IMG/VR virus record: IMGVR_UViG_3300034103_001442
Coordinates: 32,001-96,000 of that record
Source: a virus
Strand: one strand, 5' to 3'
DNA: 64,000 nucleotides
The notes below the pieces were generated by a model that made no database searches, was not told where the DNA came from, and was given only the letters and a program-made list of their open reading frames with translations. This document shows, one piece after another, positions 1-64,000 of the stretch; positions within the stretch are counted from its first letter, which is position 1, and every line of letters starts with the position of its first letter. A program made the translations under genes and the position numbers.

Positions 1-102
1 ATATGCCTTGACAAACGCAATGAACTGGCTACCCTCCTCACGATAAAAAGAGGGAAACTGAGACTCAACAAATGGGGAGATTAATTTCTCAAACTGTTTC
101 AT
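1..102 (-). CDS. Baseplate wedge protein (gp7-like), N-terminal fragment running off the window
   Basis: Own translation from ATG at 102: MKQFEKLISPFVESQFPSFYREEGSQFIAFVKAY. It overlaps the gp6 stop, and this N-terminus is typical of the gene after gp6 in T4-like phages. Confidence 0.6.
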   Translation of the reverse strand, partial: MKQFEKLISPFVESQFPSFYREEGSQFIAFVKAY

Positions 103-1889
103 TATTCGCGGACTTGTTGAACGTTAATTTCGACATCTGGTTCAAGAATATTTAGGATGGTATTTTTCGTTGATGTAATATCTTTGAATTTTGGTAGTGC
201 GTAAATTTTTAGGTAACTCCCATTATATGAAGTGAGGTTGAATCCTCTCGCATCAAGTTGACCATTGGCATAGTCAATTGTACCAACGTCAACAAGTTTT
301 TGGTGGCTGTCACCAAGCACTGTTGTAACTCTTATGACTCCATTACCGTCATCTTCTAAATTACATTGTTTACCATCAAATGTGAACAAACTTGAACCAA
401 TTGCATGAACGTCATCAGCGTTGTGAGAGTCGCCAAGTTCAGGGATTGTGTCACTAATTGGAATGCCATAGTTTACAGCGATTCTTTGTGAAGTGTTCAA
501 TGTTGGGGTCAAATACTTAACAAGTTTAATCTCAGTTTCGTTACTGATAATGCTTGGATCAGACTCATCGATCGTTTTGATAAACTTCGAATAACGTAGT
601 GTTCTGTTGAAGTTGTTCAAGTTTGTTGAGGCAAAGTCCAAAATCTTCGAAAGCACAAGTGTTCGAATATCATCTGGGTTCAATGATGTAAGGTTAATAT
701 TGTATTTGATATTTGTAACAATTGACAAATACAAGTATTCAGGTGCGATGAATATTGGCTCCATTGCTACGGTTGCGCGGCTGCGGAGAAAACGTTTGTA
801 TTCCTCCTCCTTGACCTTTGGAAGACCATCAACATCCTTTAAGTCAATAGACAAAAAGATTCGACCAAATTGTGGCGGTGTTGCATCTTCGCCGCCATAT
901 GCAGCAACTGTGTTAATTTCTGGAAAATTGATTTTTAGTAGGTTTTCATAGTCTTCAGCGGTAACTGCTCTTTCCTGAGTCGTAAACGCTCTTGGAGCGT
1001 TGTATTTGATTGACTCAAGAGTTTCGTAAACAGAACCTGCTGAAGCAGAAGAAACTGTTCTAACTGTGATGTTTGTTTCGCTGTCAATGGCTTGGGCTGC
1101 ACGAAACACTCTTGCGCCGTTCGGCAATTCACCATTTGATACACGGTACTCAATTACAACAACAGACTCATTCTTTGGTCTGCGTCCAACAATGCCATCA
1201 CCGAAAATAATCTCATATGTGTCGCCGATGTATGGCTGAATGAAGTAAACTTTTGAGAGTGATGTCAAGTCGAATAGCGAGGTTGCGCGTGTGTATGTTT
1301 GAAGCGTTGCACCATTGTCTTCAAGAATTGTAACCTTCAAACTCGCAAGGTCGACATTTTTGTTACTGATTGTATATTTTGTTGGCTTTGTGTAACTTAC
1401 TGGGTAGGTGTCAGTGACATAATCACCCTCATAAACAGTCAGTGTTGTTGTAAATGTGGTATTTGAACTTGTGACAGTTGATGTTTCTGCAGTTGTGAAC
1501 AGGTAAGTGTTTGAGCCAACGCGAGTGCTGAATGCCGTTCCTTTTGGAATTACAATGTTTCTTTTGTCTTGATCGGTAGTTACGATAGTCAGAGCCAGTG
1601 TAGCCTCTGATGACTTAAATGAACGTGGGAGATAGTTCAACTCCTTGGCGTGGCTAACAACACTGTCACGTAACTGAGCACTGTCAAGGAACATTTCGTT
1701 ACCGATCATGTTCATATAGAATGCGTTCTGATACGTGTTATATGCTAACACATCAAGAAGCACATTAATGTTTGATGATTCGTAATCGTAATCCTTGAAT
1801 GCTGATTGTTGTTTTAGAAACGCCTTCAACTCCCTTTTGTAGGAGTCAAAGTCTAAAGAGGTCAATGAGACGCTTGAATTCGCTGCCAT
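102..1889 (-). CDS. gp6: Baseplate wedge subunit gp6
   Basis: LDFD..K..LK.FLK..FKDYDYE.SN..VLLDVLAYNT, FLDSAQLRDSVVSHAKELNYLPRS, Q.RAVTAEDY; 595 aa; next to gp25. Confidence 0.95.
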   Translation of the reverse strand: MAANSSVSLTSLDFDSYKRELKAFLKQQSAFKDYDYESSNINVLLDVLAYNTYQNAFYMNMIGNEMFLDSAQLRDSVVSHAKELNYLPRSFKSSEATLALTIVTTDQDKRNIVIPKGTAFSTRVGSNTYLFTTAETSTVTSSNTTFTTTLTVYEGDYVTDTYPVSYTKPTKYTISNKNVDLASLKVTILEDNGATLQTYTRATSLFDLTSLSKVYFIQPYIGDTYEIIFGDGIVGRRPKNESVVVIEYRVSNGELPNGARVFRAAQAIDSETNITVRTVSSASAGSVYETLESIKYNAPRAFTTQERAVTAEDYENLLKINFPEINTVAAYGGEDATPPQFGRIFLSIDLKDVDGLPKVKEEEYKRFLRSRATVAMEPIFIAPEYLYLSIVTNIKYNINLTSLNPDDIRTLVLSKILDFASTNLNNFNRTLRYSKFIKTIDESDPSIISNETEIKLVKYLTPTLNTSQRIAVNYGIPISDTIPELGDSHNADDVHAIGSSLFTFDGKQCNLEDDGNGVIRVTTVLGDSHQKLVDVGTIDYANGQLDARGFNLTSYNGSYLKIYALPKFKDITSTKNTILNILEPDVEINVQQVRE

Positions 1890-2311
1890 TATCGTACTCT
1901 ATCTAATTTGATTTGAAGTAATGCTGGATCAGGATTATTTATGACCCTGAAAATAATGTCGATATTATATGTTTGTTCATCGTTACTGAGTGAGATTCTG
2001 ATTTCATCTACAATGGCACGTGGTTCATATTTCTTCAACGTTTCAGAAATCGACACCTTCAAGTTTTCTTTTGTTACAGAGTCTGCTGGTTCAAAGAGAT
2101 ATTTCTTAATGTTTCCACCGAGGTCTGGGGCGAAAAATCTCTCACCTTTATCCGTTGACAATAGGTTTCTGATACTGCGCTTTACAGCCTCAACATTTGT
2201 TCTTTTCAACAACATGCCAGTGTTTGGATGTGCGTTGAGATTCGTCATGAAATCACTATAGATTTCCTTGTTACGCAGGTTTGATTGATCATCTACTCTT
2301 TGAATTGCCAT
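1889..2311 (-). CDS. gp25: Baseplate wedge subunit gp25
   Basis: AVKRSIRNLLST.KGERFF.P.LG and YEPRA motifs; 140 aa. Confidence 0.93.
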   Translation of the reverse strand: MAIQRVDDQSNLRNKEIYSDFMTNLNAHPNTGMLLKRTNVEAVKRSIRNLLSTDKGERFFAPDLGGNIKKYLFEPADSVTKENLKVSISETLKKYEPRAIVDEIRISLSNDEQTYNIDIIFRVINNPDPALLQIKLDRVR

Positions 2312-2342
2312 CAGAGTCTCTTTTTGAAGTATTTGGTTTTAT

Positions 2343-3722
2343 TTAGGCACTGGGTCTGGTTGCAGTAATAACAACTTCTTCTAATTGTTCATCGCCAGGC
2401 AAATAGCCATACTTGGTAAATTTTAACTCAAAACATGCTTTAGGAAGCAGACCGTAAACAACATCTGCTAGGCTGAAAATTGGTTTCAAAATGATATTCA
2501 TCACAGTGCAAACATCAACCTTACCCCTGAAAATGTCAACAAGTTGTATGACAAAATCAAAAATCTTCAGTGCCTGTTTTACGATCGGAATTGTACTTGC
2601 CAATTCTTTCAGAGTTTTGAGAACTTTTTCAAATGCTTTCATAATGAGTTCGACAAAACTCAGTGCTGAGAGCCTTTTCAATTTGTTCATCAAACGATTC
2701 CAGCCATCTTTTATTCTGGCGATCACTTTCTCTTTCATGAATGTTTTGAATTTCTTTATCTCTTCCTCCATGTTAATGTCAAGCATTTCACCCACAGTGT
2801 TTGCACCGAGGAGTGAACTGAATGGTGGGGGAATCGGTATTGCCAAAATAGCATCGATGAATGCATTCATTATCTTACTGGCTTGTTTCTCAAGTTCTGC
2901 CCTAACTTCATCCGCATATTCGCCACTGAGAAGTTTTTTCCTAATTTCTTGGTATTCTTCCTTTGCCTTTTTGTAGAGTTTATCGAAAAACTCTCTCAGT
3001 GTTGTTGTTGGATCAGTGATTGAACCCAACTTGCTTATCAAAGATCCCAAAACAGGAACTTTTTTCAAAAAGTCTGTCATCGCAGTTACGATTTTGGTAA
3101 TTGAAATATCAAACTGCTCATTGATCCAGTCAACTAGTTTTTGCCACAACTCCTCCGCACTGTAGTCTGGCGCAACAATATTCCACTCACCTGTGAAAAA
3201 GTCTGTTACAGTTTCATCAATACTTTTGATGAACTTTTGAGCCTCTTTGGCATATTCAGCCATTGCCGCTTTGATTTTGGCTTTACCCTCTTTGGTGAAC
3301 ACATCGCCGAGTTTACAGTCTGGTAAAAACGGTATTGGTAAGTTTAGTGGGTTTGGTATTGCGAAACTGATAATTTCTACAATTTTGAATAAGATTTCAA
3401 GAAGAAGTTTTTGCAAATACACATCAATGTCTTTGAGAAACTCTCTAACCTTATACTCCATTTCATCCACACCGCATCTTATTTTTGTGAAAACATCGGT
3501 CATTAAGATGCCAGTGATTTCGTTAATCACTTTTTCGATTTCAGCAATAGAGTTTTCTAATTCTTTTGTGCAATCATTATCATTCAACATTGCAGCCTGA
3601 ACTCTCAATTGTGATGGAACACTACCGAGAGTTTTGAAATAGTTTTGCAATGTTTTTGTCATGTCTCCATTTTTGCACTCTATTTGCGGAGGCTCTGGGA
3701 GATATAAAACAAACTTGGACAT
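2343..3722 (-). CDS. Hypothetical alpha-helical protein between gp5 and gp25 (probably virion-associated)
   Basis: 459-aa ORF tightly coupled to gp5; amphipathic helices and Pro-rich repeats; no family recognised. Confidence 0.7.
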   Translation of the reverse strand: MSKFVLYLPEPPQIECKNGDMTKTLQNYFKTLGSVPSQLRVQAAMLNDNDCTKELENSIAEIEKVINEITGILMTDVFTKIRCGVDEMEYKVREFLKDIDVYLQKLLLEILFKIVEIISFAIPNPLNLPIPFLPDCKLGDVFTKEGKAKIKAAMAEYAKEAQKFIKSIDETVTDFFTGEWNIVAPDYSAEELWQKLVDWINEQFDISITKIVTAMTDFLKKVPVLGSLISKLGSITDPTTTLREFFDKLYKKAKEEYQEIRKKLLSGEYADEVRAELEKQASKIMNAFIDAILAIPIPPPFSSLLGANTVGEMLDINMEEEIKKFKTFMKEKVIARIKDGWNRLMNKLKRLSALSFVELIMKAFEKVLKTLKELASTIPIVKQALKIFDFVIQLVDIFRGKVDVCTVMNIILKPIFSLADVVYGLLPKACFELKFTKYGYLPGDEQLEEVVITATRPSA

Positions 3723-3723
3723 T

Positions 3724-4413
3724 TTATGGATTGATTCCGACTATTGGAGCCTGAATGCTTATTGCTGTTGATGAAGTGATGCTGACTTTGTCTTTAGAGA
3801 CAATATTTACTTTTCCATTTATAACTTGAACTTGTAAGTCACCACTATTTACAAACATAAATTTGTCTTGTTCAGTGTATTCAGTGTTGTTTACATTTGA
3901 GATAATATTGATATCACCATTTTCATCCATCATAATATATGAGCCAGACTTGTGAGTTATGTTTAATCTTTCATATCCTGGCGTGTCATCAACTTCAATT
4001 GTATGACCACTTACAGTTTCGTAAACTTTATTAAATGGGTACTGGCTCGCGCTACCATTTTCACCCCTTGCGGCTGCGTTGACATCGTGATTTGCTGGAT
4101 TGCCATTAGGTTTTGGAATATGAAACGTTCCCATAACAACAGGAATGTTTTTCTCTTTACCATCCATGTAAAATCCAACCACGTGTGAACCAACTTCAAT
4201 TCCTGTTGGCGACCAACCTTTACCTCTATATGAAGATGAGGTTGGTGGCATCATAATGATAGCCCATGGGAGTTTGTCATCAGATATTTTATCAAAATGT
4301 TCATTGATGACCTTGATTTGAACCCTACCTGCTTTGTCTGGATCGTCGCTGTTGTTAACAACTTCGCCAACGAACCAAACAAATGTTCCCTCGCCGATAG
4401 TACTGAAACTCAT
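3724..4413 (-). CDS. gp5: Baseplate central spike gp5 (OB-fold plus beta-helix, no lysozyme domain)
   Basis: FVWFVGEV..DPDKAGRVQ, LPWA, VVGFYMDG..P.VMG, YPFNKVYET.SGH..E.DDTPG.ER..H.SG. Confidence 0.9.
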   Translation of the reverse strand: MSFSTIGEGTFVWFVGEVVNNSDDPDKAGRVQIKVINEHFDKISDDKLPWAIIMMPPTSSSYRGKGWSPTGIEVGSHVVGFYMDGKEKNIPVVMGTFHIPKPNGNPANHDVNAAARGENGSASQYPFNKVYETVSGHTIEVDDTPGYERLNITHKSGSYIMMDENGDINIISNVNNTEYTEQDKFMFVNSGDLQVQVINGKVNIVSKDKVSITSSTAISIQAPIVGINP

Positions 4414-4416
4414 AAT

Positions 4417-5658
4417 TTACTCCTTCAAAAATCCTGTTTTGAGCACTTCACATGCTTGAGTGTACATGGCTTGTCCAGTTGGTCTAATGATATGTCTAAT
4501 TTTTGTAATCAGATAATTACCTGATAACATTTTGTTTGTAGATTTTTCAGTCATACCGTCTGCATTTGGGAATTCGATATTGATAACTGAACCAGCAGTA
4601 AGTGCTGAGTCGCCCCAAATTTCTATGTTTAAAATGTTACTCATTAAACGAGAAAGATATGGGGTAATAAAATTTTCTTTCTTGACTCTTTCTAAATCTT
4701 TTTCATTTTTAATAGCAATGATTGTATTTGTTGCGTTTTTATCATCACCTTGATATTTTGCGGCAATGTCTTTTCTAACAGTGAAAGACTCTTGATCTAT
4801 GTTAAATTGACCATCGTCTTTAGTCTTTTCGAACTTGTAGGGTTCAGTTGTTCCTGTTTCTAAATTAAACGCCCAAACAACATTTTGCACGCCACCAATT
4901 GCGATTGTCTCCAAAAGGTTTTGATTTGAAATTTGTTTAGCAGCGAGTATGTTTCTCCAATCAGTGCTTTCGACACCAACTTTGCTTACAGTTTCAAATG
5001 TAAAATTTCTATCGCCATTGACTACAGTAGGATCTTTTTTACCTTCGGCGATTAAGTTTTCGATTGTGGAAAATGTATACCCGAAACGATTTTCAAAAAA
5101 GCAGTAAGATGAAGACTTGTTATTTCTTGATACAGACCTGCGTCTTATTTTATCAATAGCCTGAAATGGTTTTAGTTTAGTGACATTTACAGTATCCATG
5201 CCAAGTGTTTTTTCAAATACAAATTTTTTCTTTGTCTTCAACCCATTTTGTAATATGACTGAGATCATATCTTCTGGTTGTTTTTCTTTAAAAATTTCAG
5301 TAATGGTTTGCGCTGCACCCTCAAACAACTCTGGGCTAGACATCCGAACTGTATACGTTTTGTATGAACTACTTGACCCAACTTTTACATCAGTCACGGA
5401 GTCGATTTTGAATTTGAATAAAGAGTTTTCAACACCTTCATAAGTGCAATATTCTATATCTACATCACTACCAGCCAAATCAACTCTTTCTAGTAAACCA
5501 GCCCCATCATAAACGAACATATCAGCATGAATGCAAGGCGCAATCACACTTTCGTAAATATCAATTCTGGTTATAAAACCAACCAAGTCCACTTCGCCAT
5601 TTTTGTGTATCAGCTTGAATCGCTTGATATCAATATTACCAGGATTTAAAATATTCAT
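4417..5658 (-). CDS. Baseplate hub protein (gp27-like)
   Basis: IDIYES, YCFFEN..GY.F, I.GDS.L.AG, SGNYLITKIRH; lies between gp53 and gp5. Confidence 0.7.
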   Translation of the reverse strand: MNILNPGNIDIKRFKLIHKNGEVDLVGFITRIDIYESVIAPCIHADMFVYDGAGLLERVDLAGSDVDIEYCTYEGVENSLFKFKIDSVTDVKVGSSSSYKTYTVRMSSPELFEGAAQTITEIFKEKQPEDMISVILQNGLKTKKKFVFEKTLGMDTVNVTKLKPFQAIDKIRRRSVSRNNKSSSYCFFENRFGYTFSTIENLIAEGKKDPTVVNGDRNFTFETVSKVGVESTDWRNILAAKQISNQNLLETIAIGGVQNVVWAFNLETGTTEPYKFEKTKDDGQFNIDQESFTVRKDIAAKYQGDDKNATNTIIAIKNEKDLERVKKENFITPYLSRLMSNILNIEIWGDSALTAGSVINIEFPNADGMTEKSTNKMLSGNYLITKIRHIIRPTGQAMYTQACEVLKTGFLKE

Positions 5659-6536
5659 TATGACCTCAAGAGTTCACTTAATTGCTCTTCCGCTTTTCCT
5701 TTTTGGCTGTTTCTGAGTAATATGATATCTCTTTTCTTTTGGTTTTCTTCAATTTCGTAATCATATGCACTAACTGGAGTCCAGTAAGAGACTTCATCAT
5801 TTGGGATATTCAAGACTGTTTGAGCAACACTGCTTACTGTATATTCGTATTGAGTGTTTTTGTATTTACTTACCAAAATGTTATTTGTAGTTGTTACAAA
5901 TTCTCCATCAAGGTTTTTAAAAGTCATTGTAGAAGTTTCGGCATTAAATGCCGCCAACTGCGCTTTTGCCACTGGAGTCGCATTGCCATCTTCATATTGT
6001 AAGTAAACATCATCAACTGCAGCAAAATCTACTGTATCAACTACAAGTGTGACCAACTTGTTTGTTGAGACTGTCCAATCAATCTTTTTACGAGAGTAAC
6101 CAGTGACGTTTCCGAAATAATCTATTTCAGATGTGTAGTATTTTCTTTTTGCTACTGATAGTTGATAATATTCTTTTTCACTTATTGAAGGTTGACTGAC
6201 CCAGTTGTTTCTGTAAAACAAAATGTAATCTCTAGCATAACTCAAAGAGGTATACTTCTCGATAATCTTTTTATTTAAAATTTCGTCTGATAATACAACA
6301 TCATAATATGGGTCGACAATTTCATTACTAAAATAATACAGCCAATCATAATATGGATTGTTGTAGTATTTTTCCGCAACCGTGTCAGCCCTCAGTACAG
6401 AAGACTCCAAACGGTGAGGAACAAAATTTACTGGATTGTTTTTTGTTTCTTCAGACAAACGAGCACGAGCCAAAATGTTTTTGACTGGACTGCCATTGTA
6501 AACGATAGTTGGAAATTTGTCGAAATATTTTGCCAT
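5658..6536 (-). CDS. gp53: Baseplate wedge subunit gp53
   Basis: YF.KFP.I.Y, RAD.VA..YY.NP.YDW, N.IVDPY, YDYE.EEN.KKR.I.LL. Confidence 0.88.
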   Translation of the reverse strand: MAKYFDKFPTIVYNGSPVKNILARARLSEETKNNPVNFVPHRLESSVLRADTVAEKYYNNPYYDWLYYFSNEIVDPYYDVVLSDEILNKKIIEKYTSLSYARDYILFYRNNWVSQPSISEKEYYQLSVAKRKYYTSEIDYFGNVTGYSRKKIDWTVSTNKLVTLVVDTVDFAAVDDVYLQYEDGNATPVAKAQLAAFNAETSTMTFKNLDGEFVTTTNNILVSKYKNTQYEYTVSSVAQTVLNIPNDEVSYWTPVSAYDYEIEENQKKRDIILLRNSQKGKAEEQLSELLRS

Positions 6537-6537
6537 T

Positions 6538-8061
6538 TTATGTTACTGGTTTGTTTGTTACTTTAGCACTGTTGCCATTGTTGTTGTACATAAAGTTGAC
6601 CCCACCTTTATAATTGGTGTCCTCTTCAAGACCTAGAGTCAAGAGAAACGTCGATGCCGTGGTTATATTTCTAACGTCATGATCGCCAAAATCATTTGGC
6701 GGTTCACTTATATACCTACTACCATCACTTGTTACATATACAACTCTTGAACCGTCTTTATTGGTGTATTTTTTCGTAGTGCTTACAACTGTTCCGTTTT
6801 GCCCCTTTGTATCACTTGAGGCGACAGGCGTTGTATTGGCTCCTGTTCCACTGGTTGAAGAGTTTTCTACTTCAGCTGTTGCATTAGTCATAGCCACAAG
6901 GTCTTTAACTTCTTGTACAGCATTTTCGATTACGCCCACGGCTGAGGTGTTTGATTTTCTTCCATAATCGTCGGAGGTAAAGTATTCAATTTCTAATAAA
7001 GATACACTCAATAAAATAAATGATGGGGCTGGGTTTGTCCCACTGTTAAAAAAGGTTGGAGAGTCTGGCGCGTAATTTACTGAAACGTTTTCGATCATGC
7101 AGTGTTTGAAGGTGTACAAGTTACTTTTAGTGTTATTTTCTATATCATCATCACTTGACGCCCAAGGCATCAATTTAACCTTAATCATTTCTGGCATTTC
7201 TAATAGATTTACACTATCACTAATGAATGCTGGCAGTGCCGCTTGTTTTAATCTCAATAATAATTTACGTAGCGTTTCGCTTTCTTCTGCATTATTTGGG
7301 GCAAACAACCAATCAAAACGGTGTCTACGTAATGTTGGAGATTTAAACAATGCAGAAATGTGAGGGTTTGGTATTGCGCCAGCCATTTGCTGAGCCACTG
7401 CGAAAATTTGATTCGCCACAAATTCTTTTGCGGTATATGCTCCTGCGGTTACTAAAGCAGTTTTCGCAGCATCGGCTGCAGACTTACCCTGAAGGTCTTG
7501 AACAGTTGCTGGAGACGTAACGGCTCCAACAAGACCAAGTTCTAAACTAGAATCATATGATATTTCATGTCTATCTTCTAAAGTTCTAGGTAAAGGTAGG
7601 ATGATTACGTCTCTTACCTCCATTTCTGCTTTAGATTGAGGTGTTGGTCTTTTATATTTTTTGATTTCCAAACGCATATGGTAATCATTTAACGTTGATG
7701 GAAATCTCAAAACGTTAGAAGCATCGCCTTGGGTTTCTGTTTCTAACGTTCCTGGATCATCTGCATCCGCATCAATTAGACCACGATTTTGCTGAATTTC
7801 CTCTTTGGTTGCTCTGTTAATGTCTTTACCGAGAGCGCCGAAAAACTCTGCTGCTAGATCAGCGACGATTGCATCGCCGAGTTGGCTAACAATATTTTTA
7901 CCAGAACCTTGACCGAGACCAACCTTGGCCAAAGCATCAGAAAGGGCACCAGTCAATTTCTCTTCGGCTTTTGCTTGAAGTTTATCTGCCAAACTGTTGG
8001 CAAACTTTTTGATTGGATTTTTTTCTTTTTTGAAAAGATCTGATACGTTTAAGTCTGCCAT
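6538..8061 (-). CDS. gp48: Baseplate tail-tube cap gp48-like
   Basis: I.LPLP, NPH...LF..P.LR.H.FDW.FAP.N..ES, C.I..VSVNYAP, L.EIE. Confidence 0.8.
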   Translation of the reverse strand: MADLNVSDLFKKEKNPIKKFANSLADKLQAKAEEKLTGALSDALAKVGLGQGSGKNIVSQLGDAIVADLAAEFFGALGKDINRATKEEIQQNRGLIDADADDPGTLETETQGDASNVLRFPSTLNDYHMRLEIKKYKRPTPQSKAEMEVRDVIILPLPRTLEDRHEISYDSSLELGLVGAVTSPATVQDLQGKSAADAAKTALVTAGAYTAKEFVANQIFAVAQQMAGAIPNPHISALFKSPTLRRHRFDWLFAPNNAEESETLRKLLLRLKQAALPAFISDSVNLLEMPEMIKVKLMPWASSDDDIENNTKSNLYTFKHCMIENVSVNYAPDSPTFFNSGTNPAPSFILLSVSLLEIEYFTSDDYGRKSNTSAVGVIENAVQEVKDLVAMTNATAEVENSSTSGTGANTTPVASSDTKGQNGTVVSTTKKYTNKDGSRVVYVTSDGSRYISEPPNDFGDHDVRNITTASTFLLTLGLEEDTNYKGGVNFMYNNNGNSAKVTNKPVT

Positions 8062-8090
8062 TGATTCACGCCGAGGTAGATGTTACGGAT

Positions 8091-8102
8091 TATTTATAAA
8101 TA
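8091..8102. promoter_or_regulatory. Overlapping bidirectional T4-type late promoters
   Basis: Palindrome TATTTATAAATA gives TATAAATA on both strands, between divergent gp48 and gp4. Confidence 0.85.
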
Positions 8103-8108
8103 CCTCCC

Positions 8109-8552
8109 ATGGCTTATCAAGGTGTGTTTAAGCCCAAGAACCCACAAAAATACTTGGGCAACCCTACAAATATCATTTATCGTAGCCGCTGGGAGTTGAT
8201 TTTTATGTCATATCTTGACTCCCAGCAGAACGTCATTCAGTGGGCATCTGAAGAGTTTTGCATTCCATACAGATCACCAATGGACAACCGTGTACATCGC
8301 TACTTTCCAGACTTTTTGGTGAAGAAAAAGACACCCGAGAATCAAATAGAGACGCTCGTAGTTGAAATCAAACCAATGAGCCAATCCAAACCCCCAAAGC
8401 CGCAAACAGGCAAGCCGACACGTGCCTACCTCCGCGAGGTGTACAACTGGGGTATTAATTCAGCCAAGTGGGAAGCGGCGAATAAATATTGTGAAGAAAG
8501 AGGGTGGAAATTTCTGGTCATTGGGGAAAAAGAACTTGGCATCAATTTTTGA
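8109..8552 (+). CDS. gp4: Head completion nuclease gp4
   Basis: MAY.G.F.PKNP.KY.G.P..I.YRS.WE, W.SEE..IPY, HRYFPDF, EIKP, N.AKW.AA. Confidence 0.93.
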   Translation: MAYQGVFKPKNPQKYLGNPTNIIYRSRWELIFMSYLDSQQNVIQWASEEFCIPYRSPMDNRVHRYFPDFLVKKKTPENQIETLVVEIKPMSQSKPPKPQTGKPTRAYLREVYNWGINSAKWEAANKYCEERGWKFLVIGEKELGINF

Positions 8553-9132
8553 CAGAATCGTAATTCAGGGTGTTCGTGAGGGTAAAATCCCAGCACGCAC
8601 TCAAGATGCACGCAATTGGTTCCGTGACACGGCTCAGAAAATCAGAGCAGTGAATGAGCGCAGCCTGATGAAAAACGAAAAAGATCGTTTGGTCAGTCAG
8701 CCAATCGTCGGTAGCATGTACATGTTCTATTATGACCCAAAGTATGCTGCTGAACTGCCATACTATGACAGATTTCCTCTCGTTTTCCCATACAAAAAGG
8801 TTGAGGGTGGCTTTTATGGGCTCAACCTTCACTATTTACCACTGCAATACCGAGCAAAATTGATGGATGGTTTGTACAGTTTCGCAAACAACACTCGCTA
8901 TGATGAGTCAACAAAACTCAAAATGAGTTATCAACTGCTATCAAATGCAGCCAAACTTCGTTTTTTCGAACCTTGTTTGAAGAGATATTTGATTGACCAT
9001 GTGGGATCTAAATTCATGTATGTTTACCCATCAGAGTGGGATATTGCATTGTTTTTACCAACAGAAAGATTTGCCAAAAAGACCAAGTCACAAGTCTGGG
9101 CAGACTCTAAACGCATGCTGGGAGGCATATAA
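8536..9132 (+). CDS. gp2: DNA end protector protein gp2
   Basis: MY.F.YDPK...LPYYDRFPL, GLNLHYL, C.KRYL..HV, W..A.FLPTE.F; probable TTG start at 8536. Confidence 0.9.
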   Translation: MASIFDRIVIQGVREGKIPARTQDARNWFRDTAQKIRAVNERSLMKNEKDRLVSQPIVGSMYMFYYDPKYAAELPYYDRFPLVFPYKKVEGGFYGLNLHYLPLQYRAKLMDGLYSFANNTRYDESTKLKMSYQLLSNAAKLRFFEPCLKRYLIDHVGSKFMYVYPSEWDIALFLPTERFAKKTKSQVWADSKRMLGGI

Positions 9133-10112
9133 TGGCTGAGTCTTTAGAAGAAGCAATTGCAGTTGCCAACCAACAGGCTGGGTTAGATCAAAAAAATAAA
9201 AACACGCTTGGTGGTCCAACCAGTTATGCAGCCACAGAAACATTAAGAAATCGTCCTGCTGCAGAGCAATTAAATGCTGAACAAGAATTGGAAACTGTTA
9301 CTGTTGTTTCCCGCGCAAGACCATTTAACATTAATGAATTTAGATCAGAACTCAACACAAATGGAGTTTTGCGTAGCCACAGTTTTACAATGGTTATGCA
9401 ACCGCCAAAAATGTTTTCTGATAATGAACAATTTTTAACTGTTTTTGGTGATGAAACGTTTAGTGGTCCAATCCAAAATCCAGATTTAAGAAATCTAATA
9501 ATGCGTTGTGAATCTGTCGTTGTTCCTGGTGTAAACTTTTTTACATCTGACAATATTAGACGCTATGGTTATGGTCCAATTGAACGTCGCCCATATTTGC
9601 CACAGTTTAACCCAATCACCGCAACATTTGTTGTTGATAGGGCTGCTGAAGTAATTCGCTTTTTTCACCTGTGGAATAATGGTATCATGAACCATGACGT
9701 TTTTGTGGGGGGATTCAATGGCTCTCCAGACACTGTTTCAAAACCATACTTTTTGCGATATAAAGACGATTATATTAGCCCACAGTTGACGATTTTCGTA
9801 TATGATGAAAAATTTCAACAGTCATTTGTTGTTAAATTGAGAGACGCTTACCCATTGACAACAACAGATATTTCAATGTCGTGGGGTGCAACAGATGATG
9901 TTATTAGATACAGCGTAACATTTATGTACACTGATATGGCAATTGATTTCAAGTCGATAGGAACTGGTGGTGGTAAAATACTCGCATCTGCTGACAGTGG
10001 TCCAGATTTCAAAGCGGGCAAAGGTATTGTTGATAAGATTAAAAACCTTGTCAATGGAAAAATTTATTCAGCCCAAGAAAAGATTACAAATAAGATTTTA
10101 AATTCATTTTAA
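9132..10112 (+). CDS. gp54: Tail tube initiator / baseplate-tube junction protein gp54-like
   Basis: CES...PG, YG.GP...PY...F, FF..W, Y.DDY, L.DAYP.....I.MSW, V.F.Y (gp19/gp54 fold). Confidence 0.7.
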   Translation: MAESLEEAIAVANQQAGLDQKNKNTLGGPTSYAATETLRNRPAAEQLNAEQELETVTVVSRARPFNINEFRSELNTNGVLRSHSFTMVMQPPKMFSDNEQFLTVFGDETFSGPIQNPDLRNLIMRCESVVVPGVNFFTSDNIRRYGYGPIERRPYLPQFNPITATFVVDRAAEVIRFFHLWNNGIMNHDVFVGGFNGSPDTVSKPYFLRYKDDYISPQLTIFVYDEKFQQSFVVKLRDAYPLTTTDISMSWGATDDVIRYSVTFMYTDMAIDFKSIGTGGGKILASADSGPDFKAGKGIVDKIKNLVNGKIYSAQEKITNKILNSF

Positions 10113-10130
10113 TGAAATGAGGAGTTGATC

Positions 10131-10841
10131 ATGGCTTTACCGAAAATACAATCACCTACATTTGAAGTGATTATACCATCCATTAACAAAACTGTTTTGT
10201 TTAGACCATTTTTAGTCAAAGAAGAAAAAATTCTTTTAATGGCTCAACAAAGCAATGATGATAAAGATATTATCAAGGCTATCAAGCAAGTTGTCAACAA
10301 CTGTTGTTTAGATGATAAATTAGACATCGACAAACTGGCAACATTTGATCTTGAGTATTTGTTTCTGAAACTTCGAGCAAGATCAGTGAACAACGTTGTC
10401 GAAATTTTATACAAAGATGCAGAAGATGAAAAGGAATACAAATTTTCTATAAATTTGGATGATGTTGAAGTTACGATGCCGAAAAAATCTGAAAAAAATA
10501 TTAAGATCAATAAGAAGTCTGGCATCGTTATGAAATACCCGAACTTGAGCATCGTGGACCAAATTAAAGATTTTAAAGATGAAATGGAGTTTTTAAACTT
10601 CTTCATCATTAAATGTATCGATGAAATTTACGATGAAAATGATGTTTACCCTGCATCAGAACAAACAGATGAAGAGTTGCAAGAGTTCATTGACAATTTG
10701 GATGTGAAAACCTTTGACAAAATCAGAGAGTTTATGGAGAATATGCCAAAACTTGAACATGTTATAACTTATACTAACTCTTTAGGAAAAGAGAAAAAAG
10801 TAACGTTGAGTACACTAAATGATTTTTTTACATTGGGCTGA
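10131..10841 (+). CDS. gp26: Baseplate hub assembly protein gp26-like
   Basis: MALPK...P, FRPFLVKEEKILLMA, FDLEYLFLKLRARSV, MPKL, C-terminal DFF. Confidence 0.9.
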   Translation: MALPKIQSPTFEVIIPSINKTVLFRPFLVKEEKILLMAQQSNDDKDIIKAIKQVVNNCCLDDKLDIDKLATFDLEYLFLKLRARSVNNVVEILYKDAEDEKEYKFSINLDDVEVTMPKKSEKNIKINKKSGIVMKYPNLSIVDQIKDFKDEMEFLNFFIIKCIDEIYDENDVYPASEQTDEELQEFIDNLDVKTFDKIREFMENMPKLEHVITYTNSLGKEKKVTLSTLNDFFTLG

Positions 10842-11008
10842 GTCATACCAGTTTAGCAAATTATTATAACATAATTTTCTCATTGGCTCAGCATCATAAA
10901 TACTCGATAAGTGATATTGAAAATTTGATACCGTTTGAAAGAGACTTGTATGTACAAATGTTAATAGACTTTTTGGAAAAAGAAAAAGAAAAAAGAGAGC
11001 AAAAATAA
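10823..11008 (+). CDS. gp51: gp51-like hub assembly protein ORF, absent from the ORF track; no ATG start, probably reached by -1 frameshift from gp26
   Basis: Own translation: FFYIGLSHTSLANYYNIIFSLAQHHKYSISDIENLIPFERDLYVQMLIDFLEKEKEKREQK*. Matches the NYY..F.L.QHHKYS..E.ENMIP.ER..Y pattern. Confidence 0.8.
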   Translation, partial: FFYIGLSHTSLANYYNIIFSLAQHHKYSISDIENLIPFERDLYVQMLIDFLEKEKEKREQK

Positions 11009-12451
11009 ATGCCATTACCACTAGCAGGAATATTAGGAACCCTCGGAAGAGGAGCAATGTTAGCGAGATCAGTAACGCCAATTGTTTCGGGATTATCACT
11101 CAGCAGATTTGGTATGGGTAGAGTTTTCCCATTTTTGAAAGACACTCTGAAAAAAGGGGCAGAACTGATAAAACGTGGCGGCAAAGGCGTGGCGAAAAGA
11201 ATTCCTACTGCTGCTGCATTATTTCTTGGTCTTAATAAATTTGGCTCCAAATTTGGTGAAGAGGGCGGGGAATTTTTACAACCAGAGCAAAATGGTGGTG
11301 CGCAAAATGGTGGTGCGTTTTCGGAACGTGGTGTACTTGGTGCTGGGGGTGGTGAAGCATTAGGTGCTGCATTACCAAGTTTAAGAAATGCAAACATTCC
11401 ATCGCTGCCAAGTTATAAAAGTGGTAAAGAAGGAGAAACTACAGCCAAACTTCTTTCAATTGCAATTAAATATCTTGCTGGAATTGATGCCACTTTAAAA
11501 AACCAACTTGACGTACAAAGAGCATCATTTACACAAACAAATCAAGCAACAAGAGAAAAAAGTTTAGAGGGTTCCGATATAGAGGGGGGCAGACCTACAT
11601 CATCAATAGTATCAAGGATGAAAAGTGCTGGTGGTGGTATTTTGTCTTTCTTTTCCAGTATGTTAATGAAAACATTACTTTTAACTGCACCATTGATTAT
11701 CAAAAAGATTTCCGACATGGTGGATGGGTTTGATTTTGGTTTTGGTGATGATGAAGAAACCGAACCAAGAGCAACACCTCAAAATGGAATGACAAATCAA
11801 AATGGAATGACAAACGATAGACCATCTACAGGCGTTTTGTCTGTCAGAAACAATAATCCTGGTAATTTGAGATTTGCTAATCAAAGAGGGGCAATAGGAA
11901 AAGACAAAAACGGTTTTGCTATATTCCCAACTCGAGAAGCTGGAATGGAGGCAATGAGGCGTCAAGTCGCAAAGGACACTCAAGAAAGAGGTTTGACATT
12001 AGAAAATTTCATTAAAAAATATGCCCCGCCAAGCGAAAATCCAACTTCTGAATATGTGAAAAACGTTTCAGAAAAAACTGGAATTGCTCCAAATGCAAAA
12101 GTTCCTTCTGATAAAATACCTGATGTTATGAGGGCGATGGTGCTTCAAGAGGGCGGTCAACAGGCAATTCAATATTTTTATAACAATCAAGCCCCTACTT
12201 CTGGACAAATGGTTGCTCAACAAACTTCAGGGTCAGCAGCAAAAATTTCAGAAGCAGCAGTTGATAGAGCCGCCAGAGAAAGCGGAGTGGCAACAACGCC
12301 AACAACACCTGCACCAGTTGTAGTCGCTCAAAACGCACCACCGCCAAGTTCAACGACGGTGACTTCTGGTGGTCCTGGCGACCCAAGCAGTGTAAGTTCT
12401 GATAGAACGTTGATGACTTGGATTCAATACTTTTCACCATTGCAAGCATAA
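11009..12451 (+). CDS. Tail/hub protein (tape-measure/gp29-like position) with putative peptidoglycan hydrolase domain
   Basis: RNNNPGNLR, FAIFPT.E.G, KYAPPSENPT..Y, M...EGG motifs; Gly-rich amphipathic N-terminus; follows gp26/gp51. Confidence 0.7.
   Translation: MPLPLAGILGTLGRGAMLARSVTPIVSGLSLSRFGMGRVFPFLKDTLKKGAELIKRGGKGVAKRIPTAAALFLGLNKFGSKFGEEGGEFLQPEQNGGAQNGGAFSERGVLGAGGGEALGAALPSLRNANIPSLPSYKSGKEGETTAKLLSIAIKYLAGIDATLKNQLDVQRASFTQTNQATREKSLEGSDIEGGRPTSSIVSRMKSAGGGILSFFSSMLMKTLLLTAPLIIKKISDMVDGFDFGFGDDEETEPRATPQNGMTNQNGMTNDRPSTGVLSVRNNNPGNLRFANQRGAIGKDKNGFAIFPTREAGMEAMRRQVAKDTQERGLTLENFIKKYAPPSENPTSEYVKNVSEKTGIAPNAKVPSDKIPDVMRAMVLQEGGQQAIQYFYNNQAPTSGQMVAQQTSGSAAKISEAAVDRAARESGVATTPTTPAPVVVAQNAPPPSSTTVTSGGPGDPSSVSSDRTLMTWIQYFSPLQA
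11288..11317 (+). repeat. 15-bp tandem repeat, 2 copies (QNGGA)
   Basis: CAAAATGGTGGTGCG x2. Confidence 0.85.
11780..11815 (+). repeat. 18-bp tandem repeat, 2 copies (QNGMTN)
   Basis: CAAAATGGAATGACAAA(T/C) x2. Confidence 0.85.
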
Positions 12452-12480
12452 AAAAAGAGGGGTGGCTTTCACCACCCCTC
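12450..12480 (-). terminator. Rho-independent terminator after gp32
   Basis: Minus strand GAGGGGTGG-TGAAAG-CCACCCCTC followed by a T run. Confidence 0.85.
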
Positions 12481-12507
12481 CCAACCCAATCAATCTTCAG
12501 CCGCGAA

Positions 12508-13407
12508 TTAATCCTCGCTAGCAAGTTTCTTGAAGAACTCAAGATCCTCGTCATCATCACTGCTTGTGGCAGTGACTGGAGCCTCCTTCGCCTTGAATGT
12601 AGGTGCTTCAGTAGCATCCTCCGTAGCGAGTTCGGCGCGAGTGTTAGGACGTGGTGCTGAGCCATCAAGACCCAAAACCATATCCAAACGTGCCTTGAGT
12701 TCCGCATAGGACTTGAAGTGCTTCGGGTCAACGAGTTCCTTGAGGGAATACTCCTTGTTCCAAACTTCCTCAAGTTTATCGTCCTCATCGAATAGTGGTG
12801 CGGGGGAATCGAATTCGGACTTATCGTAGTTGCGGTATCCCTCAACATTACGAATTTTCAACTTGAAGTTAGCACCCTTCCAAAGATCGAAAGGATTAAC
12901 TGGCTTTTCATCCTCAAACTGAGGATACATCATATCGTTAATCTTATCGAAAATCTTTTTACCATATCTAAAGAGAAATACTTTACCCTCATTGGCAGGG
13001 TTGGATGAGTCCTTCAGCACCATAATATTTGAAACATAAGTTAGGCGACGCTTTTGCTTACGTGCGAGTTCCTTATCGGACTCAATACCGCTGTTCCAAA
13101 GTTTGCTGTTGTACTCACCAACAGGGTCTTCCTTGTTCAAAGTCGTGAGTGACTTCTCGATATACCAAAGACCGCTTGGTCCTTGGAAACCGTGATCCCA
13201 AATGCGGACAAAAGGAATGTCCTCATTGCCTGGGGCTGGAAGAAAACGGATGAGGGCAAAACCATTACCTGCCTTATCAACCGTTGGCTTCCAATACTTT
13301 TCTTCTTCTTTAGAATTATCGAATGTGTTTTTGTTTAGTTTCTCCAACTCTTTGGTGAGTTTATCGAAACTGCTTGCGCTTGAACGCTTTAGGTCAGCAA
13401 ATGACAT
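12508..13407 (-). CDS. gp32: Single-stranded DNA-binding protein gp32
   Basis: WKP.VDKAGNG.A.IRFLPA, HGFQGP.GLWYIE, YGKKIFDKI, NPFDLW.GANFKLK, NYDKSEF, acidic tail. Confidence 0.97.
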   Translation of the reverse strand: MSFADLKRSSASSFDKLTKELEKLNKNTFDNSKEEEKYWKPTVDKAGNGFALIRFLPAPGNEDIPFVRIWDHGFQGPSGLWYIEKSLTTLNKEDPVGEYNSKLWNSGIESDKELARKQKRRLTYVSNIMVLKDSSNPANEGKVFLFRYGKKIFDKINDMMYPQFEDEKPVNPFDLWKGANFKLKIRNVEGYRNYDKSEFDSPAPLFDEDDKLEEVWNKEYSLKELVDPKHFKSYAELKARLDMVLGLDGSAPRPNTRAELATEDATEAPTFKAKEAPVTATSSDDDEDLEFFKKLASED

Positions 13408-13471
13408 ATGTATCTCCTTGTATATCGTTGTATTACTTTGTATATCGTAGTATATGCCTTGTGGGCATGGT

Positions 13472-13479
13472 TATTTATA
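13472..13479 (-). promoter_or_regulatory. Late promoter upstream of gp32
   Basis: TATAAATA on the minus strand. Confidence 0.7.
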
Positions 13480-15048
13480 TTACTTCGTCATGATCTCGTC
13501 GCCAACAACCAGAACGTCAAGATCACTTGTATCAAATAGTTTCTTTGCGTCATCCACGTATCCAGCAATAGGTGCGCCATTCACATTGAGTGAAGTGTTT
13601 AGCACCATTGGAATACCAGTTTTGCGTCGGAAACTTTCGATCAAGTCTCGGTAAATTGCATATTGTGGCTGCTCATTCACTGTTTGAATTCGGCAAGTAC
13701 CATCAACGTGCAAAATAGGTTTGAATTGAGTCTTATCAAGAGCATCAATTACATAAAGCATATATGGACTTTCATAGTCGCAGTCAAAATATTGGCTGGT
13801 GTATTCATTCAAAATAGATGCACCAAATGGACGGTATGGTTCACGCTTTTTAACACGCTCATTCAAAATGTCCTTACCGTTTTCAACATTTGGGTTCATC
13901 AAAATAGAACGATTGCCCAACGCTCTTGGTCCAATTTCACCATTGCCTTGGTACCACGCTACTATTTTACCCTGAGCAAGAAATTCCGCGGTCTTTTCTA
14001 TAGTGGATGCTGATGGCGTGCTATCAGGTGCTTGATCACTTTGCCAATATGGGAAGTTGCTATTGTCAAACTTCGGCTGGCAGAAAAGTTTACGCAGGAA
14101 CTCAACACAACCCAAACTCAAACCGTCATCTGGACAGTGAGGTGGGATATGCATATTCTTGAAACGTTTACGTAGCGAGGTGTTCACCACGGTGTTTTGA
14201 GCAGTACCGCCCGAGTATGTAATCACATCATCTGGATTTGCATACAGTGAGAAGTAGTCAGGCATCTTGCGCTCACCAAACACATGCATCCAGTGTGATA
14301 GATTAATCAACTGCTGTCTTTCGTCGGGAACTGGAACCAACATTTGGTTGGCTTGCATTGCAATTTGAATGAACTGATTGAGGTGGCGGTAACGCAGTGG
14401 CTCAACAAACTTCATCAAATGGTTGGTCAAATCATCGGGGACATTGTGGAATGACTTGAGTGCCATCAGTTTGCCAGCAATATCAAGAACAATTCCTTCA
14501 ATGCCGATCTTTTGTCCAACCTGTTCCATGGTGACTGACAGCCCCATGTTTTCGCTACGGTCTACATACTCAACGAGTTGGTCATTCTTAAAAATACCAG
14601 AAATGCGACCATGATCACCCAAACCGTCAAGAACAAAATGGGTTGATACTGTATCAAGATCGACAAGTGGCCAACAACTCAAAGTGTGTGAGTAGTGGTG
14701 GTCAACGCGATAAACTGGGCACTTGAATTGCGACCAAAGTTCATTTTTGCTTTTGTCGATTTCAAAGTAGTTCTCATTGATTTGAACTTCACGATCCAAC
14801 TTATGAAGTCCTGGATCATTTGAAATACAGATGCCATCAAGTTCCTGTAGGTCAATACCAAAAATGTCTTTGGCATGCTGAAGTAACTCTGGAACATCAT
14901 CCTTCTTTTCTACATCGCCACCCTTGATGGATGCGGTGTTGTAGTGCTTCTTTTGGACATTGCGTTCAATTTTGGCATAGCGAACCTTGATGCCGTCTGA
15001 ATATGCAATGTTACAATCATGACCGTTACGAATACCTAAAAATTTCAT
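13480..15048 (-). CDS. Carbamoyltransferase (NodU/CmcH/TobZ family)
   Basis: HD, DHH.SH, LDG.GD, GKLMAL, SGG.AQN, DDGLSLG, E.GPRALGNRSIL, KKRE.YRPF, HVDGT.R.QTV, LNTSLN. Confidence 0.92.
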   Translation of the reverse strand: MKFLGIRNGHDCNIAYSDGIKVRYAKIERNVQKKHYNTASIKGGDVEKKDDVPELLQHAKDIFGIDLQELDGICISNDPGLHKLDREVQINENYFEIDKSKNELWSQFKCPVYRVDHHYSHTLSCWPLVDLDTVSTHFVLDGLGDHGRISGIFKNDQLVEYVDRSENMGLSVTMEQVGQKIGIEGIVLDIAGKLMALKSFHNVPDDLTNHLMKFVEPLRYRHLNQFIQIAMQANQMLVPVPDERQQLINLSHWMHVFGERKMPDYFSLYANPDDVITYSGGTAQNTVVNTSLRKRFKNMHIPPHCPDDGLSLGCVEFLRKLFCQPKFDNSNFPYWQSDQAPDSTPSASTIEKTAEFLAQGKIVAWYQGNGEIGPRALGNRSILMNPNVENGKDILNERVKKREPYRPFGASILNEYTSQYFDCDYESPYMLYVIDALDKTQFKPILHVDGTCRIQTVNEQPQYAIYRDLIESFRRKTGIPMVLNTSLNVNGAPIAGYVDDAKKLFDTSDLDVLVVGDEIMTK

Positions 15049-15063
15049 TCAAGTCTCCTCAAT

Positions 15064-15648
15064 TCAACTGAACGTTTCTTTCAATGCCTTCTTACATTTG
15101 AAAACGTTATACTGTACGAATGGTTTATACTTCAGACACTTATTATATATGCCTGGCCAAATAATGGTGTCTTCAATTTTCTTGTTCCAATATGGAAAAA
15201 AGTTGAAGATGTCATTCAGTATGATCAGGGTTTCAATGCTTATTTCTTTACGCAAAAACATCCTGAGTAAGTGTGGATGCTGTCCATCTTTAATTATAAT
15301 GTTTTCATCAAATTTAGTCAATAACTTTTTTGTCTCATTAGAAAAAATATATGTCAATGACTCCTGCTTTTTGAGCCAGTTGTTATAAATTTCCTCAGCA
15401 TCATCACTGAATAAGTCGCCAACCCACTTCAAATCACGTTCGACAAAGTTGGATACCAAAAATTTTTCAGCATCTTTATGCTTGCTCAGTCTATAAAACT
15501 GATACTTGTCTTTGCGTCGCTCAAATGAGTCACTGGTCGCTTTGACCTTTCCCTGGTACTTGAAGTAATCGTACCCACCGTCAAAGTGATATTTGAGAGC
15601 AAGAAATTTTTTATATGCTTCAAATGGACTCATACTCAATGAAATCAT
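15064..15648 (-). CDS. gp59: Helicase loader gp59
   Basis: YK..LALK.HF...YDYFKY.GK, F..RKDKY.F, ISIETL.IL, KYKPF. Confidence 0.9.
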   Translation of the reverse strand: MISLSMSPFEAYKKFLALKYHFDGGYDYFKYQGKVKATSDSFERRKDKYQFYRLSKHKDAEKFLVSNFVERDLKWVGDLFSDDAEEIYNNWLKKQESLTYIFSNETKKLLTKFDENIIIKDGQHPHLLRMFLRKEISIETLIILNDIFNFFPYWNKKIEDTIIWPGIYNKCLKYKPFVQYNVFKCKKALKETFS

Positions 15649-15893
15649 ACAGGCAATTTAGCACGCTTTGGGAGGTAGTTCAAATTCTCATAGTCAGACT
15701 GAAGTTTTGACTTCATCTTTGGATTGCTTTTGACAATTGAGGCGGCAGTTTCAATCTCAATATTGTTTTTCTCGCAAAAGTGTACAACAGCATCCACATA
15801 TGTAATACCGAGGTCATTTACGATTTTATCAATCTCACGAATGAAATTTTCCGATGTCAGTGCTGTTTGCACTACCACTTCTTCAGTTTGCAT
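15645..15893 (-). CDS. gp33: Late transcription co-activator gp33
   Basis: F..EI..IV....YVDAVVHFCE.NNIE.ETA, K.K......LN.LP..AKLP. Confidence 0.88.
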   Translation of the reverse strand: MQTEEVVVQTALTSENFIREIDKIVNDLGITYVDAVVHFCEKNNIEIETAASIVKSNPKMKSKLQSDYENLNYLPKRAKLPV

Positions 15894-15894
15894 A

Positions 15895-16524
15895 TTACCC
15901 CTTGTAAAATAAATGATTGCCTATTTGTCTGACAAATTGTTTGGTCTTTGACCAACTAGGCTCAACATAGTCTGCATGAAAGAATGTCGCATTACCAATT
16001 ATACCGTAGTCACGTTTTAAAATCAATATGTTCTCAGCAATTTTCACGGATTCTTTCCATGATTGGTTACGTCGGACAATTTTGCCATCCTCGCAAACCC
16101 AAGAAAATTGACAAACACCCTTGACCTTTTGGTGAACAACACCACAAACTGTTCTTGGGTATTGTTTACTTTTGACACGGTTCATAGTCACTTCAGCGAC
16201 TGCGACTTTACCAGCATGCGGTTCGCCGCCAGCCTCAAAGTAAATATTTCTCGCCAAGCACTCAACTTCCTTCAGCACTGTCTTTTTCTTTTCATAAGAC
16301 AGGTTGAGAAATTCGACTTTATGATTCAACACTTCAAGTTCCGAAACAAGAAGTTCATTTGTTTCTTTTTGTGCTTCAAGTTTTTCTTGCATCCTGTCAA
16401 CTATGTTATAGGGTACAAACAGGGTGAAGAAAACTAGAGCAAAGAGTCCACCAAATCTCAAAAACAAATTATGATTTCTATCAAAATAGTTTTCAATACG
16501 ATGTAATGTGTCTACTGCATTCAT
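15895..16524 (-). CDS. Cell wall hydrolase (SleB/Hydrolase_2) with N-terminal membrane anchor
   Basis: CLARNIYFEA.GE...GK.AVA.V..NRV, P.TVCGVV.Q, CQFSW, A.FFHA.YV.P.W, IGNH.FY. Confidence 0.9.
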   Translation of the reverse strand: MNAVDTLHRIENYFDRNHNLFLRFGGLFALVFFTLFVPYNIVDRMQEKLEAQKETNELLVSELEVLNHKVEFLNLSYEKKKTVLKEVECLARNIYFEAGGEPHAGKVAVAEVTMNRVKSKQYPRTVCGVVHQKVKGVCQFSWVCEDGKIVRRNQSWKESVKIAENILILKRDYGIIGNATFFHADYVEPSWSKTKQFVRQIGNHLFYKG

Positions 16525-16555
16525 GTGTATTTTGCCTCCATTATTGCAGTTGAAA

Positions 16556-16589
16556 GAAAAGGGTGGACAGTTTTTACACTGCCACCCCT
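16556..16589 (-). terminator. Terminator after the tmRNA coding piece
   Basis: GGGTGGCAG..CTGTCCACCC hairpin followed by TTTTCTTT on the minus strand. Confidence 0.7.
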
Positions 16590-16832
16590 GACTATTCTGT
16601 TACCAAGTAGTCAACTCTGGTATTCTTATACTGCTATTAAGCAGCAAGAGCCATGTCGTAATTGCTATCGTTTGCAGTTACTATTTTGCGCTGATTAAGT
16701 CAGTCGCCTCACTGGTAGCCGTCTGGTTATTACTTGCTCCGTCGAAACTGTGCACCCCCATAGTGGTGGAGGTGGTGGGAATCGCACCCACGTCCGAAAC
16801 ACTTTTAACAGTCAGTTTACTACCATTAGTTT
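16590..16832 (-). ncRNA. ssrA: Circularly permuted (two-piece) tmRNA
   Basis: Acceptor piece first: T-arm GTGGG-TGCGATT-CCCAC, then CACCTCCACCA ending at 16764. A 4-nt spacer CTAT follows. The coding piece starts GGGGGTG at 16759 (7-bp acceptor stem with G3.U70). Tag frame 16675-16637 reads ANDSNYDMALAA*. Outer ends are approximate. Confidence 0.92.
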
Positions 16833-16846
16833 GGTATTTATTTCAA

Positions 16847-17413
16847 TTAAAAAGGCGCATCCTCTTCACCCTTGAGCCAATTGAGAATTGTCTTTGGTGA
16901 AGTTTCGCCATATGGATCAGTTGGGCAGTTGTCCTTTTTGCCAGGCTCAATGAACCACTTTTCAATCTTACCGTTGTCAGCAACCACGGCATAACGCCAT
17001 GAGCGGTATCCAAAACCAAGGTTGTCCTTATCAACTAGCATTCGCATTTTGCTGGTGAAGTTACCACTGCCATCAGGAATGACTTTGACATTTTGAATGT
17101 TCTGAGCCTTTGCCCAAGCATTCATAACGAAAGCATCATTGACTGATACGCAATAAATCTCATCAACACCCTGCGCATTGAACTCTTCATACATTTCCTC
17201 AAACCCAGGCAACTGATAGGTTGAGCAGGTTGGGGTGAATGCACCAGGCAATGAGAAAACAACTACACGTTTGCCACCGAAATAATCATAGGATGAAACA
17301 TCCTCCCAGCGGTATGGGTTTGGTCCACCAACTGATTCATCGCGCACTCGAGTCTTAAAGACTACAGCAGGCAAAACCGTAGGCAAATCTTCTTCAAAAT
17401 TATCATCAAACAT
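16847..17413 (-). CDS. Peroxiredoxin (Prx5/redoxin type)
   Basis: VVVFSLPGAFTPTCS, YCVSVNDAFVMNAW, IPDGSG.FT, LGFG.RSWRYA. Confidence 0.93.
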   Translation of the reverse strand: MFDDNFEEDLPTVLPAVVFKTRVRDESVGGPNPYRWEDVSSYDYFGGKRVVVFSLPGAFTPTCSTYQLPGFEEMYEEFNAQGVDEIYCVSVNDAFVMNAWAKAQNIQNVKVIPDGSGNFTSKMRMLVDKDNLGFGYRSWRYAVVADNGKIEKWFIEPGKKDNCPTDPYGETSPKTILNWLKGEEDAPF

Positions 17414-17990
17414 TTTCTTCCTCCATAAGAATTTTTTCATAAATTTCCTTCCAATTCCTGACCAGTGGGATCAGGTTGTCAATATAATGCATGTTGTGTT
17501 CGTGTTCCATTAGGATTGAATTCAACCCAATATCAGAACCAACCACAGCATTTTCGATCTTATCTTCAATCCAGTACAACCCCGAATCACGATAGGGTTC
17601 AAGTACCTTATCCTTATCAGCGCCAGTGTCAAGACAAATCACTGACTCGATTGCACTACCAAACAACTTGATCAAATTCTTTTCGCGCAGTCGCTTGGCA
17701 TAAGGGTCAAGGCTCAGTGAAGTGATTACGCGAAAAACGTAACCGTGCTCTTCGTGAAGTCGCTTGACGTAATACATGGCATCACGGTGTGGGGGTAAAA
17801 ACCCAATCGCCGCAGACTCATTAAACTGCCTGATCAGTTTTTTAGCGTTATCAATACCGTAACGTTCTCCAATGTTGTAAGCACTAGTGTCTACAACCTT
17901 GTGACCATGAGTCTCCATCCAACATTCAAATGCAAACTCCCAATTGAGTAGCACACCATCACAATCTGTCAATATCAATTTACTATTCAT
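17406..17990 (-). CDS. HAD-family phosphatase / 5'-nucleotidase (T4 30.2-like)
   Basis: LTDCDGVLL.W, ITSL, WIEDK..NA..G. Confidence 0.8.
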   Translation of the reverse strand: MNSKLILTDCDGVLLNWEFAFECWMETHGHKVVDTSAYNIGERYGIDNAKKLIRQFNESAAIGFLPPHRDAMYYVKRLHEEHGYVFRVITSLSLDPYAKRLREKNLIKLFGSAIESVICLDTGADKDKVLEPYRDSGLYWIEDKIENAVVGSDIGLNSILMEHEHNMHYIDNLIPLVRNWKEIYEKILMEEENV

Positions 17991-17996
17991 AATACG

Positions 17997-18025
17997 ATAT
18001 TACGGCATTTCAGAAATAAAGTCAA
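17997..18025 (-). promoter_or_regulatory. Sigma70-type early promoter, leaderless
   Basis: TTGACT-17 nt (TTATTTCTGAAA core)-TAATAT, then 6 nt to ATG at 17990. Confidence 0.75.
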
Positions 18026-19041
18026 GTGGTAAAAACTCTATTGTGAGTGTCGGTGCATCTTATGAACTCAACCTTGTCTGCAAATTGAGAAAGGTTGGCT
18101 GCACCTACGTAAGTGCATGCGCTTCTGAGCCCTCCGAGCAAGTCTCTGACCGTATTGGACACTGGTCCACGATAAGGTATGGTGACGGTTCTGCCCTCGC
18201 TACTACGGTAATCGGCAACGCCGCCATTGTGTTTGTTCATTGCGGTATCACTGCTCATACCGTAAAACATCACTTTACCATCAATGGGTTTCCTACAACC
18301 CTCATCATGACCAGCGAGCATACCGCCAAGCATTACAAAGTCGGCACCTGCGCCAAATGCTTTAGCAACATCGCCAGGAGAAGTGCAGCCGCCATCAGCA
18401 ATGATATGACCGCCCAAAACGTGAGCAGCATGAGCGCATTCGAGTACTGCTGACAATTGCGGGTAGCCCACTCCAGTTTGTAGACGAGTAGTGCACACAC
18501 TACCAGGACCAATACCAACTTTAACAATATCAACGCCATTCTTAATTAACTCCATTGTCATATCACCAGTGACAACGTTACCCGCAATGAGCGTGGTGGT
18601 TGGAAATTGAGTCCGCAAAATCCGAATTGTATCAATAAATGAATCCGTGTAACCATTAGCAACATCAAGGCAAATATATTGAGGTATGGATGCCTTGAAA
18701 ACTCTAGTCAGTTTTATCAGGTCATTATTATTAGTGCCAATTGAAATCGCAGAATTTGGTTTGGGTGATCTGAAATGACGAATCAATTCTTCTTCGCTGT
18801 AATGCTTAATCAAACAAGTGAACATGTTGTATTTGTCAAGTTCACTTTCCATATTAAAAGTGCCCACCCCATCCATGTTTGCTGCCATGATTGGAGTGCC
18901 AGTGTATTTTTTCTTTGAGTGCTTGAAGGTGTAATTTACATTCAAGTCAACTTCTGATCGTGACTTGAGTTTTGATCGTTTTGGCACAATCAAAACATCA
19001 CTGTAATTGTATTTCAATTCTTCAATTATTTTCATATACAT
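18022..19041 (-). CDS. guaC: GMP reductase
   Basis: PKRS.L.SRSEV, PIMAANMDGVGTF, CLDVANGY, AGNVVT, KVGIGPGSVCTTR, FYGMSS, YRSSEG, LGGLRSACTYVGA. Confidence 0.96.
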   Translation of the reverse strand: MYMKIIEELKYNYSDVLIVPKRSKLKSRSEVDLNVNYTFKHSKKKYTGTPIMAANMDGVGTFNMESELDKYNMFTCLIKHYSEEELIRHFRSPKPNSAISIGTNNNDLIKLTRVFKASIPQYICLDVANGYTDSFIDTIRILRTQFPTTTLIAGNVVTGDMTMELIKNGVDIVKVGIGPGSVCTTRLQTGVGYPQLSAVLECAHAAHVLGGHIIADGGCTSPGDVAKAFGAGADFVMLGGMLAGHDEGCRKPIDGKVMFYGMSSDTAMNKHNGGVADYRSSEGRTVTIPYRGPVSNTVRDLLGGLRSACTYVGAANLSQFADKVEFIRCTDTHNRVFTT

Positions 19042-19156
19042 CCCAAAAAGAATTCGGTTTATCTCTGTTGGTGCGCATCCAACTTGATCCTACAAAACTA
19101 CCATCGCTGTGCGACAAACTCTACACCGAAAGGTTGAGCGGTAGGTTTTTATTTAG

Positions 19157-20122
19157 TTACGCCGCCTCGGCAAACTCCACGGCAGTCTCAAGCGCATTGG
19201 TCTTGAGTGTGCGGTTCTGACCGAACCAAGCACTTCGGAGACGAGCATCAGCGGTACGACCAATCACGTGGTCAGTCATAAAGGTGACGGTGTTGAATGC
19301 CTGCCACCAAGTACCCTCAGCAAAGTTCGCTCCTGGTTGCTGATTGATAATATCAAGAGCAATCTTCGCGTTCTTGCTGACTTCCTTCTTACCCTCAACC
19401 TTTGAGGTGATGACAGGGAACACACGGTTGAAGTACTCACCAAGAGTTTCGTTAGTGTATCGCTTCTGACCGAGGAACGCAGCCATTTCCTTATACTGAG
19501 CCAACTTGTCTTTCGCAATGCCAAGGGTCTGCTTGACCGCATCGCCATCAAACTTACGACGGTGCGAGACCTTTACAACCTGCGAGTTGAGGCTGGAACC
19601 CTGAATGGCAAGGGTGAGTGTGTTGTTGCACACTACGCGGATCGGGGTGAACCGAATGTCAATAGACTGACCATAAGAGTGGGGGTTGGTGAAGAGCAAG
19701 AAACTCTCAACCTTGTCACCACCAAACAGTTCAAAACTGTCATTGACCTTGGCAAGCGCCCAAACAATACGACCGTCAGCAAGTGAACCAGCGGTATGCA
19801 TTTCCATATCACCAGCCGCGACAAAGTCATTGAAGAACTCAAACGCCTCCTGGTTTTGGCAAGGCTCCCAGTCATTGGTGATGACATCGAGAATCTTGTT
19901 ATCAGAACTGCGAACCAGTGCTGATCGGTTAACGCTGGTTTCAACGCCACCAATCATAGCAAAGGCAGGAACAGGGGTGACAGTCCAATCCAACTTCGCT
20001 GCCTGAAGCATTTGCTCGGGCGAAACGTCATTGGGAACCTTTACACCAAGACCGTGCCAAGGGGTCTCACCAGCATAAGCCATGTGAGCAAAACCATCAA
20101 CCACTTCAATCATATGTGCCAT
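19157..20122 (-). CDS. DUF932-family protein
   Basis: MAY.GETPWHGLG, A.LDW.V, QN.EAF.FF, TAGSL..GR.VW.LA, TPIRVVCNNTL, T.W.AFN.VT...DH, SAWFG. Confidence 0.85.
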   Translation of the reverse strand: MAHMIEVVDGFAHMAYAGETPWHGLGVKVPNDVSPEQMLQAAKLDWTVTPVPAFAMIGGVETSVNRSALVRSSDNKILDVITNDWEPCQNQEAFEFFNDFVAAGDMEMHTAGSLADGRIVWALAKVNDSFELFGGDKVESFLLFTNPHSYGQSIDIRFTPIRVVCNNTLTLAIQGSSLNSQVVKVSHRRKFDGDAVKQTLGIAKDKLAQYKEMAAFLGQKRYTNETLGEYFNRVFPVITSKVEGKKEVSKNAKIALDIINQQPGANFAEGTWWQAFNTVTFMTDHVIGRTADARLRSAWFGQNRTLKTNALETAVEFAEAA

Positions 20123-20135
20123 AACAAATTACTCC

Positions 20136-20309
20136 TTAAATATCCAAATCACAAACATCATAATCAATTTCACCACGTTCATAACAAGAGATCACGTCAT
20201 GAACCATTTCTAAAGAAACTCCAAGTGACTTGGAAATTTCCTCTTCCTTCATGCCATCATTGCAATACATATCAATGATGTCAATTTCAATGTTCTTAAA
20301 GAATCCCAT
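20136..20309 (-). CDS. Small HTH-like protein, absent from the ORF track
   Basis: Own translation: MGFFKNIEIDIIDMYCNDGMKEEEISKSLGVSLEMVHDVISCYERGEIDYDVCDLDI*; coupled to the upstream ORF. Confidence 0.6.
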   Translation of the reverse strand: MGFFKNIEIDIIDMYCNDGMKEEEISKSLGVSLEMVHDVISCYERGEIDYDVCDLDI

Positions 20310-20518
20310 TATTTTTGCTCCATCAAATACTTCATTCGATTTTCAATGTACTTACGAGCCTGAGGACTCTCATCCATCATCATACCGAGAAGTGATTCAA
20401 GGTAGCCAACCATGTACTGACTCGGCTTGGTGATGTTCAACTTGTTGATTGCACGATCCTCAACCAGTTTGACAAAGGACTGGGCGAGGGCGAAATTGTT
20501 TATTGCTTTATTTTTCAT
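20309..20518 (-). CDS. Hypothetical early protein
   Basis: 69 aa with Y.VGYLES motif; directly behind an early promoter. Confidence 0.7.
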   Translation of the reverse strand: MKNKAINNFALAQSFVKLVEDRAINKLNITKPSQYMVGYLESLLGMMMDESPQARKYIENRMKYLMEQK

Positions 20519-20524
20519 ACTTCC

Positions 20525-20553
20525 AGTATACGTTTTTTCAGAAATAAAATAAA
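20525..20553 (-). promoter_or_regulatory. Early promoter, leaderless
   Basis: TTTATT-TTATTTCTGAAAAAACG-TATACT, then 6 nt to ATG at 20518. Confidence 0.85.
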
Positions 20554-20561
20554 GTCTTTTT

Positions 20562-20717
20562 TTAAGAATTTTTCAACAACTGAACTTTTTCTTCAATTTC
20601 CGCAAGACGACGTTCAGTCTCAGCATTGTCAATCGGAGAAAGTTGACCACGAACTTCTGAAAGGAAAATCCACTGCTCAACCAAACGGTCAATCATTTGT
20701 TGTTTGTCAATAGGCAT
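20562..20717 (-). CDS. Hypothetical early protein
   Basis: ATG at 20717 (MPIDKQQMIDRL...) fits gene packing. Confidence 0.55.
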   Translation of the reverse strand: MPIDKQQMIDRLVEQWIFLSEVRGQLSPIDNAETERRLAEIEEKVQLLKNS

Positions 20718-20718
20718 A

Positions 20719-20940
20719 TTACACCCAGTCCTTATGATTGTCAGACTCTTCGTTTTCGTCAAAGCCAAGGTTGTACTCATAAATTTCATCCTTGGTCATA
20801 TTTTCTTCAAGGATTTCTTCACTGTTGTACGTGTCTCCACGGAAAAAATGCGGGCGACGAGGGCGACGGTAGTAACTGTCAGCGGAACCGCGATCATACG
20901 GACCACCGTGGCGGCGATTGATTTCCAATACACGTGACAT
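20719..20940 (-). CDS. Hypothetical phage protein
   Basis: RHGGPYDRGSADSYYRR..PH, EI.EY..G; ATG at 20940. Confidence 0.7.
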   Translation of the reverse strand: MSRVLEINRRHGGPYDRGSADSYYRRPRRPHFFRGDTYNSEEILEENMTKDEIYEYNLGFDENEESDNHKDWV

Positions 20941-20941
20941 T

Positions 20942-21220
20942 TTACTTTTGCTCCGTGGTATAAACTGAAAGGATCCATTTGGCACGATTGAGCAACTGAC
21001 GAATGTCATCACGCTCCATCCAATCAATTTCACCCTGAACAGGATCAACCATGTTGCTGGCATCACTGATCAACCTGATTGCCATTGCGGTGGGGCTGGA
21101 AAACCTGAAAGACAAATTTTCAGTAACTACCTCACGCATTTGCTCAACCGTACAGCCGTAAATGGCAACTTCACGCTTTTCAGCGTCGCTCATATTCAAA
21201 TATGTGTTTTCGTTTATCAT
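20942..21220 (-). CDS. Hypothetical early protein
   Basis: 92 aa; YGCT.EQM and RQ.LNRAKW; behind an early promoter. Confidence 0.7.
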   Translation of the reverse strand: MINENTYLNMSDAEKREVAIYGCTVEQMREVVTENLSFRFSSPTAMAIRLISDASNMVDPVQGEIDWMERDDIRQLLNRAKWILSVYTTEQK

Positions 21221-21226
21221 AGAACC

Positions 21227-21255
21227 AGTATACGTTCTTTCAGAAATAAAGAAAA
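21227..21255 (-). promoter_or_regulatory. Early promoter, leaderless
   Basis: TTTTCT-17 nt-TATACT, then 6 nt to ATG at 21220. Confidence 0.85.
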
Positions 21256-21267
21256 GTTTTTTTTAAA

Positions 21268-21468
21268 TTAAAGCGGATGACGGTCTTGGTAAGTGTCCAT
21301 CCAGTTTTTTAGATACTGTCTGGCTTCTTGCTTGTTGACCCCAAACACTTCAGAAATATACGGTGCTGCTCCAAACATGTTGATCGCACCAGACTTTTGC
21401 ATAGTGTCCAGATAAATGTTGACCTTTTTTTGCATTTCCATTCTAAACTTATCCATGATTAACCCCAA
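21268..21468 (-). CDS. Hypothetical protein
   Basis: YLD....SG..NMFGA.PY....FG......A......WM pattern. Confidence 0.7.
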   Translation of the reverse strand: MGLIMDKFRMEMQKKVNIYLDTMQKSGAINMFGAAPYISEVFGVNKQEARQYLKNWMDTYQDRHPL

Positions 21469-21824
21469 TTTTTGCCGCTGAGATAACCATACGGAACACC
21501 GAGTTCGAACTCGAGAGACTCAACGCTACCGTAGGTGTTGTATGCATCATGCAGTTGGCGAATTACATCCTCGCGCGACTCACCAAATTGCTGCTTGAAC
21601 CGAACACGCTCTTCAAACTTGGCAATCGCCTCCTCATGATAACGTTTTTCCTCGCGGATCGAATCGCCGACAGCGTCGACAAGTTGATCCCAAAGATCCT
21701 GCTTACCGTCGTCATCGAGACAGTCCCACTCACGGTAAAAAGTCTCATTAGGACGGAAGCCATAGGCATCCTTGTGAAGGTCGGAGAGAATGTTTTCGTC
21801 AAAAGTGTATGTCGTAGTGTTCAT
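21459..21824 (-). CDS. Hypothetical early protein
   Basis: SDLHKDAYGFRP, E..LGVPYGY. Confidence 0.75.
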   Translation of the reverse strand: MNTTTYTFDENILSDLHKDAYGFRPNETFYREWDCLDDDGKQDLWDQLVDAVGDSIREEKRYHEEAIAKFEERVRFKQQFGESREDVIRQLHDAYNTYGSVESLEFELGVPYGYLSGKNWG

Positions 21825-21832
21825 ATAGAGCC

Positions 21833-21861
21833 AGTATAGGTTATTTCAGAAATAAAATAAA
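21833..21861 (-). promoter_or_regulatory. Early promoter
   Basis: TTTATT-17 nt-TATACT, then 8 nt to ATG at 21824. Confidence 0.85.
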
Positions 21862-21867
21862 GTCTTT

Positions 21868-22143
21868 TTAAGACTTTGCTCGCTTGAGAATCTCACCAAC
21901 ATGGAACACTGAGAAATAAAACGGAACCATTTTGCGAGTTTGATCCTCGTCAGCACCCTTCTTTTCAACCAAACGCATAAGACGAGCAGCAGACTTCAGA
22001 CCTTTCATCTTGGCACCAGACATGCCAGGGATCTTGATTGCTTGCTTGAAGGTAACAAACGCATCGCCCTCTTCAAACCCAAGGCTCTCAAGGATGTCAG
22101 CATTTTGACCCGTATACTCGTGACCAGAAACATAATTACGCAT
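21868..22143 (-). CDS. ArdC N-terminal-like (ssDNA-binding) small protein
   Basis: N..SG..Y.G.N...L, FVTFKQA, G..MKG.K, YFSVF resemble the ArdC/DUF1738 pattern; SD AAGGA before ATG at 22143. Confidence 0.55.
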   Translation of the reverse strand: MRNYVSGHEYTGQNADILESLGFEEGDAFVTFKQAIKIPGMSGAKMKGLKSAARLMRLVEKKGADEDQTRKMVPFYFSVFHVGEILKRAKS

Positions 22144-22178
22144 TTCAAATTTCCTTTCAATTACCAAACTATAGATCC

Positions 22179-22207
22179 AGTATAAGTTATTTCAGAAATA
22201 AAAAAAA
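22179..22207 (-). promoter_or_regulatory. Early promoter overlapping the porin terminator
   Basis: TTATTTCTGAAATAACT-TATACT. Confidence 0.7.
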
Positions 22208-22230
22208 GGGGTGACATTATGCCACCCCTC
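22200..22230 (-). terminator. Terminator after the porin gene
   Basis: AGGGGTGGC-ATAAT-GTCACCCCT followed by a T run. Confidence 0.85.
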
Positions 22231-22252
22231 TTCATCTAGTTTCTTTTAGAAA

Positions 22253-23224
22253 TTAGAAAGCAAATACAAGATCGACCATGAGTCGCTTGTAATCGGCTTT
22301 GGCTGCGCCAACCTCTACATCAAAGAGACTGCCACGAACCATCCAACCATCAGCAAGCCCATAGGCTGCGCGAATGGCTGTACCGTCATGAAGTGTTGCT
22401 TCACCACCAAAGTCACTATCAGTCCAAACGGCTGAAAGTGCGTTGGCTTCCGCATCTTGCTTCAATACGCTAACTTCCCAGTCACCTGCTTTCTTTGCAT
22501 TTCCAAAGGTAACACCGTATGCTGTTGCCTTGTCTTGGGTTTTAGCCTCATCGTTGGTTAGTTGCTCAACAAAAAGTTTTACTGGAACACCAGCAACATC
22601 CTTCTTGAGTGATGCACCTAAAATAAGTTGATCATGCTTCACGAAAGCATTACCAACTTTGACCTCCTGCTTTAATGTTGTTGCATGAGCCGCAACATCA
22701 AGACCAGCAAGTTTCTTATTCAAACCAACTTGCAGACCAACAAGATCGCTGTCTTTAGCAACGCCACCTTCAGCTAATTTTAAGTTGAAAGCACTGGCTG
22801 AAAGACCGCTATCATGTTTCATTGCAACTGCCAATCCTTCTGGCTTGATATCGTTATCAAAAAATAACGCATCAGATGCCCAAGGACGATTCATTTTGCC
22901 AAGTGTTACCTTTGCAAATGGCGCAGCTGCATATTCAACATATGCCAAATCGAGTCCAACATTCTTTAATGAATTACCTTCGCCCATGTCATTCCAACCA
23001 GACTTTGTAGTACCAGTGCGAACACCAAATACAACTTTTGTCTTGTCGTTGACATCAGCAGTTGTTTTCAACTGCAAACGGAGACGATCACGATTTGAAT
23101 CGGTGAGACCAAGTTGAAGATCATCATTGCGATAACCTAAACCACCACCGAACTTTACATCAGCGGCTTGCGCTACTGAGAACATTGTGCCCAAAATAAC
23201 AAATGTTAAAATTGCTTTACGCAT
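22253..23224 (-). CDS. Putative outer-membrane porin (beta-barrel)
   Basis: Signal peptide (AQA-A), R.R.RL motif, LDLAYVEY, GKM..PW, alternating beta strands, C-terminal Phe (DLVFAF); directly downstream of pstS. Confidence 0.8.
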   Translation of the reverse strand: MRKAILTFVILGTMFSVAQAADVKFGGGLGYRNDDLQLGLTDSNRDRLRLQLKTTADVNDKTKVVFGVRTGTTKSGWNDMGEGNSLKNVGLDLAYVEYAAAPFAKVTLGKMNRPWASDALFFDNDIKPEGLAVAMKHDSGLSASAFNLKLAEGGVAKDSDLVGLQVGLNKKLAGLDVAAHATTLKQEVKVGNAFVKHDQLILGASLKKDVAGVPVKLFVEQLTNDEAKTQDKATAYGVTFGNAKKAGDWEVSVLKQDAEANALSAVWTDSDFGGEATLHDGTAIRAAYGLADGWMVRGSLFDVEVGAAKADYKRLMVDLVFAF

Positions 23225-23251
23225 TTTTTACTCCTTATCTACACCGCGAAA

Positions 23252-24250
23252 TTACGGCTTGAAGTTTTTCATTGACTTAACATCTGCTCTTGTTTTAGCA
23301 AGTTCAGATGGGTCAAGAGAAACTAAACCACGGTCTGAAAGATAACCTTCCTCGCCAATGGCTTTGTTACTCACATACTCTTCCATAAATTCTTTTAAGC
23401 CAGGAATGACACCAATGTGCGCTTTCTTGACATAAATGAATAATGGTCGTGCAGCCGTATATTTAGCATTTGAGATAGTTTCAAAATTTGGACTAATACC
23501 ATCAATTTTCAATGCTTTAATTTTATCTGCGTTTTCTTCTAGGAAAGAATAACCAAAAATACCGAGGGCATTTTTATTTGCTGCTAATTTTTGAACAATA
23601 AGGTTATCGTTCTCACCTGCTTCAATATATGCACCGTCTTCACGAATTAAATGACACTTCTTTTTATCATCAAATGGGCAACCTGCTTCCATAAAGAGTT
23701 CGTGAAATGAGTCACGTGTGCCAGAAGTTGGTGGTGGACCAAGCACTTCAATTTTTGTAGCAGGAAGTGAAGCATCAATTTGATTCCATGTCTTATATGG
23801 ATTTGGAATTAAATTTCCTGATGCATCTGGAACTTGCTTTGCTAATGCTTTCCAAAGTTGTTCCTTTGTGATATTGGTAAATTTACCTGCCTTTGATTCA
23901 GCAACGGTCAAACCATCGTAACCAATTTTGATTTCAACAATTTCACCAACGCCATTTTTTGTGCAAGTTTCAAACTCGCCCTTCTTCATTGCGCGTGATG
24001 CGTTTGCTACATCTGGAAACTGTGGACCAACGCCATTACAAAATAATTTAATACCGCCACCAGTACCTGTTGATTCAACCTTTGGGGTCTTAAACTTTCC
24101 AGCACGACCGAATTGCTCGGCGACGGCTGTTGTAAATGGATATACTGTTGAAGATCCTACTACAGAAATTTGGTCTCTGCCTTGCGCATTTGCAACGTGA
24201 GAAATTAGGATCAAACCGAAAACGAAAAGAACTGCGAGTTTAGACTTCAT
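23252..24250 (-). CDS. pstS: Phosphate ABC transporter substrate-binding protein
   Basis: Signal peptide; VGSSTVYPF, ESTGTGGG, NASR, IGYDG, GPPPTSGTRDSF, ENDNLIVQKL, RPLFIYVK. Confidence 0.95.
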   Translation of the reverse strand: MKSKLAVLFVFGLILISHVANAQGRDQISVVGSSTVYPFTTAVAEQFGRAGKFKTPKVESTGTGGGIKLFCNGVGPQFPDVANASRAMKKGEFETCTKNGVGEIVEIKIGYDGLTVAESKAGKFTNITKEQLWKALAKQVPDASGNLIPNPYKTWNQIDASLPATKIEVLGPPPTSGTRDSFHELFMEAGCPFDDKKKCHLIREDGAYIEAGENDNLIVQKLAANKNALGIFGYSFLEENADKIKALKIDGISPNFETISNAKYTAARPLFIYVKKAHIGVIPGLKEFMEEYVSNKAIGEEGYLSDRGLVSLDPSELAKTRADVKSMKNFKP

Positions 24251-24328
24251 AAACTGACTCCTTGTTATTACACTATCTGCCGTTTATTTAAAACGGGAAT
24301 GTCCAGATTTTGGGGGTGTAATAAAAAT

Positions 24329-25021
24329 TTAATTTTTGTGGTAGTTTTTAACCATCCCAGCAGCCTTTTCGATATACTTCACTGGCGACTCTATGAATAT
24401 TTGTGGCTTGGTTTCAGATTCAACACATATTCCAATCATAATCTTTTTGACGGGAATACCAGTCATTTCCCAAAACATGTAGGAATAAAGTGATGCTTGG
24501 AGGAAATAACTCTCAATCCACTCTTTCTTTTTTGTTTTGTCTGAAGTTTTGAAGTCGATAATAGAAATTTCATCATCATATTCGGCGATCAAGTCAACGC
24601 GACCTGCAACCTTTAATTTGTGAGACACTAGTGGTGACTCAACGCAATAAATGTTATCAACCTTATTATCAAGCACTTCCTTCATTTGATTGAATAACAT
24701 TTTAGTAGTCGGCATTTCTTCGCTGAAATTTACATCCTCATTGAGAACATATTTTTCACAGGCAAGGTGGAGTGCTTTTCCTCTTGATGCGGCACGCCTT
24801 GATATTTTATTTGCCTCAGCCTCACCTACACGCTTGCGCCATTCAAACAATGAAGTCTTGTCTGTCATAGAATCAAGCACTGTAGTTACTGATGGATAAG
24901 CATCGCCAGTTTCCATTACATAGTAGCGTTTGCCATTCTTACTGATTGTGTTTAGGTCTGGAAAATCAAGCAGTTTGTGTGTAAAGTTTTTACGCTTGAA
25001 GACCGAGTTTTTCTCTTGCAA
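24329..25021 (-). CDS. PD-(D/E)XK exonuclease (phoH-associated)
   Basis: YPSVTTVL, WRKRVGE.EAN, RG...H, AGRVD.IAEYD..ISIIDFKTS, YFLQ...Y; start uncertain. Confidence 0.85.
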   Translation of the reverse strand: MQEKNSVFKRKNFTHKLLDFPDLNTISKNGKRYYVMETGDAYPSVTTVLDSMTDKTSLFEWRKRVGEAEANKISRRAASRGKALHLACEKYVLNEDVNFSEEMPTTKMLFNQMKEVLDNKVDNIYCVESPLVSHKLKVAGRVDLIAEYDDEISIIDFKTSDKTKKKEWIESYFLQASLYSYMFWEMTGIPVKKIMIGICVESETKPQIFIESPVKYIEKAAGMVKNYHKN

Positions 25022-25745
25022 TGATGTACTCTTTTACCAATTTTGATCTGACAATATCTTTTTCTTGAAAATCAATATGCTCAAAGTCAGATAATTTGTT
25101 TATAATTTTAATGAAGTCTTGTAAGCCATTTCGTTCTTGATCACGTGTTAAATCAGACTGTCGAAAGTCCCCACAAAACATCACTCTACAGTTTTTGCCG
25201 ATGCGAGTTATAACTGAATCAAGTTCATGAAAAGTCATGTTGTTGATTTCATCTACAATCACATAGCAATCATTCAACGTTGTCCCACGAATAAACGACG
25301 TGGACATAAATTCAATTGCACCCCTTTGCTTCAAAACTTCATAAGCATCACCACGCTTGTATAGTTCTGAACAAATTGCCATGTATGGTGCTTCATACAC
25401 TTTCATTTTTTCTTTTTGATTGCCAGGTAGAAATCCCATATCGCGAGTGGGAACTACGCTTCTGACAATGTATATTTTATTTTGGACAGAGGCTCCATCC
25501 ATCAGCTGTTTTAAAGCAAGATACAGTGAGACAAAAGTCTTTCCTGTTCCTGCCATACCGTGCAACATTAAGTGTTTTTGTTGTTCAAACGCTTCAAATG
25601 TTTTTCTTTGGTTTTCGGTTATCGGCTGTATGTTTGCTAGTTTAAAGTTCGGTGAGGTAAATGTTGGTTTATTGCTTTCATCCAGTTCGCCATTTTGTTT
25701 CAGTATTCTTTTTTCTCTTTTTGTTAATCTTTTTGTAGTTGACAC
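24990..25745 (-). CDS. phoH: PhoH family ATPase
   Basis: G.AGTGKTF, RS.VPTRD.GFLPG, TSFIRGTT, VDE..N, TR.G, GD..QSDL, DIVRS.LVKEYI. Confidence 0.95.
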   Translation of the reverse strand: MSTTKRLTKREKRILKQNGELDESNKPTFTSPNFKLANIQPITENQRKTFEAFEQQKHLMLHGMAGTGKTFVSLYLALKQLMDGASVQNKIYIVRSVVPTRDMGFLPGNQKEKMKVYEAPYMAICSELYKRGDAYEVLKQRGAIEFMSTSFIRGTTLNDCYVIVDEINNMTFHELDSVITRIGKNCRVMFCGDFRQSDLTRDQERNGLQDFIKIINKLSDFEHIDFQEKDIVRSKLVKEYIIAREKLGLQA

Positions 25746-25753
25746 TGATAATC

Positions 25754-25981
25754 CTAAAATGTGTTGATGTTGGAGCCTCTGTGCTTTGATTTAATCTTTT
25801 TCAAAACATCCCTAAAACCAGCCGCTGGTTTCGTTTTTGTACCCTTATAACTCATTGCTGGAGCAGAATCAATGATCTGCTGAATGTTTGGGTCTTTAAC
25901 TAATTCATCCCTCGCGGAGATTGAAATAGTGTCTTCCCAAACCTTTCCAGTCTTTAAATTTTTAAAGGTATACGTTGGCAT
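25754..25981 (-). CDS. Small conserved protein (FmdB-like, MPTY start)
   Basis: MPTYTF.N..TG, GFRDVLKKIK..H. Confidence 0.7.
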   Translation of the reverse strand: MPTYTFKNLKTGKVWEDTISISARDELVKDPNIQQIIDSAPAMSYKGTKTKPAAGFRDVLKKIKSKHRGSNINTF

Positions 25982-25984
25982 GTT

Positions 25985-26170
25985 TTATTTATAATGATCA
26001 TCGTAAAAATCGTCATAATCATCATCAAGACGTTGAAGCAAGTCAATGTCATTAGTCCTCAAAGCATTACGCAATTTCTTTTCCTTACGCTTTTGCTTCC
26101 TGTCTTCATATGATTCATAACCACGTTCTTCGTCCTCATAAGACTCAAAACGTTTATCTCTTTTACTCAT
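25985..26170 (-). CDS. Hypothetical charged protein
   Basis: 61 aa, coupled to both neighbours. Confidence 0.6.
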   Translation of the reverse strand: MSKRDKRFESYEDEERGYESYEDRKQKRKEKKLRNALRTNDIDLLQRLDDDYDDFYDDHYK

Positions 26171-26585
26171 CTTCGATTAACCTCGGGAATGCTAGATTTA
26201 CTACTTTTTTGGTGATGCCCTTTGGGAGTTTTTTATCCTTCGCGGCAATGATGAGTTCTGCATCTTTTGGATTCAGCGACTCAAGCATATTAATGAAGAG
26301 CATTTCGCGTCTGAACTTCGTCAAACCGTCATTGCCCCCCTCTACAAACAAATAAAGACGTCTTGCTTCTGAATAAAGCATACCCTCAATATCAAGAGCC
26401 TCACAAGGCTTGTAAGGAGGTGCACCCTCAGGCAATGCCCACTTGATCGTTGAATCGAGGGCGAACTTTAAAACAGTTTGAAGCGCAGTGCTATCATGTT
26501 GTTGTAAATAGGCAGCACGCTCTTCAATCTTTTTCAAATTGGCTGCGTTTTCGATAATAGTCGATATTGGTAATTTTCTTGCCAT
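26163..26585 (-). CDS. Conserved T4-like hypothetical protein (downstream of rnh)
   Basis: W.LPEG.PPY, L..E.RRLY.F..GG, RE.LFI.MLE.L...DA. Confidence 0.8.
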   Translation of the reverse strand: MARKLPISTIIENAANLKKIEERAAYLQQHDSTALQTVLKFALDSTIKWALPEGAPPYKPCEALDIEGMLYSEARRLYLFVEGGNDGLTKFRREMLFINMLESLNPKDAELIIAAKDKKLPKGITKKVVNLAFPRLIEDE

Positions 26586-26586
26586 G

Positions 26587-27438
26587 TTAAAACTCATTAA
26601 TGTTTTCCAATAGATGTTTCAGTTTTTTCTCAACAAAATAGTTGAACAAATGTTGACGGTTCTTATTTGACTGACTATCATATTGTTCAATCACCCTGCT
26701 CTTAACTTCAGGGGGAGTAAAATTCAAGTCAATCAATTGTTGATTACGGTTGTAGTTGCGGAGCATACCTTCATCACAAAACTCTTCTGGCTTTTGGTTA
26801 ACCCAAAGGTCTAGTTTCTTTTGGCTCAGTGGCTTTTGACGACCGCCAACTACAAAGCAGTTGTCAGCACTGAGGAAGTTTGGGACACCGTCACCTGCAT
26901 CGCCTCGCATAATTTGTTCCTTCACAAAACGTGATGGGTCATTATGCTCAACAAACTTTTTACGAACTGGGTCATATTGCTTGACGTTCATGTAAGTCTG
27001 TAGTTGAACGAAATCTTTGTCGCCAGATAGGATCAAGATTTTTTCGTGAGTGTTACCAAACTTTTCTACAAGTGTGCCGATTACATCATCTGCTTCCGCG
27101 CCATCGGCTTGAATAACACGATACGGGAAGTAGAGTTTCAACTCTTCACGTATCTTATTTAGACTTTCAAAAACCACATTCCAATCAATTTCAGAAGCCT
27201 CTCGGGACTTTCTGCGATTCGCCTTGTAGTAAGGGTAGACCTCACGACGCCAGTAGTGGCGATCATCACAGGCAATGACAACCTCACCATATTCATTTTT
27301 GAACTTCTTAATGTATGAACGGATACAGTTGAGAATCATATGCCGTAGCAAATCCTCTTCAACCTTTACGTTGGTGTGATTACCAATTTGCGACATAAAA
27401 GTCGAAATCATAACCTGATTCAAGTCAATGATCATCAT
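26587..27438 (-). CDS. rnh: T4-type RNase H (5'-3' exonuclease)
   Basis: ID.NQ, RHMILN, YWRR..YP.YKANR, EADD.IG, ILS.DKDF.QLQ, GD.GDGVPN.LS, RN..LIDL. Confidence 0.95.
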   Translation of the reverse strand: MMIIDLNQVMISTFMSQIGNHTNVKVEEDLLRHMILNCIRSYIKKFKNEYGEVVIACDDRHYWRREVYPYYKANRRKSREASEIDWNVVFESLNKIREELKLYFPYRVIQADGAEADDVIGTLVEKFGNTHEKILILSGDKDFVQLQTYMNVKQYDPVRKKFVEHNDPSRFVKEQIMRGDAGDGVPNFLSADNCFVVGGRQKPLSQKKLDLWVNQKPEEFCDEGMLRNYNRNQQLIDLNFTPPEVKSRVIEQYDSQSNKNRQHLFNYFVEKKLKHLLENINEF

Positions 27439-27448
27439 AAAATTAAAA

Positions 27449-27826
27449 TCACTCCTGCTCTTCGTTCTCTTCCAACTCAGTAAACATTTCTGGAGAGAAA
27501 CTATAGGTCACACCAGTATCATCTTCATTATATATGAAAAACTGTTCAGCAATATCATGAAATGGATGATGTATTTTCATCATTTTGTGCATATGAGCGC
27601 GTATACATTCAATGAACATTGCATTTAACGTTTGTTGATCTGGGTGTGTTATATCAACGCCAACAGTGGACAAAATGTTAAGCATTTGAGGGGCAATTTC
27701 TTGAATTGTATTTTCAGCATGCTCAAGTCTAATCTTTTCAATTTTGTCTACAATTTCGTCTAACGTTTGTGGTGGGGCGTCTTCTTTCTTGCCCTTTGGA
27801 AACATTATGACATTATTTTTATTCAT
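27449..27826 (-). CDS. Hypothetical protein
   Basis: NNVI.FP start; 125 aa. Confidence 0.7.
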   Translation of the reverse strand: MNKNNVIMFPKGKKEDAPPQTLDEIVDKIEKIRLEHAENTIQEIAPQMLNILSTVGVDITHPDQQTLNAMFIECIRAHMHKMMKIHHPFHDIAEQFFIYNEDDTGVTYSFSPEMFTELEENEEQE

Positions 27827-28890
27827 TTGTTAACCTTTAACAAAATCGTTTGGTCGTTGATTCTGCCATTGGGTTTTATCGACTTTGTTGATAGGTTTGA
27901 TAACAATTTTCTTTGTACAATTTTACCACCAGCAAGCAGAGCCTTAATTGTTTCCTCTGGCTTTCTGAGAGTTTTTGTTTCTGAAGTCTCAACATCAAAC
28001 CCAACAAGTGTCGTTCCCTTGACAGAAAGTCCACTGCGACCGCTGCTGTAATATACAGTCAACTGTTTGTATTTAGTGTTGTAGACCCATAGGGATTCAG
28101 AACCGACAATATCAACTGGGTTGACACTGACCAACTTCAACTCTGTAAAGTTTTTCTGATACTTTAAATTCTTAACAAGATCAGTTGCGAGTTTTTCCTT
28201 CTTGGCTCTCGGTTTTCTGACCTTCGACCCACGCTTGTTTCCAATGTAACGATCACAATCATACACCAACTGGGTATAAAAGTCAAGCCACATTTTCAGT
28301 TTCTTACCGTAAGCCTCGGCAATTTGCGGGTCATCACCCTTCAAAAAGTTCAAGTGCTTTTCAAAATGCGCCTTGATCATATTGGCGACTTGAGGCGAAA
28401 TTTGGTTTTTGGTCAGGTAGTTGTAGGTGTCGAATGACCCACCCTTCATGACCACGTCAATCTCACTATCAATTTCACCAATGCGTTTGTCAGCGTTTTC
28501 TTTCACGCGCACCTGAATATCAACAACCTTTTTCTCTGCCTTAACCACTGATGGCTTTGCGGCAGCAGCGTTGTCATTAATCTTTCGGTGAAAATACTCC
28601 ATCAATTGGTCGCCAAACCTTGTGCCATTGAGCATCATTTTCGCCATCCAACAAATGGTTGTTGGCGTGCGCCAGTTTGGGGCTGTTCTAATAGACTCAG
28701 CAATTCCCGTTGGGTAGTGTTTCTTTAAATACTGGAGTAGCCATGGTTTACCCTTGTCAATGGTATACATGTAGTTGTACCAATTGAGGGCATGAATCAA
28801 CCTGCTATCTGTAGAGTCAGTGATTGTGTCAAGTATAATCGGTTCATCGCCGAGGCACTGCTGTTCGATCGACTTTGTATTTTTCATCAT
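27823..28890 (-). CDS. Conserved T4-like hypothetical protein
   Basis: LNWYNY, S.NP..I.G...LWVYNTK, V.GTT..GFD, KTLRKPEE, NGRIN...ILL; start at 28890 or 28887. Confidence 0.8.
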   Translation of the reverse strand: MMKNTKSIEQQCLGDEPIILDTITDSTDSRLIHALNWYNYMYTIDKGKPWLLQYLKKHYPTGIAESIRTAPNWRTPTTICWMAKMMLNGTRFGDQLMEYFHRKINDNAAAAKPSVVKAEKKVVDIQVRVKENADKRIGEIDSEIDVVMKGGSFDTYNYLTKNQISPQVANMIKAHFEKHLNFLKGDDPQIAEAYGKKLKMWLDFYTQLVYDCDRYIGNKRGSKVRKPRAKKEKLATDLVKNLKYQKNFTELKLVSVNPVDIVGSESLWVYNTKYKQLTVYYSSGRSGLSVKGTTLVGFDVETSETKTLRKPEETIKALLAGGKIVQRKLLSNLSTKSIKPNGRINDQTILLKVNK

Positions 28891-28897
28891 ATTTCTT

Positions 28898-28926
28898 ATT
28901 CTATTTCTTTTTAGAAATAAAGTCAA
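28898..28926 (-). promoter_or_regulatory. Early promoter, leaderless
   Basis: TTGACT-17 nt-TAGAAT, then 7 nt to ATG at 28890. Confidence 0.7.
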
Positions 28927-29495
28927 GCCCAGAGTTTCGCCCTGACATACTTGGCAATCATATGCATGACTGCTTGATGAACATCTTCAGTCGCTTCATA
29001 TTCTTGAATGTCGACGTGGACTACAAAATCAGCAGACTCCCAACATCTGCCCCCGACAAAGCCAGTGAGCGCCACAGTCAACATTCCTCGATTACGTGCA
29101 GCCTCAATTGCTTTGACCACGTTTGGCGAGTTACCACTGCTGCTGATAACAATTAACAGATCACCAACTTCACCTGCTCGCTCAATTTGATATGAGTAAA
29201 CATCATCATATGATATGTCATTTGCAATTGCAGTCATCAATGGGATGTTTGCTGACAATGAGTAAACCTGCGGAGCCAAACTTCCCTTTGAACAACCCTT
29301 GAAGTAATCACAAGCCCAGTGTTGAGCGATTGAGGCTGATGCACCATTGCCACAGGTGAAAATACGTTTGCGACCTTTGATTGCGTCGACAATAACATCA
29401 GCAGCCCTCTGAAACTCGCCAAGGTTGATTGAGTCCAGTCCATGTTCAATTAACTTTTTGTGATTGTCTAAAATCTCATTAATCTTCATATACAA
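28923..29495 (-). CDS. gmhA: Phosphoheptose isomerase (SIS domain)
   Basis: CGNG.SAS.A.H, TAIAND, ISSSGNSPNV..A, LTGF.GG, EDVH. Confidence 0.9.
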   Translation of the reverse strand: MYMKINEILDNHKKLIEHGLDSINLGEFQRAADVIVDAIKGRKRIFTCGNGASASIAQHWACDYFKGCSKGSLAPQVYSLSANIPLMTAIANDISYDDVYSYQIERAGEVGDLLIVISSSGNSPNVVKAIEAARNRGMLTVALTGFVGGRCWESADFVVHVDIQEYEATEDVHQAVMHMIAKYVRAKLWA

Positions 29496-30414
29496 CCTTT
29501 GCTCCCTCTTCGGCGATGTTTATTTTCATCGCTCCTGTTTGTCTAAAGTGTTTTCTGGCTGCAGGGTGATCGGCGACTACCATTAGATAACCGCCTCCTC
29601 CTGCGCCGAGGAGTTTGCCGCCGATCGCACCCCTTTCCAGCGCATCGGCATATAGTTTGTCGATCTTATCATTAGAAACACCGCCATCAAGCATTTTCTT
29701 GATTTCCCAGCATTTTTTCAACTCAGAACCTAGTTGCTTGGGTGTTAAAAACTTATCTTTATTTCTCTTGGCGTATTCAGCCAACTCGCATATCAGGGCT
29801 GTTTTTTCATCAAAATTGATGGAGTTCAAGACCTTTGTCGAGTGCCTTTCAATTTTCGTTGGGACAAGGTACAGCGAGTCCAACTCACACAATTTCTGAA
29901 CCTTGGTTACGCTCGCAACACCCAAGTCTTTATACTCAATGTAGTTGAACCCACCAAACGCTGATGCATACTGGTCTTGATAACCGATTCGCCAGCCGCA
30001 CATGTTAATTTCAATATGACATGCGATTTGTGCAATTTTGTAGGCATCAACATCATACTCAAGGTAGCGACTGAGTGCGGCGACGAGGGCGCAAGTGAAT
30101 GCTGATGAACCGCCAAGCCCACTACCAATAGTAGGGATGTCGGCAAATGATGTAATTTCTATGTTTGACTTTATTCCGAAATAATTTAGAGCATTTCGGA
30201 CAATTTCATTTTGAATGTCATCAACTGAAGTGACAACCTCAAGTTTTGAATAAGTCAGTTTGATATGTGGCTGTGGTGTCCCAATAACCGATACGTAAAC
30301 GTATTTGTCAATGGCGGTTGATAGTGTGGCACCACCGTGTTTTAAAAAGTGGGCGGGGATATCGCTACCCCCACCAAAGAAACTAACCCTGAGTGGCGCC
30401 TTTGATAAGATCAC
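29479..30414 (-). CDS. hddA: GHMP kinase, heptose-7-phosphate kinase type
   Basis: KAPLRVSF.GGGSD, IDKYVYV, DIP..GSGLG.SS, G.QDQYA.AFGG.N, GGKLLGAGGGG. Confidence 0.88.
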   Translation of the reverse strand: MILSKAPLRVSFFGGGSDIPAHFLKHGGATLSTAIDKYVYVSVIGTPQPHIKLTYSKLEVVTSVDDIQNEIVRNALNYFGIKSNIEITSFADIPTIGSGLGGSSAFTCALVAALSRYLEYDVDAYKIAQIACHIEINMCGWRIGYQDQYASAFGGFNYIEYKDLGVASVTKVQKLCELDSLYLVPTKIERHSTKVLNSINFDEKTALICELAEYAKRNKDKFLTPKQLGSELKKCWEIKKMLDGGVSNDKIDKLYADALERGAIGGKLLGAGGGGYLMVVADHPAARKHFRQTGAMKINIAEEGAKVVYED

Positions 30415-31372
30415 GATGCTCTGCCTTTAGTGCTGCAATCATTGATTTCCATTTGTGAATTACTGTCGTCCATGAAAATCTTGCATCAGCGTATGATTTC
30501 ACAAATGATAACCAGTTTGTCAAATCGTTATTTTGTACATTATCAATCGCATACATCAACGTGTGCGCAAACATATTAGCATGGGCGTTGATATCACTAT
30601 GATCACCGTCATATTGAACAGTCAACCCACCTGATGTATCAGTCAATGCTGAGAAGTTTGGATGTACAGATAAACAACCTGCTGACATCGCCTCAATAAG
30701 ACTACGGCAAGATGTTTCTGGCCAAATACATGGATAGGCGAAAATATGAGCACGCTGATATGCCTCACGGACTACATCATTAGATGCCCAACCGTGATAG
30801 TTGATTTGTGGGTGAGCCCTACAACGCTCGAACAATTCTTCAAATGGTTTGTTTCTTTGTTCCCATTCGCTACCATAAATTCCAAATGAGGAAAATACAT
30901 CCAACTCGATGTTTGGATATTTTTTAGCCAGAACTTCAAATACAGGAACAAGAATTTCAAGACCACGGTGGGGTGTTGAAGTGTAAATGAGTCTGATTTT
31001 GTCTTTTGGTTTGTTTGTAAATGAAATTGGCTCAACGCCAGTTTCGATCACGGTGCTTTGATGACTGTATGGAACGCCCAAGTAGTCACGGTACTGTTGA
31101 TACTGCCAGTTGGAAGAAAATACAAGTTTGTGAAAACGTTTGCGGCTTTCCTCTTCCTTCAAGTGGGCTGCTTCTGGATCAAGCGCCAAATCATGAAGGT
31201 GGTAAATTCGAATTTTATCCTGCTTCAGTTCGCGGACGCGAGCAGTAATAATTTGAACATTTTCGAGTTCTTCACGGTCTAAACGATCAAACAGATTTTT
31301 CGTTGTAAGTTCAGTGCCGCCCTGTGACTCTTTATTCAGTTCGTTCAATTCTATTAAGTCTTGATTTTTCAT
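30383..31372 (-). CDS. Glycosyltransferase (GT-B, GT4-like)
   Basis: GGTE, LHDL, YTSTP.RGL, FAYP....ETSC..L.EAM.AG. Confidence 0.88.
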   Translation of the reverse strand: MKNQDLIELNELNKESQGGTELTTKNLFDRLDREELENVQIITARVRELKQDKIRIYHLHDLALDPEAAHLKEEESRKRFHKLVFSSNWQYQQYRDYLGVPYSHQSTVIETGVEPISFTNKPKDKIRLIYTSTPHRGLEILVPVFEVLAKKYPNIELDVFSSFGIYGSEWEQRNKPFEELFERCRAHPQINYHGWASNDVVREAYQRAHIFAYPCIWPETSCRSLIEAMSAGCLSVHPNFSALTDTSGGLTVQYDGDHSDINAHANMFAHTLMYAIDNVQNNDLTNWLSFVKSYADARFSWTTVIHKWKSMIAALKAEHRDLIKGATQG

Positions 31373-31673
31373 CAAAAAATTCCTTATCACTAAATGCCTT
31401 ATCATCTACCCAAACATCATAACTTGGTTTACCCATGCGGAGTTCATGATACAAAACTCCCCACTTGTCAAGTTGATTTCTTGTAATTCGGTATTGGTTT
31501 ATACCACTACCAGAACCTCGGGCAGTCCAGTAAATAATCGTATGACCATCGTGGTATAATGTATTTATGACCGCAATTCTTTCTTGAATCGGTTTTGATA
31601 ATTCATACGCTTGACGACCATCAACAGTTGGTGTATGACAAATTGTTTGGTCGATGTCAACTATGTAAATCAT
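31332..31673 (-). CDS. Small HAD phosphatase
   Basis: VDIDQTIC, YWTARG, L..WGV.YH.L.MGKP..D..VDDK. Confidence 0.85.
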   Translation of the reverse strand: MIYIVDIDQTICHTPTVDGRQAYELSKPIQERIAVINTLYHDGHTIIYWTARGSGSGINQYRITRNQLDKWGVLYHELRMGKPSYDVWVDDKAFSDKEFFDEKSRLNRIERTE

Positions 31674-31987
31674 GCGACAATATCCTCAACGGTGGGGTCA
31701 TGGTCAACAGTGACTGATGTGACGCTGTCAAGTCTGAATGCTCTCCAGTCGTTCTTATCCACATCCCAAACTGATAACACACTCTCATTTACCTTTCTTG
31801 GCTTTGCGTTTTCTTTCACCTCAACCTTTGGTAAAATATCCTCACGCAAAGTGCAGCGCATTTTTCTAAACTCGCCATTGATTTTGGTAAAAGAAACAAC
31901 GCAGATATGCTCTTGCAAATTTTCAAGCAATGATTTCATTAGTGACTCGCTGATTAAGTTTTGTCTTTGATATTCCAGTAGTTCCAT
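31670..31987 (-). CDS. SH3/WYL-like beta-barrel protein
   Basis: V.FTK.NGE.R.M.CTL, VWDV....WR.FR.D.V. Confidence 0.8.
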   Translation of the reverse strand: MELLEYQRQNLISESLMKSLLENLQEHICVVSFTKINGEFRKMRCTLREDILPKVEVKENAKPRKVNESVLSVWDVDKNDWRAFRLDSVTSVTVDHDPTVEDIVA

Positions 31988-32148
31988 TGCATTTGCACAG
32001 CTGTTTTAACAATTGTACGCTCGCTGGAACCGAACTCACGCTCATATACAGTTTGACCTTTGTCTGGGCTCTCGTAGATTTTTGGCTTACGCTCTGCTAC
32101 GTGATGAGCACCATCCAAGTCAGAAAACTTCAATTTTTCTTCACTCAC
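31954..32148 (-). CDS. Hypothetical protein
   Basis: IYESPDKG.TVY.RE.G..ER. Confidence 0.65.
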   Translation of the reverse strand: MSEEKLKFSDLDGAHHVAERKPKIYESPDKGQTVYEREFGSSERTIVKTAVQMQWNYWNIKDKT

Positions 32149-32366
32149 TTTAACGACTCCTCTAGTTGCGTATAGCCTCCAACCAGCGCATCATCCTTGG
32201 TGATGATTGGGACACTACGCATTGATGGAAAATTCTCCATAACAAACTCTCTAGTTACATCCGTGCCAATTTTTACCTCTGTAAACTCCAACCCCTTCAT
32301 TTTCAGGAGGGACTTGGCTTTTACGCAGTAGGGACAATCTGGCTTTGTGTAGACTTTATACATCAT
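32145..32366 (-). CDS. Glutaredoxin
   Basis: CPYC, SVP.I, VGGY; near nrdAB. Confidence 0.92.
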   Translation of the reverse strand: MMYKVYTKPDCPYCVKAKSLLKMKGLEFTEVKIGTDVTREFVMENFPSMRSVPIITKDDALVGGYTQLEESLK

Positions 32367-32386
32367 AATTCACCTCAGTAAGTAAG

Positions 32387-32791
32387 TCAAGTCTTTTTTA
32401 TAACACTCGACTTTCCGATTTTACAACTAATCCATTCATTATAATAATCATCGCGTTCCAACGCTTCTCTTTCGAACAGGTATTTAGCCTCGGTATAGTT
32501 TGTATCACCGCGAGTTTTGCATAATTTTAAAATTGTTCTTTTGAAATTTTGCTCGCCCAACAACTCAATATCTTTTTTCAGGGACGGTGACGAACCGTAG
32601 TAGTTTTCCCAGTCGGAAACCTTACGTGTCTTTTTCTTTTTCCCTTTGACTTGTTTGTACGCAGCGCGTGTGAAATACTTTCGCCCAATGTATCTTTTGG
32701 AATTCACCAGGCATTCAATTTCGTAAACAAACCCATAATAACCAGAGGCATCTTCAATTGTAAATTCTTTGCCTTCAAACAACCACATCAA
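32387..32791 (-). CDS. GIY-YIG nuclease (endonuclease II/DenA-like)
   Basis: GFVY.I.......YIGRK.F, SDW..YYGSS, F.R.IL..C, E...F......YYN. Confidence 0.75.
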   Translation of the reverse strand: MMWLFEGKEFTIEDASGYYGFVYEIECLVNSKRYIGRKYFTRAAYKQVKGKKKKTRKVSDWENYYGSSPSLKKDIELLGEQNFKRTILKLCKTRGDTNYTEAKYLFEREALERDDYYNEWISCKIGKSSVIKKT

Positions 32792-32970
32792 TATTCATCA
32801 TCAAACGGCTCGACCTCTTCAGTCCACTTTTCCTCTTCCTCTTCAGGATCTTCTCTTTCTAGGTCGGTCGCGCCGCAAAATGGGCAAAACAAAATCTCAT
32901 CGTCGTCATCTACTGACTCTGACTTGATCTTAAAATCTTTCTCGCATGACAAACACTCATGCCATTGCAT
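32788..32970 (-). CDS. Small zinc-ribbon protein
   Basis: CLSC and CPFCG, acidic tail; ATG at 32970. Confidence 0.7.
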   Translation of the reverse strand: MQWHECLSCEKDFKIKSESVDDDDEILFCPFCGATDLEREDPEEEEEKWTEEVEPFDDEY

Positions 32971-32980
32971 ATGTTTCTCC

Positions 32981-34042
32981 TTACAAACTAAATCCCTTGA
33001 ATGTGTTTTGGTCCACATCTTTTTTAACACCGCCAACAATGTAACTTGTTATTTCAGTTTCTTGTGGCGCCACTTGAACCTCTCCACCACTGATCCACTT
33101 TTGTGTCCATGGAAGTGGGTTGGTTCCCGTTTTGTATATATTATCGAGACCTATTGCATGTAGACGTTTGTTACCAACCCATTCAATATAGTCACAAAGT
33201 AGTTTTTCATTCAGCCCAATCATTGAGCCATCTTTGAACAAATATTTCGCCCATGCTTTTTCTTGTTCAACAACAGACTTGAACATATCCAAAACTTCAT
33301 CTTGTGTTTGGGCTTGAATTTTCTCAAATGCTGGGTCGTCTTTTGGTAAAATCTTTAACAAGTGTTGTGTTGATGCCAAGTGGACATTTTCATCGCGGGC
33401 AATGAACTTAATGATTTTGGCATTGCCTTCCATTTTCTTGAGTTCAGCAAATGCCCATGAGCAAGCAAATGAGACGTAAAAACGGATACCCTCAAGTGCA
33501 TTAACAGCATTCAAACAGAGCCAAAGATCCTTTTTAGCCTGTAACAAAGTCTTATCATTCTTAATTACATTGTCATAATACTTGCTGATGTCTTTAGCAC
33601 AATCCACAATTTCTTTTATGTCCAGCATTTCATCAAACACCTTTGATGGGTCTGAGTAAACGTTTCTAATGATATGTGTATAAGAGCGCGAGTGAATTGT
33701 TTCGAAAAATGACCAAGTGATAATCCAGTTTTCAAGTTCTGGTAGCGAGGTCAATGGCAAAAGCGCAGCAACTGGAGCACGCCCCTGAACCGAGTCAAGG
33801 AGGATTTGACGCTTCAAGTTGCTCGTGAAAATATGTTTTTCGTAGTCAGATAAGTTTTTGAAATCTTTTGCGTCGCGTAGGAGATCAACTTCCTCAGGTC
33901 GCCAAAAGAATCCAAGTTGTTTATCAGTCAGTTTTTCGAAAATTGAATACTTCTGTTTGTCATAGCGAGCAATAGAAACTGGTGTCCCGAAAAATGCGGG
34001 CTCTTGGGTTGTATCAATTTTCTTTTGGTGGAAAACACTCAT
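32981..34042 (-). CDS. nrdB: Ribonucleotide reductase class Ia beta subunit
   Basis: FFWRPEEVD, LLDSVQGR, ETIHSRSYTHI, LEGIRFYVSFAC, IARDENVH, VAPQETE. Confidence 0.97.
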   Translation of the reverse strand: MSVFHQKKIDTTQEPAFFGTPVSIARYDKQKYSIFEKLTDKQLGFFWRPEEVDLLRDAKDFKNLSDYEKHIFTSNLKRQILLDSVQGRAPVAALLPLTSLPELENWIITWSFFETIHSRSYTHIIRNVYSDPSKVFDEMLDIKEIVDCAKDISKYYDNVIKNDKTLLQAKKDLWLCLNAVNALEGIRFYVSFACSWAFAELKKMEGNAKIIKFIARDENVHLASTQHLLKILPKDDPAFEKIQAQTQDEVLDMFKSVVEQEKAWAKYLFKDGSMIGLNEKLLCDYIEWVGNKRLHAIGLDNIYKTGTNPLPWTQKWISGGEVQVAPQETEITSYIVGGVKKDVDQNTFKGFSL

Positions 34043-34689
34043 GATTTATTCTCTTCAATATTATATTCAAAACGATCATCATCAGACAAAACCCATTTGG
34101 ATGTGTTTTCAACTGACCACATATTTGTGCCTAGTTTACGTTCAATAACATTCTGACCAGGTTTAGTGACAAAGGACGGTTCAAAAGCACGGATACGATT
34201 ATTAGGCTGTATTGCGAAATTTCCATTGTCCAATTTGATAAAATGACCGCACTTATGCTGTCCAGGAACTTCACTAAACCCTGTGTCAAGAACATTACGA
34301 TCCTCCTGTGACCAATCAAGGGTGAACAAGTATGTACCCTCATTCCAATTTTTACTTCGGTCAATGTAGCGCATTCGTTTATTGATCAAAAAGTCGAACT
34401 GTGTAACGCCAATGTAAGAACTAAAACAGTCCCATAAAACTAGGTTATAGAGTTCTTCTTGTTGAGCACCCTCCTTATGACAAAAGGCATGGATCGGCAT
34501 GCGGAACCAAACCCCCTCATCTTCCATAATAAAATGAAATAGAGGTACACGGTGCGGCACCGACGCCACACCGAAAATAAGAACTGGAAGGTAGAAGTCT
34601 TTTGACTCATCCCACTCAACCCTATTTTGTAAAAAGTTAGATCTAACAAAACACTCTATGGGAGGTATGTTAGCATTTAAATATGCCAT
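34039..34689 (-). CDS. Conserved phage hypothetical protein
   Basis: MAYLNANIPP, LWDCFS, G.Y.FT.DW, HKC.H...LDNG.FA.QPNNR. Confidence 0.8.
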   Translation of the reverse strand: MAYLNANIPPIECFVRSNFLQNRVEWDESKDFYLPVLIFGVASVPHRVPLFHFIMEDEGVWFRMPIHAFCHKEGAQQEELYNLVLWDCFSSYIGVTQFDFLINKRMRYIDRSKNWNEGTYLFTLDWSQEDRNVLDTGFSEVPGQHKCGHFIKLDNGNFAIQPNNRIRAFEPSFVTKPGQNVIERKLGTNMWSVENTSKWVLSDDDRFEYNIEENKS

Positions 34690-34695
34690 AATGTA

Positions 34696-35163
34696 TTATT
34701 TCTTATTTCGCTCAGCAAGTTTTGCTGCATAGGCTGCTTGCCTTTCTGCTTCTTTTGCTGCTCTTTCAGCATCACGAGCAGCTTCTTTTTCAGCCTGTGC
34801 TTTTGCAAAATCAGCATTCTTTTTAGCAATGGCTTCTTCTCTCCTCATAGCAACTACAAGTTTTCTTTCTTCAAGATAAGTGTGTCTGCTAGGATCTTGA
34901 CTTCCTGGTGCTTCATTTTTAACCATCGCAACAAATGCTTCAAGGTTGGTTTCCTTCATAATTCTACGATCTTCCAACCACTTGGCTGTGAGTTCTCTTG
35001 CTTGTCGAGCACACTCAGCAGCCTTTTCTGGATTGTTTATACGCCAGTCTAGAATTTCTGTTACTTTTTCCGTTGCCCATTGCTCGGCAATTCGCGCTTC
35101 CTTTCCTTCTGGCGTCAAAGCAGCGAAAGCCTCTGCTGACATATTTTTAATATTTACTGACAT
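34696..35163 (-). CDS. Hypothetical helical protein
   Basis: 155 aa, Ala/Glu/Lys-rich C-terminus. Confidence 0.65.
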   Translation of the reverse strand: MSVNIKNMSAEAFAALTPEGKEARIAEQWATEKVTEILDWRINNPEKAAECARQARELTAKWLEDRRIMKETNLEAFVAMVKNEAPGSQDPSRHTYLEERKLVVAMRREEAIAKKNADFAKAQAEKEAARDAERAAKEAERQAAYAAKLAERNKK

Positions 35164-35166
35164 ATC

Positions 35167-35361
35167 TTAATCCTCCGATTCCAACCAATCTATATTTTGG
35201 TATGCTACTCTAACACTTTTTAGGATATTATTTTCCTGAACTTCAATTTGAACGTCTTTTTCAGAATGGACGCCATATCTAGTATACCAAAGTATTTCAT
35301 ATACTGTGTCTGAATTTAATTCAGGACAATTATATATCCTTGCTTTCATTTGACACCTCAA
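35167..35361 (-). CDS. Hypothetical protein
   Basis: 64-aa ORF filling the gap after nrdA. Confidence 0.5.
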   Translation of the reverse strand: MRCQMKARIYNCPELNSDTVYEILWYTRYGVHSEKDVQIEVQENNILKSVRVAYQNIDWLESED

Positions 35362-37658
35362 ATTTTACAACTGTCGCACTCCGAATCAGACAGTTCGCCT
35401 TTAGCAATTTCAGGAAGTGATTTGATTTCCATTTCACCAGAACCATCGTAAGTGTTAAAATAATATAACTGCTTACCACCATACTTATAAAACATAAGCA
35501 CATGCTTAATCATTTCTGACATAGGTATTTTTTCTTCTTCATAATAACGTGGGTTGTATGAAGTGTTGACGGAAATACCTTGGTCAATAAACTTTTGAAG
35601 CACTGCGCAAATCTTTAAGTAGCCCTCTGGTGACTGTTGATCCCAAAGTAGTTCATACTTGTTCTTCAGTCTGCCAATCGCTGGGACAACCTGCTTCAGC
35701 ACTCCATCCTTTGATTGCTTGACGGATACAAGACTGCGTGGTGGCTCAATTCCATTTGTTGAGTTTGAGATTTGAGCGGATGTTTCAGCAGGCATCAAAG
35801 CCATCAGTGTTGAGTTGCGGATACCTGTAGCCTTGAGTTTGGCGCGGAGACTATCCCAGTCCATTTCATACTTTGGCTCAACGAGTTCATCAACATCCTT
35901 TTTGTAGGTGTCAATTGGTAAAATACCATGGCAATATTTTGAACTGCGGCTTGCTGGGATTTTACCACCCTCTTCAGCCAAATCAGCAGACGCCTTGATC
36001 AAATAATATGACCAAGCCTCGGCATACTGATGAACAAGTTTCAAGTCAGGGTCGCTGTAGTTGGTGTTATTTTTCGCAAGCCAATAGGCAAAGTTGATAA
36101 TACCAACACCAAGTGGTCTACGGTTCATAGTACCAATCATTGCGGCGACAACTGGGTAACTTTGATAGTCAAGCAGAGCATCAAGTGCTCTTACGGCGAG
36201 GGCGCAAGGCAACTCAAAGTCCTCTGGCTTCTTAATCTTACCCCAATTGATTGCAGCAAGTGTACAAAGACTGATCTCACCTTCATCATCATGAATACTA
36301 TTCAGTGGCATTGTTGGGAGATTAATCTCACAGCAAAGGTTGCTCATGCGGATAGGCGCCAAGTGTGGTAAAAACGAGCCATGATCATTGGCATGGTCAA
36401 CGTTCATCAAGTAAATTCGACCAGTGTCCTTTCGCTCTTGAATGAATGTTGAAAACAAATCAATTGCTGGAACACTCTTTTTGCGAATTTTAGTATTGCG
36501 CTCAGCCTTCTCATATAGTTCACGGAACTTTTCATTATCAACAAAGAAAGCATCATACAAGTCTGGAACATCTGCTGGGCTGAACAGGGTGATATTACCG
36601 CCCTGTAGCAAACGCTCATACATGACTTTGTTAAACTGTACACCGTAGTCCAAATGACGGACACGGTTGTCCTCAGTACCCTTGTTGTTTTTGAGGACTA
36701 AAAGATCTTCTACTTCGTAGTGCCAAATTGGGTAGTAGAGCGTCGCAGCCCCACCACGGACGCCACCTTGCGAACAACTTTTAACAGCAGATTGAAAATA
36801 CTTGATAAAAGGCACGATACCAGTATGACTAGCATCGCCGTTGCGAATACGGGACCCAAGAGCGCGAATACGCCCAGCACCAATGCCAATGCCAGCCTTT
36901 TGTGATACGTATTTGACAATTGATGAGGCTGTCGCATTTATGCTATCCAGCGAATCATCCGTCTCAATGAGAACGCATGAGGAAAATTGACGTTGAGGAG
37001 AGCGTACTCCTGCCATAATTGGAGTAGGCAAATTAATATAAAAACTACTAATGGCGTCATAGAGTTCTTTCACCCATTGTAAACGTGTCTTTTGTTTTCC
37101 CCAAACTGGATACCTACTGAACAAAGTCATCGCAATAAGCATATATGCCATTTGCGGTGTCTCATAAATTTCACCAGTGACACGATTTTTAATCAGGTAC
37201 TTACCACGGAACTGTTCCATGGCAGCATAGGTTAAATCATTATCGCGAGTGTGATCAATATAGGAATTCAGTAAATCAAACTCTTCCTTTTTATATAGTT
37301 CTAGAATTTCTTTATCATAATATCCAAGACCAACTACACGCTTTACATGGTTGTACAAATGCGGTGGGTCAAACGTTCCATAGACTTCTTTACGCAAATG
37401 ATAGTTAATCAAACGACCAGCAACATACTGATAGTTTGGTGTTTCTTCAGAAATGAGATCAGCCGCAGCCTTGATCAGCGTTTCCTGAATGTCAGCAGTT
37501 TTGATTTGGTTGTAAAACTGAATCTGAGTTTTAATCTCAAGATCAGAAACGGACACCCCACTCAAACCATCACAAGCATATGAAGCGACACGGTGAAATT
37601 TATTAATATCCAAAAGTTCCTTCTCACCATCTCTTTTTGTTACATATACTGGTGTCAT
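35358..37658 (-). CDS. nrdA: Ribonucleotide reductase class Ia alpha subunit with ATP cone
   Basis: VTKRDG, PTPIMAG.R, FSSCVL, SCSQGGVRGG, SNLCCEI, CTL.A.N, ALMPAETS.QISNSTNGIEPPR, CDSCKI; uninterrupted. Confidence 0.98.
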   Translation of the reverse strand: MTPVYVTKRDGEKELLDINKFHRVASYACDGLSGVSVSDLEIKTQIQFYNQIKTADIQETLIKAAADLISEETPNYQYVAGRLINYHLRKEVYGTFDPPHLYNHVKRVVGLGYYDKEILELYKKEEFDLLNSYIDHTRDNDLTYAAMEQFRGKYLIKNRVTGEIYETPQMAYMLIAMTLFSRYPVWGKQKTRLQWVKELYDAISSFYINLPTPIMAGVRSPQRQFSSCVLIETDDSLDSINATASSIVKYVSQKAGIGIGAGRIRALGSRIRNGDASHTGIVPFIKYFQSAVKSCSQGGVRGGAATLYYPIWHYEVEDLLVLKNNKGTEDNRVRHLDYGVQFNKVMYERLLQGGNITLFSPADVPDLYDAFFVDNEKFRELYEKAERNTKIRKKSVPAIDLFSTFIQERKDTGRIYLMNVDHANDHGSFLPHLAPIRMSNLCCEINLPTMPLNSIHDDEGEISLCTLAAINWGKIKKPEDFELPCALAVRALDALLDYQSYPVVAAMIGTMNRRPLGVGIINFAYWLAKNNTNYSDPDLKLVHQYAEAWSYYLIKASADLAEEGGKIPASRSSKYCHGILPIDTYKKDVDELVEPKYEMDWDSLRAKLKATGIRNSTLMALMPAETSAQISNSTNGIEPPRSLVSVKQSKDGVLKQVVPAIGRLKNKYELLWDQQSPEGYLKICAVLQKFIDQGISVNTSYNPRYYEEEKIPMSEMIKHVLMFYKYGGKQLYYFNTYDGSGEMEIKSLPEIAKGELSDSECDSCKI

Positions 37659-37837
37659 TCGTTTGTCCTCTTTAGTGTAAATGTACCATCCTTGTTATCA
37701 ACCCACTCTAACGGAGTGGATTCATCCCATTTCAAATGGGTTAGGATCTCTTGGGGAATGTCTATATATAATTCCCCGTCAACCCTTTCCTTGACTTCGG
37801 TTTGATAAATTTTACCCTGCGACTGCTTCTGCGACAC
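37655..37837 (-). CDS. AbrB/MazE-like small DNA-binding protein
   Basis: GELYI.IP.EI...L.W.E...LEW; GTG start at 37837 with AAGGAG SD. Confidence 0.65.
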   Translation of the reverse strand: MSQKQSQGKIYQTEVKERVDGELYIDIPQEILTHLKWDESTPLEWVDNKDGTFTLKRTNE

Positions 37838-38477
37838 TTGGAAACTCCTTGGCGATAATGCCCCAGCACATTTTTGCAATGTCTGAATGTTCAAGTTGTG
37901 TTCCATTTGCCATCCTCAACTGGCAGTAGTGAACCCAGGAGCGTAGTGTGCCCGACATGTATAATGTTGTTTCGGTCAAACCCTCTGGCAGCACTGCTCT
38001 GGCTTGCTCTTTGGCAATACCCTTACCCAATGCCCACTGATACAAATGATCTGCTTCAGAAATAAGTTGTTCCTGTTTCATTTCCCACTCATTCCAAAGT
38101 TTTACATGTTCATCATTATGCATGTCGAGTTGAACGCTGTTTTGGCGATTTTTCGTATCTTGTAAACGAGCCTCGCGAGTCAAAAATGACTCTGATACAG
38201 CATAGCGTTGACTAAATTCCTGAAACGAAAATGAGCGGTGGCGGAGGACTTGTCTAGAAATATCACGTGTGGTTTTAATTTCCATAACAACATGAACCAT
38301 TTCAAGCGGAGACCAATGCTCATTCTTAATCAAATACTTTACCAACTTACCTGCGGTTTCCGCATTATTTTGATTTGCTGGGTTTGATACACGCGCAGCA
38401 TATGCAACCAATTCATTAGCGGTTTCACAATCGCAATTAACTGGTTTGGTAATTCCTATTAGGCGAACTGAACTCAT
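37812..38477 (-). CDS. thyX: Flavin-dependent thymidylate synthase
   Basis: ARVSNP.NQ, HWSPLE, RHRSFSFQEFSQRY, AKEQARAVLP, G.LRSW.HY, TQ.EH. Confidence 0.96.
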   Translation of the reverse strand: MSSVRLIGITKPVNCDCETANELVAYAARVSNPANQNNAETAGKLVKYLIKNEHWSPLEMVHVVMEIKTTRDISRQVLRHRSFSFQEFSQRYAVSESFLTREARLQDTKNRQNSVQLDMHNDEHVKLWNEWEMKQEQLISEADHLYQWALGKGIAKEQARAVLPEGLTETTLYMSGTLRSWVHYCQLRMANGTQLEHSDIAKMCWGIIAKEFPSVAEAVAG

Positions 38478-38671
38478 TGAACGTCTCCAATTATTGAATT
38501 TATTTTACGCATAACTTCTTGTTCAGACCTACAGTCCGAGAAAAGTTGTTTTGCTATTTGAACTTTGTTTATATTTTTGGTAAACACGCCACGCTCAATC
38601 ATAACTTGAACGCAATCACGCATAGCCATTGACGTCCCAGTGCTGTCGATCGTGTTTGACCAAATCTTCAT
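38474..38671 (-). CDS. Hypothetical protein
   Basis: Coupled 65-aa ORF. Confidence 0.55.
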   Translation of the reverse strand: MKIWSNTIDSTGTSMAMRDCVQVMIERGVFTKNINKVQIAKQLFSDCRSEQEVMRKINSIIGDVQ

Positions 38672-38886
38672 TAAATCTTTCCGTTTTTGAAACCGTAGAA
38701 TTCAGAAACTTTTTTCAGGGCTTGATAGTATTTAAGCATTTCATTATCGCCCCTTCTGAATTTCTTTTGGCTCATACTACTAATTTGATCGCCAACTATT
38801 CGAATGTCTTTGGCTAAAAGACTCTCCAAAAAATCCATTTCATTATATGCTGAATTGATTTTCTTTTTCACTGGCAACGCCTCCAT
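38671..38886 (-). CDS. Hypothetical protein
   Basis: Coupled 71-aa ORF. Confidence 0.55.
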   Translation of the reverse strand: MEALPVKKKINSAYNEMDFLESLLAKDIRIVGDQISSMSQKKFRRGDNEMLKYYQALKKVSEFYGFKNGKI

Positions 38887-39896
38887 ACAGAATGATACAG
38901 TTTAGCCTCAGCACCGCTGAAAGTGTTTTCATCAATGATAGTTTTGACCTGCTCAGGGGTCATACCCGCAAGCACCATGTCATTAATATCCTTTTGCTCG
39001 ATTTTTGTATCCCAAATACAGACTTTGTAGCCAGCCTCAATGCACTTGGCTATCTTTTTAACAGTATCAGAATTTCTAGGTTCGTTATCGTATACAACTA
39101 CTATACGCTCTTTGGGAAATGAAGTCAACTGTAATTCAGTTAAAATATCTCCACCAGCGGTAGCAATTGCATTAGGAAGGAACGTTGAGTCAATTGGTCC
39201 TTCAGTGACATAGATGGTTTTGCCATCATTAACGGAGTCAAGCCCAAATATGCGTGGCTTGTTTTCGTCAAGCATGATGGTGATATAGCGGAGACTTCCC
39301 GCATGAGGATTGAACGACCTGCCTTGGAATCCGAACAAATTCTTATCCTTATCCAAAAATGGTATAACAAGTCGCGGTTCTTCTGGTGCTTTCTCATTCA
39401 ACTTATCAGGGATCATTGAATTGACCCACTGTTTGAACTTCGGCGCGTAGAACAGTTTATAATGAACTGATGGGGGTATTTTTCTGTTATCTATATATTT
39501 CTTGACTGGATGGTCGTATGCCAACTGTGAAACTTTTTTTAATTCACCAAGTGAGGTATCCTTAATGAACTTCGGTTTCTCCATTTTCTTTACAAACTCA
39601 GTGAGATCCGAGTTTTGGGTTTTGTTCTCAGCCATTTTCTCCTTGACAAACTCGTAGTAAAGAGTTTCATCAAGACTCTTAATGAAGAATGGCAACCCCA
39701 TCGAGGCTCCACAGTTGTGACAGTGAAACCGCAATGCATTTTTCTTTACGTAGATGTACCCACGAGTTTTGGATTTGTTGGCTTGTGAATCGCCACAAAT
39801 GGGACAACGGAATCGGTAGGTGTTATTGTTTACGCGAACGAACTTATCAAGACGTGGTGAGATGTACCCGACGTACTTATGCTCAAGCCATAACAT
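38868..39896 (-). CDS. gp61: DNA primase gp61
   Basis: FRCPICGDS, CHNCG, RLVIPF, GFQGRS, VTEGPIDS.F, YDNEPRN, KDINDM. Confidence 0.96.
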   Translation of the reverse strand: MLWLEHKYVGYISPRLDKFVRVNNNTYRFRCPICGDSQANKSKTRGYIYVKKNALRFHCHNCGASMGLPFFIKSLDETLYYEFVKEKMAENKTQNSDLTEFVKKMEKPKFIKDTSLGELKKVSQLAYDHPVKKYIDNRKIPPSVHYKLFYAPKFKQWVNSMIPDKLNEKAPEEPRLVIPFLDKDKNLFGFQGRSFNPHAGSLRYITIMLDENKPRIFGLDSVNDGKTIYVTEGPIDSTFLPNAIATAGGDILTELQLTSFPKERIVVVYDNEPRNSDTVKKIAKCIEAGYKVCIWDTKIEQKDINDMVLAGMTPEQVKTIIDENTFSGAEAKLYHSVWRRCQ

Positions 39897-39962
39897 AGAT
39901 ATTCCTGTGTATGATTAGGACAACAGTACCATTATACTGGTCCCCAGGAAATAAAAAAAGTG

Positions 39963-40304
39963 TTATTTCAATTCAAATGAAATTAATTTTGACACCAGCC
40001 AACCAACTACGGCTGCGCCACCAACAACAAACCATCTCCAAGTGTTGAGGTCTTCAATTTTCTTTTGTTGGGCTTCATGCTGTTTCTGCGCTTCATCCCT
40101 CATCAGTTTCATTTCTTGAACGAGATCAGTGCGCAACTCATCCATCATCGCTTGAATTTCTTTTTTGTCTTCAATTGTACGCTGGTCGAGTTTTTCGAGC
40201 GTTTTATCGAATTTCTCATATATGACACTAAAGAAACTGACTTTTTCTTTCATCGCAGCAACTTCAGTTTCCATTTTGCTGAGACGTGATTCAAAGTCTA
40301 TCAT
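39963..40304 (-). CDS. Coiled-coil protein with C-terminal TM helix (lysis region)
   Basis: Heptad pattern, then WRWFVVGGAAVVGWL. Confidence 0.7.
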   Translation of the reverse strand: MIDFESRLSKMETEVAAMKEKVSFFSVIYEKFDKTLEKLDQRTIEDKKEIQAMMDELRTDLVQEMKLMRDEAQKQHEAQQKKIEDLNTWRWFVVGGAAVVGWLVSKLISFELK

Positions 40305-40528
40305 TTTTTCGCAAACTTCTCCGCGCCACTTATACCAACCCCAGCAATCACAATGTAGGTCATAGCATCAAACATAAATGGATCGATTTTATAACCAAAG
40401 AACAAATTTGCCACAAATGCAATTGCTAGAAGTAGAAGTGCGATAAAAGTCACCCACCTCTTTGAAGATGGGTGACCGTCGCTGTCCTGCATTATCTCAA
40501 CAAAATAGTTTTTTAATCTTGCTAGCAT
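40301..40528 (-). CDS. Two-TM membrane protein (holin-like)
   Basis: SSKR followed by two hydrophobic helices and a basic C-terminus. Confidence 0.6.
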   Translation of the reverse strand: MLARLKNYFVEIMQDSDGHPSSKRWVTFIALLLLAIAFVANLFFGYKIDPFMFDAMTYIVIAGVGISGAEKFAKK

Positions 40529-40571
40529 GATCGCTCCTTTGTATCAAAAAGATCATGCTATATGATTTTAA

Positions 40572-40967
40572 TTATTTTTGTTGGTTTGGGTCTGCGTTGA
40601 ATGGGTCTTGCGGAGACGCTGTTTCAACCGCTGGAGTTTCTGCCACTGCTGGTGCTGCTGCAGGAACTTCAGGAGGTGGTTCCGTTGGGACATAAACTGT
40701 ATCTGGTTCTGCTGGTTTTTCATCAGGCTTTTCCTGTTTACCGAGCATAATACCCGATAGGATACCTGTTAAAAACGTAGCAATTGGAGTGATCAACTCA
40801 AAGAATTTTGCATCATTTGGTGACTGTTCCATTGGCTGTGTTACAAAAATCAGTGAGTATAATACAACAAACACGATTCCTGTAAGAGTAAAAGCCAGGG
40901 AAAGTCCAACAATGAACTTCAAACGAGCCATCAATTCTGTATCAGTGTATCTTGGACCATTAAACAT
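40572..40967 (-). CDS. Two-TM membrane protein with Pro/Ala-rich tail
   Basis: VLYSLIFVTQPM.QSPND..FF.LI.PIATFLTG.LSGIM. Confidence 0.7.
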   Translation of the reverse strand: MFNGPRYTDTELMARLKFIVGLSLAFTLTGIVFVVLYSLIFVTQPMEQSPNDAKFFELITPIATFLTGILSGIMLGKQEKPDEKPAEPDTVYVPTEPPPEVPAAAPAVAETPAVETASPQDPFNADPNQQK

Positions 40968-41239
40968 TATTCAACTCCTTCACTTGTTGGTGCTGGCGCT
41001 GGGCAAGGTTCTACAGCGGTAGGTGCTGCTTCTTCAGCGGCTGGTGTATTACCGCTATGAGCGGCATCCCAAGCCTGTTGACCTACCAAATTTTCAGAAC
41101 ACTCGCCTGTTGCAACGCATGCAGGCTTTTTGCACTCTTCATTATTCCAATTAGCGGGATCCTGGCAAGGATAGCGGTAATTGGCTTCACACCCAACTAG
41201 GGTGATGACAAACAATAATGAAAGTAGTGCAGCCCTCAT
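40967..41239 (-). CDS. Lipoprotein
   Basis: Lipobox LVGC; YRYPCQDP.NW...EC..P.C...G.C. Confidence 0.75.
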   Translation of the reverse strand: MRAALLSLLFVITLVGCEANYRYPCQDPANWNNEECKKPACVATGECSENLVGQQAWDAAHSGNTPAAEEAAPTAVEPCPAPAPTSEGVE

Positions 41240-41493
41240 TTCGCCTTTTTGGCTCGTGGCTTGCTAACTTTTTTGGCAACCTTTTCACCAGCTGCCTTTA
41301 CGTCTGCAAGATTCACCTTGCCATCCTTATTGACATCAAGGGTGTTTGCTACAGTCTTTGCTACTTCTGTAGCAGCAACTTTAACATCTTGATGATCAAC
41401 CTTTCCGTCTTCATTTGCATCTGGCTTGTTAAAAAGTTTCCAAACAATCCAAACTGCAACTGCGATCAATAATAGAACAATTAATGTACCCAT
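41236..41493 (-). CDS. Membrane-anchored protein with two EF-hand-like loops
   Basis: N-terminal TM; DANEDGKVDHQD and DVNKDGKVNLAD. Confidence 0.7.
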   Translation of the reverse strand: MGTLIVLLLIAVAVWIVWKLFNKPDANEDGKVDHQDVKVAATEVAKTVANTLDVNKDGKVNLADVKAAGEKVAKKVSKPRAKKAK

Positions 41494-41502
41494 GTTAAAC
41501 TC

Positions 41503-41754
41503 CTATTTTCTCAAACTTGATGAAACTAATCTACGTGCTGTTGATGTAGCCAGTGGCTGGTCGCTAGCACTCAATAAACTCAACGCAGCAATCAACATTA
41601 AAATGCCACGCACATCGCCTTTATCTGATGTCTTGTATCTATTTAGCGAGTTGGCAATCATGGACAAAAGAGAAAGTCTAGTGGCATCTGAACTACCACT
41701 AGACTTCTCATCGTCTTTTTCTTCTTGCTCTACAAATGTAGAAAACTTTTTCAT
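41503..41754 (-). CDS. Hypothetical protein with capsid-targeting-like N-terminus
   Basis: MKKFSTFVEQEE. Confidence 0.6.
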   Translation of the reverse strand: MKKFSTFVEQEEKDDEKSSGSSDATRLSLLSMIANSLNRYKTSDKGDVRGILMLIAALSLLSASDQPLATSTARRLVSSSLRK

Positions 41755-41781
41755 TTGTTTACTCGCTGTTTACTTTATTTA

Positions 41782-41967
41782 TTATTGCGGAACCGCAGGG
41801 GTTGGTTCTGCTGGTTTTGGTGGAGGTGTTATGGTCTTCAAGTCTTTTGGCGGAACCATCAACTCCTCTGGTAATTCGATTTTATCAAGTTTCGGTAACA
41901 AACGTGTTAGTGGGGTTCCACAACCTGTCAGTAACAAACTCATACAAATGACTAGAAGGTATTTCAT
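41782..41967 (-). CDS. Putative o-spanin (Rz1-like lipoprotein)
   Basis: Lipobox LLTGC, Pro-rich; overlaps the end of the i-spanin candidate. Confidence 0.7.
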   Translation of the reverse strand: MKYLLVICMSLLLTGCGTPLTRLLPKLDKIELPEELMVPPKDLKTITPPPKPAEPTPAVPQ

Positions 41968-42527
41968 CAGCCCTCCTTTTTCTTCCATGGCATGTTTGGC
42001 ATATCAGGAAGTTTGATATCAATGCCACGTTTCTTATTTTCTTCATCAATCTTTTTGTTCACTTCAAGTAGATATTTCTGAAGTGATACCAACTGCTGAC
42101 TGTTTTGTAAGCAGATGGAGTAATTCTCAACAACTGTTTGTAGGGCTACGTTGTCTTTAACAAATGAACTGCTACCATCAGCAGCAAGATTTAGATCGAG
42201 ATCAATCGCTGGAGAAGCGCCAGCATTGTGGGCGTGTATCCAACCATTCGATAGGTCATACTGACCAGGAACTTTTTCAGACGCAGCCTCAACGATTTTA
42301 GTTTCTTTTTCTTTGATCTTTGTGATTCTGTCAACATACTCCACCTTGACAACTTCGCGGATCATAGCCTGTTCTTTTTTCAAGGCAATGGATAGTTCCT
42401 CAGCCTCATTTGCAGCACGTTGTATTTCAACTTCGCCTTGAGCAATACCTTTTTTATATCCAGCACCAAATGCGCCGCCAACAATCAATACAACTGCTAG
42501 AATTTTATATGGAAGTGGTATAAGCAT
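41967..42527 (-). CDS. Putative i-spanin (Rz-like)
   Basis: N-terminal TM, coiled coil, V.ENY..C......L..LQ. Confidence 0.7.
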   Translation of the reverse strand: MLIPLPYKILAVVLIVGGAFGAGYKKGIAQGEVEIQRAANEAEELSIALKKEQAMIREVVKVEYVDRITKIKEKETKIVEAASEKVPGQYDLSNGWIHAHNAGASPAIDLDLNLAADGSSSFVKDNVALQTVVENYSICLQNSQQLVSLQKYLLEVNKKIDEENKKRGIDIKLPDMPNMPWKKKEG

Positions 42528-42531
42528 AACA

Positions 42532-42708
42532 TTATCCTGGCAACCTTCTCTTCAACAATTTGAGAAGCATGTTTTGTTTTTCATTGTGACGTTTATATTT
42601 GGCATGCGCTTTTGCTGAAACTGGTGGATCACCTTGAGTCCCCGCAATATTGCCACCACCTGAAGTGTTTACAGGTGCTTCTTCTCTAAATGACTTAAAA
42701 TCTTTCAT
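42532..42708 (-). CDS. Small protein with capsid-targeting-like N-terminus, absent from the ORF track
   Basis: Own translation: MKDFKSFREEAPVNTSGGGNIAGTQGDPPVSAKAHAKYKRHNEKQNMLLKLLKRRLPG*. Confidence 0.65.
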   Translation of the reverse strand: MKDFKSFREEAPVNTSGGGNIAGTQGDPPVSAKAHAKYKRHNEKQNMLLKLLKRRLPG

Positions 42709-43103
42709 CAGATTTTCCCTAATATTTTTACAATATTCTCATCTGACTCGATGTCAGAACTACGGACCGTTTTGTTTTCAATTCCAATTCCATGCATTAC
42801 ATCAGGCATTTGATTTAGGAGAATAAGAAATGGTTTCAAATACCTGTAATACCCATCCAATTTAAAAAACAATAACTTCGTGGTTGCTGGACCAAACATA
42901 TTATACAGAACGATCAAGTGATTCAGTATCAACCGCTCTTTCAACTCACCTGACTCTTCATAACGATTGAACAAACGTTTCAAATACTTAAAACGGTTCA
43001 AGTCATCGTAAAATTCAAGTGTGTCATAGTACTGCGGATTATCATAATGTTTCGCAGCATATAACAAAAAATTGGTATCGTCAACTTTATCAAAATTCAT
43101 CAC
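42708..43103 (-). CDS. Conserved T4-like hypothetical protein
   Basis: NFLLYA.KHYDNP, EF.DDL.RFKY.KRL, ERLILNH.I.LYN.FG. Confidence 0.85.
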   Translation of the reverse strand: MMNFDKVDDTNFLLYAAKHYDNPQYYDTLEFYDDLNRFKYLKRLFNRYEESGELKERLILNHLIVLYNMFGPATTKLLFFKLDGYYRYLKPFLILLNQMPDVMHGIGIENKTVRSSDIESDENIVKILGKI

Positions 43104-43339
43104 GCAAGTCTAACTTTCACATCCCCTGCACCAGTGTAATACAAATGACCGACGGCAACACCGCCAGTGTTTGCTGCTGAGTCATTAGCATATGGACCAC
43201 GAACAACTGCTCCACGCAAAGTTGTTAATGTTACCTTTTTAGTTGTGTTTACAGATACATCTGAAACGATAAAAAGGTCTGACCCATCTAATGATGTCAG
43301 TGCAGTAAACTCTGCGAATTTTTTTGCTCTGTCAGACAT
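43100..43339 (-). CDS. Small virion-type protein
   Basis: T.K.TL, YAND.AA..GGV.VG.LY. Confidence 0.65.
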   Translation of the reverse strand: MSDRAKKFAEFTALTSLDGSDLFIVSDVSVNTTKKVTLTTLRGAVVRGPYANDSAANTGGVAVGHLYYTGAGDVKVRLA

Positions 43340-43759
43340 TTAATTACACCATGATTGTTTTGCATCGCCAAAATATTCGCGAGCAAATCCGTTTTTAATT
43401 AGTTCTGCTCTGAGTGACTTTCCATCAACGATGATATCACCCAAAACTCGACCGCCAAATTTGTCCCACTCTTTAATTTCTACTTGAACCTTTTTACCAG
43501 TTGTAAGTAGATTTTTTGTAAACTCACTTGCAGCCAAACCACGCTTGGCTTCAGACTCACATTTGGCTCTGAAACCTTTTTCAGGTGTATCAACGCCAAA
43601 CACGCGGATCTTTAACTTATCACCAAGTTCTTTTGGTAACCAGTTGACTTGAATCTCAACCGTGTCCCCATCTACAGCCCGTGTCACTTTCCAATCGTGT
43701 GGATTGGCAGCGACCGTGGCTGTGAATGATAGGGCAAGTGCTGCAAACAAAACTTTCAT
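43340..43759 (-). CDS. Thermonuclease (SNase family) with signal peptide
   Basis: MKVLFAALALSFTATVAA signal; VDGDTV, R..GVDTPE, DKFGGRVLG, LI..G.AR.Y. Confidence 0.88.
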   Translation of the reverse strand: MKVLFAALALSFTATVAANPHDWKVTRAVDGDTVEIQVNWLPKELGDKLKIRVFGVDTPEKGFRAKCESEAKRGLAASEFTKNLLTTGKKVQVEIKEWDKFGGRVLGDIIVDGKSLRAELIKNGFAREYFGDAKQSWCN

Positions 43760-43767
43760 TGTTGGTA

Positions 43768-44415
43768 TTAGGTTACCGTCAATGTAGCGTTGTTGGATAC
43801 TGCGTTTGCTGCGCCAGCTGTTGAAACTTGGGCGCGGAGCAGTGTTCCAGTTGCGATCGTGTTTGCATCGACTGTGAGTGTCGCAGTTGTTTGACCGCTG
43901 AAACCTGCAACGGCTGCTGTTGTAGCAAATGTTGCCGTGTTTCCTGGTGACGTTGTGTACTGCCACAAGTAACTGAGTGATGCGCCAGCTGGTGCTGAAG
44001 CAGCAACAACACTGAATGTTGCCTGTTCGTTTGCAGCAGAGTTGGCTGAATCGTTTGCTGGTTGTGATGTGATTGACAACTTGTAGTCTGGAAAACGAAC
44101 ATCTTCAGCGTCACCAGTGATTGTGTTCATTGCAACGAGAACTTCGTTGTGGACACGACCTGCGCGACCGCCAGAACCTACTGTTCTGAGAACCCAGCCT
44201 GAGTGTGCTGATTTTGTGTTCGCGCCAGCACGTGCTGCAACTGCCTCGCCTTCAGCAACACCGAACTGACCGTGTGTGGCACCTGTTACGTATGCGTCTG
44301 CGGTTGTGTTGCCAAAAAGATTGGTTTGGTTAGCAGTGTTTGCTTCCTTATTTAATTGTGACACCGCCCAAAGTACTGAATTTGCAGCGTCGTCTGTATT
44401 GCCCCATTGTGCCAT
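43768..44415 (-). CDS. Virion structural protein with C-terminal Ig-like domain
   Basis: MAQWG..D, HSGWV..T.GSGGRAGRV..E.LVAM; IT.QP, FSV.A, LSY.WQ, LTV. Confidence 0.75.
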   Translation of the reverse strand: MAQWGNTDDAANSVLWAVSQLNKEANTANQTNLFGNTTADAYVTGATHGQFGVAEGEAVAARAGANTKSAHSGWVLRTVGSGGRAGRVHNEVLVAMNTITGDAEDVRFPDYKLSITSQPANDSANSAANEQATFSVVAASAPAGASLSYLWQYTTSPGNTATFATTAAVAGFSGQTTATLTVDANTIATGTLLRAQVSTAGAANAVSNNATLTVT

Positions 44416-44457
44416 TTCTTATTCTCCTAGAAAGGTTGTATCCTTATTTATTTAATA

Positions 44458-44691
44458 TTATTGTTGGTCAGAATTGATCATGTCATCCATATATTGGGAT
44501 GACCTTCTTGTGTTAAGTCTTTTTATCTTTTCTTTTTTCTTTTCTTCTAATGGTAATTCTTGCTGCACCGTTGGACCAACTTTTCTTCTAATCTCTTCAA
44601 AAGAAGGACCACTCCAAGTTTTCACTGAAGTTTTCTTTTCCTCTGGCTTTACAAATTTGCCATCGGTAAAATTGGATGCTTTAATTCCCAT
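44458..44691 (-). CDS. Hypothetical protein
   Basis: 77 aa, coupled to the upstream gene. Confidence 0.6.
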   Translation of the reverse strand: MGIKASNFTDGKFVKPEEKKTSVKTWSGPSFEEIRRKVGPTVQQELPLEEKKKEKIKRLNTRRSSQYMDDMINSDQQ

Positions 44692-47120
44692 CAGTCTGCT
44701 GTGTCGCCGAAACTTTTGTCGCGACCCTTGTTTTTGTACTTCATCGCAGCCCTCGCAATAGCAGCCATTCTTTGCTTTTGGTCAAGTGGCTTCTTTGCTA
44801 CTGGCTTTTCAACTTCTGTTGCAGCCTTCATGAAATGCTCATGAGATTTTGCAATCTTTTTTTGGTATACTTTCTTTTCATCAGGCTTCATTGCCATGTA
44901 TTTGCCAATAACCTTTTTGGCATGTCCTGGCTCAACAGGATGCTTTTGACCATCTTTGAATGTTACATGATATGGCTTTTCGGAGTCAGATGCCTTCTTT
45001 AATTGCATCATGATATGTTGATCTGGCTCATCCATAACAGCAGCATAGAATTTGGCACGTGCTACAGGATCCTTCGGTGGGCGACCACGACGACCTTCAT
45101 CCACCTGCTCGACTTCTTCCTTCTTCATAGGATTTGGCAACTTACGATAAATGTCAGCAACTTTCTTTGACCCTAATTTAGGATCTTTCATCACCTCACG
45201 ACCTGCAATCTTTGGTGACTGCATATCTTTCTTTACGCCTTGAATATAAGCATGAGCGCCAATTTGTCTGGTGGCATTATCTTTCTTGGCTTTATTTTCC
45301 ATATTACGTTCATCAAGTGTTTGATCACCAGTTGGCTCGTAACTGTCACCATGATACTTCATATCAGGCGGGTACACTTTTAGACCCATTGGAACTTCTT
45401 TTTCTGGTGGCTTTGGATTTTTTGCTGCATCAAATGCACGAATTTTCTTCAATGCTTTTGATTTATACCCTTGACGTTTTGCGAGTTTTTCAATAGCCTT
45501 ATCAGGATCTGCACTGCGTTTTGCATCAAGAACATCTTTGATCTTTACTTTGCTACGATCGCTTGCAACGTAATCCTTGAGTCTTTTAACACCCTTCTCA
45601 GTGTTTCCAATCTCATCAATTTGTTCGACTTCTTCGTTTGTCTTAGCGACTTGTTTTTTATCATATTCTTTGCGAGCCTGAGTCAGCATTTCCTCACCAC
45701 GCTTACGGCTGGCATCGCTTGATACTTTTTCTCTGTCAAATGCGCGTTGCAATTTGACGGCTGCACTCATACGTTTCGAGCCTTCATCCACTTGCTCGAC
45801 TTCTTCGCCCATCTGAACTAGACTTCTGCTCACGTCGCCGATTTTCTTTTTTGTTTTTGCTGTATCCAAACCGTATTTCTTTTGATGGGTGTGCATTGCA
45901 TTGAGATACTTTAAATGCGTGTTTAATTCTGTTTTGCTACCAACCATTGAACCTTTGTCCATAGATTGAATTTTTTGCATATCAGCGGCTTGGTCTTCGT
46001 TTACTGATTCGACTTCTTCTTTAAACTGATCAGTCTTGTATTTTTTAGCAAACTTCAAAAAATCACGCTTGATGTATTCGTGATCATCTTCATAGCCAGC
46101 AAGATGACGACCGTGAGTAGAGTCAAGATAGTGTTTGGCCATCGTTGAATTTGTGCCAGTCAAACTTCTGACTTTTGCGTGCATTTTAGAATACTTTTGA
46201 TCAGCATTATCTGAATGCTGACCGTGATAACCGTGACCAGGATTGCTTGTGACTGCTTCTTCGACTTGCTCAACTTCTTCTTTCTTCATAGCAGACAATG
46301 TACCTGCTTGTGGAGGCTTTTTCCACTGCTTCTTTGATTCAGCATCAACCTTCTTTTGAACTTCTTTTTGGCGAGCAGCGCGCATTGCTGAGGAAATAGC
46401 ATTGCGGCGTTTCTTGAGGTAGTTGTCAGAAGAGTCAACCTTTCCATCGTTGTTGACGTCTTTATCTTCTTTACCGACTGGGTCAAGTTTCTCCATGACC
46501 TTTTTGGCGGCTTCAACGACTGCAGGATTTGCTCCCAAATTTTTGTCTGCGACCATTTCTGTTTCCTCTGGATTAAATTCGTCATCAATAACTTTTACTT
46601 TACGTTCTGCTTTGGCAGCACGTGTGATGAATTGTTTCGTGTTGTCCACGTCAAAGTCACGTGGCTCCTGGGTATACTCTGTTGGCTTGCTTGTAAATGG
46701 GTTGCCCTCTGTTCCAGCATGTTTGAATAATTTTTCAACATGTGGTTGGAGGTAATTTATTTCACCCTCAAGTCCTAGTTTTGTTGCCAGGTACTGAATT
46801 TTAGACATATGATCTTTTGCATTTTCCAAATCAGTATCACTGACCTGTTTCTTAACCATCGCACCTTTTACAAGAGCAAACAACTTGTCATGGTGAATGG
46901 CGAGGTGTTCGGCATCAATGGCATTTGAATTTTTTGGAATGCCTTGCGAGAAAAGTTTTTGAGCCTCTGGAGAAATCTCAAAATGTTTTGATTTGTATGT
47001 ACCAACCGTGACTTGATCGTTTGGGTCATGCTCCATTGTGTCACGATCTTTAGTTACAGAAATTGCTCCTGTTTTGCCTTCGAGCATATCACGAATTTTA
47101 CTTTCTAAACTCTTGTACAT
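44691..47120 (-). CDS. Large Lys-rich modular protein with repeated EEVEQVDE linkers (putative capsid-internal polyprotein)
   Basis: Five EEVE(Q/S)(V/I)(D/E/N)E motifs; EF-hand-like DVNNDGKVDSSD; AT-hook-like GRRGRPPK; ATG at 47120. Confidence 0.75.
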   Translation of the reverse strand: MYKSLESKIRDMLEGKTGAISVTKDRDTMEHDPNDQVTVGTYKSKHFEISPEAQKLFSQGIPKNSNAIDAEHLAIHHDKLFALVKGAMVKKQVSDTDLENAKDHMSKIQYLATKLGLEGEINYLQPHVEKLFKHAGTEGNPFTSKPTEYTQEPRDFDVDNTKQFITRAAKAERKVKVIDDEFNPEETEMVADKNLGANPAVVEAAKKVMEKLDPVGKEDKDVNNDGKVDSSDNYLKKRRNAISSAMRAARQKEVQKKVDAESKKQWKKPPQAGTLSAMKKEEVEQVEEAVTSNPGHGYHGQHSDNADQKYSKMHAKVRSLTGTNSTMAKHYLDSTHGRHLAGYEDDHEYIKRDFLKFAKKYKTDQFKEEVESVNEDQAADMQKIQSMDKGSMVGSKTELNTHLKYLNAMHTHQKKYGLDTAKTKKKIGDVSRSLVQMGEEVEQVDEGSKRMSAAVKLQRAFDREKVSSDASRKRGEEMLTQARKEYDKKQVAKTNEEVEQIDEIGNTEKGVKRLKDYVASDRSKVKIKDVLDAKRSADPDKAIEKLAKRQGYKSKALKKIRAFDAAKNPKPPEKEVPMGLKVYPPDMKYHGDSYEPTGDQTLDERNMENKAKKDNATRQIGAHAYIQGVKKDMQSPKIAGREVMKDPKLGSKKVADIYRKLPNPMKKEEVEQVDEGRRGRPPKDPVARAKFYAAVMDEPDQHIMMQLKKASDSEKPYHVTFKDGQKHPVEPGHAKKVIGKYMAMKPDEKKVYQKKIAKSHEHFMKAATEVEKPVAKKPLDQKQRMAAIARAAMKYKNKGRDKSFGDTAD

Positions 47121-47566
47121 TATTCGTTTCCTGTTGAAATTGTAGCCTTGAGCATCCAACGGTGTTTTTGGTGAATGTCAATGCGCTCTTCCAAAAAGTT
47201 TACAATACCATTTTCGCCAAGTTCATCAGCGATATTGCGGGCGTTTTTTAAACTAGCCAAAAGCAAATTGTTATCAGTGTAAAGTTTCGTCACCATTCCA
47301 ATTGCAGAAGGGATCAAAGTTTCATCTTTAACTGATGACAGTTCGATAAATCTAGAAAATGATCCTGGTGAATATGAATCCAGTGCCCTAATATGCTCTG
47401 CGATTCCATCAACAGCAGTATCAACTTCTTCATATAGTTTACCAAACATTTCATGATATTGATGGAAATCTGGTCCCTCAACATTCCAATGGAAATATTG
47501 AGCCTTCAAACGGAAAGCAAAACTCTCCGCTAGAACTTTCTTCATTGCTTCAATCAATTGTTCCAT
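47120..47566 (-). CDS. dps: Dps/ferritin-like DNA protection protein
   Basis: K...FHWNVEGPDF..YH..F..LY, D..AEHIRAL, H.K..WML. Confidence 0.92.
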   Translation of the reverse strand: MEQLIEAMKKVLAESFAFRLKAQYFHWNVEGPDFHQYHEMFGKLYEEVDTAVDGIAEHIRALDSYSPGSFSRFIELSSVKDETLIPSAIGMVTKLYTDNNLLLASLKNARNIADELGENGIVNFLEERIDIHQKHRWMLKATISTGNE

Positions 47567-47567
47567 A

Positions 47568-47852
47568 TCAACTTTCTACCTTTGCTCCTGCACGCCACTG
47601 ACGGCAACTCCAATATCTAGGTGTTGTTCTATCTGTAGCAGTTGCGCACTTGTGGCGAGCACGGAATGAGGCGCGACGTTTTGGATCATCGCGTTTGATT
47701 TCCATATTTGGGTCACCAAAACGAACTGTTTTGACATTTCCAGTTGATTTGTCGCGAACCTTCACCATAAACTTTCTTGGACCGCCAGGAGTGCGCTGGA
47801 TTTTACCCAATGTTTCTTCATCCAAGTTTCTAAACTCTGTAAACTTAATCAT
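47568..47852 (-). CDS. Small basic conserved phage protein with capsid-targeting-like start
   Basis: MIKFTEFRNLDEE; KF.V.V.....NV..V.FGDP, RR.SF.ARH.C, YWSC..W. Confidence 0.75.
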   Translation of the reverse strand: MIKFTEFRNLDEETLGKIQRTPGGPRKFMVKVRDKSTGNVKTVRFGDPNMEIKRDDPKRRASFRARHKCATATDRTTPRYWSCRQWRAGAKVES

Positions 47853-50401
47853 TTGTCTACTTCCTGTTTATTGTTCATAAGGAAATCATGAACTGAATTG
47901 ATATAGTCTGCAGCCTTTGTAATCTTTGACTGAACCCAAGCATCGAGTTGTTTATCAGATGACATTTTAGATGAAATTGCTTGAGCCTTTTTGATCAAGC
48001 CCATCAACTCACTTTTTGCCATTGCGCCTTCGTCATCTGTGCCTTCGCTGATGAAGTTATCAAAACGATGCTTGATGATTGATTCCATTTGTAACAACTG
48101 GCTCAACTCTTCAACGCCAGGATAGTTTACAAAACCAGCCTTGATTTCAATTCCAGCATCGGCGGCAGTGATCATTTGGCCAATGCCAGCAGCACGGTCA
48201 AGCATGAAGGACTCATTCATTGTGAATGAATTGTTTTCTATTTCACCCTCATTTTCTTCTTTTGCGAATTTTTCTTTCTTTGTTATCGTGAGCATTTTTT
48301 TCAATGCGCCTGATCTTGCCAATCCAAGATTTTTAATTTGATTTTTCGAACCAATTCCTCCAGCGGCACGAGCAATTGTTGTATCGTGTTTTGATGCCAA
48401 AGCAGTTCCTGGTTTGAATTTTGCTTTTTGTGGTGTGCCAACTTTTATGATGCCACCTTTACTTAAGAAATTTTGCACGTCATTTTCCAAATCTGTTGTT
48501 GATGGCTTTTTTAAGACCTTTGTCATAGCACGACTTACTTCATCAATTTTTTCCACACTCACCAACATGCCATCTTTACCGACTTTGTATCCTTCTGGGA
48601 TTGGTTTGCACATTTTATCTTCAAAACAATAGTACTGACCAGGAGCGCATTCGGTTTTTGTTTCTTCTGAAACAGACTTCCAGCCACCACCCTTCGACTT
48701 GTACCATTTTGCAGCCCAACCGTTAGCATATGCTGATGGGTAAACATCAAACTTACTCTTTGCTAATGATTTTGCCTTTGACCATAGTTCTGGGTTTGTT
48801 GGTACGTTCTTTTCTTCAAGGTGTTCGACTTCTTCAGTTTTTACGAAAACTGGTTTGCCGCCTTTACCCTCGCGGTCAGCAACAGGGTCTTCCCTTCTTT
48901 TTCTTCTAGCAGCCTTTGCTCTATCTTCTTTATCCATTGCTCTGGCTTGAGCGAGTGGGAGGCACTTCGGCTTACCCTCACCCTCTTCACGAGCGCAGTC
49001 ACCTTTGATTTTACCCTTGGTGTCCATTCGAACCCACTTTTGATCAAACCACTTACGCAAATCTTCAGTGATTTGTTTTGATGCCCATGCGTCATCAATT
49101 GGGTTTGGATATGGGCGACCTGCTTCCTTTGCGCGAGCAGCAGCCTTTGCTTTTTGCTGTGGTGAGAGGTTCATTTCCTCTTCGATTTCTTTTTCAGGCT
49201 CTAACTTTTTCTTTTGCTTTGCTAGACGCTCTGTTTCTTTCTTTTCTGTATCAACGTCTTTCCAGTAGCCTTCAAACATTTCATTTGTCTTTTGGCATGG
49301 CGTGTCTTTTTTGTATTTCTTCACTAGTTTTGTTGTCCCTTCGTCACCAGCACCGCCAGCCTCATTTACTGGAACACAATTAGGAACCAGTTTACCATTT
49401 TTCTTTTTCATTCCCTTTTGGGTGTAACCATCCCAGCATTTTTCTCTAAGGTCTGAATCTAATTCATATGCCTTACCACCCGCAATGTAAGAATTTACTC
49501 GGGCAAATGCATATTGTTCTTGTGTTTGTTTTCCGTCCCAAGCCTCAAGCCCACGCTCAAAAATTGTTTTGAGTGTTTCTAACTCAACACCACTTTGCTC
49601 TGATTTCTTTTCGAGTGACTCATGAATTGGGTTGATTGGCGCAACCTTGTCAAGCATTTCGACAAGTGTTGACTTGAATGGATTTGTTTCTTCCAGTTCA
49701 TTAATCATTGTCTCAATGATATTGATAAGTGTTTCTGGGGTATACTCTTCAGCCATTTGCTGAATTGAAGTTTGATCTTCCTTATTCAGCAATTGTGAAA
49801 AAAGAGTTTCGAATTCTGCATTAAATGATTCGTGTTGTACAGCGGCTGGCACTTCACCCTTTAGAGCCAACTGTGGCTCTGAGTGCAGACTCTTCATTTG
49901 CTGACCCTTATAGAATGAACTCAAACGTTCGAATTCTTTACGGCGAATTTTTGGGAGCAAACGTGCTGCTAGACGTTTGATCAGTGCAGCCTTGCCCTCA
50001 AGTCTTTTATCAACTTGAATCTTTTGGGCAACGCTCAACTCGGCATATGGTTTGCCTTTGATTCCTGAAAAACGTTTTTTCAAAATCTCACGCGCTGCAC
50101 GTTCAGCACGGACTTGAAGTTTTTGTTTTGTTGCGGCTCTTTTCTTTGAAATTTCTCTTGCGCGCTCTAACTTCGACTCATAGCGTCTCATAATGCGAGC
50201 ACGCTTTTGTCTTTGCATAATCGTTAGGGCTTTACCCTCCTCGAGGGGAGGAGTTAGGTCTACGGCATCCTCTCGTTGTAATTTATCATTATCAATTTTT
50301 TGCTGAGGATTTGTGTCAATTTTATCTAATGGTTTCCCAGTTTTGGATCTGCCAGTAACTTTACCAACGCTGGTTTTCTTTTCTGTATCTTTATGGTTCA
50401 T
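47849..50401 (-). CDS. Large modular protein (putative capsid-internal polyprotein)
   Basis: Discrete modules (AFARVNS, CWDGY..G...K.VPNCV, LRKWF..KWV, PTNP.LW..YPSAYA, WVQSKIT.A.DY) separated by hydrophobic-x-E motifs; ATG at 50401. Confidence 0.75.
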   Translation of the reverse strand: MNHKDTEKKTSVGKVTGRSKTGKPLDKIDTNPQQKIDNDKLQREDAVDLTPPLEEGKALTIMQRQKRARIMRRYESKLERAREISKKRAATKQKLQVRAERAAREILKKRFSGIKGKPYAELSVAQKIQVDKRLEGKAALIKRLAARLLPKIRRKEFERLSSFYKGQQMKSLHSEPQLALKGEVPAAVQHESFNAEFETLFSQLLNKEDQTSIQQMAEEYTPETLINIIETMINELEETNPFKSTLVEMLDKVAPINPIHESLEKKSEQSGVELETLKTIFERGLEAWDGKQTQEQYAFARVNSYIAGGKAYELDSDLREKCWDGYTQKGMKKKNGKLVPNCVPVNEAGGAGDEGTTKLVKKYKKDTPCQKTNEMFEGYWKDVDTEKKETERLAKQKKKLEPEKEIEEEMNLSPQQKAKAAARAKEAGRPYPNPIDDAWASKQITEDLRKWFDQKWVRMDTKGKIKGDCAREEGEGKPKCLPLAQARAMDKEDRAKAARRKRREDPVADREGKGGKPVFVKTEEVEHLEEKNVPTNPELWSKAKSLAKSKFDVYPSAYANGWAAKWYKSKGGGWKSVSEETKTECAPGQYYCFEDKMCKPIPEGYKVGKDGMLVSVEKIDEVSRAMTKVLKKPSTTDLENDVQNFLSKGGIIKVGTPQKAKFKPGTALASKHDTTIARAAGGIGSKNQIKNLGLARSGALKKMLTITKKEKFAKEENEGEIENNSFTMNESFMLDRAAGIGQMITAADAGIEIKAGFVNYPGVEELSQLLQMESIIKHRFDNFISEGTDDEGAMAKSELMGLIKKAQAISSKMSSDKQLDAWVQSKITKAADYINSVHDFLMNNKQEVDK

Positions 50402-50467
50402 CAGAGTTTCCCTTGGGCTTATCTGGTACAACGAGCGGGATTGCCGTAGCCTAACCGCCTCTGTTTT

Positions 50468-50475
50468 ATTTATAA
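50468..50475 (-). promoter_or_regulatory. Late promoter
   Basis: TATAAATA on the minus strand. Confidence 0.8.
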
Positions 50476-50485
50476 AATGTTTTAC

Positions 50486-51790
50486 TTAACGTGTGATTTC
50501 TTCCCAGTCCATTGACGCTAGGACATCATCACCATTCGACGCACCTGTTGCTATGATTGAAATCGATTCTGGAGTTGAGGTTAAACTGTTTCTGGTAAGT
50601 TGGAATTTGAACAACGCTTCTTTCAAAATATCCAACGATTGTGATGCTTGGTTGGTAACTCCCAAATAACCGTTAGCCAACACTGAGTAGCCACTGATGC
50701 CTGTAGCAGAAAGGTCGTATTCAACCGCTGAATCTGAACCTGCAGATGTCCAATTCGGGCTGGTCAGGGTTCCACCTCTCGCGACTCTCCATTCAATTCT
50801 TGTGTTATTACCTAAACCGAGCAAAGATATGGCAGTCAAAATAACAATAGCATCAAGCCTGTCCGATTTCAACCTCAGTGAAACAACAGGAATAAATGTT
50901 CCAGCCGTTGGCATATCTTTTGGGGTTGTTATAGGTGTTCCTATTGAGGATTGAGCGCCTCTGAGTTCATAACCACCCTCACTGATCACACTACTACAAA
51001 TCTGTTTAAATACACTATTGGATCCAGTAGTGTTAGTATTTTTGATTTCTATTCTCAAAGGCAATGATGCTGTGGTGATGTAAGTGGATGCTAACACGTT
51101 AGCATGGTGAAATACATGACATTGGATAAAGACGCCATCGATGACGAATCCACACCTTACAGAGCCAACTCCAAGCCATTCAATATCAATAAACATGATT
51201 TGTGCTTTTGTTATGTCCAAAGTTTTTCTTGAAGGACCATTACCAAGCAAGTTGTCACAATTCCAGTTAGTTTGCGACACTCTAGTTTCTGTTGGTGATC
51301 CTGTAACCAAAGATCTTTCAACCAGATAAAGATTTGTGCCATCCAACTCTAAATAGATTCCATTATCTTTCCCGAAATATCCAGCACGTTGTCTCAAATT
51401 AGATTTTGCTGGATTAAAAACGAAAGTATTCAAAATTTGCAGTGATTTGCCAGGCTGGTAAGGGAAAACTTTATTTGTTTCTCTAATAATTTCTGCATTT
51501 GCTGTAGTGTCTAAATTTAAATTAATCAGACCTTCATTTGCCGAAAAAGAATATGTTGTTGTGGCTGTATTTGAAGTTGACCACAATCCATTATCTTTAT
51601 AACGGTGGCTAGAGTCGAACAATGTCAATGGCGTTGACATTCTTGCTCTACCAAACGCATCTACTGCTTGACCTGTGAAATTTGAGCCATTGATTGGGTT
51701 GCCGTAAATGTCGGCAAGCATCATCATCTCATAAAGATGAACATTATGCGGTTGTTTGAATTCGTAACTATCTGTACGCCACTGTGCCAT
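50486..51790 (-). CDS. Virion structural protein (beta-rich)
   Basis: DAFGR.R.S.P.TLFDS, YQPGKS, D.EWLGVG.VR.GF, C.SV.SEGG, WEE. Confidence 0.7.
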   Translation of the reverse strand: MAQWRTDSYEFKQPHNVHLYEMMMLADIYGNPINGSNFTGQAVDAFGRARMSTPLTLFDSSHRYKDNGLWSTSNTATTTYSFSANEGLINLNLDTTANAEIIRETNKVFPYQPGKSLQILNTFVFNPAKSNLRQRAGYFGKDNGIYLELDGTNLYLVERSLVTGSPTETRVSQTNWNCDNLLGNGPSRKTLDITKAQIMFIDIEWLGVGSVRCGFVIDGVFIQCHVFHHANVLASTYITTASLPLRIEIKNTNTTGSNSVFKQICSSVISEGGYELRGAQSSIGTPITTPKDMPTAGTFIPVVSLRLKSDRLDAIVILTAISLLGLGNNTRIEWRVARGGTLTSPNWTSAGSDSAVEYDLSATGISGYSVLANGYLGVTNQASQSLDILKEALFKFQLTRNSLTSTPESISIIATGASNGDDVLASMDWEEITR

Positions 51791-53508
51791 TACTTAACTC
51801 CCATGCCTGTGCGCACATCATTATACAATTCTTCTTTGTGCGCGTCTGACATTGTTGGTGGTGCCATTTTGAAGAATGCTTTTTTGTTTCCCGCTGCGGC
51901 GTGTTTACGCATCGCAGTTCCTGAGGCAGAGGTCAGCCCAGCCCCACCTTCTGCTCTTTCTTCACCTACTGGTTTGACTGTAATATTTTTGAAATTATAG
52001 TAGCCATGAGCAGACTCTTTACCGTTGTAATCGTTCAATAACTTTTTGAACGGCTCGACGCGGTCTGATCCAACATGAACTGTTAAATTTTCAACACCCT
52101 GTTTATGTAATGCTGCTGCATGGTGAAGAATTGTTGGTGCTGCTTTATCGGCAATTTTGATATTGGCTTTTGGAAATGCTCGTCTGGCATGCTTCAATTT
52201 TTGCTCGGGGGTCAATGGGTTTTTCTTATTGTCCTGAGTTGCCGTCAAAACGATTGTATGACCAGCGCCCTCTTTTTCAGCATCTTCGGTGACTTGATTA
52301 AATACTGCAGCATGACCAGCGTGAATTGGATTGACGCGACCGAGTGTAAGGTGGTGCGACTTGTTGCCCTTTTTAGCAGCAGCCAGTATTGCCCCACGTG
52401 CTCTATTTGCGGCGGTGAATTTTTTGACATTAACAACTTTTAATCCACGTGACACAAACCCCTCACCCTCTGATTCTTGCTCTCCGATTTTGTGGGTGTA
52501 ACCGCCATGTGCAGTTTTAGCCAGCCCAGATGCTAGTGAGTTGGTGGCATTTTGTACATGCTGATAGATTTGTAATGTTCTATCAAATGCCTTTCTATTT
52601 TTCTCAACGTGAGCGAGACTTGAGTCTTTTTCAGCAGCCTTTTGTAATTTTGATTTCTCAGTTTTTACTTTCTCAATACGTTTGCCATGATATTTTTCGA
52701 GAAACTTTTTATACCCATCAACACTTGCGGTTTCACCAGTGTCAATGGTTGAGTTTGTATATGCACGGAGTGTTTGCTCATGACCTGCCAAATGATCATA
52801 GGTGTGTTTTGCTAGTAGGTCAGCGGCTGCTTTGGTATGCGTTCTAACCTCTTTACGATCTTCTGGGTTCAACGCTTGCTCTTCAACACCTACAGTGTGA
52901 CGCATGACGTGAACATCTGGATGCTCTGAAAACTCTGAAGTGTTTGTGACTGGTGTTGCCTTTCTTTGCGGACCTTTCAGTTCACTATGAAGCACCACAC
53001 TGATTTTAGATTTTTTAAGTTTTTGCCCCTCTGGAGAGTTCAGAGGAACTGAATACGTTACAGTGTTGGGCGTGTGGCTGATTTTACCATTTCCCACAAC
53101 TCTTTTATCAGGAGTGCTGAGGTAACCACCCTGCCACTCGCCTTCTCTTTTTGGAATAACTTTTCCAATGTGTCTCAAAATGTGTTTGAGTGGCGCGGCG
53201 AGGTATGGCTTATGACCATGCTGGCGATCAACATCCTCTTCAGAGTAGTTGTACTGGGCTCCTGTTCCCTTGTACTTCACTCCAACTTTACCATTTTTAG
53301 AACGAACAACTTGGAACGACATACCATCATCTACTTTTGTAGAGGTATGAAACCTGCCAGTAGCAACACCGCGTATGGTGTTCAGCGCATGGTTGGCTGC
53401 ACTTTTGCCATCAAATGTTCTATGGGCTGGGTGCTCTATGTGAAGTATGCCGCCCTCATGTTTGACTTCTTCAGTCAGAAACTTTATGATCTTATCTAGA
53501 TTGAACAT
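51790..53508 (-). CDS. Two-domain protein: conserved N-terminal domain plus cytidylyltransferase-like (HxGH) nucleotidyltransferase
   Basis: N-terminal HIEH, K.DG, PNT.TY, EGFV; C-terminal GR.NP.HAGH, KNPL....K, VGSDRV, SGT.MR. Confidence 0.75.
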   Translation of the reverse strand: MFNLDKIIKFLTEEVKHEGGILHIEHPAHRTFDGKSAANHALNTIRGVATGRFHTSTKVDDGMSFQVVRSKNGKVGVKYKGTGAQYNYSEEDVDRQHGHKPYLAAPLKHILRHIGKVIPKREGEWQGGYLSTPDKRVVGNGKISHTPNTVTYSVPLNSPEGQKLKKSKISVVLHSELKGPQRKATPVTNTSEFSEHPDVHVMRHTVGVEEQALNPEDRKEVRTHTKAAADLLAKHTYDHLAGHEQTLRAYTNSTIDTGETASVDGYKKFLEKYHGKRIEKVKTEKSKLQKAAEKDSSLAHVEKNRKAFDRTLQIYQHVQNATNSLASGLAKTAHGGYTHKIGEQESEGEGFVSRGLKVVNVKKFTAANRARGAILAAAKKGNKSHHLTLGRVNPIHAGHAAVFNQVTEDAEKEGAGHTIVLTATQDNKKNPLTPEQKLKHARRAFPKANIKIADKAAPTILHHAAALHKQGVENLTVHVGSDRVEPFKKLLNDYNGKESAHGYYNFKNITVKPVGEERAEGGAGLTSASGTAMRKHAAAGNKKAFFKMAPPTMSDAHKEELYNDVRTGMGVK

Positions 53509-53532
53509 GCGCGAATCCTATAGGTTGTGATT

Positions 53533-53544
53533 TATTTATAAATA
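53533..53544. promoter_or_regulatory. Overlapping bidirectional late promoters
   Basis: TATTTATAAATA between divergent genes. Confidence 0.85.
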
Positions 53545-53561
53545 CACTGAAAAGGTGACGA

Positions 53562-54914
53562 ATGGCAAGAGGACTTACACATCCATCAGCGCACATAGGC
53601 AAACCGCTGGTTGATCTGGACACGAAACAAGAATACGTCTATGAGGGGTTTCAGTTCTACTCAGACCTGAAAAAAGTTCCAGGCAATTATTCAATCATAA
53701 AAGAGGTGAACAAATCACCAAGTGTTAAGTCTGCAGCACTTTTTAAATTCAACAAGTCAAATAAAAAATATGGCATCCTGTATTATGCCAGGTCAGTAAC
53801 TTCATCTACTAAAATTAATGCTGGCACTTTCAACATGCAGTACTCTGGGCGTAAGGGTGCTACCGAAAATTTAGGCATTACCTCTGATAAATTGATCAAG
53901 GGTGGTAAAATACAAAACAGAGTGTTGAATGGTTTGCCTGTAAATTGTGCAGTGTTTTCTTCAAAGCGAGAACTGTCAGAGTCAATTTTAAACGGACTCA
54001 AGGGTAACTTGAAAGTTGGTCCACAGGTTTTCGATACCGTCAAAGATTATTTGGGTAGTGATTTAACAAAGTTCAATTGGCAACAGGGTATTCAAGACTC
54101 TGATGTAAACGAACTTGGCAAGTACCTCGGCGAACTTGTTATTGGCGTTTGTGTCCTTGGTAAAAAGTTCAGTCCAGTTTTCAGTGAGAATATTTTTGCG
54201 GGAAAACAAATCAAGGAGTTCATAGTGCCTGATGACCCTTCATTTTCAGGCGTTGACTCAGCATTTGTATTGAATGATGGCACCCTCATTCCAATTTCAT
54301 CTAAACTTGGCGCTGGCGCAAAGGCATCAGTGTTCACCAACCTTTTACCAAAGGTGATGGGAAGTAAAAAGGCAATGGGGGATAGTGTTATCAAACAACT
54401 TGCTGATAGTGCTAAAAAGATCGGTATCAGCATTGAAGATTTAAATGCCAAACGTGGCGCAAAGGACATCGTGTATGAATACGGTGTCCGTAAAATTTTG
54501 AAATTGAGTCAAGTTGAAGTCCCAGACCCATATCAAGTGTTCAGGGACATTAAACAAAACCCAAACAAACTTTCCAAGTCAGCCAAAGCAGTCGTCGATG
54601 CCATTAAGAAAAACCCAAACATCGATGAAAACGTGAAGGCAAAACTACCAATGTCTGTCACCTCTGCTTTTTGTAGAGAAATAGCAAGACGCTTAAATGC
54701 TGATGAAGCCAGTCAAAAGATTGTCACGGAAATTTTAGCTGGCAAAAACTTTTACCAAGCAAACCTTGACTTGATAAAATGGAAAAAAGGAGAAGTCTAT
54801 TTCAAACTTCTCCTTTCTGGCAACGCCAACGTTGGTTTCGTAGGTAACAAAGCGGCTACTGATGACCTTGAAGCGAAACAAGGTCTGGTCAATTACGAGT
54901 TAAAGTATAGTTAA
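53562..54914 (+). CDS. Hypothetical protein, possible PD-(D/E)XK nuclease fold
   Basis: 450 aa; KYLGEL, P.DP.F.GVDS, ISSK.G.GA. Confidence 0.6.
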   Translation: MARGLTHPSAHIGKPLVDLDTKQEYVYEGFQFYSDLKKVPGNYSIIKEVNKSPSVKSAALFKFNKSNKKYGILYYARSVTSSTKINAGTFNMQYSGRKGATENLGITSDKLIKGGKIQNRVLNGLPVNCAVFSSKRELSESILNGLKGNLKVGPQVFDTVKDYLGSDLTKFNWQQGIQDSDVNELGKYLGELVIGVCVLGKKFSPVFSENIFAGKQIKEFIVPDDPSFSGVDSAFVLNDGTLIPISSKLGAGAKASVFTNLLPKVMGSKKAMGDSVIKQLADSAKKIGISIEDLNAKRGAKDIVYEYGVRKILKLSQVEVPDPYQVFRDIKQNPNKLSKSAKAVVDAIKKNPNIDENVKAKLPMSVTSAFCREIARRLNADEASQKIVTEILAGKNFYQANLDLIKWKKGEVYFKLLLSGNANVGFVGNKAATDDLEAKQGLVNYELKYS

Positions 54915-55445
54915 CCAAGGTGGCGGTGGTCTTTTAGTCCACTTATGCAGGTGTGTTTTACCCTGACAATAGTAGTTGCGATAATTCTCAACGGGATCAT
55001 CTGATACAATATACTTCTTGTCCATTGCTGGCGGTGGCTTGGTAAAGTCCCACTCTTTCAAATTCATCGGTGGTGACTGTAAAGCATATGCCAAACCATC
55101 TTGGTCAATCTTATGCTTTTTGCCATAACGGTAAGTATACTCTGTCATCAAGCCATACAAGTGATCAACCAACCAACTATAATTTTCTACCGAACTGCGG
55201 CACCAAACTGCTGATGGGTGATTGATATGCGTGGCTGAATAGAAAGTAAGGTCGCGATGATCATCCAGTCGCCAACGACGAGCCTTGCGACCTGTTGCAG
55301 TGCTACCCTGATATTCGGTGCCATCAATAAGTCTATGCGCAGTGCAAAGCAACTGTGCTGACTCTAGGATCATCTTGACTACATGACGGTCAACCATCCA
55401 TTCGGCTGCTTGCCTTGGATCATTTGAGAGGTAAAATATATTCAT
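54900..55445 (-). CDS. Pyrimidine-dimer DNA glycosylase-like (DenV-related) protein
   Basis: MNIFYL..DP..AA....D.HVVKM.LE.AQLL.TAH, H.NHPS..W, EYT.RYGK.H, P.AM, YR.YY. Confidence 0.8.
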   Translation of the reverse strand: MNIFYLSNDPRQAAEWMVDRHVVKMILESAQLLCTAHRLIDGTEYQGSTATGRKARRWRLDDHRDLTFYSATHINHPSAVWCRSSVENYSWLVDHLYGLMTEYTYRYGKKHKIDQDGLAYALQSPPMNLKEWDFTKPPPAMDKKYIVSDDPVENYRNYYCQGKTHLHKWTKRPPPPWLTIL

Positions 55446-55702
55446 AAAGAGTTTACAAGTTGTCCCTGCATTGGCATTTCGAAAGTTCTATCTTTCTCAT
55501 CCCAAAACTCAGCAATTGCATCTTTGGCAAACTCTAGGGAAACGTACTGTCCGAGGATTAATTCCTCATTGGCTGATACTAGAATTTTAGCACCCCAAAT
55601 AGAGGTATATGCCATATTGTACACTTGACCAATTATCAAGCCATTGCGGACTTGATAATAGTACTGGACGCCTTTATCAACGTCCCGCCACTCACGTCTC
55701 AT
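55442..55702 (-). CDS. Hypothetical protein
   Basis: Coupled 86-aa ORF. Confidence 0.6.
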   Translation of the reverse strand: MRREWRDVDKGVQYYYQVRNGLIIGQVYNMAYTSIWGAKILVSANEELILGQYVSLEFAKDAIAEFWDEKDRTFEMPMQGQLVNSL

Positions 55703-55705
55703 AAT

Positions 55706-56215
55706 TTAATCCCAAAGGTTTTCGTAATATTTACCAAACAAACGGAATGCATTTTTTTTGCGATCATGATATGCTTTCATTTTTACCATATCATAAATTG
55801 GTTCGACAAGAGTTACCCTTTCAGTCCAGTCTTCGCCTTCTTTTTTCACCCACTTGTATTTACCTTTCTTGATGCAAAAATTTGGGTCACGGTTTTTGGC
55901 AAGTTCGCCAAATGCCCAAATCATCTCGCCAAGAATCCAGTCCCAACGCTTGAAGTGGTTGGAGTCTGTGTCCCATTCATTTTTCTTTGGCTTGGCTGCA
56001 GTTGAACGCAGATGTTCAGGAACATCTTCATCATCAGTGTAAGGTGCTCCATGCGCAGTTTTCTTCAACTGTTTGAGCATTGGATAAATGATATCAGAAA
56101 GAGTGTGAGCCATGTCCCAAGTGTCCCATGGATCAATATGAATAAACTTTTTTTGATCACCCTTCTTTGGGTATTTGCGAATTGTTACTTTCATTTTGTT
56201 TTTTCGTGCAGCCAT
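55706..56215 (-). CDS. Conserved phage hypothetical protein
   Basis: ID.WDTW.M..TL..II.PML.QL, HGAP..D.EDVP, RWDW.L.EMI.AF, FRLFGKYY..LWD. Confidence 0.8.
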   Translation of the reverse strand: MAARKNKMKVTIRKYPKKGDQKKFIHIDPWDTWDMAHTLSDIIYPMLKQLKKTAHGAPYTDDEDVPEHLRSTAAKPKKNEWDTDSNHFKRWDWILGEMIWAFGELAKNRDPNFCIKKGKYKWVKKEGEDWTERVTLVEPIYDMVKMKAYHDRKKNAFRLFGKYYENLWD

Positions 56216-56296
56216 TCAGCCGCTTCACAAAGAAACTTCACCAAAAAAATAATACCAAGAAAAAGTGCACCTGTTAAAAGCAAACCCAATGTCAAA

Positions 56297-56566
56297 TCAG
56301 TTATCATTTTTCGTTACTGGACTGATGTCAACATCAAATGTTCTTACTTCGACAGTTTCGTAGTAACCCTGACTCCAAAGTTTTTGGGCTCTGCTTTTGG
56401 CATCCAAATACTCAACGTGAACGCTGTCATCAAACCACCACCAACGGTCGAAAAACCATTGAGGCTCACGGCGATACTCAACGTACCACTTGCCGCTGTA
56501 TTTGGTAACTTTGACTTTAAGTATTGGGTGTTTCTTTAAATAAAACCCAGAGTCGTTGATGTCCAT
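56297..56566 (-). CDS. Hypothetical protein
   Basis: 89-aa Trp-rich ORF. Confidence 0.55.
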   Translation of the reverse strand: MDINDSGFYLKKHPILKVKVTKYSGKWYVEYRREPQWFFDRWWWFDDSVHVEYLDAKSRAQKLWSQGYYETVEVRTFDVDISPVTKNDN

Positions 56567-56598
56567 ATTATACCACTTTTACCAGATCTTGTATATAT

Positions 56599-56862
56599 TT
56601 AAGCGAAAAGGTATCTCAAGATTCCAGCAAATAAAATGACCCCAAGGGTGCCATTCAGCACCATGATTGCTCGGTCATTCCATTTCCAGCCGACATAAAA
56701 CCAGCCGACAACACCAAGCCAACTAAAGAAAATGTCATAGATGAGGAGTTCAATCACACCGCTCGAGCGAAAAGTCACAGCAATCAAAACAAAAATGCTC
56801 GAGACCCACTTGATATACCAAGTGGCATCATATTTCGGTGTGACTGATTCCATTGTACTCAT
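56599..56862 (-). CDS. Small three-TM membrane protein
   Basis: WY.KW.SS, G..GW..VG..W.DRA...LN. Confidence 0.7.
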   Translation of the reverse strand: MSTMESVTPKYDATWYIKWVSSIFVLIAVTFRSSGVIELLIYDIFFSWLGVVGWFYVGWKWNDRAIMVLNGTLGVILFAGILRYLFA

Positions 56863-57053
56863 CTTACATCATCCCTCTGCTTTCTGTAGTTGAGTATAGT
56901 GACCGCATCATTGATTTGGTCAAGGTACTTACACTCAGCAGTGTAGTTGAAGCCAGCCATGTTGTTGGCTGCATCCCGCGCATCCTTAATGATATACAGG
57001 AGTTCTTCGTTTGTTTTACCGTGATATGGATGTCCATCGAGAATTTTAGACAT
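56859..57053 (-). CDS. Hypothetical protein
   Basis: EL.YIIKDA..AA, KY.DQ.NDA.T.L; ATG at 57053. Confidence 0.65.
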   Translation of the reverse strand: MSKILDGHPYHGKTNEELLYIIKDARDAANNMAGFNYTAECKYLDQINDAVTILNYRKQRDDVR

Positions 57054-57399
57054 TGTTAACACCTCGAACAAGTGGGGCAACCCCAGACTTAATTTCTTCC
57101 AAAGCATTATCCAGCAAACGGTCGCCGATTTCTTCGAGCACTCGTTTGCCATTTGGCACAAGGTAAAGACCCTTCCACTGTATCCCAACTGACTTGGCGA
57201 GTGAACTCATGGAAAAGTAATTCGGCTTGTCACCGTCATTGAACAAACGGTAGTACATATTTTGGTACTTGCGCCACTTGTCCATTTTCGGAGTTGAGCA
57301 CTTGTCATAGTAGGGGATATACTTATCCGCAACTGCCACTTCTTCTTCGCGGCGACCAGCCCAAAACGTTTCGGGGAATTTCAAATCTTGCTGAACCAT
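57046..57399 (-). CDS. Hypothetical early protein
   Basis: YYRLFNDG motif; ATG at 57399 after AGGA. Confidence 0.65.
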   Translation of the reverse strand: MVQQDLKFPETFWAGRREEEVAVADKYIPYYDKCSTPKMDKWRKYQNMYYRLFNDGDKPNYFSMSSLAKSVGIQWKGLYLVPNGKRVLEEIGDRLLDNALEEIKSGVAPLVRGVNNV

Positions 57400-57431
57400 C
57401 TTTATTTTCCTAATTACCAAACTATAGATCA

Positions 57432-57460
57432 AGTATAGGTTATTTCAGAAATAAAATAAA
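57432..57460 (-). promoter_or_regulatory. Early promoter
   Basis: TTTATT-TTATTTCTGAAATAACC-TATACT. Confidence 0.85.
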
Positions 57461-57470
57461 GTCTTTTTTT

Positions 57471-57509
57471 AAAAAAACGGCGAGCCTCTTTTCAGAAACT
57501 CGCCGTTTT
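57471..57509 (-). terminator. Rho-independent terminator
   Basis: AAAACGGCGAG ... CTCGCCGTTTT hairpin with T run. Confidence 0.8.
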
Positions 57510-57511
57510 CA

Positions 57512-57919
57512 TTAGGCTACGCGAGTAACGGTAACAAACCCACGACCAACCTTACGCGAGAACCGCGCACCAGTGATCTTGCTAACGTACTTCATAGCAT
57601 TGACCACCTTACGCACAGTCTTGCGCTTGGAGTATCGGTTATCAGCACTTGTCTTAAACGACACCACCGAGCCAACACCCTGATTCTTCGCTAGAAGAAT
57701 TTGGCGAGTGAAACCACTTCGACGACGACCACGCTCACCGATAAAATTCGGATCAGCAAGTTCCGCAGTTACAGTTTCAGCCACCACTTCAGTTACAAGT
57801 CCCTCGAGAACTCGGACTTCCTGGAGGAGTTTCGAATAAGACTTCTGTGCTCCTTCAATGACCGACTCAAGATGAACCAACTGCTCACGCTTCACGTTCA
57901 AAATATTCTGCAAATTCAT
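57512..57919 (-). CDS. Basic early protein (coiled coil plus Arg/Lys-rich domain)
   Basis: Has its own promoter and terminator; GGAG SD before ATG at 57919. Confidence 0.7.
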   Translation of the reverse strand: MNLQNILNVKREQLVHLESVIEGAQKSYSKLLQEVRVLEGLVTEVVAETVTAELADPNFIGERGRRRSGFTRQILLAKNQGVGSVVSFKTSADNRYSKRKTVRKVVNAMKYVSKITGARFSRKVGRGFVTVTRVA

Positions 57920-57971
57920 ATCAACATCTCCATTACAAAAGTTACTAAACAATTAATCAACCAACTAAACC

Positions 57972-58000
57972 AGTATACGTTTTTTCAGAAATAAAATAAA
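57972..58000 (-). promoter_or_regulatory. Early promoter
   Basis: TTTATT-TTATTTCTGAAAAAACG-TATACT, identical to the copy at 20525. Confidence 0.85.
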
Positions 58001-58007
58001 GTCTTTT

Positions 58008-58262
58008 TTATTCCTCCTTTTGCGCCCCAACCTTCCGCAAAAGTTCGTATCGCTCGCTGCTGAATTGTTCAAACATTCGCCAAAGTTTATCAAACTTCGC
58101 CTCATACAATGTTTCAATTCCAATCAGCATGTTAGCAACCTTATCATCATGACCCTTTTCCAGCGGCGCATCAAGCATAAACTCACTGACAGTTTTAATA
58201 TCAGAGGTCACGCGCCAGCATTCCATAATCTGTTGTTCAAAATCGAATTGATCGTACTTCAT
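58008..58262 (-). CDS. Hypothetical protein
   Basis: FD.EQQIM.CW.V..DI, N.L.G...LY..KF..LW..FE. Confidence 0.7.
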   Translation of the reverse strand: MKYDQFDFEQQIMECWRVTSDIKTVSEFMLDAPLEKGHDDKVANMLIGIETLYEAKFDKLWRMFEQFSSERYELLRKVGAQKEE

Positions 58263-58263
58263 A

Positions 58264-58581
58264 TTAACCTCTACGCATCCGCGAAATATCTTTCATTTGT
58301 TCATCGTTAATAACTGGCACTGCGTTTGACTTATGCATTGTTGCAATGCCCTTAATCAAAGTGCCAGTATACTTCAGTGACTCTTTACGAGTGGTTGAAG
58401 ATAGGTCACTGGTCAATGACTCGAGGCGACTCGCCTGATCAGAGCCAGGACGTAGGTATGACACTGCTGAAAGTTTCAGGGTGCTGGTAATCTTATCAGT
58501 TCTCTGATACTTTTGGGCAATGACACCTTTCAACTTACGCTTTTTTTTCGGTTTGAACCGAGTAGCGCAATACACCATCAT
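58264..58581 (-). CDS. Conserved phage hypothetical protein
   Basis: YTG.L.KGIATMHKSNAVPV......DI..MRR. Confidence 0.75.
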   Translation of the reverse strand: MMVYCATRFKPKKKRKLKGVIAQKYQRTDKITSTLKLSAVSYLRPGSDQASRLESLTSDLSSTTRKESLKYTGTLIKGIATMHKSNAVPVINDEQMKDISRMRRG

Positions 58582-58775
58582 GGACTGGGATACCTCTCAT
58601 TGTGAGAACGGTAAAAGGAATTAATTTTACCAATCTCACGGGACATTTCAATTACAAAGTCGTGAATGTCTTCCTCATTTCGAGAAATGTCATTCAACTT
58701 ATGAACAAACTCGCGCAGCACGCGAATTTCTTCCATAGTGCCTCGCGGCATAACTTCAAAATCACCTTCACTCAT
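58578..58775 (-). CDS. Hypothetical early protein
   Basis: 65 aa; behind an early promoter. Confidence 0.6.
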   Translation of the reverse strand: MSEGDFEVMPRGTMEEIRVLREFVHKLNDISRNEEDIHDFVIEMSREIGKINSFYRSHNERYPSP

Positions 58776-58784
58776 ATAGTCTCC

Positions 58785-58813
58785 AGTATACGCGTTATAA
58801 GAAAAAAAGAAAA
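58785..58813 (-). promoter_or_regulatory. Early promoter variant
   Basis: TTTTCT-17 nt-TATACT. Confidence 0.7.
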
Positions 58814-58814
58814 G

Positions 58815-59000
58815 TTATTCGTTGTTTTGAAAATCTTCAAAGTGAAACCACTCACAAATCTCATTCAGAACTGCTCGCTCAATCTGTTCGCGAACATGAT
58901 GATCTTCTGGTTGATCAGTATGCTTGTGTGCACGATTCCAGCCAAGCATAACGCCAGTCTCAACACACTGAGCAATTAGATTGTATTCTTTTGCTTTCAT
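58815..59000 (-). CDS. Hypothetical protein
   Basis: CVE.G...GW.RAHKH...P, I..AV..EICEWF.F; ATG at 59000. Confidence 0.65.
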   Translation of the reverse strand: MKAKEYNLIAQCVETGVMLGWNRAHKHTDQPEDHHVREQIERAVLNEICEWFHFEDFQNNE

Positions 59001-59162
59001 TTTACAACCTCCCAGCACTTGGCAACTGCATCTTTGTGAATCATCGTTGAGTTGGCTTCGAGGCAATTGCTATAGATTCTTTTCTCTGTAAGAGTAAACC
59101 CAAGCAGATACCCCAAAACAAATAAAATTAACGCTACCACAAAAATTGGCATTGCATTATCA

Positions 59163-59459
59163 TCATTCATATGTCATCTCCCATCTTGGCGTTCTATGCC
59201 AAACGATTTTTGAATTTGTTTTTTCATACTGCTCAACCAACTGCTGCAATGTCCACACAGCATCAGTCTCAACAGTTTCGAGCCAATCGCTGAATTTGTT
59301 ATAATCATCTGCCTTCATTATTGGCAAACCGATTTCTTCTGGATAACTCCAATCGCCACCATACATGTCGATACGACCACCAGCCCAATCACTGCCATGC
59401 TCTTTGATCCAATCCATATTGATCGGACCCATATAGTTGGTGCTGTAATGAATAGGCAT
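59163..59459 (-). CDS. Hypothetical protein
   Basis: 98-aa ORF in the early array. Confidence 0.6.
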   Translation of the reverse strand: MPIHYSTNYMGPINMDWIKEHGSDWAGGRIDMYGGDWSYPEEIGLPIMKADDYNKFSDWLETVETDAVWTLQQLVEQYEKTNSKIVWHRTPRWEMTYE

Positions 59460-59603
59460 TACTCTATCTCTACTCCCATCGCATCAGCAATGCTTGTATA
59501 GATAAGTGCGAACATCATAAACACTACAAGCAGTGGAACAACCACAATTAGCCAAACAGGAAATGTGATTGTAAGAACTCCAGCAAGAATCTTCTTCTGT
59601 TTG

Positions 59604-59846
59604 TTAGTCATTGCCTTCACCATAATACTTCAACACAGTCTTGAATGCATCGATGTGTCGCTTGATCTCAGCAATGTCTTTCTTCTTGTTTGTGTCAAAG
59701 ATGGCAATCCACTCTTTGCCCTTCTTCCGTTTCTCAAGATCAACTTCAAGATTCTCAACAAGACTCTTCATTGAAGAAGTTGTAATCTTGTCAATTGTAT
59801 CCCAATCAAGTTCAACTGTGATTTTCTTGTCCATTTTCATCTCCAA
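59604..59846 (-). CDS. Hypothetical protein
   Basis: 80-aa ORF in the early array. Confidence 0.6.
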   Translation of the reverse strand: MEMKMDKKITVELDWDTIDKITTSSMKSLVENLEVDLEKRKKGKEWIAIFDTNKKKDIAEIKRHIDAFKTVLKYYGEGND

Positions 59847-59948
59847 AAAATACGAATCATGATTGGTCCAATGCGAATGTCACGATAAGGATTGCCATTG
59901 TTGAATCGCACAGTTGATCCGAATGACCAATGCTTGACCCAATGAATA

Positions 59949-60398
59949 TCAACCTTCACCATAGGTCTCAAACTCAAACTCACCATCGACAACAGTCACC
60001 TTGACCAACTTGCCATCAGCACCACCGCTTGTGCGCAAATAGTCACGACCACCATCAATCATGTATGGTCCTTTAGTAACATAATCATGTCGAAAACGAC
60101 TCACAAGAACCTCACCATCTTCTGTCAACAAGCCTGTGATTGGTTCACTGAATGCACTTGCAGCATCAGTGATCATCACTTGTCCCTTGTAGGGACGAAA
60201 CATTCCAAAGTAATGCGAGTGACCTTTGCTCACATCAGGATTCGGTTGATAAAAAACATCAACAGGTGTGTCTGACCAACCAGACTCAAGTCTGATTGCC
60301 CAGTATCCCATATACTTGGCACCATATTGTTTTTCGATAACAGCAATTGCGTCAGGGCTGAAATAGAAACTGGGCGTCTTGATAAACATTGTGCTCAT
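59949..60398 (-). CDS. Hypothetical phage protein
   Basis: SR.RHDY, IDGGRDY.R. Confidence 0.7.
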   Translation of the reverse strand: MSTMFIKTPSFYFSPDAIAVIEKQYGAKYMGYWAIRLESGWSDTPVDVFYQPNPDVSKGHSHYFGMFRPYKGQVMITDAASAFSEPITGLLTEDGEVLVSRFRHDYVTKGPYMIDGGRDYLRTSGGADGKLVKVTVVDGEFEFETYGEG

Positions 60399-60404
60399 AG
60401 ATCA

Positions 60405-60433
60405 ATTATAATCTAACAATAATAAAAAGTAAA
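60405..60433 (-). promoter_or_regulatory. Early promoter, leaderless
   Basis: TTTACT-17 nt-TATAAT, then 6 nt to ATG at 60398. Confidence 0.75.
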
Positions 60434-60443
60434 GCAATTTTTG

Positions 60444-60833
60444 CTAACTAAATTCTCTTGAACAGAACGAATAACCTTCTGGATCATCCCAATCCCACTC
60501 TGGATTGAACCAGCCTTCCTTGCGACCTTCTTCGTTGTGAACCTTCACTTTGTAACCTTGTGGGTGATACTCATTTACCACCACATAACCTGGTCTGCCA
60601 TAAATTTCTATCAATTCAACAAACTTATCAAATGGAACCGTACCACCATACTCATCGTAGATAATTTTGTCAACAAGATACTCTTTCCACTTTTGCCAAG
60701 TGGTCAAACCATCATACTTGTAACCATGGAATGAGAATGCCCAGCCATATGAATTCTTGCCGATGTGATACTTCTCATCGTATCGCTTACAGCATTCGCA
60801 AACATTGTCAACAACATAATAATTAGTGCCCAT
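60444..60833 (-). CDS. Hypothetical phage protein
   Basis: MGTNYY, C.CC, HIGK.S.GW.F, I.DEYG, D.EGY.F. Confidence 0.7.
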   Translation of the reverse strand: MGTNYYVVDNVCECCKRYDEKYHIGKNSYGWAFSFHGYKYDGLTTWQKWKEYLVDKIIYDEYGGTVPFDKFVELIEIYGRPGYVVVNEYHPQGYKVKVHNEEGRKEGWFNPEWDWDDPEGYSFCSREFS

Positions 60834-61243
60834 TATTCAACTCCTTGTTCGTATTTGCCTTTGTTTTTTACACTGCACATTTCTCTGTTCATAACATCTT
60901 CAATGAACTTTTGATTGATACGCTTGATATGATACGCAAATCTGCCACCAAAGTAAACACAATACTCTCCCAAATAATTACTTCGCAACACGATAGTGTA
61001 TGCGCTGGTTATGGCTTGACCACCAAGACCACCAAACCCCAGTGCTGTGGAACTCCAGGTTTGACTGAACATGGCATAGACTTCAATATCACGATCACTA
61101 TGCTTGCGAGTTTTGGTAACTCTTTTGTTTTCTCCAGTTTTACCGAAATGTTCCCAATCACGGTCCTCGTATTCAATCAGAGGAAACCCCTCGTACATCG
61201 CATGAGCAATAGCATTAGATAAATTCTGTACTGCGTATTCCAT
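60833..61243 (-). CDS. Hypothetical phage protein
   Basis: F.Q.W.STALGFGG.GGQA.T.AYT, VYFGG.FAY. Confidence 0.7.
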   Translation of the reverse strand: MEYAVQNLSNAIAHAMYEGFPLIEYEDRDWEHFGKTGENKRVTKTRKHSDRDIEVYAMFSQTWSSTALGFGGLGGQAITSAYTIVLRSNYLGEYCVYFGGRFAYHIKRINQKFIEDVMNREMCSVKNKGKYEQGVE

Positions 61244-61461
61244 TATTCAACTCCCACAACTTTGAATTCTTGATTCTCACGTTTGAACTGGTTTGCAGCA
61301 TGCTGTGCTGCTTCTTCTGTAGTGAAGAAGTAATCCTTCAGCCACATTTCCCAGTCAGACCATTCGATATGCGACTTGAAGAAGCAACCGTTGTAGCAGC
61401 GTCTTTGTGGGTCGTCGTTGATCAATTGACCACGACGGATGTATAAAGTATATTTCATCAC
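61243..61461 (-). CDS. Hypothetical protein
   Basis: N.DPQRRCYNGC. Confidence 0.65.
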   Translation of the reverse strand: MMKYTLYIRRGQLINDDPQRRCYNGCFFKSHIEWSDWEMWLKDYFFTTEEAAQHAANQFKRENQEFKVVGVE

Positions 61462-61703
61462 TTAACTCCAAAATGCTTTTTCAAATCCTCAACACAACGA
61501 CGGACTTCAAAGTCCTCACGATTGTTATCACCCATGTATCGTTTGTTAACTACACCGATACATTCTTGAACAATCAACTCAGCGAACTTTTCCAATCCTG
61601 GTGAAATCATTATTTCTATTGGACCACCAACCCATAGTTGGTCTTTAATTGGCTCATATGCAAATCCAGCCTGTAGAGCAAGTTCTTTAATTCGTTCGTT
61701 CAT
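61458..61703 (-). CDS. Small phage protein (MNERIKELA...KHFGV type)
   Basis: MNERIKELA.QAG, EKFAELIV.EC, KHFGV. Confidence 0.7.
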   Translation of the reverse strand: MNERIKELALQAGFAYEPIKDQLWVGGPIEIMISPGLEKFAELIVQECIGVVNKRYMGDNNREDFEVRRCVEDLKKHFGVK

Positions 61704-61706
61704 TCT

Positions 61707-62066
61707 TCAACTCCGATAAGTCTGTTCTGTTTCACGAATCCAGAACGCAGCATCTTCGGACTCAGAATCCCAAGAAGAATCTGCATCATACTGACGCAAC
61801 AATTGCTCCGTCGTTTGCAGATCATCCAAGTAACCACGACCGAACTGCGCAAGACGACCCTGCACATCTTCGCATGCAAAGTCAGAATCCCAATCGAACT
61901 CTGCTTGAAATGCATCGCAATAATCGCAAGAACCGAATGCGCCTTGCACCCAGCCACGCTGACCTTGGTACTCGACCAAAGCAACCCATGAGCCTTGCCA
62001 GTCACCAAACTCCTGAAACGCGATCACTCGCGCACCAGCAGCAACCAATGAATCTTGATATGACAT
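61707..62066 (-). CDS. Hypothetical early protein
   Basis: FGDWQG.W, G.FGSC..CDAF; behind an early promoter. Confidence 0.7.
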   Translation of the reverse strand: MSYQDSLVAAGARVIAFQEFGDWQGSWVALVEYQGQRGWVQGAFGSCDYCDAFQAEFDWDSDFACEDVQGRLAQFGRGYLDDLQTTEQLLRQYDADSSWDSESEDAAFWIRETEQTYRS

Positions 62067-62072
62067 ATTAAG

Positions 62073-62101
62073 AATATACCCTACCTTGAAAATAAAATAA
62101 A
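62073..62101 (-). promoter_or_regulatory. Early promoter, leaderless
   Basis: TTTATT-17 nt-TATATT, then 6 nt to ATG at 62066. Confidence 0.75.
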
Positions 62102-62102
62102 G

Positions 62103-62357
62103 TTAGGCAACCACCTGAATGCGCGGCTCAATCCACTCGTCGTCGAACATGTGCTGACCAGGAAGGGGAGCAACGAAAGTGTCAGACCAGAACCTCTCTT
62201 CAACCTTACCCTCCCACACACGCTTGATCTTGTTGGCGCGGAAAGTGCCATCAGGAAGAATGGCAGTCACGAGACCGACATAATAACAATCCGTCGTGCT
62301 CGGAAAATCGAGCGACTTCACGACGGAACCTACTTCAACAGTGTTTTCAGTTTTCAT
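62103..62357 (-). CDS. Hypothetical early protein
   Basis: VG..V.S.DF....DCY..G.V. Confidence 0.7.
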   Translation of the reverse strand: MKTENTVEVGSVVKSLDFPSTTDCYYVGLVTAILPDGTFRANKIKRVWEGKVEERFWSDTFVAPLPGQHMFDDEWIEPRIQVVA

Positions 62358-62363
62358 ATTATC

Positions 62364-62392
62364 AGTATAGGTTATTTCAGAAATAAAGAAAA
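62364..62392 (-). promoter_or_regulatory. Early promoter, leaderless
   Basis: TTTTCT-TTATTTCTGAAATAACC-TATACT, then 6 nt to ATG at 62357. Confidence 0.85.
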
Positions 62393-62430
62393 GTCTTTTA
62401 TTTTAATAAGAATCAATGAGTTACAGGCAT

Positions 62431-62457
62431 AAAAAAAGGGTGCCCTTTCGGACACCC
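62431..62457 (-). terminator. Rho-independent terminator
   Basis: GGGTGTCC-GAAA-GGGCACCC-TTTTTTT. Confidence 0.88.
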
Positions 62458-62588
62458 TCCCACGATGCGTGTATCGAGAGGAACCCCACCTGCTGAGAAC
62501 CAGCTGCCTCGACTGTTCCAATCGTCTCTAACGAGACACTTGCCACTTTACGGACTCTAGAAACCGTAACCCACGCACCACATTGTGT
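62431..62588 (-). ncRNA. Putative late-expressed structured small RNA, family unknown
   Basis: GC-rich segment with no convincing ORF, between a TATAAATA promoter (62594-62601) and a terminator; several hairpins inside a closing stem. Confidence 0.6.
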
Positions 62589-62593
62589 AGTCT

Positions 62594-62601
62594 TATTTAT
62601 A
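62594..62601 (-). promoter_or_regulatory. Late promoter
   Basis: TATAAATA on the minus strand. Confidence 0.8.
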
Positions 62602-62626
62602 ATGGGAAGTTGATTTTTTCAAAAAA

Positions 62627-64000
62627 TTATTTAAAATTTTGGAATTTTGTTTTGTCAAATTTGAACTCTGTGATCTTTTCGCCAAACTTTCCCTTATCAG
62701 CCACTGGACCATCATCCATGATATTGTGTTGGGCTGCAACCTCAACATCATAGAGTTTCATCTTTGACCTATCAATACCAACAACAAATCTTCGGTTGTT
62801 GCCTGGATCACCATAACGGTTCTTCAACTGCTTGACCAAAATTTGGTTCATGCGTTCAAGTTCCTCAGTGCTGATCAACGCAAACATAAAGTCAGCCGTA
62901 GCAGGTAGACCAAATGACTCGGAGGTATCTTCAAGTCCAACATCAGAGTTTGTAAAGCCAGACCTGTTCGTTTGGGTTGCTGATATAATTGGAACGTTAG
63001 ACTCAACCGCAAGCCCACGCAACTCTTCAGCAATTGCCTTGATGTACATATAACTGTTGACATTGCTGTTTGGCTTGATTCTTGATGAGGCGCAAATGTT
63101 CAGATAGTCAATGTAGATAATATCAGGGACAAAGTTTTTCTTGACTTTCAACTCACCAAGCAGGTGGCGAAAGTTTGCCGAGCCAGCACAAGCAGTTGGA
63201 TACTCTTTGACGATCAACTTACCCTTGGCTTTTTCTCTAATTTTAGTAATCTTGCGGTCATATGAGTCTTTTGGTAAGTCCTTGAGTTCATCAAGGGTGA
63301 CATCCATAAGGTTGGCATCAATACGTTCAGCAATCTTTTCCTCAGCCATTTCCATGGTGATATACAAAACGTTGTAACCACTGATAAGGTTGTATGCCGC
63401 GCAATGACACATAAACAAAGATTTACCAACGCCTGTTCCCGCGAGCGCGATGTTCAAAGTTTTTTTGGGCAAACCGCCATCGGTAATTTTGTTAAAGTAT
63501 TCGAGGTCAAATGGAATCTTTGACTCACGCTTATGATACAATTCAAAACGTTCATCAGAGTCGAGAAGGAAGTCGTGACCGATGCTACTATCAAATGATA
63601 CACCAAGCGCATCAGATAAAATTTTTGGAATTGATCCAACTGAAATCTTATCGTCTTTTTTATCAACCAACTTAATGGCTTCCATCAATGCATTGTATAG
63701 TGCCTTGTCTTTACAAAACTCTTCAGTGCGGTCAACCAACCAATCGAGTTCACGGTCTTCACTTTCTTTCAGTGTTCCAATCAACTCTTTGGTTAATTTA
63801 AACTGCTCTTCATTCAGATCAGTTGAACTTTGAATATCAATCAGCAACGCTTCCTTGGTCGGAAGTTTGTTATATTGTTTTACATACTTATCAATCAATT
63901 CAAAAATAACTTTGTGATTGCGGTCACGGAAATAATCGACACGCAAAAACGGTATGACCTTACGGGCATACTCTTCCCTATATATCAGGTTACCAAAAAT
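62627..64000 (-). CDS. gp41: Replicative helicase gp41 (5' end beyond the window)
   Basis: LAGTGVGKSL, YITMEMAEE.IAERIDAN, IDYLNIC, IAEELRG, SATQT.R, TSESFGLPATAD, KQLKNRY; frame open to position 64000. Confidence 0.96.
   Translation of the reverse strand: MFGNLIYREEYARKVIPFLRVDYFRDRNHKVIFELIDKYVKQYNKLPTKEALLIDIQSSTDLNEEQFKLTKELIGTLKESEDRELDWLVDRTEEFCKDKALYNALMEAIKLVDKKDDKISVGSIPKILSDALGVSFDSSIGHDFLLDSDERFELYHKRESKIPFDLEYFNKITDGGLPKKTLNIALAGTGVGKSLFMCHCAAYNLISGYNVLYITMEMAEEKIAERIDANLMDVTLDELKDLPKDSYDRKITKIREKAKGKLIVKEYPTACAGSANFRHLLGELKVKKNFVPDIIYIDYLNICASSRIKPNSNVNSYMYIKAIAEELRGLAVESNVPIISATQTNRSGFTNSDVGLEDTSESFGLPATADFMFALISTEELERMNQILVKQLKNRYGDPGNNRRFVVGIDRSKMKLYDVEVAAQHNIMDDGPVADKGKFGEKITEFKFDKTKFQNFK

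What the first reader, a model, noticed from the sequence alone, without database searches (positions are those of the whole stretch)
16590..16832. Phage-encoded circularly permuted two-piece tmRNA with only a 4-nt spacer
Seen: the 3' acceptor half (T-arm plus CACCTCCACCA) precedes the 5' half (GGGGGTG...), separated only by CTAT. It has the G3.U70 alanine determinant, inter-piece pairings CGGAGCA/TGTTTCG and TGGTAGT/GCTACCA, tag ANDSNYDMALAA, and a terminator. Established: permuted tmRNAs occur in Alphaproteobacteria, some Betaproteobacteria and some cyanobacteria, and a C-terminal LAA targets ClpXP. Inference: the phage supplies its own ribosome-rescue RNA, possibly against host RNase defences. 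No smpB is in the window. Standard tRNA scans would easily miss it.
Basis: partly seen in the sequence, partly recalled or inferred. Interest (0 to 1): 0.75.

Follow-up and report, generated by a model that had tools for sequence, protein, structure and literature searches.

The report
Phage two-piece tmRNA, short spacer
An uncultured freshwater T4-like phage carries a real, intact gene for a two-piece ribosome-rescue RNA (tmRNA) with only four bases between its halves, but phage genes of this kind are already published and the same short spacer is normal in one family of bacteria, so it is a good new example and not a new kind of thing.

Summary
On the minus strand at about 16552-16830 lies a circularly permuted tmRNA gene. 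ARAGORN gives the tag ANDSNYDMALAA. Rfam scores are 147.7 bits (tmRNA_permuted) and 121.1 bits (beta_tmRNA). CCA (16766-16764) and G1 (16759) are separated only by CUAU.

It is truly phage-borne. The record is a 151.7-kb T4-like virus contig, and the gene sits between a peroxiredoxin gene and a hydrolase-gp33-gp59-gp32 block. An independent contig shows the same arrangement.

It is not new in kind. Buchholz et al. 2022 (PMC9004378) reported two-piece tmRNAs in 53 phage genomes, and phage Melnitz has one just upstream of gp33. Here, 92 of 117 viral tmRNA loci belong to related T4-like phages. The 4-nt spacer is not exceptional either: 83 cellular species, almost all Rhodocyclaceae and relatives, have exactly 4 nt, and so do 11 other viral contigs.

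The window's gene is beta-type. It groups as sister to those cellular genes, while most related phages carry alpha-type genes at the same locus.

No smpB was found in the phage record. The likely mechanism is late transcription, RNase P cleavage at G1, trimming of four bases, alanylation, and trans-translation with host SmpB. Processing and activity are untested.

An earlier first-reader note of this scan describes this same stretch.

The parts
16835..16842 (-). T4-type late-promoter-like motif AATAAATA (7 of 8 of TATAAATA). It overlaps the end of the peroxiredoxin gene and ends 9 nt before the outer helix.
   Evidence: Read. Relatives carry TATAAATA (L117), ATAAATA (L077, L040) or TATAAGTA (L005) at the same place. 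Genome-wide, ATAAATA occurs 38 times on the gene-rich minus strand and 10 times on the plus strand. This is a prediction only.
16764..16830 (-). Acceptor piece (3' piece of the mature tmRNA, encoded first). It holds the outer P2 strand UGGUAGU 16825-16819, the inner P2 strand UGUUUCG 16801-16795, the T-arm 16791-16775 (loop UGCGAUU), the acceptor 3' strand 16774-16768, the discriminator A 16767 and an encoded CCA 16766-16764.
   Evidence: The 5' end is inferred from the promoter motif and has not been mapped.
16760..16763 (-). Intervening sequence CUAU (4 nt) between CCA and G1, absent from the mature RNA.
   Evidence: The Rfam models expect about 27-29 nt here. 83 cellular species and 11 other viral contigs also have 4 nt.
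16552..16759 (-). Coding piece (5' piece of the mature tmRNA). It holds the acceptor 5' strand GGGGGUG 16759-16753, the D-loop analogue cAGUUUCGAC, the P2 3' strands 16741-16735 and 16719-16713, a PK1-like GAGGCGACUGACUUAAUCAGCGC, the tag ORF, a 3' hairpin and the terminator.
16634..16675 (-). Tag reading frame: resume codon GCA at 16675-16673, ANDSNYDMALAA, then stops UAA UAG at 16639-16634.
   Evidence: ARAGORN; translation.
16552..16588 (-). Intrinsic terminator: hairpin GGGGUGGCAGUG..CUGUCCACCC at 16588-16561, followed by UUUUCUUUC.
   Evidence: RNAfold gives -21.9 kcal/mol for the region. It matches the 3' terminal hairpin of the RF01850 model.
16847..17440 (-). Upstream neighbour: peroxiredoxin (Redoxin/AhpC-TSA).
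   Evidence: Pfam E 5e-27; phrog_2281 E 2e-68.
15895..16524 (-). Downstream neighbour: cell-wall hydrolase (Hydrolase_2, endolysin-like).
15645..15893 (-). gp33-like late-transcription coactivator (82 aa).
   Evidence: phrog_254 E 4.7e-16.
15064..15648 (-). gp59 helicase loader.
   Evidence: Pfam T4_Gp59_N and T4_Gp59_C.
12508..13407 (-). gp32 single-stranded-DNA-binding protein.
   Evidence: Pfam gp32 E 1.7e-42.

Best explanation
This is a functional ssrA gene carried by a lytic, T4-like freshwater phage. It encodes a beta-type, circularly permuted (two-piece) tmRNA.

Inferred steps:
1. It is transcribed as one precursor of about 275 nt, probably from a T4-type late promoter directly upstream, and ends at its own intrinsic terminator.
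2. Host RNase P cuts 5' of G1 (16759). That single cut separates the two pieces.
3. Host 3' exonucleases then remove the four-base trailer CUAU from the acceptor piece to expose the encoded CCA.
4. The two pieces stay together through the acceptor stem and the two P2 helices.
5. Host AlaRS charges the RNA (G3.U70, discriminator A).
6. With host SmpB and EF-Tu it enters stalled ribosomes. It adds ANDSNYDMALAA to the nascent chain for degradation by host proteases and frees the ribosome.
7. The likely benefit, together with the phage's 22 tRNAs, is to keep the ribosome pool available while mRNAs are being degraded during infection.

Shown here: the gene's identity, its intactness, its conservation with compensatory changes, its phage location, and the absence of smpB from the record.

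Inferred: promoter use, processing, charging, tagging and the benefit.
For: Identity: ARAGORN and two Rfam covariance models score far above threshold.

Structure: the minimum-energy fold of the precursor and of the two pieces reproduces the acceptor stem, the T-arm and both P2 helices. RNAalifold on 19 viral and cellular relatives finds compensatory changes in 8 of 19 pairs, in the T-arm and inner P2. The outer helix is kept with quite different sequences: GGUAG/CUACC here and ACAGU/AUUGU in L104.

Phage location: the record is a 151.7-kb virus contig, 87% complete. Its neighbours are gp32, gp59, gp33, baseplate and RNR genes.
- L040, from another sample, has a 99.4% identical tmRNA and the same gene order.
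- L097 is 85% identical, and its gp32 is 60% identical.
- L005, L007 and L117 also have the tmRNA within about 3 kb of gp32 or gp59.
- 92 of 117 viral tmRNA loci share at least 2 proteins with this phage.

Selection: relatives keep an open tag frame that ends in AA although the tag sequences differ.

Spacer: a 4-nt spacer works in cells. It is the sole ssrA of Dechloromonas sp. H13 (230.9 bits) and is present in 83 species. The phage's own tRNA genes are 1-7 nt apart, so short spacers are routinely resolved in this host.

Cofactor: no SmpB in the record or in 5 larger related records.

RNA libraries: two metatranscriptome contigs from different studies cover both pieces with 0-1 differences.

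Literature: phage two-piece tmRNAs and their proposed roles are described in PMC9004378.
Against: - No direct evidence of processing, charging or tagging. The RNA-library contigs bridge the spacer, so they show the precursor form or contaminating DNA, not mature pieces.
- One of those contigs reaches 16838, upstream of the predicted start. Read-through from the peroxiredoxin gene is therefore possible.
- The promoter is a 7-of-8 motif match only.
- The host is unknown, so compatibility with its SmpB, AlaRS and proteases is assumed.
- The record is 87% complete, so a phage smpB in the missing part is not excluded.
Confidence: 0.85

Rival explanations
1. The RNA mainly interferes with host trans-translation instead of supporting it. 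It would compete for host SmpB, or redirect tagging so that host proteins are marked for recycling, as suggested for the TLD-only RNA of mycobacteriophage DS6A and as one option for Melnitz.
For: No phage smpB was found, so the RNA must draw on the host pool. DS6A-like molecules inhibit tmRNA (PMC4131195, PMC11915505). Buchholz et al. raise selective tagging of host proteins (PMC9004378). The tag differs from the ANDERFALAA of the nearest cellular relatives.
Against: The gene keeps a complete mRNA-like domain, a resume codon, an open tag frame with a standard degradation ending (ALAA) and two stops. Relatives keep these as well. A pure decoy would not need any of them. A late promoter fits poorly with early takeover of the host.
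Confidence: 0.1
2. It is a passively carried piece of host DNA, such as a remnant of integration at or excision from a host ssrA attachment site, with no function for the phage.
For: tmRNA genes are common integration sites, and fragments of them occur in prophages (PMC9004378, PMC4383910). The gene groups as sister to cellular Rhodocyclaceae-type tmRNAs.
Against: - The gene is full length, not a fragment.
- It lies inside the replication and late-transcription module of a T4-like phage.
- It keeps the same place in phages whose gp32 is only 51-60% identical.
- It shows compensatory substitutions and a kept tag frame.
- It has a phage-type promoter motif in place of the TTGATT-17-TAGAAT seen at the cellular locus L143.
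Confidence: 0.03
3. Assembly or binning artefact: a bacterial ssrA locus was joined to phage DNA in a chimeric contig.
For: The record is a metagenome assembly. The tmRNA is GC-richer (44-48%) than the genome (40.9%).
Against: The same junctions on both sides recur in L040 from another sample. Contigs in metagenomes from at least 9 studies hold 81-97% of the words of the 601-nt stretch that spans both junctions. The 322-nt gap between the phage genes is filled by the tmRNA together with its promoter-like motif and terminator.
Confidence: 0.01

Closest known systems
Two-piece ssrA of Methylophilales phage Melnitz and of pelagimyophages and Melnitz-like viral contigs (Buchholz et al. 2022, PMC9004378)
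   Same: A permuted tmRNA gene in an aquatic T4-like myophage, next to the late-transcription coactivator gp33 and the gp59/gp32 module. No phage smpB was found here. 92 of 117 viral tmRNA loci found here belong to this wider phage group.
   Different: Melnitz's gene is alpha-type, was placed after an early promoter, and carries a predicted glutamine riboswitch. The window's gene fits the beta model best (121 bits), has a late-promoter-like motif, shows no glnA RNA match at Rfam gathering level, has a hydrolase gene between it and gp33, and has a 4-nt spacer where this group's usual length is about 28 nt.
Cellular beta-type two-piece tmRNA (Rfam RF01850) of Rhodocyclaceae and relatives: Dechloromonas, Azonexus, Accumulibacter, Azospira, Sulfuritalea, Sterolibacterium
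   Same: The same architecture and the same 4-nt spacer (83 species, one with the identical CTAT). A nearly identical PK1 stretch, GAGGCGAC.GAC.UAAUC.GCGCAAA. 75-78% identity over 120-147 nt. The window's group is sister to these genes in the tree, with support 88/85.
   Different: The cellular genes have T-loop UUC with D-loop GG, 10-residue tags such as ANDERFALAA, GC around 63% and sigma-70-type promoters. The phage gene has UGC with AG, a 12-residue tag, lower GC and a late-type motif.
One-piece tmRNAs of mycobacteriophages (Bxz1 group) and Bacillus phage G; TLD-only RNA of phage DS6A (PMC4131195)
   Same: A phage-borne ssrA that depends on host cofactors.
   Different: Those are standard one-piece genes or lack a tag frame. 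This one is permuted and complete.

Membership tests
Permuted (two-piece) tmRNA, Rfam RF04321 | Score above the curated threshold of the covariance model | tested here: met
   147.7 bits against a gathering score of 47, full model 1-213.
Permuted (two-piece) tmRNA, Rfam RF04321 | tRNA-like domain: 7-bp acceptor stem with G3.U70, T-arm, discriminator A, CCA | tested here: met
   GGGGGUG/CACCUCC, G3.U70, T-arm 16791-16775, A 16767, encoded CCA 16766-16764.
Permuted (two-piece) tmRNA, Rfam RF04321 | Circular permutation: the acceptor (3') piece is encoded upstream of the coding (5') piece, with an intervening sequence between CCA and G1 | tested here: met
   ARAGORN flags it as permuted (tmRNA*). 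The spacer is CUAU at 16763-16760.
Permuted (two-piece) tmRNA, Rfam RF04321 | Tag reading frame with an alanine resume codon and a hydrophobic C-terminus ending in AA | tested here: met
   GCA resume codon; ANDSNYDMALAA; two stops.
Permuted (two-piece) tmRNA, Rfam RF04321 | Inter-piece helices kept by compensatory change | tested here: met
   RNAalifold: 8 of 19 pairs show changes on both sides, in the inner P2 and the T-arm. The outer helix is kept with different sequences. The duplex-energy control is only weakly significant.
Permuted (two-piece) tmRNA, Rfam RF04321 | Precursor is cleaved into two RNAs that stay base-paired | not testable with these tools
   Only assembled contigs of RNA libraries were available. 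They bridge the spacer and cannot show ends.
Permuted (two-piece) tmRNA, Rfam RF04321 | Works with SmpB; alanylation and tagging activity | not testable with these tools
   No SmpB in the phage record or in 5 related records. Use of host SmpB is inferred.
Beta-type two-piece tmRNA, Rfam RF01850 | Best-scoring lineage model, over its full length including the 3' hairpins | tested here: met
   121.1 bits against a gathering score of 84, model 1-331. It is the clan winner over the alpha and cyano models.
Beta-type two-piece tmRNA, Rfam RF01850 | Groups with cellular betaproteobacterial tmRNAs | tested here: inconclusive
   Sister to the Rhodocyclaceae/Azonexaceae clade with support 88/85. Only short-spacer cellular genes were sampled. 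The T-loop/D-loop pair is of the alpha type.
Melnitz-type phage ssrA (PMC9004378) | Sits in a T4-like phage beside the gp33 coactivator | tested here: met
   The order is tmRNA-hydrolase-gp33-gp59.
Melnitz-type phage ssrA (PMC9004378) | Alpha-type sequence and a glutamine riboswitch in the 3' domain | tested here: not met
   The beta model fits best, and no glnA RNA family match appears in the window at gathering level.

The most novel reading that the evidence does not exclude
Aquatic T4-like phages keep a fixed 'tmRNA slot' beside gp33/gp59/gp32 in which whole ssrA cassettes have been exchanged to match the host lineage.

Most relatives hold an alpha-type gene with a spacer of about 28 nt. 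This phage and two relatives hold a Rhodocyclaceae-like beta-type gene, complete with that family's 4-nt spacer but with an alpha-type A18/G55 tertiary pair.

That would make it either a mosaic formed by recombination between the resident phage gene and a host ssrA, or a gene from an unsampled low-GC freshwater beta lineage. If so, the tmRNA type would be a usable host marker for uncultured phages.
Probability: 0.3. Interest if true: 0.45.

Novelty: new member of a known kind. Interest (0 to 1): 0.3.

Why it matters
It adds a well-documented freshwater, beta-type example to the published set of phage two-piece tmRNAs. The 4-nt spacer means a single RNase P cut plus trimming of four bases would yield both mature pieces. 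Phages with a shared replication module carry tmRNAs of different bacterial lineage types at the same locus, which may help assign hosts to uncultured phages. It does not change what is known about trans-translation or about phage auxiliary RNA genes.

Tried and rejected
- blastn of the gene against 50,697 isolate phage records found nothing at E 1e-5. Comparison with Melnitz therefore rests on the paper and on gene order, not on an alignment.
- The founding papers on two-piece tmRNA (Keiler 2000; Sharkady and Williams 2004) are not held. The supplement of the 2025 tmRNA database paper gave no spacer lengths. Spacer lengths were measured directly instead.
- A cognate versus non-cognate duplex-energy test of the outer helix was weak: medians -10.4 against -9.4 kcal/mol, p 6e-4, with some failed duplexes. 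I do not lean on it.
- Metatranscriptome contigs cannot show RNA ends. Uncovered stretches, and the short, high-depth pieces over the T-arm that come from other organisms' tmRNAs, are not evidence.
- I first suspected L143 (a 33% GC locus in a MAG labelled 'Dechloromonas aromatica') of being a misbinned phage contig. It is the only strong tmRNA of that 1.8-Mb genome and has a sigma-70-type promoter, so it is probably cellular.
- I first took the T-loop UGC plus D-loop AG pairing (50 viral sequences against 0 of 70 Rhodocyclaceae) to be phage-specific. The alphaproteobacterial Rfam consensus has the same G55 and AG, so it is not.
- The split coordinates were off by 3 nt. This was corrected.
- The genome search gave no taxon names for genomes reached through loci. 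Named low-GC beta families could therefore not be surveyed, and the host stays unassigned.

Full report
**What is there**

Read on the minus strand, window 16830-16552 is a complete, circularly permuted tmRNA gene.
- ARAGORN calls it at 16546-16856(-), marks it as permuted, and gives the tag ANDSNYDMALAA followed by two stops.
- Rfam gives 147.7 bits for tmRNA_permuted (RF04321, threshold 47, E 3.4e-29) and 121.1 bits for beta_tmRNA (RF01850, threshold 84, E 2.5e-36). Both matches run over the full model.

Read directly, the features are:
- outer P2 strand UGGUAGU 16825-16819
- inner P2 strand UGUUUCG 16801-16795
- T-arm 16791-16775
- acceptor 3' strand CACCUCC 16774-16768
- discriminator A 16767
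- encoded CCA 16766-16764
- spacer CUAU 16763-16760
- GGGGGUG 16759-16753, which gives G3.U70
- partner strands CGGAGCA 16741-16735 and GCUACCA 16719-16713
- tag frame 16675-16640, with UAA UAG at 16639-16634
- terminator hairpin 16588-16561, followed by a U run

The minimum-energy folds of the precursor and of the two separated pieces reproduce all of these helices. My first split was 3 nt off and was corrected. Its span merely misses the terminator.

**Is it really in a phage?**

Yes. The window is bases 32001-96000 of a 151,740-bp IMG/VR virus record rated 87% complete. The genome has 40.9% GC and 22 tRNA genes.

The neighbours are T4-type genes: gp32, gp59, a gp33-like late coactivator, baseplate wedge, tail proteins and RNR. 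Along the minus strand the order is peroxiredoxin, tmRNA, cell-wall hydrolase, gp33, gp59, carbamoyltransferase, gp32. The tmRNA, with its promoter-like motif and terminator, fills the 322-nt gap between the two flanking genes.

Several results exclude a chimeric assembly or a one-off capture:
- A contig from another sample (L040) has a 99.4% identical tmRNA and the same gene order.
- L097 is 85% identical in the tmRNA, with gp32 60% identical.
- L005, L007 and L117 have a tmRNA within about 3 kb of gp32 or gp59, although their gp32 is only 51-55% identical.
- Contigs in lake and freshwater metagenomes of at least 9 studies hold 81-97% of the sampled words of the 601-nt stretch across both junctions.

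Among isolates, the closest gp32 is that of the cyanomyophages, at about 54%.

**How common is this?**

- ARAGORN confirms 94 of these 117 loci.
- 92 of the 117 share at least two proteins with this phage: gp59 in 62 and gp32 in 38. Their GC is 29-46%.

A permuted tmRNA beside the gp33/gp59/gp32 module is thus a widespread trait of aquatic T4-like phages. This agrees with Buchholz et al. 2022 (PMC9004378). That paper found two-piece tmRNAs in 53 phage genomes, 50 of them aquatic, and in 17 of 47 Melnitz-like contigs. [quoted passage not shown] The kind of element is therefore published.

**The 4-nt spacer**

In the viral set, spacer lengths run from 1 to 30 nt with a mode of 28. Eleven other loci have 4 nt and three have 1 nt.

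A scan of one genome per species (185,579 species) with the spacer limited to 0-8 nt returned 88 cellular loci. Almost all are Rhodocyclaceae and relatives: Accumulibacter (including the complete genome NC_013194.1), Dechloromonas, Azonexus, Azospira, Propionivibrio, Sulfuritalea, Sterolibacterium and Methyloversatilis.
- 83 of them have exactly 4 nt, and one has the identical CTAT.
- ARAGORN confirms 83 of the 88.
- In Dechloromonas sp. H13 this gene is the genome's only ssrA, at 230.9 bits.
- In a 201-genome sample of that family, all 22 pattern matches have 3-4 nt.

A 4-nt spacer is therefore an ordinary, working state in one cellular lineage. The phage's own tRNA genes are spaced 1-7 nt apart. 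The same processing logic, an RNase P cut plus short 3' trimming, applies to both.

**Which lineage?**

The window, L040, L097, L002, L110 and L117 fit the beta model best. Most related phage loci (GC 30-35%, spacer about 28 nt) fit the alpha model best, and two 1-nt-spacer loci fit the cyano model.

Outside its two close viral relatives, the window's best matches are Dechloromonas, Azonexus and Accumulibacter, at 75-78% over 120-147 nt. It shares their PK1 stretch almost letter for letter.

In a tree of 89 core sequences, window+L040+L097 (support 100/99) is sister to the cellular 4-nt clade (support 88/85) and lies away from the alpha-type phage bulk. There are caveats: the cellular sample holds only short-spacer genes, the alignment is short, and the bootstrap had not settled.

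One odd point remains. The T-loop is UGCGAUU and the D-loop analogue reads AG. That pair is found in 50 distinct viral sequences and in none of 70 Rhodocyclaceae, yet it is the consensus of the alphaproteobacterial model. The gene may be a mosaic, or it may come from an unsampled beta lineage.

**Function and mechanism**

Evidence for selection on function:
- RNAalifold finds compensatory changes in 8 of 19 pairs.
- The outer helix is kept with unrelated sequences in different relatives.
- The tag frame stays open and ends in AA, although the tag sequences differ.

A late-promoter-like AATAAATA ends 9 nt before the outer helix. L117 has TATAAATA, L077 ATAAATA and L005 TATAAGTA at the same place, whereas the cellular locus L143 has TTGATT-17-TAGAAT. 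An earlier first-reader note of this scan on the same stretch also mentions a late promoter. I had seen the motif independently, and I tested only its conservation.

No SmpB is found in the record or in five larger related records, so host SmpB is presumably used.

Two RNA-library contigs from different studies (X17 record 11 and X18 record 14) cover both pieces with 0-1 differences. That fits transcription, but it shows the unprocessed form at best and does not exclude contaminating DNA.

The proposed chain is late transcription, RNase P cut at G1, removal of CUAU, alanylation, then rescue and tagging with host factors. This follows from established tmRNA biology and is not shown here.

**Verdict**

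The finding is real, correctly described and genuinely phage-encoded. It is a new member of a known kind. The features offered as remarkable, a phage origin and a 4-nt spacer, both have clear precedents.

Noticed in passing
window 19099-19143 (-): An Rfam COG2908 RNA motif (RF02939; 67.4 bits against a gathering score of 58.7; E 4.7e-17) lies directly upstream of a GMP reductase/IMPDH-family gene (18022-19041, -). From memory, this cis-regulatory motif is described from Betaproteobacteria upstream of other genes. In a phage, before a nucleotide-metabolism gene, it is unexpected, and it may be a host clue.
   Followed up: no
window 16780-16786 and 16747-16748 (-); loci L002-L118: The T-loop UGC (G at tRNA position 55) goes together with AG in place of GG in the D-loop analogue. 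The counts are 50 distinct viral sequences with UGC+AG, 91 sequences with UUC+GG, and 1 mixed case. This looks like covariation of the 18-55 tertiary contact. It is the consensus state of the alphaproteobacterial Rfam model but sits here in a beta-type tmRNA.
   Followed up: partly
G000:C1:111350-116205 (outside the window): A cluster of 22 tRNA genes on the minus strand, many only 1-7 nt apart.
   Followed up: no
L143 (G002:C30:16025-16337): A MAG labelled Dechloromonas aromatica is only 1.8 Mb. Its single beta-type tmRNA (186.9 bits, 4-nt spacer CAGC, sigma-70-like promoter) lies in a stretch of 33% GC. The species label looks doubtful. It may be a small-genome, low-GC relative and a candidate host lineage.
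   Followed up: partly
L201: A contig of a MAG labelled Mycobacteriaceae holds a Rhodocyclaceae-type permuted tmRNA that nests among Azonexaceae in the tree. It is probably a misbinned contig.
   Followed up: no
L046 and L072: Viral contigs with a cyano-type permuted tmRNA whose spacer is a single base (A), shorter than the one under study.
   Followed up: partly
L035 3926-3998 (-) and L070: In high-GC viral contigs unrelated to T4, a tRNA gene lies immediately upstream of a 4-nt-spacer permuted tmRNA, with an unusually long insertion in the pseudoknot region.
   Followed up: no
window 13480-15048 (-), 16847-17440 (-), 18022-19041 (-): Auxiliary genes are interleaved with the replication module: a carbamoyltransferase between gp59 and gp32, a peroxiredoxin, and a GMP reductase-like dehydrogenase.
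   Followed up: no
window 16684: RNA-library contigs of four studies all stop matching at 16684, just upstream of the tag frame, and continue with different letters. Co-occurring relatives seem to differ in the region around the resume codon.
   Followed up: no

What the first reader, a model, noticed from the sequence alone, without database searches (positions are those of the whole stretch)
62431..62601. Stand-alone late-transcribed structured RNA of unknown class (about 160 nt)
Seen on the minus strand: TATAAATA promoter; closing stem GGTGCGTG/CACGCATC; hairpins TTACGG/CCGTAA, GTCTC/GAGAC and GCTG/CAGC within TCGAG/CTCGA; possible pseudoknot GGAAC/GTTCC; then a GAAA-loop terminator. It is GC-rich with no convincing SD-led ORF. 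Inference: an independent multi-branch ncRNA (ribozyme, protein decoy/anti-defence RNA or assembly RNA). It does not resemble tRNA, tmRNA or a hammerhead core by eye.
Basis: partly seen in the sequence, partly recalled or inferred. Interest (0 to 1): 0.7.

Follow-up and report, generated by a model that had tools for sequence, protein, structure and literature searches.

The report
New late-expressed structured phage RNA
Just downstream of the DNA helicase gene, this uncultured T4-like aquatic phage carries a small self-contained gene for a tightly folded non-coding RNA; over a hundred distinct relatives in ocean and lake virus DNA keep its promoter, fold and terminator, it matches no described RNA family, and its function is unknown.

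Summary
At 62431-62601 (minus strand) there is an exact T4-type late promoter box, a roughly 115-nt multi-helix RNA and a strong intrinsic terminator.

It belongs to a large family. I found at least 112 distinct sequences in viral and metagenome contigs. The late promoter box is present in 54 of 54 members with 5' flank, and a terminator in at least 52 of 55.

Covariation supports a four-way junction. On 68 distinct members, all 28 modelled pairs show compensatory changes, 90.9% of cells pair, and 0 of 500 shuffles reach this.
- P1 is the closing stem; P2 and P3 are variable hairpins.
- P4 carries an optional hairpin (P4a) and a 3-bp stem (P5).
- P5 presents an invariant 7-nt loop, UGGGGUU.
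- Two purine-rich junction strands are also near-invariant.

No Rfam family, tRNA or tmRNA matches. No reading frame is conserved. No bacterial genome and no GenBank phage was found to carry it. The cassette lies beside gp41 in 59 of 60 loci but is inverted in 16, so it is a stand-alone gene and not a leader.

Function is untested. My best guess is a trans-acting RNA that binds a partner through the loop and junction core. This scan had already noted the same family in other genomes.

The parts
62594..62601 (-). T4-type late promoter box TATAAATA; the predicted transcript start is about 6-7 nt downstream (inference from the T4 paradigm)
   Evidence: The box is exact in the window and in 54 of 54 distinct homologues with 5' flank, lying 7-16 nt (one at 29 nt) before the first P1 pair. 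The box is enriched in the window (8 found, 1.9 expected). Elsewhere it precedes baseplate, head-closure and gp32-like genes.
62572..62579 (-). P1, 5' strand (closing stem)
   Evidence: Pairs with 62464-62471. All 8 pairs show compensatory changes across the family.
62548..62569 (-). P2 hairpin (stem 62564-62569 with 62548-62553; variable loop)
   Evidence: 7 of 7 modelled pairs show compensatory changes. The loop sequence is not conserved.
62539..62547 (-). J2/3 junction strand holding the near-invariant AGGCAAG-type motif
   Evidence: GGCA is invariant in the 47-sequence alignment and the flanking purines are at least 90% conserved.
62523..62538 (-). P3 hairpin (variable length and loop)
   Evidence: 4 of 4 modelled pairs show compensatory changes. 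The distal part ranges from a tetraloop to about 30 inserted nt.
62514..62522 (-). J3/4 junction strand with invariant GGAA
   Evidence: GGAA is invariant in the 47-sequence alignment. It is unchanged in every one of the 68 distinct members, including those whose proposed pairing partner differs.
62473..62513 (-). P4 (62508-62513 with 62473-62478) enclosing P4a and P5
   Evidence: 100% of cells pair and 6 of 6 pairs show compensatory changes.
62492..62504 (-). P4a, optional hairpin
   Evidence: Present in 35 of 68 distinct members, with several different stems; absent in the rest.
62479..62491 (-). P5: a 3-bp stem presenting the invariant 7-nt loop L5 (62482-62488)
   Evidence: Eight different stem types occur, always paired, and the loop is identical in 68 of 68 distinct members. 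These include members found with a pattern that did not specify the loop.
62464..62471 (-). P1, 3' strand
   Evidence: See the P1 5' strand.
62431..62461 (-). Intrinsic terminator (GC-rich hairpin, GAAA loop, U7 tail)
   Evidence: Seen in the fold and in my own scan. A hairpin plus T-run follows the RNA in 52 of 55 homologues by my rule; the other three show one by eye. The stems differ in sequence.

Best explanation
This is a stand-alone gene for a stable, structured non-coding RNA of an undescribed family. The core is about 115 nt, or about 150 nt with the terminator hairpin.

Inferred transcription: the phage's late transcription machinery starts a few nucleotides before P1, from a T4-type late promoter, and stops at the RNA's own intrinsic terminator.

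Shown fold: the RNA forms a four-way junction. P1 closes it and P2 and P3 are variable scaffold arms. P4 carries an optional P4a hairpin and a short P5 stem. P5 displays an invariant 7-nt G-rich loop. Two purine-rich junction strands are nearly invariant.

Inferred mechanism: conservation sits in the junction and in one loop, while the peripheral loops vary freely. From this I infer that the RNA acts in trans late in infection. The helices would serve as a rigid scaffold that presents the loop and junction core to a macromolecular partner. That partner would be a host or phage protein, or the end of another RNA, which the RNA sequesters or assembles with.
For: Shown:
- Homologues were found by an exact 15-mer scan, a junction-only pattern and a metagenome scan, then confirmed by nhmmer and a covariance model built without promoter or terminator. 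At least 112 distinct sequences resulted.
- Covariation on 68 distinct members: 90.9% of cells pair, 28 of 28 pairs have compensatory changes, 0 of 500 shuffles reach this, and slid controls give 33-54%.
- G-U pairs are frequent on this strand only, which fixes the transcribed strand.
- The promoter box is present in 54 of 54 members and the terminator in 52-55 of 55.
- The box precedes virion genes elsewhere in the window.
- The cassette lies beside gp41 in 59 of 60 loci: on the same strand in 44 and convergent in 16. It is therefore its own transcription unit.
- Only one copy is detected in the window, and a direct DNA search of the 151.7-kb record gave a single match.
- On a gp41 tree the RNA needs 3 gains or losses against 13.1 for shuffled labels, so it is maintained vertically in one clade.

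Inferred: late timing, trans action and the binding role.
Against: - There is no expression data and no partner has been identified.
- The one conserved neighbour besides gp41 is a 60-80 aa protein. It is missing from this genome and present in 23 loci that lack the RNA, so it is not a dedicated partner.
- Conservation focused on a junction core is equally typical of ligand-binding aptamers and ribozymes.
- I did not test whether this genome encodes the late sigma factor.
Confidence: 0.55

Rival explanations
1. The RNA acts by base-pairing. The invariant loop L5 would be a seed that kisses or pairs with a C-rich single strand in another RNA, for example the CCA 3' end of tRNA or tmRNA in the manner of the ribosomal P-loop, or a conserved rRNA or mRNA site.
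For: L5 is invariant in 68 of 68 members, while its 3-bp stem varies with compensation. That pattern fits an exposed recognition loop. A 3-bp stem with a 7-nt loop beginning UGGGG is the architecture of E. coli 23S helix 80, as read. From my own knowledge, G2251 and G2252 of that loop pair with C75 and C74 of P-site tRNA.
Against: - The loop never varies, so covariation with a target cannot be shown.
- Extended complementarity of loop plus stem to E. coli 16S 976-987 is lost in members with other P5 stems, so only 7 nt with two G-U pairs remain.
- A bare seed does not explain why the two junction strands are equally invariant.
Confidence: 0.15
2. The RNA is a small-molecule aptamer expressed as a free RNA, either a sensor or a sponge for a metabolite or signalling nucleotide.
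For: Invariant purines line a multi-helix junction while the peripheral loops vary. This is the usual anatomy of riboswitch aptamers.
Against: - It has no expression platform.
- The terminator stems differ in sequence between members, and I saw no conserved pairing between them and the largely conserved P1 3' strand.
- In 16 of 60 loci no gene lies downstream in the same orientation.
- It matches no Rfam riboswitch class.
Confidence: 0.08
3. The RNA is a new self-cleaving or otherwise catalytic RNA.
For: It has a compact junction fold with an invariant core.
Against: - It matches no known ribozyme class in Rfam, even at permissive E-values.
- From my own knowledge, self-cleaving ribozymes usually sit inside longer transcripts or repeats, not in a dedicated promoter-to-terminator cassette.
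Confidence: 0.06
4. The element is cis-acting: a leader or riboswitch for the downstream small genes, or a 3' stabiliser and terminator of the gp41 message.
For: In the window, gp41 lies upstream and small ORFs downstream, all on the same strand.
Against: - The cassette is inverted relative to gp41 and its neighbours in 16 of 60 loci.
- It always brings its own promoter box and terminator.
- Relatives that lack the RNA join the flanking genes directly.
Confidence: 0.04
5. A short translated ORF explains the conservation.
For: An ATG lies at the start of P1 in several groups. In one subgroup an ORF of about 42 codons spans the element; I read this by eye from the sequences printed.
Against: - No frame is open across the family: at best 18 of 57 members in one frame.
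- Indels are not multiples of three.
- Substitutions are compensatory in helices.
- By eye, the sequence upstream of the ATG shows no Shine-Dalgarno motif.
Confidence: 0.02

Closest known systems
Orphan structured ncRNAs found by comparative genomics in phages and metagenomes (Rfam motifs such as GOLLD and ROOL; the unnamed candidates of PMC10690425)
   Same: It is known only from sequence, phage-borne, strongly covarying and of unknown function. It may already be among the 8,495 unnamed IMG/VR candidates of PMC10690425.
   Different: It is much smaller than GOLLD or ROOL, has its own late promoter and terminator, and matches no Rfam model. I could not check the catalogue of PMC10690425 because no supplement is held.
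Bacillus phage phi29 packaging RNA (pRNA)
   Same: Both are stand-alone, phage-encoded, multi-helix RNAs of similar size that act in trans as part of the phage programme.
   Different: - From my own knowledge, pRNA uses a three-way junction and two complementary loops to form a ring on the portal.
- Here the P2 and P3 loops are not conserved, and there is no Rfam pRNA match.
- From my own knowledge, T4-type terminases need no RNA.
23S rRNA helix 80 (P-loop)
   Same: Both have a 3-bp stem capped by a 7-nt loop that begins UGGGG (E. coli sequence read).
   Different: Only 5 of the 7 loop positions are identical. The surrounding RNA is unrelated, and CCA binding is untested. This is a lead, not homology.
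Phage T4 stable RNAs C and D (own knowledge)
   Same: They are small stable RNAs of a T4-type phage with no assigned function.
   Different: The T4 RNAs are processed from the tRNA gene cluster transcript. This RNA has its own late promoter, and no tRNA genes are found in the window. I made no sequence comparison.

Membership tests
Any Rfam 15 family | Covariance-model score at or above the family's gathering threshold | tested here: not met
   No match on this region at gathering threshold. At E up to 10 only chance-level hits of 18 bits or less appeared. Ten diverse family members gave nothing consistent at E up to 5.
tRNA / tmRNA | Cloverleaf with T and D loops and an anticodon, or a tRNA-like domain plus tag ORF | tested here: not met
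   ARAGORN finds only the unrelated tmRNA at 16546-16856. The P2 and P3 loops are not conserved.
phi29-type pRNA | Two conserved, mutually complementary loops for ring formation | tested here: not met
   The P2 and P3 loops vary freely in sequence and length, and the only conserved loop (L5) has no complementary loop.
phi29-type pRNA | Binding to the portal and a requirement for DNA packaging | not testable with these tools
   Needs biochemistry.
Riboswitch or cis-regulatory leader | Sits upstream of, and in the same orientation as, the regulated gene, with an expression platform that competes with the aptamer | tested here: not met
   16 of 60 loci have the RNA convergent with its neighbours. 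Terminator sequences differ between members, and I saw no conserved pairing with P1.
Known self-cleaving ribozyme classes (hammerhead, twister, twister-sister, pistol, hatchet, HDV-like) | Class-specific core sequence and fold | tested here: not met
   No Rfam match, even at permissive thresholds.
Known self-cleaving ribozyme classes (hammerhead, twister, twister-sister, pistol, hatchet, HDV-like) | Site-specific self-cleavage | not testable with these tools
   Needs an in-vitro assay.
T4-type late transcription unit | TATAAATA box a few nucleotides upstream of the transcript start | tested here: met
   Exact box in the window and in 54 of 54 homologues. The box is enriched in the window and precedes virion genes.
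T4-type late transcription unit | Phage encodes the late sigma factor (gp55) and co-activator | not tested
   I did not search for them.
P-loop (23S helix 80) mimic | 3-bp stem and 7-nt loop beginning UGGGG | tested here: met
   Family loop and stem; E. coli helix 80 read.
P-loop (23S helix 80) mimic | Watson-Crick pairing of loop guanines with the CCA end of tRNA | not testable with these tools
   Needs binding assays.

The most novel reading that the evidence does not exclude
The invariant loop on its 3-bp stem would be a free-standing mimic of the ribosomal P-loop. The four-way junction would hold it so that the RNA captures CCA 3' ends of tRNA (or of the phage's own tmRNA) late in infection. 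Possible purposes are to shield those ends from host toxins that modify or cut them, or to damp starvation signalling by uncharged tRNA. A phage RNA that binds tRNA ends in trans has not been described, to my knowledge.
Probability: 0.07. Interest if true: 0.9.

Novelty: categorically new. Interest (0 to 1): 0.66.

Why it matters
T4-like phages are among the most abundant viruses in oceans and lakes, and their gene programme is thought to be well understood. Here a whole clade keeps a small, highly structured RNA, probably transcribed late, with an invariant core. It is absent from Rfam, from the bacterial genomes I scanned and from deposited phage genomes. That points to an unrecognised RNA-based step in the late phase of infection, such as assembly, host takeover or counter-defence.

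The family now has a solid alignment, a consensus structure and a covariance model. It can therefore be mapped in metatranscriptomes, synthesised and probed directly.

"New" here means a new RNA family. Its mode of action may still turn out to be a familiar one, such as a protein decoy.

Tried and rejected
- **Rfam.** Gathering and permissive thresholds on the window and on ten diverse members gave nothing.
- **ARAGORN.** No tRNA-like gene here.
- **GenBank phages.** blastn with four full members and one 63-nt core found no true match. The covariance model found nothing in Methylophilales phage Melnitz, Synechococcus phage S-SM2 or marine virus AG-345-E15.
- **Bacterial and archaeal genomes.** A pattern scan gave 42 hits, all scoring 27 bits or less against at least 48 bits for true members. 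I take them as chance.
Rejected by covariation.
- **Small ORF.** Rejected.
- **Dedicated protein partner.** The gp41-adjacent 60-80 aa protein (PHROG 29065, function unknown; no Pfam hit) is absent from this genome and present in 23 RNA-less loci. Downstream ORFs hit only PHROGs of unknown function plus sub-threshold Pfam matches.
- **rRNA mimicry or antisense.** The junction motifs do not occur in E. coli rRNAs in either sense. The 12-bp complementarity of P5 plus L5 to 16S 976-987 does not survive the P5 stem variants.
- **tRNA-Tyr coincidence.** An 11-mer spanning L5 occurs in four tRNA-related papers. From memory it is the 5' end of E. coli tRNA-Tyr. I treat this as a coincidence because the structural context differs.
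- **Target sites in the phage genome.** Sites complementary to L5 showed no telling pattern.
- **Terminator scanner.** The simple scanner missed the terminator, although the fold and my own scan show it.
- **PMC10690425.** Its supplements are not held, so I could not check whether the motif is in that catalogue.

Full report
**What is in the window.** The minus strand from 62601 to 62431 reads, in order:
- an exact TATAAATA box (62594-62601);
- a 14-nt leader;
- a closing stem P1 (62572-62579 with 62464-62471);
- hairpin P2 (62548-62569);
- a purine-rich junction strand (62539-62547);
- hairpin P3 (62523-62538);
- a second junction strand containing GGAA (62514-62522);
- stem P4 (62508-62513 with 62473-62478), which encloses a small hairpin P4a (62492-62504) and a 3-bp stem P5 with a 7-nt loop (62479-62491);
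- after three unpaired bases, a GC-rich hairpin with a GAAA loop and seven U (62431-62461).

The 160-nt stretch folds at -60.8 kcal/mol, z = -3.26 against dinucleotide shuffles. It is 54% G+C in a 41% G+C genome. The gene upstream is the gp41-type replicative helicase (62627-63946). Its best named relatives are cyanophages and Methylophilales phage Melnitz, at 60-63% identity. The window is part of a 151.7-kb IMG/VR virus record.

**It is a family, not a one-off.**
- nhmmer found the same element downstream of gp41 in five related viral contigs.
- An exact scan for a 15-nt invariant stretch returned 119 viral loci, of which about 95 are true homologues.
- I built a covariance model from 47 sequences, without promoter or terminator.
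- The model scores members at 48-104 bits. It finds the RNA in 13 of 80 loci that were collected only because they encode a gp41 relative.
- It finds a single copy in the window.
- A second viral scan, using only the two junction motifs, added members with different P5 stems.
- A metagenome scan returned 120 loci. Of the first 100, 77 are true members, including TARA ocean scaffolds (the names of other contigs suggest lake and estuary samples), with 44 new distinct sequences.

In all I saw at least 112 distinct sequences.

**Structure.** I used the model-based alignment of 68 distinct sequences.
- 90.9% of cells form standard pairs.
- All 28 modelled pairs have at least one compensatory double change, 390 cells in all.
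- None of 500 column shuffles reaches any of the five measures.
- Sliding the 3' partners by one to three columns drops pairing to 33-54% (an earlier set gave the same picture).
- P4 and P5 pair in 100% of cells.
- P5 occurs as eight different 3-bp stems, while its 7-nt loop is identical in 68 of 68.
- P4a is present in 35 of 68 and covaries.
- G-U pairs are common on this strand and would be A-C mismatches on the other, so the strand is settled.

I reject it. Pairing of the two A with the two loop U cannot be excluded, because both are invariant.

The alignment was fitted to the model, which favours the structure. However, an independent RNAalifold run on the plain MAFFT alignment also predicted P4 and P5. 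My counts on the MAFFT columns support the other helices too: P3 pairs in about 90% of cells, the inner six pairs of P1 in 70-96%, and P2 least cleanly at 62-98%.

**A self-contained transcription unit.**
- All 54 distinct members with enough 5' flank carry the exact box, 7-16 nt (one at 29 nt) before P1.
- 52 of 55 with 3' flank pass my hairpin-plus-T-run rule, and the other three show a terminator by eye. The terminator stems differ in sequence, mostly with UUCG or GAAA loops.
- In the window the box occurs 8 times against 1.9 expected. Elsewhere it precedes genes for a baseplate tail-tube cap, a head-closure protein, the gp32-type single-strand-binding protein and others. This fits the T4 late-promoter paradigm (PMC2988020).
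- Across the whole 151.7-kb record, this is the only box followed by a terminator and no sizeable ORF.
- gp41 lies within 2.5 kb in 59 of 60 loci. The RNA is on the same strand in 44 and convergent in 16. The cassette can therefore be flipped, which a leader or a 3' UTR could not be.
- Relatives that lack the RNA join the flanking protein genes directly.
- On a gp41 tree the presence of the RNA needs three changes against 13.1 for shuffled labels (0 of 500 shuffles as low). The window groups with L001-L003, then L004 and L006. The RNA is thus mostly inherited vertically in one clade, with at least one loss and one outlier.

**What it is not.**
- No Rfam family matches, at curated or permissive thresholds, on the window or on ten diverse members.
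- ARAGORN finds no tRNA-like gene here.
- No reading frame is open across the family, at best 18 of 57.
- Pattern hits in 185,579 bacterial and archaeal genomes all score at chance level with the model.
- No deposited phage genome matches by blastn. The model finds nothing in Melnitz, S-SM2 or AG-345-E15.
- A 60-80 aa protein with a conserved glycine-rich motif sits between gp41 and the RNA in 48 of 60 loci. It is absent from this genome and present in 23 loci without the RNA. It is a neighbour of gp41, not a partner of the RNA.
- The small ORFs downstream in the window have no informative family.

**How it probably works.** The fold, the promoter box, the terminator and the independence of the cassette are shown. 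Late timing is inferred from the T4 paradigm.

Conservation is concentrated in the two junction strands and in loop L5, while the P2, P3 and P4a loops and lengths vary freely. That anatomy suits an RNA whose helices are a scaffold presenting one composite surface. My preferred reading (about 55%) is a trans-acting RNA that binds a macromolecular partner late in infection, as a decoy, sponge or RNP subunit.

A more specific lead concerns L5. Its 3-bp stem and its 7-nt loop beginning with U and four G have the architecture of helix 80 of 23S rRNA, the P-loop. I read that helix from the E. coli sequence. Its guanines pair with the CCA end of P-site tRNA (own knowledge). I give a CCA-end-binding or other loop-pairing mechanism about 15% overall, and the P-loop mimic proper about 7%. 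A free aptamer, a ribozyme, a cis element and a small ORF are progressively less likely, for the reasons listed under the rival explanations.

**Novelty and prior notes.** I found no description of this RNA in the literature I searched. The large IMG/VR catalogue of unnamed candidates (PMC10690425) may contain it, but its tables are not held here.

This scan has met the family before in other genomes. Two follow-up reports describe a late-promoter, four-helix RNA next to the helicase gene with about a hundred relatives. Two first-reader notes describe close relatives of the L147 group. My results agree with those reports and add:
- the P5 hairpin with its invariant loop in place of the pseudoknot;
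- the optional P4a;
- the flipped orientation;
- the exclusion of the neighbouring small protein as a partner;
- the clade-wise inheritance.

Noticed in passing
window 16546-16856 (-): The phage carries a tmRNA gene. Rfam matches it to the permuted (two-piece) and betaproteobacterial models, and ARAGORN reads the tag peptide as ANDSNYDMALAA. This hints at a betaproteobacterial-type host and at phage interference with ribosome rescue.
   Followed up: no
window 19099-19143 (-): There is a full-length match to the Rfam COG2908 RNA motif, a cis-regulatory candidate (67.4 bits against a gathering score of 58.7), inside the phage genome.
   Followed up: no
L004:4510-4746 (+) and equivalents in 48 of 60 RNA-bearing loci; absent from the window's genome: A 60-80 aa protein with a conserved glycine-rich C-terminal motif lies directly downstream of gp41 in many aquatic T4-like phages, with or without the RNA. 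It matches only PHROG 29065 (unknown function) and has no Pfam hit.
   Followed up: partly
window 62355-62369 (-) and 62064-62078 (-): The two small genes downstream of the RNA each begin with the same 15-nt arrangement: a -10-like hexamer 6 nt before the ATG and no Shine-Dalgarno sequence. There are 2 matches against 0.16 expected. These may be leaderless early messages.
   Followed up: partly
window 8091-8102 and 53533-53544: Two places carry overlapping late-promoter boxes on both strands, driving divergent genes: a baseplate cap and a head-closure protein at the first, a cytidyltransferase-like protein and an unknown 450-aa protein at the second.
   Followed up: partly
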